From Sporopachydermia quercuum (lineage: Eukaryota), in assembly GCA_001599295.1 (NCBI GenBank), contig BCGN01000011.1:372001-408711 (forward strand): a DNA stretch of 36,711 nucleotides, read 5' to 3'. The stretch's first letter is position 1; the number at the start of each line of letters is the position of its first letter. The notes under the pieces were generated by a model. That model was not told the origin of the DNA and searched no databases. It saw only the letters and a program-made list of their open reading frames with translations. A program made the translations under genes and the position numbers. Positions 1 to 36,711 of this stretch are shown one piece after another.

Positions 1-250
1 AATGCCATCCGTTTGCTACCTACTGAGCAAGGTAAGTTTTTCACCGGTAAAGAGTCGCAAATAGTTATTCCAATGGTGTTTATCTAAAAAACAGATCAAC
101 AATTCAACAATAACCAGTCAATAATGCAGATCCCACATGTTTTCTCCCTGTTTTTCAGTCCCATCAGCTATCTACCGAAAAGTCTGTGAACTAATTTATT
201 AAGGTTCGACCACAAACTTTATATATGAGCATAACGTTTTGAAACGTTAA
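1..250 (+). CDS. Possible 3' end of an unidentified spliced gene entering the window (exon 1-31, intron 32-203, exon 204-250)
   Basis: AG|GTAAGT donor at 32, AACTAAT branch-like site at 189-195 and AAG acceptor at 201-203 give a 172-nt intron, typical for this window. The spliced frame 1 reads NAIRLLPTEQ-G-STTNFIYEHNVLKR* (TAA 248-250). No homology recognised. Confidence 0.3.
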
Positions 251-3200
251 TAGAGTTCAGACTTATTGTTATAACTTAATATTGTTAGTGGATTTAAATC
301 TTAATCATCTCACGATCTTAATTGATACATCAGATTAACAATAAAAGTTCAAGTTTAACAAGCTGTTCAAAATGAATTCTAGAAGAAATAACCTTAGATA
401 GGAAAAATGGCTCAATGATTAGAGATATACGATCTTCTNAATAGTCCGAACTTCAATTCTTCTGGTTTATGGTTGTTGGAAATCAATTCAGACTTGGTTA
501 CTGCATTTGGTGGTATTATTATAACTATTATTATATTCAGCACTTGAATGGCCAGCTAACACTTACCAGGGATGATAGAATAGGAATGTCCAAAAAGTAG
601 CACCTTCACATTTCACTTGAATGCAACTGCCAGTACCTTTCGGCGTTACTTTTGATTGACCTTTGAAAGCAGTTATCGTGTTCAAGATAAGAGTATAATA
701 TGGAGCTCGACATTACAAGAATATTTGGATTTATTTATGGCGCATACCGCCACTACAACCACAGCAGTGTGTGTATGGGGNCAGTAGTACAGGCTTTTGA
801 GTGGTGCGCAGAAGAAGCACGAACCTCTTACCAGCAGATACTGTCCATCTGTAATAGCCTGTTCTGTTTCTCATAGTAAATTGAAGTTGATTATTTTCTA
901 ATCTTTTACATGGTACATAGAACCGAAAGAGGATCCAACAAATGAATTAACGTTTAGAAAATCATTAATCTTTTGAACTCTAATAACATTTGGGAGTAGA
1001 TTTTCTGTAAAACAATATAAATGAGTCTTAGGGTCGGGATTCAAACATAATTATTATAATTTGAAATCATTTGACAAAGAGGGAGTGGCCTTAATCTATA
1101 GACCATTGTCAACCAAATTTTCAGATATTAAATGGTATCAAATGCGTTAAAAAATTCTANACCCAGGTAGCTTTTCAAATGATTTATCAGAAAGCTTGAA
1201 GGTCCATGAAATTGTGCGTCTGAAATTAATACCAAGAAATGATTAGTGTTTATGTTAATCTGAAATGCAGAATCCCACATGATCTGGATTAAACGTGAGA
1301 GATCAATGATAAGAGAATTTGTTGATACAACTTCAATTGGTGTCAATCAATTTGTATAATAATACTTCTTTGTGCTTGTGCGGCAGTTAACTAATTTTTA
1401 TTTTGATTAACTAGATTTTTTATTGAACTGGTCTTCACGATATTGCAATAAAGAATGTCTATAATCTGTTTAGACTTCAGAACTAACTGCCCGAAAGGGA
1501 ATTTCTACATTCTAATTAACATTTCTGGAATACAGTTTAATGCATGCCTAACTGATCTTTATTTTATCACTTGAAACTGGATCATTTATATTTTATCCGT
1601 TTCAAAGTTCTTCCTTACAGAGTACCTAACAACTATTCACTAATTTACTACAACAGATGAAGTTTCATTCATTTTGATTATAATACTGAGTTTACCCAAC
1701 CAGCCGGTTGCATACCAGTAATTGATGTGACTCAGGTTTACTTGACTACATATTATCCAATTGCTGGTGAAGTCTTGAATCTGAGGGGCTTATCATGAAA
1801 TCAATTCAAAACTATGGTTAGACAGAAATAGTATCAGAATATNGTCAACACTATTAACATACCTACTAATTAGAATAAAGTTATAAAATAATTCATTTAA
1901 TATTGGCAAGTAGGTTAACTAGAAGCATTTAGGATGAACCTTGTTTTGGCTCCCATGGCAATAATTTCCTTCATCATTAGAAAATTATTAAGATTCTAAG
2001 CAAATGATAAAATGTCTTGTTTAATGGGATACATGTTCATTCTAAATGAAATAAATACTATTATGAGTTAGTCAATCCAAATGGCTATTACAAATACTAT
2101 AAAATGTTCAATATGAGAAGGACAGAATTTGAGGAAATCGTAATAACAAATGGTAATTAACCTAAAGCAAGGAAAAGACGTCGAAAGAATGATGATCAAA
2201 AGCGTTGGAAAAATGATATGCAAATCTGCTCTCGAGGTTAACTTCGAATGTTTAATGAAGAGTTCATTCTATATGGCAGTCTGGGCCTCAGGTTGCCCTG
2301 TAAAAAAACATTTGGCGTCTTTTCTTGATTCACCGCGAAGTTATAGTTTAGGCAGAAAATAAACATCTGACTGAACAGCTCAATTCTCAAGTAGTATATT
2401 TCTTTGGCAAGGGTTTTAGTTAACAAACTAACACATAATATCTTCTTTTTTACCATTCATTAGGTTCCAAAGGTTACCTTTTGCTCCCAGAGTAAAAGCT
2501 TGCTCAATTGAACAACAGACATACAACAATTAAAGGAGCAATATGCCGAGAAGTCACTAGTTTTTCATATCAGAAAATAGACATTTGTAGTTGAGATTGA
2601 AGATTAGATTTGTTATCAGCCTGAAATCGACGAGTATGAANANGGNGATTCAGGTTACTCAATCTTGTATATTTTGAATTAACTTGGTTCCAAGTGTAAC
2701 CATAAATTTTTATTTCCCTGAACTCCCAAACCCCTGGCTAAAACTTCATATATAGAGAGTATTTAATTTCGAATCAAAATTCACCCATTGATTATAAACC
2801 CAACTTTCCATTTGATCAAAGTTGGTCAAGTACTTTTCAATTGCACNATCCTTGATAACGTAAAGGAAGGGACCAGACCCTTTTATCTATAATACATATA
2901 TGCTCACTCCTTATGCATCTTTTTGAGTCTAAACTTCAGGTCATTACACACACCTCAACACCATGAACGAGCTATCCATTATCTTTATCTTCCAGTCTTC
3001 TGACACTTCCCATACGTGTCTCAAATCAGGATATACTTTACTTCATTACTCCCCTCCCATCTTACTTGGTGCGAAATTTGATACACAATAAACCAAATTT
3101 CAACCTGAAAATACTTTCGTTCATAACGGTCAATTGTGTTGTTATTGACTCACCGATTATTTCAATCATATATGATTTATGTTAGTATAATAAGTCTAAA

Positions 3201-3265
3201 GCATAGAAGCATATTTGGTGAACCAGAAGACTGAATCATTTGTGGGAACTATCGTAGACTTCACC

Positions 3266-5026
3266 ATGTTGCTATGTTCAAGTAAGTACAAGTTTCTCAC
3301 AAATGCAATACAATATGCATTGATCTGTCGCGGGTTTATATATGTAAATACCTATACATATGGTAAAGCTGACATTGGAAAGTTATTAAATCAATAGCAT
3401 TCCAATTGTTCAACTGCACTTCTCAAATTCCTTGTATTCTAACAAATAATAGTTTCTAATGAGCCTGCTAAGGATCCAGTTGTTTCAACTCGTTCTGGAT
3501 GTATTTTCGATAGAAAGTTGATCGAAGCGCACATCAAAGCGAATGGCACTGATCCTATAAACAATGAACCATTAACAAACGATGACTTAATTGCTATCAA
3601 CACAACTGCACCAGCATTAATTTCACCTCCTAAACAAATCTCTCAGGTTTCAATACCGTCACTACTGTCTTCACTACAAAATGAATGGGATGCGACTGCT
3701 TTGGAGTTATTCAATCTACGGAAACAGTTATCAACTTCCAAGCAAGAGTTAAGTACTGCGTTGTATCAATATGAAGCTGCTGTTAGAGTTGCTGCAAGGC
3801 TTAGAAATGAAAGGGATGAAGCAAGAGATACTTTGGCTAAACTAAGTGCGAATTTAGGATCTACACTAGCTGTTCCTGCAAATGAAGAAGCAGAAACCAG
3901 CATTGGACCAACTACTCAAAATGAGCCAGAATCAATAGTAGAAGACTCCAATACAAAGCTACCAGAAGACGTAATTGAGCTAATTACTACCAAAAACACA
4001 GAGATATTTGCTGAGAGAAAATCAAGGAAGATTCCAGAAACATGGCTGAAAAATAATGATATATTATCTTTTACTGTTAAACCAATTCAACAAGTAAAAA
4101 ACAAATCAATCACTGGAGCACCTGTGAAGGCTGGTAATGTTATTTTTAGCAATGACGACAATAACAACACTTCTTTTATCTTTTTTGCGACCCCCGAAGC
4201 TCTATTCTGCTATTCCTTGCTCGAAGGAAAGGTATCTACGGCTAAATCTCCTAAAGGTAATTCCATCACCTCTGTCTGCCTGCATCCAACTGCTGGTAAT
4301 ACTGTGTTTGTTGGATTATCATCAGGTAGTATTTATACTGCCTCGTTAGAAAAGAAAGCTACATTGAGTTTAAAATTCCACGCTACAGATTTAACTAATA
4401 ATGGACTACCTATTGTCAGTATTATCACTCATCCAGTATCAACTTCATTTTTAATAAGTGTCACTGCTACCAGTTATACATTCTATGATTTAGAAAGAAG
4501 TAAAGTATTAGTACAAGTGCCTGCTCCAGCGGATGTTGCAGAGTTCACTACATCTTTGGCCCATCCTGATGGAACTTTACTTGCTATTGGAACAGCTGAT
4601 GGGAGTATTGTAGTATATGATATCCGACAAAGTGAAGTAGCTGCCACATTCACACCGCTATCATCCAATAAAGTTTCAGCTATCAGCAAGATTCAATTTG
4701 CTGAAAACGGTTACTGGTTGCTAGCACTAGACACTAATGGAGATCTTAAAGTATGGGATCTGAGAAAACTCAAATGCGTGAAAGAATTTACCGGACCTTT
4801 CAAGGATTTCAATTTCGACTACTCAAATCAATACCTGGCGTTACTATCAGAATCTCAATTAACAGTTGCTCAGTATACTAAAAGTGGCAAGAAGTGGCAC
4901 TCTGATTTAATCACTATAGATATATCCGGTAATTACATTCAATGGTTAGGCTCAAATACTGATTTGGCACTTGAAGTGTTTAGCTCTTCGCCTTCTGTTG
5001 TCAGTGTTGTAAAAATAGGTCTATAA
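3266..5026 (+). CDS. PRP19: Pre-mRNA splicing factor / U-box E3 ligase Prp19 (529 aa; exons 3266-3281, 3453-5026)
   Basis: Intron 3282-3452 (GTAAGT...TTCTAAC...TAG). Splicing gives the U-box start MLCSISNEPAKDPVVSTRSGCIFDRKLIEAHI..GTDPI, then the Prp19 coiled coil SIPSLLSSLQNEWDA..LELFNLRKQL..KQELSTALYQYEAAVRVAARL, then WD40 repeats (HPDGTLLAIGT, FAENGYWL, VWDLRK). Confidence 0.96.
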
Positions 5027-5206
5027 CTATTTGTTCTAGTGTATTATATGAATGTTTGGTTTATCCCTTTGGCAATTATTAATAAAAGCATGTGTAGAGG
5101 TAATGAAAATAACAGAAAAGAAATATTTTGATGCTTATGCATGGCTACTATACTAATGATACGCAAACACATAGTAATAAATTGCTTTTCAGTCTCCTTC
5201 TCTAAT

Positions 5207-6976
5207 TCAATGTTTTATTCTTGCTTTTCCAGAATATATTTTATTCTCAATCTCTAAGAGTGAACAGAAGTATTCAGTATGAGGATCTGAGTATTCTTTA
5301 GGTATTTTTCTGCTTTTCTTTTCAAATGGCACATCTCCTTTGAATAGAAAAGGAATAACCAGCTTTCCTTTATCAACAATATTCTCATTGACCCATCTAA
5401 GTTCTGCTTCTATCTCTTTTGCTAGCTGTTCTTTTACTTCTAGAAATTGGGAGTTTGTTAACTTATTCTCTACCCAGTTGTTATTTTTATCACCATAGTA
5501 ATANGTCTTTAGAAAATCATATACTGGTGGTATAGGTTTCGTAGGTTTCTTCTCCTGACTGTATTCAAAGTATTTCTCCGTAACCCTTGTTATAGCTAAC
5601 CATTCAGCGTCATATTCAAGTTGGGAATCCGTATCCTGGATATTTGTCAAAGAAGGGCTCTGCTCGCTTAAATCCATCGATCTTTTACGCTTAGCACCTA
5701 AAGTTTTATTTTTTTCCTCCCCCTTTGCTATTTCACGGTGGACTTCGTGGGCTTCATTGGCATTTGTCTCGCTGTTATTTCTATTATTGTCGATGTTCTC
5801 TATGTTCTCTGTAGTATCTTCATTGATGTTACCGGTATTTCTGGTATCTTGTTTGTCATATATATCAGATTTCACTTCAATCACAGTATCAGTTAGAAAA
5901 TGCCTTTTTGGTAGACACTTGTCAACGGCTTCGAAAAAGGTTACCTTTCCTTTAGAGTCTTCTATTNTTTTCAAAATCACATCATTGAACTCGGTCTCTT
6001 TTGATGACTCACTATTTTCGCCATTATTCTCTGAATTCTCATTCAAATCAACATTCAAATCCAAATCCAAGTCTATCTCATCTTTGTTTGCTTCAGTTGC
6101 TGGTGCTTCATTTTTCCGCTGTATACATGAATCGTAACTCTGCTTCTGCAGCTGATAATGATCTACTGTCGCTTGATAGAAGCAATGCAAATGCCCACTG
6201 TACCATTTGGCAGGTTTCAATTCATTTAGTAAAATCCTAGCTGGAACAGAACCTAATCTTCCTGTTTGAACGTCTTGCTTGAAATGTTTCTTGAACCGTA
6301 ACAACTGCTGCAGATTGCCATAATGTTCTATACCTTGAGGCCAGTCATGACTCAGCATTATATCAAGAGGTCCCTTACATAACCATAGCTTGAAAAAGTC
6401 TATCTCACGGCAGTTATATGATGATCTGATTGTGAATAGGTTGTACGGAACTCTTTCAAAATGTGGCAGCTTGAATTTTGAGTCATCGTGATAAATGCCT
6501 GATATGCCACCTATTCGAATGCCTTTGTATCTAATAACTCCGGATTTGCCCAGGAAATACATATTTGGGGCTACCCAGCCTCCATAATGTACTTCATGAA
6601 GATAATTACTTGCTTCATGATTGCCACCAATAAAAACTGTAGGAATAGGAGCTTTTTTCTTCCCTGAATAATATTGATGGAAATCGCCCATCACTCGATA
6701 CTTTTCGGGAACATTCATACAGTTCAAATCTTGGGGATTTCGAATAGCTTCAAAGTCTCCACATATAATCAAAAGGTCAACCTTTTCATATCTGTATCTT
6801 ATTGATGAATAAATTTTATCAAGAGTTCCGTGACCGCATCCTTCGACAACTATTCTTACGGGTTGGTTATTTGATGATGAGGACGATGATGACATCCTTG
6901 TACGATGGATGATAGACATATGACGTGACAGTATATTTGTAGTCGACAATATCCTTCTTTGAAGATAATGAGCCAT
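5207..6976 (-). CDS. DBR1: RNA lariat debranching enzyme Dbr1 (589 aa from ATG 6976, or 562 aa from ATG 6895)
   Basis: Dbr1 metallophosphoesterase motifs VEGCGHG, ICGDFEAIRN, FIGGNHEAS, GGWVAPNMYFLG, SHDWP, WYSGHLH, DKCLPKRHFL and YDAEWLAI. The start is uncertain: in-frame ATGs lie at 6976, 6919 and 6895. The ORF-track start at 7033 is GTG. Confidence 0.95.
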   Translation of the reverse strand: MAHYLQRRILSTTNILSRHMSIIHRTRMSSSSSSSNNQPVRIVVEGCGHGTLDKIYSSIRYRYEKVDLLIICGDFEAIRNPQDLNCMNVPEKYRVMGDFHQYYSGKKKAPIPTVFIGGNHEASNYLHEVHYGGWVAPNMYFLGKSGVIRYKGIRIGGISGIYHDDSKFKLPHFERVPYNLFTIRSSYNCREIDFFKLWLCKGPLDIMLSHDWPQGIEHYGNLQQLLRFKKHFKQDVQTGRLGSVPARILLNELKPAKWYSGHLHCFYQATVDHYQLQKQSYDSCIQRKNEAPATEANKDEIDLDLDLNVDLNENSENNGENSESSKETEFNDVILKXIEDSKGKVTFFEAVDKCLPKRHFLTDTVIEVKSDIYDKQDTRNTGNINEDTTENIENIDNNRNNSETNANEAHEVHREIAKGEEKNKTLGAKRKRSMDLSEQSPSLTNIQDTDSQLEYDAEWLAITRVTEKYFEYSQEKKPTKPIPPVYDFLKXYYYGDKNNNWVENKLTNSQFLEVKEQLAKEIEAELRWVNENIVDKGKLVIPFLFKGDVPFEKKSRKIPKEYSDPHTEYFCSLLEIENKIYSGKARIKH

Positions 6977-8304
6977 ACTGAGAGCACAAGCGCCAATGTG
7001 AATCAGCAGGTATCGGTTGACTTCAAGCGTCACTAAATGATCTGTTTATTCAGTTGTTCGTTTATTTGATGAAAATATTGAGAAAACCGAAAAAGAGGAA
7101 AATGTTGAGGATTAACTTTAAGATTTATGTATGGATTAAAAAAGTGCATAGATGAGAACTTTGATTGAAAACTCGAGAACCGTAAATCAGAGGTTTGATT
7201 GAGTTTTTTAAACCAAGCCATTTACTAGTATTTTATATGTTTAGAGTACAAAATTCAAGTAAGTTCTTCATTTCTATATACATTTTTCAGAAACAACATC
7301 ATATATAAAGAACATACTTCATGATAGACATGACTAAGACCTCTTATTGAAACAAAGTGATCAGAATTGAGTTGCAACTTTAAAATTTTATTTTTGCGGT
7401 ACATGTCAAGTTAAGCTTTCTGTTCCTGAAGTTAATTGGAATTATAGCTCTCCTAACTATGTACCGAGTATTGCAGATTATCTAAGGAGTTGTCAAGCAA
7501 GAAAAGAAAAAAAAAAAAAAGGAAGGAGAAAGAGCATTCTGGTTAACTAATCAATGAAATATCAAATCGAACTGTTGTTGATATTTCATCTTTCCAAGAG
7601 ATAGTCAAAACAAAATTTTAAACTCTTACGTCTCATGCATAATCTTGCGTAAAATACTCATCGATACCGGAAACCAATACACTGTTAAATGCTTAGGTTC
7701 ATAAGTAACATTATATATATCTTCAAGCTTTGTCTATATGCTTAATTCTATCGAAGAAAGAAAGAAAAGAAAGAACTAATCCACTCTTGTATATTCTTAC
7801 ATAATAGACAAAAAGCTTCAAACTCCATCATCTTTTCTGTCTACAGAGGGTCCCCTTGGCAGGTAAATTCTGGACCTTTTCTCTCTGCATCTTTTCCGAA
7901 ATATTTTACGGAGCGGAATTATTGGAAAAGATCCATATTACCATTCATTGAATTTCTACTCACTTAATAGATGTTATGATAAGGATGTCAACTATCTGGC
8001 AAAAATTTGCTGAGACTTGTCATTCAATTTATTATCAATGGCTCGCGGTGTGACTAATATGCATATATAACATGTTTCCTAATTAGCCTTTCCTCTAGCA
8101 AATGCAGTACCAGTATATTGGTTATATTCTAATTCTATCTCTATTATCAAACGTTGTAATTTTATATAGTCAGGTTGGTTATAGTGTTGTAAATGTTCTT
8201 CGGGGTCACAAAATTTTCACAAAAAAAAAAAGAAGAAGAAATTATCGTAAAGCGTTAATGGATACCTATAATGAATAACGTTCATATGAAGAACATCAAC
8301 TTGT

Positions 8305-10102
8305 TCAATTATTAACCTCGGTTGTAGAAACTTCCTCTCTCTCGGCTTCAGCGATTGCTTTCTCTCTTTCATCTTGAATAGCTGGGAAGAATGCTAGATT
8401 ATATCTTGGTGCGATATAATCACTATCAGCATAGCCTAAACATTGCTCTATTTCCTTACTCTGCATTCCCATAATGCGTAGAACTTCAGCAGATGAGTAG
8501 TTCACTAGTGCTCTGCCAACCTCTCTTATAGGCTTTGATTTATCTATCAAACCATCAGGCCCTTTTGATCCTGTGGCAATAGTTATGCATTCTGATGATT
8601 GGAAATTTCCTTCAATACCTATAACACCAGCTGGGAGTAAGCCTGCTTTATTCCTACTGACTATAGCTCTATAGGCTCCCTTATCAACATAAATGGTTCC
8701 ATGAGGCTTTAAAGCATGTAAAAGCCAGAATGCTCTATCTTTCACTGGCTTAACATTAGGCAAAAATCTAGTATGTAATGGAACATCGGATTCTTGGATA
8801 TCTTTCAACTCGTCTTGCTGGATTTGTTCTAAAGTTGCTTGAATAGCAACTAAATCAAACTTTTCAACATCAGATGAATCAATTGCATCTGCTTCAACCA
8901 TTGGTGAGTTATTACCTGATGTTGTCAGCGATCCTTTAGTATAATCATGAGTCTGTATATGCTTAACAATAGCAGCAATATTACCAGGTACGTCACTCTT
9001 AGTGATGATAGTTGTAACTCCTGCAGATGTAGCAAGTTCAGCAGCTATTAGTTTAGTTGTCATACCACCAGTACCTACGTTGCTACCCATAGAAGAAACA
9101 TCAACGTCCAGCTGTGATAAATCATCAACTATTAAAATAGGTTTAGCATCAGGATTGCTTCTGGGATTGTCTGTATAAAGACAATCAACATCAGTCATTA
9201 AGAATAGGTAATTCGCATTCACCATTCCTGCTGTAATGGCAGAAAGTGTATCGTTATCACCAAATCGGATTTCCTTTTTATAAGTTAGTAAATGATGGTA
9301 AGAAAGACATCTATGACTAATTTACTTTCTGAAGAGAGTTTGCACAACGAGAAGGTACAATTTCTCCATTGGTTTAACTATGTCCCTTGTATTACTTACA
9401 GATACTGATAATGTGTCATTTTCATTAACAATAGGAACAACTCCCATATGAATGAGTTCTTGCAGAGTATTAGCTGCATTCAAATATTGGGTTCTCTATA
9501 TATCATTCATTTGTTAGTATTCTCAATCTAATATTTATTGATAGCAAACTGTTATCAATATCAACAAGCGTTGATCTTGTTCTCATCTTAAGCGAAGTCG
9601 AAAAGTACTTACATCAGCAATATCGTTTCTTGTTAATAATATCTGAGCAATCGGTTGTCCCAGCTGTCTAAACATATCATCCCATAATGCTATTAACCTG
9701 CCTTGACCAATTGCTGCGACTGCTTGAACTAATGATAGCTTCTTTGGTCTTTTAGGTAACCCAATTCTCTTTAAACCAAAGGCAATGCCTCCTGATGATA
9801 CTATTATTACCCTATGGCCATCTCGCCTCAATCGAACCACAGTCTCAACAATTAGAGACATGTTCGCTATTCTAGGGTCTCGAGTTACTTCATCTACTAG
9901 CGATGATGAACCTATAATATTTGGTTAGGCTCTTTGTTCATACTGAATTAAACATTACTCATAGAACAGCTTAGAATCATGAGATTAGATGATAGAATTT
10001 TAAGCTCACNTTGAAACTCAATGAATTCCAGTCAATTGTAGAAAAACTTCAATACATACCTAGTTTAATCACAATGGTATATGTCTTTGGATGCCTAGCC
10101 AT
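8305..10102 (-). CDS. PRO1: Glutamate 5-kinase with C-terminal PUA domain (468 aa; exons 10102-10060, 9911-9613, 9495-9400, 9273-8305)
   Basis: Introns 10059-9912 (GTATGT/GCCTAAC/TAG), 9612-9496 (GTAAGT/TACTAAC/TAG) and 9399-9274 (GTAAGT/TACTAAC/AAG). The spliced protein has [62 protein letters not shown] and the PUA motif GLLPAGV. Confidence 0.96.
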
Positions 10103-11121
10103 TTTTGATGATTTATTGAGTAAATGACGATAAATNGATGTTTAATTTGTTACCAGTACTGAAACAGACTGTTTTGTGTGTATATCTTCTGATTTAGATG
10201 GTTGGTGATAATGAATGACAACAACTATTATAACATACAACAATAAAAATAGTTTCAATTTACTCTAAGCCTGTTAATTCTTCTCTATCATTTCAAAACA
10301 ACGCTCATATATCTTTCACTGCATTCAAGATCACTTCCTCCAGTATCCTTCTGAATGCTGCCTTATCTTAGTGCCTGATTCCAAATGAAGTTAGGACAAC
10401 TTTCTGATGTCAAAACGAAGTAACCAAAATGATATTAGCTTTCCCTTTTTATTGAAATCAGCCAAATCTTTAAATTCTCAAGTTCATTTAATATGTTTAG
10501 TAATATTTGTTACTGCAGAGAGAAACCTATTTAAATAGTTGTCAATTCTTTCATTTCAGTGAATGTGAGTTAAAGAAAGTTTGAAGAAGAGGAAATTTTT
10601 ACTGTGAGTAATAGGGTTTGGTAAAGTTCATGCATAAATACGCAAGTTGTTGATTAAGGTTTCCAAGTGAAGTCATGATGCACAAATGTGCATTAGAATA
10701 AAGAGTCCGTCCATTAAAGGAAGAGTTGGAGATGAGTGAGGTTAGCTTACTGAATGCTTGTTAAAAAGTATTCGTACTTAGAGATAGTCCTAATAGATTC
10801 CAGCAATGTAGTGAGTGNTTNCTCAAAAATTATACTACTTTGTTGTATGCTATTATTGCGCATTTCAAATGTATGAAGATACACTATAGATTCCTCGACT
10901 CTACCGCTTCCAGGGTGCCTCTACTATGATTTCACAGTGCATAATTTATTACACGTTCCATCAGTTTAGAAACCTTGAATAACAGTACATTTAATAATAA
11001 ATGGCCCCTGCCGTTGAAAAGTTTTTTCTTCCCTTTTTTTGAACTCCTTCCTCCACAGTGTAAGCCAAGGAGTAACTGAAAGCTCTATTCTACAGTTAAC
11101 CAATTTTAGGTTTCGAGACTG

Positions 11122-11199
11122 TGAAAATTTATAAGGTTNTCCATGTGAATATGAGAATTCCATCGAACCGCGATGAGCAGTTGAGTGAGAATTGATGAG
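11122..11199 (+). promoter_or_regulatory. RRPE plus two PAC-like elements in the divergent PRO1/QNS1 intergenic region
   Basis: TGAAAATTT at 11122-11130, GCGATGAG at 11170-11177 and GATGAG at 11194-11199 match the yeast ribosome-biogenesis RRPE and PAC consensus in the usual order. Confidence 0.45.
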
Positions 11200-12298
11200 A
11201 TGGGGGTGATTTAAAGCCTTTTACCGTTTTATTCCATATTTCATTTAGGTGTGGTAAATAGGAACCAATATGAACTCTTTTTTCTTGGTATAGCAAAGTT
11301 AAATTGGGTGCACTCATACCAAATAATCAACGGTTCTTTGGTATTGGGTAGTATTGTTGACTTATTTAAGAGAAGATGAAAGTAACGGTGGAGAGTATTG
11401 ATGAGGATCTATACAACGTTAAACAGAAAACGGAAAGGTTGCATTATAGTAGGATCTCTAGAAACATGTGTTTGAAGTAAGAAAGTATAATGACACCAGA
11501 ACATTCAAAGCGAAAGAACGAAAAGCTCTTTGTCAAACATGCAGGAATAAGCTTTGATCCTCAATTGTCTTTCTTTGGCTTAAGTGTTCCCAACCACATT
11601 GCACTTCACAATTGGAGGCAAGTTCCAAGAATTGACGCTTCTAATTAAATATTTGCTGTTTCTTTGGAGTACGATAATTCTCAAACTAGGCCCTTGAACT
11701 GTTCTTTTGCTTTCTTCGGATCACCAATTAACGACCAAGGGACCATACGATTACTGATTATGTAATCCACATTACACATCTCCATCACGCACAATAAATC
11801 ATCAATAATATTCATTGTGCATCCGTTCAGTGCCTATAACAATTTCCCCACACCAAATACTGTCGACTATATTTCTGGATCTATTCTCACCTGCACATTT
11901 ACTTTCTCCTATCATTCCTATCTGGCACTCTTACGCACAACCTTTACTCCACTCACATATTTGTTTGCTACATCGCATCTCATCTCAGACATTCTATCTC
12001 AAGCCCTCCCCCCAGCATAATCTCTACAAGTAGTGCCTAGTCCCATTTTTATCTGTAGGGCACAATAATTGACAATCAGTCATAACGATATAATCATAAA
12101 AGACTACTGTTCTTATCACTAGAAGATAACAGATAAGGATTCCAGTCAATCAATCGTAGTTTTCCTCGTACCGACACTGTATTCTTTATTTTATCACCAG
12201 AAGAGAACTAGTCAATTGCTGCTACCAATCATTCTGGCAAAATATACTACACAATACATTGAAGGCTGGTACACTACTTCTGCAACAACCAGATAACA

Positions 12299-14419
12299 AT
12301 GGGTCATTTAGTTACAGTATCAACATGCAATCTGAACCAATGGGCCCTTGATTTCGAAGGAAATAGAGATAGGGTCATCAAAAGTATCCAAATTGCTAAG
12401 AAACAAGGGGCAAGACTTCGGGTAGGACCTGAACTAGAAATCACGGGTTATGGCTGTTTGGATCATTTCTTAGAAGGTGACACCTACCTACATGCTTGGG
12501 AGATGTATTCTCAAATCCTTGCTCATGAAGACACTCATGACATTTTGTTAGACATTGGAATGCCCATTGTGCATAAAAATGTCAAATATAACTGTCGTAT
12601 TCTGTCTTATCAGCAGAAAATCCTACTTATCAGACCAAAGCTCTGGTTAGCTAATGATGGTAACTATAGAGAAATGAGATATTTCACTCCCTGGCAAAGA
12701 CCAAGATATGTTGAGAAGTTTGTATTGCCAAGAATAATTCAACAGATCTCTGGGCAGGTGGAAGTTGATTTTGGTGATGCTGTCATTTCTACCTTGGATA
12801 CATGCATAGGAGCTGAAACATGTGAAGAGTTGTTCACACCTGATTCTCCCCATATAGCAATGGCACTAGATGGAGTCGAAATATTTACAAATTCCAGCGG
12901 GTCTCACCATGAGCTTCGGAAATTAAATACACGTATGAAATTGATTACTGAAGCTACTACAAAATGCGGAGGCATTTATTTATATGCTAATCAAAGAGGA
13001 TGTGATGGTGATAGGTTGTATTATGATGGATGTGCATTGATTGTTGTCAACGGTGATGTTGTTGCTCAAGGATCACAGTTTGGCCTCGAAGATGTTGAAG
13101 TTGTTACTGCAACTGTCGACTTAGAAGATGTTAGATCTTATAGAAACTCAATGGCTCATGGGCTACAAAGTACTACTACACCTGTTTATACAAGAGTGAA
13201 AGCTTCAATTGAACTATCACCCAATGCTCTAACATTTGATCCAACTATATCACCTTCAAAAGTTATACCATTACGGTATCATTCGCCACCTGAAGAAATT
13301 GCTTTGGGGCCTGCTTGTTGGTTATGGGATTATATAAGAAGATGTCGTGGTGCTGGTTATTTCCTGCCATTATCAGGAGGTATTGATTCATGCGCTACAG
13401 CTATGATTGTTCATTCCATGTGTAGAAATGTTGCAGAAGCTGCAAAATCTGGTAATGAACAAGTGATAAAAGATGCTAGAACGGTTGCTGGTTTGCCTGA
13501 AGATTCTGACTATGTTCCATCTGATCCAAAGGAATTTGCTAGTAGAATCTTTCATACCTGTTTTATGGGTACTGAGAACTCCTCTAAGGAAACCAGAGCC
13601 CGGGCCAAAGAGCTTGCGACGGAAATTGGTGCCTATCACGTTGATNTGAACATGGATAATCTTGTTACAGCCGTAACAAACCTGTTTGAAGTAGTGACAG
13701 GTAAAAGACCCGTTTTCAAGATCTTTGGTGGATCCAATATTGAAAATTTGGCATTACAGAATATCCAAGCAAGGCTTCGAATGGTTCTTGCTTATTTGTT
13801 TGCTCAGTTATTGCCTTGGGTTAGAGGTAGAAATGCTGGTGGTTTGCTAGTACTAGGTAGCGCTAATGTTGATGAATGTCTTCGTGGATATCTAACTAAA
13901 TACGATTGTTCTAGTGCTGACATTAATCCTATTGGTGGTATATCAAAAACCGATTTGAAAGCTTTTATTGCTTATGCCAGAGATGAGTTTAAGATACCTA
14001 TCCTTCAAGACTTTTTAACTGCTACCCCAACTGCTGAATTAGAGCCAATTACCAAAGAATATGTTCAATCTGATGAGGCTGATATGGGCATGACTTACGA
14101 AGAACTATCAGTGTTTGGTAGATTGCGTAAAGTTGGTAAATGTGGTCCTTATAGCATGTTCATCAAACTTTATCACGAATGGACTCCTAGATTGACTCCT
14201 AGTGAAGTAGCAGTTAAAGTGAAAAGGTTTTTCTTTTATTATGCCATCAATAGACATAAGCAAACTGTTTTGACTCCTTCATATCATGCAGAACAATATT
14301 CACCTGACGATAATAGATTTGATCTTCGGCCATTTTTGATTAATCCAAGATTTACGTGGGCATCAAAGAAGATTGATGAGATTGTTGCTAAGTCTGAGGC
14401 TGAAAAGAAAGATCAATGA
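12299..14419 (+). CDS. QNS1: Glutamine-dependent NAD+ synthetase (706 aa, intronless)
   Basis: Nitrilase-like glutaminase domain ([44 protein letters not shown]) followed by the synthetase domain ([45 protein letters not shown]). Confidence 0.98.
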
Positions 14420-14446
14420 TTTCCAGTGTTTTCCAGTGTTTTCCAG
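14420..14446 (+). repeat. 10-bp tandem repeat (TTTCCAGTGT x~2.7) just after the QNS1 stop
   Basis: TTTCCAGTGT TTTCCAGTGT TTTCCAG. ATGATTTCCA occurs at both 14416-14425 and 14449-14458. Confidence 0.8.
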
Positions 14447-14571
14447 CGATGATTTCCATCTAGTACTCGTGGTATAACTGAAGTGAACATATTACAATAG
14501 TGGCACTATCAGTAGTATTGCTGTTATTGATTGGTACCATCATCTCATATGTTCTTCTATCTTATCTTCTC

Positions 14572-16303
14572 TTATCTCATTCTGCCAAATAAAGGTCTCT
14601 CTGTAAAGCTCAATCTATCATTTCTTCTCCAGAAGTCAATTAGCTGATAAGCGTCAGTTAGAATTTGAATCTCCATCAATAAATACAAACATGAATCTGA
14701 TTTCTATGGATACACCAAAAAATAATGTGACTTACAGATAAAGCAGTTTTTCTAGGTACATCCTCTTGGATAAAATGGCCTGAATCGTTGAAAACTATCA
14801 ATTGATATTTACCTATTAAAGGATAAGTCGTTAGTTTGTTAGTTTCCTTGTTTGTTAGGTAAATCAGTTGTTATAATAGATAATTATAATAGCTAATTGT
14901 AGTAAATAATCATAGTAAATAGTCATAGTAGCTAATTATAGTAGGTGTAAAGGTAAATGCAAACGTATATATTCTTACCTTGCATTTGGCCTATCATTAA
15001 ATCTTTATCTAAAGTATCTGTCCCAGCAAGGATTAATAGTTTCGCAGCTGGAACGCTTAGAAATTTACTAGATAGATAAACAAACCAGGCTATTAGATTT
15101 TTGATGTTAGTATGAATAATTCAGTTGAGGAAACCTATGAGATCCTGCTGTTGTAATGTTTAATGTGTCCCAGCTATCTGACATCTGCCAGCATACTCAT
15201 CATTTATCTTTATCAAATCCTGTTAATTATCATTTCACTTACTATCCCAATAAACCTTCGTTTGATACAAATCTGTTACCCATTCATATTTATACTTTTT
15301 CTTTGTGTTTTCCCCACAGGGTTTCATGATACCAGGAACACTCACACAGGCAGACTGCTTATTCCGTATTGTCCCTGATTTCACATGCCATTCAATTGCC
15401 TCCTCGAGTGAATTGAAGCCTTTAGGTCTTCTATCGAGATACTGAGGCATTGTTAGTAGAGCTCTTATTGCTGTTTCCTCTACTACATCAAAAATACAGA
15501 CTCCTGTTGGTTTTATTTCCAATTTAGTACTTAAAGCAGCATTCGATATAACCGATCCTCCCAGACTGTGGCCCACAAAAAATAGCGAGGGATGATTCTC
15601 AGTTGTCCAATTCTGTTGTTTTATCAGCTCATTGACTATGAAAATGAAATCAGATACTAGTTCTTCAAGGCTATAGTCTATATTTGTATCGGAGCATGAG
15701 GTCATGCCATGGCCCCGAGCGTCAAAAGCAAGAACTCCGCCAATTTCTGTCTCTTTATGCAGAGGGTCCTTGTTGTTTTCTTCTGCCATTGATTTCTGCA
15801 ATTCTGTAGATAACAACGCAAATGACAAGGCACCCGAGCCTGCTCCGTGATGGCAGATGAATAACGGAGATGAAGTGTCTTTAGGAGGAGAATAATAAAC
15901 GTTGAAAACAATTCCATTGGATTTAGTGAATGTGAAGTTTTCCTCGAAATAATCTGACCATTCTGCCGGTTTGAATGTGTTTTGGTTAGATAAGCTAAAG
16001 ATAGATGTTATTGTTAGTATATAAGCTTAGTGTGGAATGGCATGAAAGAAGAGCAAGATAAAGTAGGAGATGATCGTACGAAATATCTAACTTCTTAACA
16101 TATATTATAGCTTACATTGAGTGTTTCCTCGTAGAATTAGAGCTAGGAAATCCCAGTTCTCCAATAGAATCGCGATATTCTTCTTCGTTGATATCCGCTT
16201 GAGAATTAGAGCTATGATTGGTTCTACTAGAAGGATCAAAGCTGAGGAACTCCTCAGCTTGTTTCAACTTTTGTTGGAAAAGCTTCCGTTGAAATTCAGA
16301 CAT
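14572..16303 (-). CDS. PPE1: Protein phosphatase 2A methylesterase 1 (399 aa; exons 16303-16116, 15994-15243, 15089-14979, 14812-14736, 14643-14572)
   Basis: Introns 16115-15995 (GTAAGC), 15242-15090 (GTAAGT), 14978-14813 (GTAAGA) and 14735-14644 (GTAAGT), each with a CTAAC branch site and YAG acceptor. The spliced protein has [71 protein letters not shown] and LIDFWRRND. Confidence 0.95.
14872..14944. repeat. 13-bp minisatellite (~5.6 copies) inside PPE1 intron 3
   Basis: TATAATAGATAAT / TATAATAGCTAAT / TGTAGTAAATAAT / CATAGTAAATAGT / CATAGTAGCTAAT / TATAGTAG. Confidence 0.85.
15115..15208 (-). ncRNA. Candidate intronic box C/D snoRNA in PPE1 intron 2
   Basis: Sense-strand box C ATGATGA (15203-15197) and box D CTGA (15124-15121) span 83 nt, flanked by a GATAA/TTATT terminal stem. 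Two internal CAGA are possible D' boxes. No clear C' box or convincing rRNA guide recognised. Confidence 0.3.
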
Positions 16304-17527
16304 TGGATATCAATATTGTGTTAATACGAGAAGAAAGTATCAGGAGCTTTGACCCATTTGATAGCAAGTGTTGGCTTATTACTAATAAAGCTCTAGCGAT
16401 TGGTGCCATATGTCTTTGGCAATGAGCATACGATATGATAAGACAATTCACGGTATTCTGTCTTCCTGCCGCTATTTATTTATTGATCTATCAATTGAAA
16501 GGAAGTAGTAGTGATAACATCATTCGGATCATAGTAGATAGCAATAATGATGATGATATGATTCACCAATCTGTATTGATAACAAATCCTCTGATAGGAA
16601 ATTGTAGAGAAATGCCTGAGAATGAGCAATCATCCATATCGTCTACTATATGAACTTCTACATGCATATGCAAGGAATATGTAGGCAGAGTTAGGATTGA
16701 GTAATAGATACTGCATGAAAAGCAAAAAAGAAAGGCAAAAACAAAGATGCAAATTATGAAAAATCAGACAAAAGAGCACTATATATAACAAAGAACTTTC
16801 ATTTAAATTTTTGTAATAATAATCGGTATATTGTTATCATAATTTGCTATATGATGAGCAGAATAGCTTATACTAGGACATTAAGCTTAGAAGGATGTAG
16901 GAACATACATGATTCGTACATGGAATATGCTACTACTTACTATACTACACTTCTCATTGATGGTCTGCTTTCTTAGAATAATACCCTCAACAATGTATTT
17001 ACTTTTAGTATNAATATTATCTATTTATTCATATTGGAGCTGCTTATTAATTATAGTCTTCCAGTATTCATTTGATATACAACTACTTGAGGATTCTATC
17101 TTTAGCATGAGCAAGTAGTAGAAAGCAATTAAGTTTGACAAAACATACTAATGCATATTAGTGCGTCATAAGGTAAACTGTTCGGTGAGATGGGAAATGT
17201 CTCTGAACCTTCTTTTTTCTTNCAATTACCAGGCAAAACCCCCTTGGAAAGTGTTTATTCCTAACACCTGCCTTATGAATATGCCTTCCCCTGCAGTAAG
17301 CTGATACCTGCTTATGTGCCTCAGGCACTATCTTCTTGTCAATAAAAACAGAAACAACGAATTAGGATCAAAGATAGTAAAAAAATATGGAGATCAATAT
17401 GTGTTATCATAGGTTTTGACTCTGAAAAGTGTTGTCTAATCATATTCCTATAAACCTGCAGAAGCGTTGTTTTCTCCTTGTATACAACTAACTTATAGTA
17501 TATAAACTTTTTTCCCGTTTCCATAAT

Positions 17528-17601
17528 GACTCCGTGGCCAAGCTGGTTAAGGCGCACGACTGTTAATCGTGAGATCGAGAGTTCGATCCTCTCCGGGGTC
17601 G
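17528..17601 (+). tRNA. tRNA-Asn (anticodon GTT), intronless, 74 nt
   Basis: GACTCCG/CGGGGTC acceptor stem, TGGCCAAGCTGG A box, CACGA-CTGTTAA-TCGTG anticodon arm, GTTCGATCC B box. TATAAA lies upstream at 17501-17506. Confidence 0.98.
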
Positions 17602-17606
17602 GCTAC

Positions 17607-17612
17607 TTTTTT
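17607..17612 (+). terminator. Pol III oligo(dT) terminator of tRNA-Asn
   Basis: A run of at least 6 T starting 6 nt after the discriminator base. Confidence 0.8.
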
Positions 17613-17825
17613 NATTGTTTATAATAAAAAAGTATATCTCTACTGAAATGTACTTAATNTTGTCTTCAATTATATATAATATGATTTTATTTTTAGTAAT
17701 TATCTTGTGTATCAGTCTGTTTGCTTGATTTCTTTTTGATGGATACGNCCAATGAGTGATAAACCGATACGTGTGCCATATAGGCTAGACAGTAAGATGA
17801 GTTATGCTTAATATTAATGTTTCTG

Positions 17826-17882
17826 TTACTATTACTATTACTACTACTATTATTGTTAGTGTTACTACTGTTATTATAGTTA
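17826..17882. repeat. Degenerate (TAY/TTA)n microsatellite downstream of KOG1
   Basis: TTACTATTACTATTACTACTACTATTATTGTTAGTGTTACTACTGTTATTATAGTTA. It explains the spurious Asn/Ser- and Thr/Ile-rich ORFs here. Confidence 0.75.
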
Positions 17883-17994
17883 ACATTCTGGTTACCATTA
17901 ACACCACCTTTAAATACCATAAACATTATCATATACAATACAACTTATGCCCCATCCCTATAATAAGTTATAAGACCTCACAACCTTTTCTTTA

Positions 17995-20900
17995 CTATCT
18001 AAATTCGTGCTTCAAATTTTCAGTACAATTAAATATATTCACCGAAGTCTCATGCAAATTAGAACTTGCCAAAACCATTCGATGGGGATGGAAACATACA
18101 TCCGACAAAAATGAAGCCCTTGAATGAAGCATATATCCACCAGGATTCTTAATAGATGACACTTCTTCTCCATTGGTTGTGAATATCTTGACCGATCTCG
18201 ACCCGGTAGCAATAACAGGCGCATGCTCATGAATCTGCATAGTAGTCATATTTCGTTCATATGCTCTAAATTGTACCACTGGTTCGTCCATTCGAATATC
18301 CCATAAATTCACCTTCCCATTAACTGACCCACTAGCAAGTTCTCTATATCCTCCCCTTTGCATATGGAGATTAATAATCCAATCGCTATCACTTTTCCAA
18401 AGTCTAACCATACAATCTCTAGAATCTAACCTTCGATCATAAACTCTTATGGTTCCATCACCAAATCCTGCTGTTATCACATCTCCCGCTACTTGATCTG
18501 AGGACAGAGAGCTAAGTGTGCTTGACGACCTTCCCGGTATTTCCGAAATGCATAATTCTCGGGCAGCATCCCAAACTCTTATCACTTTAACGTCTCCACT
18601 TACCAGTAATGTTCCTCTGCTTTGCTGCCACTCTGACACTAATCCCTTTGTTCTGCTGGATATAAGCATTTCACTCAAAGCTCTCCACGAGGTAACCAAT
18701 TGCATGTTTCTGTTGTCNTGAAAGTTCTTGAAGATNCGAACCACACCATCACTGGTCCCTGTAAGCAATAGGGGTTCGTCGTCCTCATTAATGAATTTCA
18801 CGTCAGTAATTTTAGTGCCGAACGGATTCCCATTGCAGAATCGGTTCATCAGGGTATTATTAGTCCAGTCCCAGATGCTTACGTTATCTCGGTCATCGGT
18901 TACGGCCATAAACGGCTCAAATTGGGAGAAGAGAAGCTTTTTAGGTTGTGTTCCGTTGTTGAAATAGCCAATTTGGGTACGCCAGCTTCCGTTTACAGCC
19001 AGTTCTTTCTGCGGTTGAGTTTCAATCATAATCTGTTCATTCCGATTCCTGCGCCAGATCCGTTTGGTGTATTCAACACTCCCGGGTTCATCCATTTCTT
19101 GCCGTTTCATCTGTGGTTCCGAGAAATACTCACAGCTCCATTTGAAGAACCCAGAACAGACCGGAAACGTTACCGAGTCTTGATTGAGTTCAAAGTATGG
19201 CTGGAGAGCGCTCATTCCGGCTCCTGGACCACTTGGGCCGGTTATAGNTTTCCCGGATTTATCCGCCGGAGCCAAACGGTCTAGCCGAGGTGTCAACGGC
19301 ATTTTCACAGTTCCGTAGCTTTGGGTCATTGGANTTTTCTTCTGTTCGGGTCTTTGAGCATTCCGTTGAGTTTCAGCTGTTCCCGGAGTTCCAGACATTC
19401 CGATTATTCCTGAATCGAATCCGAGTTTTTCCACCAAGTTAGCTAACGATCGGGTCATTGATTCCGAGAACATTTTAGCGGCTTCAGAAATCGTGTTTGC
19501 CGACTCCCACGAATTGGGTAATTCTGCCGAAGTCCTGTTGTGAACGTCGGACGAAATCGGAATAGTTCTGGGTCCCTGGATGTTCCGATATGAGCTTGAA
19601 GCTGAAGTCGAGGCAGGCGACAAAGTTGTCAACGGCACGGTCTCGGCTAACTTGCCTCCGGTAACTTTAGAAATGACTGGTTTTCCTCCTACTCCCCGTA
19701 ATTCTCCGCCTGACTGCACCACGCTCGGAATGCCTGGCTGCTGTGCAGCTAAAAATGCAATCTGATCCCTCACTTCATCTCCTAATTCCGATTCTAGCAG
19801 CCGAGCGAATACGTAATCAACTACTCTAGACCCTTGGATTAAAACCTCTAGAAAAGGGTCTGTCGATAGAGTAAGCAAACATTTCCATATTGAAGCAAAT
19901 CCTGTTCTATATGCCGGGGATTGAGGTCTTAACTCTTCTAATCTCCCAGGGTCTTCTGCCAGAACAATTTCTTCCACCAGTTGAGCGTATGCAGCTACTA
20001 GGAATCTGCCGAGGTATCTTTTCACGAATTTGCCTAGTAAGAACACCAATTCCCTTCTTACTACGGCTGACCCGTCATCGGAGACTTTAAGAGCCGAAAT
20101 GATAGCTCTGACTTCCTGGCGGACTATTTCTTCCGGTATTTTGTTGTTAACACCCATTCCCAGACTCTCTTCAGACCTTGTTCCAGCGCCGCCAGTATTN
20201 GCACTATTACCTGCGGCAGAAGCCGGAGCAGTGGCAGTGGCGGTGGCGGTGGCTGAAGTGTGGCCGCCATCAGCCATTTGGGCCGCTTCTGCCGCACCCC
20301 CAATAGGCTCAGTCCCTGTAAATGTCCGCAAGGCGTATAAACAAGCCGTCCGAACCTCAGGAATAGGATCATCTAGTAAAGCTAGTAGTTCTTCGGGAAC
20401 ACCTTCCCGTAGTGCAATGATTTTCGCGTCCGGTTGGCCATCCCATAGCTGGGCCAGCAACAGACAGCACCATTCTCTTAGTAACGGCATTTCCGTCACT
20501 TTTATATGTGCCACACATGCTCGCAATACTTCTGGCACAGCCACAGCCCGTTGTCCCGCAGGAAATCCTTTACAAAACAGAGTCAGAACAAATGCACACA
20601 TCGCCCGTAGATTATAGGCATCACTAGCAATCATTGGTAAAACAGTGGCTGGTGATAAAATCTGTACAAAGTATATATATCCCCTGTCTTTCATGAGATC
20701 CTGCTGAGTATTTGCATAGTCTACAGCCATAATTCTAGCCCATATAAACACTAGCACAGGCTTCAGCTCTTGCGCAGGACTCTGCAGCAGCTTTAGAACG
20801 TACGGGAAGATTCCAATAGACAATGCCAGGTAAACAGCCCACGGGCCAAGGTCTAAAAATCTACTGAGTAGTACGAGGGCTCTAAGCCTATGAACCTGTG

Positions 20901-22548
20901 ATAGTAGCACCTGTAGGACTACTGGGAGCTGTTCCGGAGGTCTCCTGGAGCTTGAGCCAAATCTAAGCCACATTTCAAATGCTGTGAGGTGTTCTTCAAA
21001 GAATGTTGAGTGTTTATACTCGTAAGGAGTGCCGTCTTTGGCAGATTTACGGAGGGCGCCGAGCTGCGCCACACACTGGTCCAAAGCAAGGTCCCAGGAG
21101 TCCCATATGGGATGAGAATGAGTCTGAGGCAAAGGAGGATCTGAAATCGGATGGCAATTATGATTGCGCATTATTCTTTCCGCGAGAAGGAAGTTTCGGA
21201 ATAAAGCGGCCACCATTAGATCTTGACGGAAGAGTCTCTTGAACAAGGGTCTCGGTAACGATGTCCAGGCAATCGTGTCCGTTATAGCTGTGAAAATCCA
21301 GTTGAGTTCTCCTAATGGTGTACGACGGTCCGCTAGTTTCCCTGGGATAGTAAAATCTGTAAGCTTTCCGTGTCCCAAGGGATTCTGGAGCATGAACCAC
21401 CGGACAGAGATGTCTATAGGAGAAGTCAAACAGCAAGTGAATAAGTCAGCAGGAAGGTCTGGATGCATCGGCAAGTACTCGTTAGCCTGACAAGCAGCTA
21501 ACTGAATACATTCTTTATAAGCCGACACAGGAGAACTGGCAGTAGAATCAGTCAGACCCTCTTTTTCGTCATCGATTCTCTTTTGGACAAACCGTTTGAA
21601 GTTCGTGACAATATGTCCTGCAGTATGACAATCCCATACAAATATACATGGGGCTCCAATCCATGACTGGAGGTCATACAGTGAGATAGGGATATATTGG
21701 GTATAATTTCTGTTGAAGACCCATATTTCACCAGATGGGGTTGATTGGGGGACCCCATGTCCGTTATAATGAAATAAAATGCGTTCATCTTTAGCAGTTC
21801 TTCGTAGAGACGCACAGAATCTTCGCGCCTCTTCGACACTTGGGTCAAGGGACTGTTTATACCGGGTTCGCACACTCAAAGTCTCGTACTGAGCTTGTAG
21901 ATTTTTGCCAATTTGTTCAATGGCCTTTTTCGGGTCTACAAACGCAGCCGGATCAACCCAAGCTTCTAATTTGGCGCAGGGTTGAGTCTTGATAATGTCA
22001 GGAGGATCGACACCGAGATTTAGACATAGCACTAAAGCAGCAGCAATAGTCTTTTGACGGTCTTTCAGTATTTTCCAGTCAGACACAAATATGTCGTCTT
22101 CTGTTGGAACCTTTGGTACAGCCGCCGTGTCATGCTTCTTGTCTTCATAGTAAATCAAAAAGTTCTTTGCCAAAGCTGACATGAATCCTTCAGTATTGTA
22201 CTCTGCATCAAAACCATGTCGCATTTGAGTGTTGAGCGTGAGATAGCGTAGATTCTTGCTACGCATAGCATTGGAGTTGACTGAANCAGTGTTCGCCATA
22301 CGGTTTATCTGTTGATTCAACTGTGAGTTGTTTTCCCGGTTGGAATGCCCATTTGCTTGTATTTCTGGTCCTGGAGATGCGATGGTATTAGTTGGTGGAG
22401 CCAAGGGATCATCTGGAGACAAGTGGGTCGTCTGTTGATTTGAATTCGTTCTGGCAGTTCTTCTTCCTGCTGAGTTTGCATTGAACTCGCCCTTTTTGGA
22501 CGAACCAATGTTGATTGTGACTGATGTTGAAGGCGGTTGTTGCATCAT
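17995..22548 (-). CDS. KOG1: TORC1 subunit Kog1/Raptor (1517 aa, intronless)
   Basis: Raptor N-terminal domain (ALVLCLNLGVDPPD, ERILFHYNGHGVP, GEIWVFNRNYTQYIP, LPADLFTCCLTSP, RRTPLGELNWIFTAITDTIAW), armadillo/HEAT region (PPEQLPVVLQVLLSQVHRLRAL, ALSIGIFPYVLKLLQS) and C-terminal WD40 repeats. Confidence 0.98.
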   Translation of the reverse strand: MMQQPPSTSVTINIGSSKKGEFNANSAGRRTARTNSNQQTTHLSPDDPLAPPTNTIASPGPEIQANGHSNRENNSQLNQQINRMANTXSVNSNAMRSKNLRYLTLNTQMRHGFDAEYNTEGFMSALAKNFLIYYEDKKHDTAAVPKVPTEDDIFVSDWKILKDRQKTIAAALVLCLNLGVDPPDIIKTQPCAKLEAWVDPAAFVDPKKAIEQIGKNLQAQYETLSVRTRYKQSLDPSVEEARRFCASLRRTAKDERILFHYNGHGVPQSTPSGEIWVFNRNYTQYIPISLYDLQSWIGAPCIFVWDCHTAGHIVTNFKRFVQKRIDDEKEGLTDSTASSPVSAYKECIQLAACQANEYLPMHPDLPADLFTCCLTSPIDISVRWFMLQNPLGHGKLTDFTIPGKLADRRTPLGELNWIFTAITDTIAWTSLPRPLFKRLFRQDLMVAALFRNFLLAERIMRNHNCHPISDPPLPQTHSHPIWDSWDLALDQCVAQLGALRKSAKDGTPYEYKHSTFFEEHLTAFEMWLRFGSSSRRPPEQLPVVLQVLLSQVHRLRALVLLSRFLDLGPWAVYLALSIGIFPYVLKLLQSPAQELKPVLVFIWARIMAVDYANTQQDLMKDRGYIYFVQILSPATVLPMIASDAYNLRAMCAFVLTLFCKGFPAGQRAVAVPEVLRACVAHIKVTEMPLLREWCCLLLAQLWDGQPDAKIIALREGVPEELLALLDDPIPEVRTACLYALRTFTGTEPIGGAAEAAQMADGGHTSATATATATAPASAAGNSXNTGGAGTRSEESLGMGVNNKIPEEIVRQEVRAIISALKVSDDGSAVVRRELVFLLGKFVKRYLGRFLVAAYAQLVEEIVLAEDPGRLEELRPQSPAYRTGFASIWKCLLTLSTDPFLEVLIQGSRVVDYVFARLLESELGDEVRDQIAFLAAQQPGIPSVVQSGGELRGVGGKPVISKVTGGKLAETVPLTTLSPASTSASSSYRNIQGPRTIPISSDVHNRTSAELPNSWESANTISEAAKMFSESMTRSLANLVEKLGFDSGIIGMSGTPGTAETQRNAQRPEQKKXPMTQSYGTVKMPLTPRLDRLAPADKSGKXITGPSGPGAGMSALQPYFELNQDSVTFPVCSGFFKWSCEYFSEPQMKRQEMDEPGSVEYTKRIWRRNRNEQIMIETQPQKELAVNGSWRTQIGYFNNGTQPKKLLFSQFEPFMAVTDDRDNVSIWDWTNNTLMNRFCNGNPFGTKITDVKFINEDDEPLLLTGTSDGVVXIFKNFXDNRNMQLVTSWRALSEMLISSRTKGLVSEWQQSRGTLLVSGDVKVIRVWDAARELCISEIPGRSSSTLSSLSSDQVAGDVITAGFGDGTIRVYDRRLDSRDCMVRLWKSDSDWIINLHMQRGGYRELASGSVNGKVNLWDIRMDEPVVQFRAYERNMTTMQIHEHAPVIATGSRSVKIFTTNGEEVSSIKNPGGYMLHSRASFLSDVCFHPHRMVLASSNLHETSVNIFNCTENLKHEFR

Positions 22549-24568
22549 TGTTGTTAACGGACTTTAGTCAGATGAATTAATATGTGCATTTATTGAATAC
22601 AAGTTAACAAAAAACAGCGTATGCGTATAGGAAATATAAATAACGAAAGACAACTGTGGGAGACTCTTGGATCCTGCAACAGAAGGTCACAGATACAACT
22701 CCGACGGAAGTTGATTGAATTTCCAGCTGGGAAACCTGACTGATAAAACTAAACAGTCAGATATAAAATCGATATAAACCTGTCAGCAAAAATGCAGTTT
22801 TCAGTCACAATTCTGTCCTAACTATGGATAGGATTATGGATGATTGATTGCTTTCAATTGTCATACAACAGTTAACAGGACACTGTCTGCACTCATGGTA
22901 TGGGTGAGTTGAATTGCTTAGAAAATGTACTGGTTAGCGATCAGGTTGAAGATAGCAAGATTTGTAAGCCAGATATTAAAAGTGAAGGCCCATTGACAAT
23001 TCAATCGATGGGGGTTATATAATGGTGATGGATAGTAGGCAGAAAGATACGGATAGTAGATAATAGATAATATAAGTTGGTAATATGGAAGGACAAAAAT
23101 GGGGATTCGGGCCCATTTGGGTTTCCGGAATTTTGGCTTGAATCACATATTCTCCGTAATGATGATTTCGGAAATGATGCTGTGATAATGAGGTAGAGAA
23201 ATATAGTGGGAAACAGGGGACGTTTTAGACAGCAACAATGGTTAGGTAATAAGGTTAAGTATTCTTTTAGAGATAGATTCCGTATGGGTTTTGAAGGAGG
23301 TTGCCCAAAAATATCAATGCTTTATTGAATAATAATTCGCTGACAGAACTCAACCATCACATAATATATATTATTGATTACCTCATCATATAATCGTATG
23401 CTGATTGCTAGTGTCTTATTATGAGTAAAAGACAGGCGACTATCAGGACACAAAATAAGGACAGGTGGAATGGGACATGTGACAACAGTGATATATGGAT
23501 GGAGATCAAAGAGCGTAAGAGTTTTGAAAATTGAAGTAAATACTAGAAATAGGGACTAAATGATTTGATTTAAGAAAGATTAGCCCCACTTCTAGTATAA
23601 ACACTAGCAACAATTATCTGTTCAGATCTCGAACCGTCAACATTATCTGCTTTCATGACAATAGTCTGTGAGGTAATAGACAATCAAAGATAACGACTTT
23701 TTACCTTGGTAACAACTTTTCATGGAATGCATTGTTCTGCATATATATCTCCCAACTAGCTTCTAAACTCTCCTTTTAATCTTTTTTTAACATTTCATCA
23801 CACGCACTCTTCCGCATGTTTGCGCAATTATACATGCTGCCTCCCCTGGTATACTCGGGTTAATGAAATAACTCTGTCATGTGGAAAACATGTCACAGTT
23901 ATTAATATCAATGTCATGAATGNCAATGAAGGTCATCGATTTTTTACATCTCAAACCCTACGAATAACAATTAATTTAAGACTATAAATCAGCAATTTCG
24001 CTGTAATTTCTCATCTTATTACTTTGAACAAACTGGTCTTAAAATCACACNAGCCAAACTACAAAGTTTGCAGAAGATACACAGAAAATGATCCACACAA
24101 GTTCAGTAAGACAATGGGACATAGTATCAAGACATTTGACTCGTCCTGACAGTTCATGACATAAGAGCCTTTTTTGCATTTTATGAAACATCTTTTGCTA
24201 TATTTTAATAATTTTTATTACTGTACCAATGTCATACTGCATTTTACGGCAACTTTTTCTTTCATTATAGAGCAGCTATATACATTAACAGTCAGCAGAA
24301 CACTATATAAAGGTTGAAGGTATGAAAAGAATAGCAAAAGCGGATTAATAACATCAACAGAAGAAAAGCATTTATCCTTATTGTTGTGTATGACACAGGT
24401 ACCCCTATTCCCTTTCACAATCGAAACCAGTATTCGTCCATACACTATCAACGTGTTTGGTAGGTGTTCTCATTGTTATAGCTTATAACTTGCAAGCAAG
24501 GATCTGTCATCCATAAATCAACAACGCAGTCAGAATCTGTTTGATCTGAATAGTTGCTAGTATAAAAG

Positions 24569-26056
24569 ATGCCAGCAACACCAGATATCAGTATTACTAC
24601 GGACCTGGCAGATGAAGATGTTCAACTAAACGATATCAATGATTCGTTTCCAAACAATGGAACCATCGCTGGAGCTGCNTCAGTAGCTCTATCATCATCA
24701 TCATCATCAAAATCCACAGCAAGATCAATAAATCTACAATCAACTACTATCCCAACAAACAATAGTACATCCACATCCACATCACCGTCATTAACGTTTT
24801 ATCAACGAATGCTATCTGCTTGTACAGGCTCGCTATTAACATCCTTTATCGTCACACCTTTTGACGTAGTAAGAGTACGAATTCAGCAACAACATGCATC
24901 AGCTTCAATGAAACCCGCTCCAATGTCATTTCAGAAACTCAGCTTACCAGGACAGTTCGTATCCCCCGCAGGAAGACTTAGTCATATTGCNTCTCAGACT
25001 CCATCGCAACTGGGCATTTCTATCTGCTGTCGTGATGTATTTTGGTCTCCAACGCAACCTCAATTAAACTACTGTGCAGTAGGCACTCAGAGCACTAGCG
25101 TATCATCAAGTTTGGGGTCATTAGCCAATGGATGTAAGATAGGTATTCAGTCGGCTATGCAGACCATTCCACTTGCTGCTGAGACCTCAGACAAACTAAC
25201 TGGTACTTGGCAAGCGTTAAAACGAATAGCTAAAGTTGAAGGACTCTCGACATTATGGAGAGGTCTCTCGCTTACGTTGGTAATGGCTGCCCCTTCAAAT
25301 GTAGTTTACTTCACTGGTTATGAATATCTAAGAGATAATTCTCCAATTAGAGACTGGTCTGGCAACTATTTAATATGTGGAATGATTGCTAGGATTCTTG
25401 CCGCTACTTCTGTTTCCCCTTTAGAACTAATAAAGACAAGGCTGCAGTCTTTACCTAGAGATCGTAGCACCAATAATTCAGGATTAATGTCGTTCCGGAC
25501 TACTATCAGAGACGTCAAAGTTATGGTACAGGCCGATGGAATGAAAGCTCTGTACAAAGGTCTTTCTCTTACATTATGGAGAGATGTGCCATTCTCAGGA
25601 ATATATTGGGCATGCTATGAAACCTTGAAAGCGAATTTAACGAAGAAGTTCCCCGGAAATACTACTGGGGATATTTCTAATGCTAGTACCAATGTACCAT
25701 CAANTAACAATATGTCTTCCTCACAGTCATATTCAATAGATCCTCGGTTGTTTTCCCTTAGTTTTGTTTCTGGAAGCATGTCTGGTATTATAGCTGCATT
25801 GGCAACAAATCCTTTTGATGTCGGTAAAACAAGACAACAGGTATCACGACCAGACATATCACATGCTGTGAAGAAGCCTATGCATTCGGAGAATATGTTC
25901 AAGTATCTTNATACGATCATGAAGAATGAAGGACCCGGTGCTTTATATGTAGGTGTTGTTCCTCGGATGTTGAAGATTGCGCCAGCTTGTGCTATTATGA
26001 TATCAACTTATGAATTGGGAAAACACTTTTTTGAGAGATATAATGTATCACACTAA
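24569..26056 (+). CDS. MTM1: Mitochondrial carrier of the Mtm1/SLC25A39-40 family (495 aa)
   Basis: Three carrier signatures ([24 protein letters not shown]), plus [46 protein letters not shown] and [14 protein letters not shown]. There is a long Cys-containing loop after TM1. Confidence 0.92.
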
Positions 26057-26910
26057 GGGTAGTAGGGATAATGAAGAAGGGAGGATAGCAAATGATTAGA
26101 AGGTAATGGATAATAGCGTTTGGAATGGATTTCGGATTAGCAGGGCGAAAGGACAAGATGATAGCTTGATAACGTTGGAGATAAAGAGAATTTAATGAAT
26201 GGATTAGCGGGCTCTACTGTTGATATATCTTAATTTATGATATTTGGCCACTGATTGATTGTAGTACTGTTATGATTAGAATAACAGCTTCAAACAGTCA
26301 TAGTATGAGTGTGACAATACTACCTCAGATAATTCATTTGTTTGAATACCAGTATTTAGTCATATGGAGTCATATCAGCATCTTACTGGTTATCATTCGT
26401 TAGCAATTTCTTCAGCTCGTCAAATAGAAGAAAACCTTGTAAATAAATATAAATCAACTCGAATAATAGATAATAATAATGGGGTAGAGATTTCAGCTTA
26501 TAGTGAACGATTGACAGAGTATTATAATAGGATTGTAGAAAGGGAATGATATACTAGGTTGCCGATTAATAGATAAACAAGTAAACATTGTTATTAAAAT
26601 GTAAGCACTTTCAACACTAAANCGATGTTGACTGCTGCCGATAATAGAGTAAAATCCATAATGTACAAGTTGCCAACAATGTATTCTAGCAATGTCCTTT
26701 AATACTTACATTGAATCCTCTGAGACAGAAATTCAGTTTAATCCAAGAATACAACGACCAATTATGATAAGCACGTATTGTGATAAAATTATGTATTACC
26801 ACAAATATTAAATAGCAACTAAACAAATCTCGGTATTCCTCCTCATAGTAATGTCGATCTTCATAATCTAATAAACACCTTACTCCACCCTAAANAACGC
26901 TCAAATCAAA

Positions 26911-28352
26911 TCAACTATCCCAAGCTGAACTGAATCCTTGCTCAAGTCCTGTTGATATAAATTCAGTTCTATTCTCCTTCCCCAATGTCAGATCAACATC
27001 TTTCAACCCAGGACCACTTTCATTCTCAGTATAATGCGACCTCTTACCTGGTGTGCTCAAACCAGATTTNTTCTTCGTGATGTTGGAATAAGGATTGCTC
27101 GATCTGTCTATCGTGTGCATATTGATTTGTGCTTGCGTGTGCCCGTGTGTTGAGANTGACTTATGCGATTTGGATGTTTTGGAAGGTGAATTTGAGTTAT
27201 CAACAGGTGTTTGCTTCATAATGCTCAAATCGTTAATTAGTTTGAGCGATGATTTTACATCCTTCATATTTTTGTTACCTGGAGCAGTCTTGCCTTGTGC
27301 TTGACTATGATCACTGAGTACGTTGCTTTTGGAACTTGAACGTTTCAACGACAGAATCCGTCCTGATATCTTTCTTACCAAAGGGTTATCAAATGATTGG
27401 GATAAAAAACCTGTATACGGTTGGTACTTCGCTGTGTTGATGTTGTTTTTATCCTTGACAGCGTTAGTGTTGGAAGATGTATAGTTACCTAGTGACATAT
27501 TTAGTCCTTCGTCAATGCTACCGTTAATCATGTCACCATCTGTTTCAAGCAGCTCTACACCTAGGGTATCCATAAGATAATCACAGTTACGTAGTTTTCT
27601 AGCCCCAACGTTTCTAACAGCGAGAAAGTAATCCAAGAAGCTGAATCTAAGACCATCATTAATACTTCGCAGTAATTGATCTTCGATAACATCAGCAGAG
27701 CATTCAACTTCTTCTAATTCTTCTTTCACAAGTACAACAGATGGCAAATGACTAGAAAGGCTTTTTGTTTCCGCTTCTTTAAGAGTTCGGTTCAATTTGG
27801 AAACCTTTGTTCTTGCTTCCATGGCTTTATTTTCTCGTTTTTCGACAAATCCCAGTTGATTTTGAATGTCTTCTTGTTTTGCTAGTAGTTCTCGGTCAAC
27901 TGTTATATCATCTGGGGTAACAAATTATATAGTTAGTACGAGAACATATCAGGGATCGGAACATAAGGGATCACTTAAGACAACAAAGAGAACTTAGAGT
28001 GAAAATAAAACAATATTATTTCATATGAAATCCATGTTTGTCCAACAATTCATGACACAAGGTAATCCATACGATCAAATGATCTGACAATATATCCTAA
28101 TGACTTCCTGCAGTCATTATTGGGTATAGTGGAGATCCAATCGTTCAGATCTTTATTGAATTCTTCGTATTGGAGTAGAAATTTCTTCTGCGTTCTGATA
28201 AGCTTCTTCATTCTATTCCCCAAATGTTTTGTTTTTATTTTAGAGGCTGTTGAACTTGAGTTAATACCGATTAGCCCTGCTAATCTATCAGTAGCAGAAC
28301 TGCTACCACAAGAGTCATTTGGGTAGGTTAGAAGCCCAGATTGTTGATTCAT
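26911..28352 (-). CDS. Divergent Pil1/Lsp1-type BAR-domain protein with a Ser/Lys/Asn-rich tail, possibly Ssp1/Meu14-like (426 aa; exons 28352-28073, 27911-26911)
   Basis: Intron 28072-27912 (GTATGG/TACTAAC/CAG) joins the 100-aa and 303-aa ORFs in frame (C|AT = His). The helical region aligns by eye to recalled Pil1 sequence: DLNDW~QLSIW and LVKEELEEVECSADVIEDQL..LRFSF~VLEQELVRAEAESLVAEAQL..LRAAF. The gene model is firm; the family call is less so. Confidence 0.7.
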
Positions 28353-29232
28353 AATGAAGGTAATTCTAAATTATTGGAATTAAGAAAGTTAACCAGAAGC
28401 CTTTTGACAATCAAATTGACTCTTCTTCTCTACTATTAATAATTTATTAGCTCGTTATCAGCCTAAGCAAACCAGTTCAACTAGCAAACAGTCAAGCTAT
28501 CCAACTATATGATGACCAAGATGNTCGCGATATAAGTAAGCGTACTCTATTGTGAACTAAGATCCCTCTTCAGCTACATAGTATATCACTTATATTAATA
28601 TAAAATTTTCATTAGTCAATACGTAGATAATCTATCATACAGGCAACAGATAGTAATAACAAACAAGAGTAATGCTATGGGAGCCGAATTGTAGCAGATA
28701 GTTAGTTGAATTGCACAAAGGTATATTGGTTATCTCATTGTGATAATTTCCTTATCAGTAGGTTTGTGATGTGGAAAGATGACAATCAAAATATTACGTA
28801 ATCACAAAATAAGAATAGTATTAGCGGAAATGATTTCTTGCTATAATCTCCGCAATGGTGCCCTTATTCCGAACCATCCCGAACCCTCAGATCACCTAAT
28901 CGAAAAGCAACTTTAAGGATGATTGCCGATCAATATTGGCACTTTTCGACCAATTTTCTGTACACTTTTTTACAGTATTGTTATGCTTAAATATATAATA
29001 AATAAATAAGGAACTTAGTGGTATCGAAACTGAGAGAAATACAATTTGAAGTATTCACCTACAAAGTCTAACAGTGATAATGTAAATGCAACGAAGCTCA
29101 GTTCGATATCAATTTAATCAAGATCAAAATATAACAAACGATCAAGCAATTATATGAATAAATAACGGAAAAGAAAAAGGAAAATAAGTATGAATAGTCA
29201 CAAGAATAAATAAATAATAAATAAATGAATGT

Positions 29233-31170
29233 TTAGTACACACGCTTTCCTGGTGGGACAGACTTGCATTCATTAGGATCCAGAGTTTCATAAATGACAT
29301 CTCTATACTTTAATTCAATTTCATCACCAGGCTTGTGTTGCCATGATAAAGTGTGCTTCATCCAGTTAACGTCATCTCTTTCAGGGTAATCTTCCCTAGC
29401 ATGAGCACCTCTTGATTCCTTTCTAGCGACAGCAGAGTAAGCAGTTTGCATAGCACAAGTCAACAAGTTGGATAATTCTAAAGTTTCCACCATGTCAGAG
29501 TTCCAGATCATTGATCTATCAGAGGTACCAACTTCAGGGAACGTTCTGTCAACTTCAGTGATACCCTTCACACCATCTTCCAAAGATTCTTGAGTTCTAA
29601 ACACGGAAACATCCTTTTGCATAGTCTTTTGCATAGCAAGTCTGATAGAAGCAGTAGATCTGGGACCAGAAGCAGTTCTAGCATGATCGAGTCTTTCAAT
29701 AGATTCCTTACCAATATCAGCTGAGACTGCCTTATGAGGAGTGCCTGGCTTCAATTGTCCTTCGATGGTATGAGCAACAGCTCTACCAAAGACAACTAAA
29801 TCCAATAGCGAATTAGCACCAAGACGGTTGGCACCGTGGACAGAGACACATGCTGCTTCACCACAAGCCAGTAAACCTGGAACGACCTTCTCTTTTCCAT
29901 TTTCATCTAAGGTCAAAACTTCACCATTCCACTTGGTTGGAATACCACCCATATTGTAATGGACAGTAGGGATAACAGGAATAGGTTCCTTGGTGACATC
30001 AACACCGGCGAAAATAGAAGCAGTTTCAGAAATACCTGGTAATCTTTCCTTTAAGACTGAAGCAGGCAAGTGAGAAAGTTGTAAGTAAATATGATCCTTT
30101 TCAGGGCCAACACCACGTCCACCACGGATTTCCATAGTCATAGATCTAGAAACAACGTCTCTTGAGGCTAAATCCTTAGCAGTTGGAGCATATCTTTCCA
30201 TAAATCTTTCACCTTCACTGTTTAATAAATAACCACCTTCACCACGAGCACCTTCAGTGATCAAACAACCTGATCCATAAATGCCGGAAGGATGGAATTG
30301 AACGAATTCCAAATCTTGTAATGGTAAACCAGCTCTAGTAACCATGGCGTTACCATCACCAGTACAAGTGTGTGCAGAAGTACATGAGAAGTAAGCTCTT
30401 CCGTAACCACCAGTAGCCAAAACAGTCTTATGAGCTCTAAATCTGTGAAGAGTACCATCTTCTTGGTTATAAGCAATCACACCAACGCATTCACCATCTT
30501 CCATCAATAAATCTAGAGCGAAGAATTCAATGAAAAATTGAGTGTTGTGTCGAAGAGATTGTCCATAAAGAGTGTGGAGCAAAGCGTGACCGGTACGATC
30601 AGCAACGGCACAAGTTCTGTAAGCCTGACCACCTTTTCCGTATTCCTTAGACTGTCCACCAAAGGCTCTTTGGTAGATTTTACCTTCTTCAGTTCTAGAG
30701 AAAGGACATCCGTAATGTTCTAATTCAATGATAGATGCAGGGGCTTCTCTGGTCATATAATGAATAGCATCTTGATCACCTAACCAATCGGAACCCTTGA
30801 CGGTGTCATACATGTGCCAATGCCAGTCATCAGGGTGCATATTACCTAGGGCTGCGTTGATACCACCTTGAGCAGCAACAGTGTGGGAACGAGTAGGGAA
30901 AAGCTTTGAAATACAAGCAGTTTTGTATCCAGCAGTAGCCAAACCAAAAGCAGCTCTCAAACCGGCACCACCAGCACCAACGACTACACAATCATATTCG
31001 TGATCAATGACATGGTACTGCTTGCTTAAATAACTTGAAGCTTCGGTACCTTTAGGTACTTCGTTTGCAATAACCTTATAAGAAGTTCTTGTGACGGAGA
31101 AGTTTCTCACTGATTGTGCTAAACCACTTGTCTTAACTGAAAGCTTCTTAGAAGCAAATGATCGCAACAT
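29233..31170 (-). CDS. SDH1: Succinate dehydrogenase flavoprotein subunit, mitochondrial (645 aa)
   Basis: Presequence [18 protein letters not shown]-binding [13 protein letters not shown], covalent-FAD motif [36 protein letters not shown] and C-terminal RVY. Confidence 0.99.
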
Positions 31171-31519
31171 TTCGCCTGGGTATTGAATGTGATAATGACA
31201 ATAATAAATGTATATACGTAGATACTACCAATTGAATAATATCAGCTATTGTTTCGGAATAGGATATTCTTCAAATCAGCAAAATGCAAAAATAATTAGA
31301 TTTTTCAATCAAACAAGTCGCTTTTCTTTTCAAATCTTGACTATCGAAATCAAAACGCCTGTAGATTACTTGAATGTTACTGCTAATTAATTTGATTATT
31401 GAATAGTATCAAATCAAATATCTAACAAGTCAAAGTCAAACTATCAAACTGGTATCTGCAAACTCCTAACTATAAGATCTTTCTTTTCGATTGCAGTAGC
31501 TCGGTTGAAAAAACTGTGT

Positions 31520-32084
31520 ATTGGTCTAATAGCAAACTTGCTTAGTTGTTGATTCAGCTCTTAAAGGTATAAATACCGAGAAGAAACAGTTTTAAGAAAA
31601 AAGAAGTTTTGTTTGAGTCTCAAGGCAAGTAGAAAGGAAGAAACAGTTGGTGGAAATGGGAGAGAAGTAAAGAAGTGTACGAAGCGGGTGGAAGGGGAAG
31701 GAAAACAAGATTCGGAAAAGATGCGGAAGGATGTACTGAAAAGGTGTACGATTGGGAAGAGATGAGATATGATGAGTAGAACTGAAGAAGGTAAGACAAG
31801 TGAAGGAAAGGAAATAAAATATAGAAAAAGGAGAATTGTGTTCAGAAATTATAGGTTTCGGCAAATTTGCCTTTTATCGAAAAAAAGATGATAAATTATG
31901 ATGTAAAAATGAAGTATTCTGTTGTAAGGTAGAAATAATATGGTAGTTGTAAAGTGGAAAATATGAAATTTTATCGTTTCCGAAATGTGCTATTCTAGCC
32001 AATAATTAATGGGGAAAAGCAAGCCATTGGTGGAAATTGTCAAATGTGGAGGTGNATTGTCACCGAAATTTTGATATCAATTGG
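31520..32084 (-). promoter_or_regulatory. SDH1 promoter with CCAAT boxes and a pyrimidine-rich sense-strand tract
   Basis: ATTGG/CCAAT at 31520-31524, 31999-32003, 32026-32030 and 32080-32084; strongly purine-rich + strand at ~31595-31850. HAP (CCAAT-binding) control of SDH1 is established in S. cerevisiae. Confidence 0.45.
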
Positions 32085-33691
32085 ACTGAAAGTCTAGTCA
32101 TATGATTTCCGATATGATTACGATGTCTGGGGTAAATCATAAATGATCAGAATGCGTGAATGTAGTGGTATAGAATGAAAGAAAGAGAGATAATGGAAAC
32201 GAATGCCAGGTATTACTGGAGATTTGAAGTTATAAGAATGTTTGATTGTTTCCACAGTTATCCAAATAAAAGNAGGCAGGCTTTGGAGTAGAAACAGCAA
32301 ATATTGAGAGACATAACATTGAGAGATTATTGTTACTTTCAAACTTCAAGTTATCGCTAAAATTTCTATACAAATTTGCATAACCTGGAATATTCTATTA
32401 CACCGGTGGTAGAAACATTTAATGAGATTCCAACTATTGAATTCTATTATTACAATTTGCTCGTCCAACTATTAATCATAACCATCTCTGGGCCAACTTC
32501 ATCACTACATCGTCATTGCTCTATCGCGCAATCCTCGGAAAAGCATCATTTCCGAAATTTGACGGGTAAAGAATTTTGGTGTTGATTCCTAATTCATCTG
32601 TACATTAAACGGGCTGCGATTATTAATTTGGTATCATCAACGGTACATTCTTGTTTTTAGAAGAGTGGATTATCATCAAATTCACTCAAAACGATCTTTG
32701 CAAGATTGAGAGATGGTTAAAANGGCTTGCAAAAGACAAGTGAAGATGATAATATGACCAAACAGGCATAGATATCTCTGTCGTTTTCAAAGAAACTGTC
32801 TCTTGTTTTTTATTTTTTATTTTTTATGTCCATAAGGATGAACTCTTTTATTCATTGATAATCAATAGACTGATCAATTTTGCATTTCCTCCATATTTTC
32901 TTGTCAGTATACCTTACTCCTCATCTTTCAGTAAATCAGTTCAATCACTGGAAGTCTCGAAGATCAAAAAAGATCTTACAAATCAGGAAGAGGCCTACGC
33001 TCCTTACTTCTTCTCCATCAAATCATCACCAACTAACAATTTCGATATAACTATTCAACTCTCTATAACTCAACGTTCAACTCAACATAATATGACCTTT
33101 CGACCCATCGATAAATGTCTATGTTTCTTTATATTCATGTCTATATCATCACTAGACTCTTTTACTATTCTCCCTTCTCCACACACTTCCTTTCACTCTA
33201 TCCATAGCCAATAAGATTCCCTATAAATCTGGTTACGCACCAACTTTTAACTTGACTCTGTCCTTCCGTACAATTCAACTCCACATTAGATCTCAACTTT
33301 ATTTTACACACTTTCGGAGGTTAACGGAACTGGTATTAATTAATTTCCTCCATCTTTTCCGGTTTGAGCAATGTCTCATAAAAGGGTGTGTTCGGTCAAG
33401 ATCAAATCAAGAATCTAAAACTACATTATGTAATCAATAAATTCTCTATTTTTTGAAGGACCCCGGAAGAAAGCTCTCTTTTCACCGGGAAATCTCAACA
33501 TGAAAAATGTCACTTATATCAAAAATTTATCATTATCTGGGACGGACGGTAGTAAGTATCGCGGTTGATATGTTCGATTTAACTACCGTATGCGGTGATA
33601 ATTTTCGCAGATTTCCTCATTTAATCAACAGAAGTATATTAGCGGAGAAATACTGTATAGAGAGGATTATCTCCATTAGCTTAAGATCACA

Positions 33692-34581
33692 ATGTTCGTC
33701 TTAACATACATATCTGATTTGATCCGGATTGACCCATCTGTGTTTGGTATACCTCAAAGAGAAGCATTAGAGAATGAAATCCATGCAAAATACTCAAACA
33801 AGATTGTTCAGGAAGTTGGATTATGTATCTCTATCTGGGATATTGATCATATTGAAGAGGGAATCCTGAAACCAGGTGATGGTGGAATATATATTAAAAG
33901 CAAATTCAGGCTAGTTGTATTTAGACCATTTGTGGGTGAAGTGCTGACTGGCTGGATATCTGTTTGTTTACCGGAAGGTATAAAAGGTAAGAAGGAATTG
34001 ATATTTTGCAATTGATGCAATTTAATATTATTTGTCCTGGAATGATACTGAAAACAGAAAACACTAAGGCTGAGGAACCATGGAACTATGATACATATAT
34101 ATATTACTATGTGATGCACTATCAGATGTCACAGATTGTACTAACATTAGTTCTTATAGTTAAAATGGACTTTTTTGGAGATATATTTATTCCACAGCAT
34201 CTTTTGTTTGATGGATGTGTCTAGTATGTTTGCACTTCTTTGAATTGGAAATTAAATCCTTTACGGTACCTCTTTCTATTGAACTCGATTATAAACCTGA
34301 ATTAACATCTCATATACTAACAATCAATCAGCATGGAAGAAGAAAAGGCATGGGTATGGAAAACAGAGGATTCAGAGTTGTATTTGGATGTTAATGAGAA
34401 AATACGGTTCTCTGTAGAAGAGGAAATCTTTAATGATTTAAAACCTGCAGGACCAGTTGTCGATGGACAAATGATACAATCCGATGGAGAAGGAAAAGTT
34501 GAAACATCAAGTGTGCCTTACTATGCAATAATTGGCAGTTGTCAAACTGATGGTATGGGTCCAATTGCATGGTGGGATTAG
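33692..34581 (+). CDS. RPC25: RNA polymerase III subunit C25/RPC8 (202 aa; exons 33692-33986, 34160-34223, 34332-34581)
   Basis: Introns 33987-34159 (GTAAGA/TACTAAC/TAG) and 34224-34331 (GTATGT/TACTAAC/CAG). The spliced protein has MFVLTYISDLIRIDP, KYSNKIVQEVGLCISIWD, FRLVVFRPFVGEVLTGWI, GIKVKMDFFGDIFIP, AWVW, NEKIRF and GMGPIAWW. Confidence 0.96.
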
Positions 34582-34809
34582 CATCGGATGTACCACCATC
34601 ATATTATAGACAACCAACACAGCATGATACTCCTTGAAATAATGGAGTACACTTCTAAACGACACTGCATGATTAACAAAACAGCATTCAATGATTTAAT
34701 GTATTTCTAAATTTTTACTACTACTATATTATTACTACTAATTAAAAATTTACATCATATTAGTATCTATATTGATTATCATTGTAAATTCACTATTATT
34801 CTAATGCTT

Positions 34810-36123
34810 CTAATTATATTGCATATAACGAGAAGTACTGCTGAATCGGATATTTCCTTTGATAACTTTCTCAACAGCAGCTAAAAAGTCAGCCTCTGTG
34901 GCAACCTTTCTTCTAGCTCTAATAGCAAACATACCAGCTTCCGTGCATACAGATCTTAACTCTGCACCAGTACTGTTAGGACATAGACGCGAAATAAGTT
35001 CCCATCGAATATCACGATCAACCGACATGGATTTTGTATGAATGCGGAAGATATTCGCCCTACCTTCTAAATCAGGTAAACTGAACTCCACTTTACGATC
35101 GATTCTTCCTGGTCTCAATAATGCAGGATCTAGAGTATTGGGCCTATTTGTAGCAAACATTACTTTGATATTACCTCTTGGATCGAAACCATCTAATTGT
35201 GTGATAAGTTCTAACATAGTTCTTTGAACTTCATTATCGCCACCAGCACCATCATCAAAACGAGCACCTCCGATAGCATCGACTTCATCGAAAAAAATAA
35301 TACAAGCTTTTTTGGTACGAGCCATTTCAAATAACTCTCTCACCATTCTAGCACCTTCACCAACATACTTTTGAACTAATTCTGAACCAATAACACGGAT
35401 AAATGTAGCATCTGTTCTATTGGCAACTGCTCTTGCACATAAGGTCTTACCAGTTCCTGGAGGTCCATAGAGTAAGATACCCTTAGGAGGATCAATTCCT
35501 AATTTAACGAATCTTTCTGGCGATAATAGAGGTAATTCAACAACTTCACGAAGTTTTTCAATCTGTTCTTTACAACCACCAATATCCCCATATGTTACGT
35601 CTGGTTTTTCTTCCACAGTCATCATAGTAACTGATGGGTCAATCTTTGGTGGTAAAGGTAATTGGATTTCATACTTTGTTCGATCAACTCCAACTCTCAT
35701 TCCTTCTTCAATATCAGTTGGTGACACTCTTTCACCTAATGCAACAACAAATTTAGCAATCTGTTTAATATTTATCACGTATTTGGATTTTCCATCTTCT
35801 CCTTCATCTATAATTTTTGTACATCTTGCAACCTGCAATGGATGTTCTTCACTCATTCGTTGTTTATCAGCAACAGTATCCCAAAGATGAGGGGGTGCCA
35901 ATCCTGTGTCCGATTCCTTGACTCCTATTTTCTCTTTTATCCTTTTCTCAATATCACTTAGATCGTTTCCAATGTCTTTCAATTGATCACCATAAGGTGC
36001 AGCTCCGTAGGTTTTCAAAACCTGAATATCACCTTCACTTAAAGGAACGATTTTCTCTTCCTTCTTTTCATCGTCTTCAGTTGGAGCTTTCTTCCATTTT
36101 TCCCAGTCTGACTTTGGAGGCAT
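34810..36123 (-). CDS. RPT1: 26S proteasome AAA-ATPase Rpt1 (437 aa, intronless)
   Basis: [25 protein letters not shown], Walker A GPPGTGKT, Walker [34 protein letters not shown] and C-terminal YMQYN. Confidence 0.98.
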
Positions 36124-36233
36124 TATGAAATCGTTTTATCAGTATATGCTGCTGCAAAAGCTTGGAAATGGTTATTTGATAATGGACCAATTCAGAACTC
36201 TAGTTACTATATAAATTGTTATAGCTGACTGCT

Positions 36234-36242
36234 AGTGGCAAA
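36234..36242. promoter_or_regulatory. PACE-like (Rpn4) element upstream of RPT1
   Basis: AGTGGCAAA lies 111 bp upstream of the RPT1 ATG and is a known variant of the GGTGGCAAA proteasome element. A weaker AGGGGCAAA is at 36485-36493. Confidence 0.6.
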
Positions 36243-36627
36243 CACTGACAACCTTCACTAGATACTTTAGTATTGGTTGATAAACAGTACAGTAAACTCC
36301 TCGAAGAGTAAATGTGTATATCGAACAATGTTACCACCAATTGATAGGTTGATATCAGTATCGACTGGTTGATTATTATCAGCACCAGAAAGGAATATAA
36401 AACGACAAACTTACAATCAGTTGGAGGCAATAGAATCATCAATTGTGTGTTCTGTTAATTTACAATAAGTAAGTAACACTTAGGAGGGGCAAACACGACA
36501 CCACAACACCTTGGATATGGGACGAGATATAATATTAAATATTACAAATAAAATGATTATATAATCATAAATTAGTTAGTAGGAAGTTCTATTGACTTAA
36601 GGAGATCTAGTAAGTTAACACAGAGAA

Positions 36628-36663
36628 TTGATTAATTCCATTTGATTAATGCCATTTGATTAA
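36628..36663. repeat. 14-bp tandem repeat (~2.6 copies)
   Basis: TTGATTAATTCCAT TTGATTAATGCCAT TTGATTAA. Confidence 0.8.
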
Positions 36664-36711
36664 ATTAAATACTTGGAAATCATTGAAGCCTTTGATTTAC
36701 TAAACCTTGGT

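Follow-up and report, generated by a model that had tools for sequence, protein, structure and literature searches.

Mitochondrial group II introns are excised as 2'-5' branched lariats, and we know of no debranching enzyme inside mitochondria. Mitochondrial import receptors recognise acid-free, Arg-rich, amphipathic N-termini, and in yeast HTS1, VAS1, MOD5 and TRM1 are genes that we take to be dual-targeted through two AUGs. PIF1 is described as another yeast gene of this two-AUG, dual-targeted kind (PMC11229318). Cryptic mitochondrial N-terminal extensions that arise from non-AUG starts have been reported in S. cerevisiae (Monteuuis et al. 2019, PMC6582344). DBR1, YKL149C and the term "debranching" are absent from the main text of that article.

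The debranching enzyme of S. cerevisiae is not placed in mitochondria by the sources cited here. In a preprint on the yeast mitochondrial transcriptome, Dbr1 was neither predicted nor found in this organelle, and it was suggested that mitochondrial lariats may be opened by an unidentified debranching enzyme (bioRxiv 2023, 10.1101/2023.01.19.524680). In Table 7 of PMC3797045, DBR1 is entered as nuclear; its MitoProt score is low (40.1), and no cleavage site is given. We searched the literature that joins Dbr1 or debranching with mitochondrial terms. Within the parts of it that were available, neither a mitochondrial Dbr1 nor a DBR1 gene dual-targeted through two AUGs was found. The first-pass annotation of the locus studied here knew of no description of such an imported isoform as a natural system. 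One Neurospora crassa paper that names both the debranching enzyme and the mitochondrial proteome (PMC5295593) was set aside as irrelevant, as the gene merely adjoins a repeat bound by AOD2.

A Dbr1 orthologue with three in-frame ATGs at its head

The DNA analysed here (the window) is a stretch of 36,711 nucleotides from Sporopachydermia quercuum, a budding yeast or a near relative of that group, and all coordinates refer to it. The ORF list and Pfam place a DBR1 orthologue on its minus strand (5207..6976, stop codon included), where the long ORF, a single exon as read, encodes 589 amino acids from ATG 6976. Pfam locates the Metallophos core at residues 41-265 (E = 1.2e-06, 29.5 bits against a cut-off of 21.5) and the DBR1 C-terminal domain (PF05011) at residues 344-579 (E = 1.3e-25, 90.9 bits against a cut-off of 26). 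Between the two domains lies a long insert that is acidic and rich in Asn. The metal-site motifs GCGHG, GDFEA, GGNHEA, SHDWP and GHLHC are all present in the translation and align with those of orthologues. By its domains and motifs, 5207..6976 is a Dbr1-family orthologue, with a predicted 2'-5' phosphodiesterase activity on lariats. The best protein matches are 49-59% identical over residues 1-300, and a metagenome scan for DBR1 returned two loci at 47-48% identity. Single Ns in the DNA, near 5967 and 5504, leave two residues of the translation as X. Both basic clusters noted at first pass, AKRKRS and KKSRK, occur in it.

A glutamate 5-kinase gene (PRO1-like) lies 1.3 kb upstream on the same strand, and PRP19 is convergent with DBR1. 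Other ORFs of the window correspond to an NAD synthase, a Raptor/KOG1 homologue, a mitochondrial carrier, a succinate dehydrogenase (SDH) flavoprotein, a proteasome ATPase and an alpha/beta-hydrolase-like protein. We assigned all of these names, including PRO1 and PRP19, from Pfam matches; one ORF of 303 amino acids had no Pfam match. No ncRNA or tRNA was found in the DBR1-PRO1 spacer; its sole match, at 24.7 bits, fell far short of the gathering score of 90. The window has a single tRNA, at 17527-17603.

Three in-frame ATGs, all on the minus strand, stand at the head of the DBR1 frame. The first, ATG 6976 (6974..6976), has A at -3 and G at +4. The second, ATG 6919 (6917..6919, residue M20), has C at -3 and lies 24 nt upstream of the third. 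The third, ATG 6895 (6893..6895, residue M28), has A at -3 and matches the point where Dbr1 proteins usually begin, the G of GCGHG following 18 residues later. Between the first and the third lies a presequence-like N-terminal extension of 27 codons (6896..6976, minus strand), recognised by its composition, its hydrophobic moment and simulations. The first-pass annotation had pointed to ATG 6976 upstream of ATG 6895, to the A at -3 of both, and to an extension of 27 residues with five Arg, three His and no Asp or Glu. The ORF, the sequence and the translation bear these statements out, and ATG 6919 is an addition to them.

The frame remains open from ATG 6976 up to the first in-frame stop, a TAA at 7046..7048 (minus strand). 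An ATG scan and the GC content mark 172 ATG-free nucleotides (6977..7148, minus strand) as a candidate 5' leader. Over the 254 nt from 7148 to 6895, the only ATGs are these three in-frame ones. ATG 6976, ATG 6919 and ATG 6895 therefore flank or divide a presequence-like segment that contains neither a stop nor an out-of-frame AUG.

We interpret this arrangement as a DBR1 gene that may be read from two or three in-frame start codons. Initiation at ATG 6976 would yield a 589-residue precursor whose first 27 residues, being positive, acid-free and amphipathic, could act as a mitochondrial presequence. Possible cleavage points are those after M20 or M28, which have R at -3 or -2 and S at +1. Initiation at ATG 6919 or ATG 6895 would yield the ordinary nuclear/cytosolic enzyme; these downstream ATGs could be reached by leaky scanning past the A-poor ATG 6976 or via transcripts that begin downstream of it. 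In mitochondria, Dbr1 would act on excised group II intron lariats by cleaving their 2'-5' branch. That ATG 6976 serves as a start, that its product is imported, that both forms are made and that there is a mitochondrial substrate are our inferences from the sequence, and the role on group II lariats would be a further step beyond these.

The foremost rival explanation is that the frame is open by chance. The enzyme would then start at ATG 6895 (or ATG 6919), ATG 6976 would lie above the transcription start or be rarely used, the 27 codons would be leader or promoter DNA that is open and basic by accident, and there would be no mitochondrial isoform. We consider this unlikely on balance.

Chemistry, codon make-up and leader of the extension

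The extension is amphipathic, with a maximal 18-residue hydrophobic moment of 0.489. Similar values are found for the N-terminus of the window's SDH flavoprotein, a putative mitochondrial presequence judged by the Pfam family of that protein. We compared the extension with 225 ATG-started non-coding ORF heads of the window, of which 44 were acid-free, 37 had at least five R/K and four combined both; only one of the 225 also reached the observed hydrophobic moment. Markov simulations were run with the spacer, the local 153 nt or the extension itself as the background. A frame of 26 codons was open in 14-29% of the simulated sequences; among open frames, 1.9-3.6% were acid-free with at least five R/K, and 0.35-0.7% had all three properties.

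The two-AUG layout and the presequence-like chemistry of the extension are real and statistically unusual. As an import signal, the segment between the AUGs was scored by composition and amphipathicity only. Chemistry that arises in under 1-4% of open frames counts against a chance origin. However, hundreds of thousands of windows were screened, and rare layouts turn up by chance in such a number. Because very many genes were screened, the rarity of the chemistry alone is no proof of function.

The codon make-up argues in the other direction. A codon and amino-acid log-odds score, trained on coding (about 16 kb) and non-coding (19 kb) parts of the window, gave -5.95 for the extension, compared with a mean of -4.0 (sd 4.0) for open non-coding windows and +4.6 (sd 4.3) for coding windows; this score is dominated by amino-acid composition, and any unusual leader is penalised by it. 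Only 0.2% of coding windows scored as low. Among the 42 acid-free coding windows, one lay below the extension (-6.03) and one just above it (-5.72). The SDH flavoprotein leader scored +1.3. A synonymous-only score of the extension was -0.96, on 26 codons, which are too few to be informative. The codon and amino-acid make-up of the extension looks non-coding-like, typical of non-coding open windows, and this is what a chance frame would produce.

The start context also bears on the chance explanation. The 12 nucleotides before ATG 6976 (-12..-1) contain one A and those before ATG 6895 four, and eight of nine other starts have four to eight (the PRP19-like count was taken one base off). ATG 6976 thus has the least A-rich context among the start codons checked and is unlike the other starts, whereas ATG 6895 is inside their range, as expected if translation begins there. 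The A-poor context cuts both ways, as a gene that relies on leaky scanning also needs a weak first AUG.

The sequence upstream of ATG 6976 speaks for its use. From the density of ATGs in the rest of the DBR1-PRO1 spacer (28 in 1156 nt), the 172-nt ATG-free gap above ATG 6976 has P = 0.015. In a looser control over both strands of the whole window, 510 of 7308 windows (7%) were equally free of ATGs. For ATG 6976 the nearest upstream ATG is at -173. The corresponding positions for eight other starts of the window are -41, -89, -128, -134, -179, -316, -539 and -601, and ATG 6895 is preceded by the in-frame ATGs at -24 and -81. With ATG 6895 as the sole start, the leader would either be shorter than 24 nt, the limit set by leaving out ATG 6919, or contain both ATG 6919 and ATG 6976, which is awkward for a chance frame. 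The GC content is coding-like over 6900-7049 (0.40-0.41) and falls to 0.24-0.31 further upstream. The frame above ATG 6895 is open for 50 codons, against 1-34 codons from stop to start in six other genes of the window. This length, together with the three ATGs that all fall in frame and the ATG-free gap above them, weighs against a frame open by chance.

Seen from its surroundings, ATG 6976 behaves as a true first AUG would, and the 172 nt above it look like a genuine 5' leader. Since this stretch resembles a 5' leader, the long form of DBR1 is probably made. We regard it as quite probable that ATG 6976 lies within the mRNA and is used, although the codon make-up pulls the opposite way.

N-terminal extensions in yeast and filamentous-ascomycete Dbr1

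A search with the first 130 residues returned 1531 matches among 1.84 billion protein representatives. The best of these begin at query residues 35-42, and none of the 1.84 billion representatives gave an alignment to residues 1-6 of the long form. A basic, acid-free extension was found in none of 12 named Saccharomycotina Dbr1 models (P0002, P0005, P0010, P0014, P0017, P0046, P0048, P0055, P0059, P0098, P0109 and P0232). As far as can be seen, the extension is specific to the lineage of the window. Its absence from all 12 yeast models fits a frame open by chance, and so does the length of the protein that would start at ATG 6895: it has the usual Dbr1 N-terminus, with at most 15 residues before the first strand, as in 191 of 228 Dbr1 models.

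The same absence would also be expected under another explanation, in which ATG 6976 does give rise to the long form, possibly as the chief product, and the extension is a lineage-specific, disordered, basic tail that is not imported or that serves in RNA contact or in nuclear/nucleolar retention. The leader evidence, pointing to ATG 6976 as the mRNA's first AUG, also suits this explanation. Long N-termini are also common in Dbr1: in an unseeded, eukaryote-wide sample of 150 representatives, 37 of 149 models had over 25 residues ahead of the core, and the chemistry of these heads was very mixed, many being acidic or RGG-like. Nevertheless, an acid-free, Arg-rich, amphipathic leader would tend toward import whatever its origin, and the in-frame Met residues retained at the canonical start position fit a gene with two products. 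We think a tail of this kind improbable. A hidden 5' exon was considered and rejected. A mini-ORF at 7331 runs into the GTATGT at 7317, and splicing there would bring it in frame with the base that precedes ATG 6976. The introns of this organism begin with GTAAGT or GTATGT, and all four seen in PRO1 and PRP19 keep a strict CTAAC as branch site near the 3' splice site; there is no CTAAC between 7317 and 6976.

Many Dbr1 models of filamentous ascomycetes carry a long, acid-poor, basic extension that ends at the Met where most orthologues start. Because such extensions served as seeds for the second and third protein searches, the following counts are enriched and are not frequencies: among 228 Dbr1 models, 24 had heads of over 25 residues in front of the first strand, 14 of these 24 had at most one acidic and at least three basic residues in the first 30, and 10 of 79 further proteins had long heads (five acid-free and basic, one acidic (P0435) and four apparent fusions or other additions). 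Twelve of the 14 are filamentous ascomycetes, 11 by name and one (P0158) placed by its sequence.

We compiled 18 Dbr1 models in which a basic extension of 33-81 residues leads up to a second Met; 17 are from named filamentous ascomycetes and one is P0158. The extension is entirely acid-free in 12 of the 18, over 34-81 residues. Judged by their names, the extension-bearing models span the Pezizomycetes, Sordariomycetes, Leotiomycetes, Eurotiomycetes and Dothideomycetes. The Dbr1 annotations of the sister species Sclerotinia sclerotiorum and Botrytis cinerea begin at the second Met. The motif Q-x-R-x-[KR]-[ST] occurs in six of 14 extensions (mean of 0.16 and maximum of three in 5000 shuffles), with the qualification that it was defined after seeing the data and that several of the 14 sequences are related.

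Presequences evolve fast while their frame, charge and freedom from acidic residues persist. In the Podosporaceae, the extension is common to five models (P0123, P0137, P0370, P0371 and P0373), all of which keep the second Met. Among the closest four, the extensions are 47-62% identical and the catalytic domains 88-92%, and the frame is kept. These are signs that the extension is conserved within the Podosporaceae, with a pattern of change like that of presequences.

These filamentous-ascomycete extensions are taken from gene models, with the exception of one metagenome locus (L001), which was read as raw DNA without a gene caller. Here, ATG 2773 in a weak context is followed by 64 codons and then by ATG 2965 in a strong context, preceded by cccaaa, and there is no ATG between the two. 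The 64-codon extension contains one acidic residue, six R and seven K, and above the match the frame runs without a stop for 121 codons.

We also asked whether the extension of the window is homologous to these and rejected this. An HMM of the 14 extensions scored it at -0.2, and 1978 of 2000 shuffles scored at least as high. As the HMM misses the extension of the window, the parallel is one of design by analogy and not of descent.

Assessment and comparison with known systems

The dual-targeting interpretation put forward at first pass is supported in part. The layout, the chemistry, the ATG-free 172-nt leader and the recurrence of the design in filamentous ascomycetes speak for it, and the non-coding-like codons and the absence of the extension from other yeast Dbr1 models speak against it. 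A dual-start DBR1 whose long form is partly imported into mitochondria is plausible, and we give it a probability of roughly 0.45. This figure combines the likely use of ATG 6976 with the import of the long form, which we consider somewhat favoured once translation from ATG 6976 is granted.

More tentatively, Dbr1 import via an upstream AUG might be a recurrent and so far undescribed feature of ascomycetes, with a short, lineage-specific leader in the window and a conserved leader of 33-81 residues in many filamentous ascomycetes. It would supply the missing activity on group II lariats and influence the turnover and mobility of the intron RNA. We are doubtful of this broader proposal. A mitochondrial Dbr1 isoform would give a name to the lariat-opening activity in at least some fungi. 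It would also link nuclear and organellar intron turnover and offer a handle on host limits to mobile group II introns. The interest comes less from the window alone than from the occurrence of the same design, with signs of conservation, in many filamentous ascomycetes.

The nearest relative by family is S. cerevisiae Dbr1 (YKL149C), which has the same domain order as the protein of the window, a metallophosphoesterase core followed by the DBR1 C-terminal domain. The two differ in that the S. cerevisiae enzyme is nuclear and has no predicted presequence according to the sources cited above, whereas the gene of the window has a basic leader of 27 residues and the Asn-rich, acidic insert between its domains. 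The long-form Dbr1 models of filamentous ascomycetes (for example P0123, P0137, P0370, P0371, P0373, P0392, P0003, P0092 and P0191) and L001 share the design: they have a basic, mostly acid-free extension followed by a conserved Met at the canonical start. Their extensions are longer, at 33-81 residues, and Lys-rich near the second Met, whereas the 27 residues in the window include no Lys.

The extensions of Monteuuis et al. (2019) likewise lie upstream of an annotated start and could add a mitochondrial pool of the protein; their starts are non-AUG codons and the upstream start of DBR1 is an AUG. In mechanism, the gene would resemble the two-AUG yeast genes (PIF1, HTS1, VAS1, MOD5 and TRM1). 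For these, both isoforms and their locations were shown experimentally, whereas the DBR1 of the window is known from its sequence. In both cases, a short presequence-like segment lies between in-frame AUGs and is free of out-of-frame AUGs, and the product is an enzyme that could act on nucleic acids in two compartments. Dual starts placed around a presequence are a known mechanism, and Dbr1 would be a new client of it.

Gene arrangement and the DBR1 coding region

Protein length sets the Dbr1 of the window apart from most yeast orthologues (390-515 aa), which are much shorter. This difference is due to a long, acidic, Asn-rich insert of low complexity (5700-6110 on the minus strand, about residues 290-425) that separates the catalytic domain from the C-terminal domain. 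DBR1 (5207-6976, minus strand) and PRP19 (3267-5023, plus strand), both splicing-related genes, form a tail-to-tail pair with their stop codons 183 nt apart.

Of the 41 N bases in the window, two fall in the DBR1 reading frame, near 5967 and 5504. The few that were inspected in the sequence (the two in DBR1 and two near PRO1) are single bases. Such single Ns could stand for ambiguity codes that were masked, as might arise if the assembly was heterozygous or had low coverage.

Neighbouring introns and the region upstream of DBR1

Three short introns were identified in the PRO1-like gene (9300-10102, minus strand) and one in PRP19 (3267-3450, plus strand). All four combine GTAAGT or GTATGT with a CTAAC branch site, and their 3' splice sites lie 8-15 nt past the branch. 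We considered a five-codon mini-ORF at 7312-7331 (minus strand), 340 nt upstream of ATG 6976, as a 5' exon of DBR1. Its frame leads into GTATGT, a 5' splice-site hexamer without mismatch, and splicing to the base preceding ATG 6976 would be in frame. We discarded this candidate because no CTAAC branch site follows its GTATGT between 7317 and 6976.

On the sense strand of DBR1, a run of about 25 T (7505-7535, minus strand) precedes ATG 6976 by about 540 nt. This run may be a promoter element that serves either DBR1 or a transcript without annotation.

Long Dbr1 N-termini in other organisms

Many Dbr1 protein models from filamentous ascomycetes carry a basic, mostly acid-free N-terminal extension of 33-81 aa, with a second Met, itself conserved, marking its end. 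Examples include P0123, P0137, P0370, P0371, P0373, P0392, and P0406, and further P0003, P0092, P0124, P0145, P0155, P0194, and P0191. A Q-x-R-x-[KR]-[ST] motif is frequent in these extensions, and within the Podosporaceae the extension is conserved. The same layout was read from DNA at a metagenome locus (L001, 2773-2965). The filamentous-ascomycete extension may represent a long Dbr1 isoform not yet described, possibly mitochondrial.

A transcript-derived eukaryotic Dbr1 (P0301, a Trinity transcript in EukProt) has a strongly basic head of 55 aa with one acidic residue. A Met lies shortly before its Dbr1 core, giving a two-Met layout like that of the fungal long forms in a non-fungal protein.
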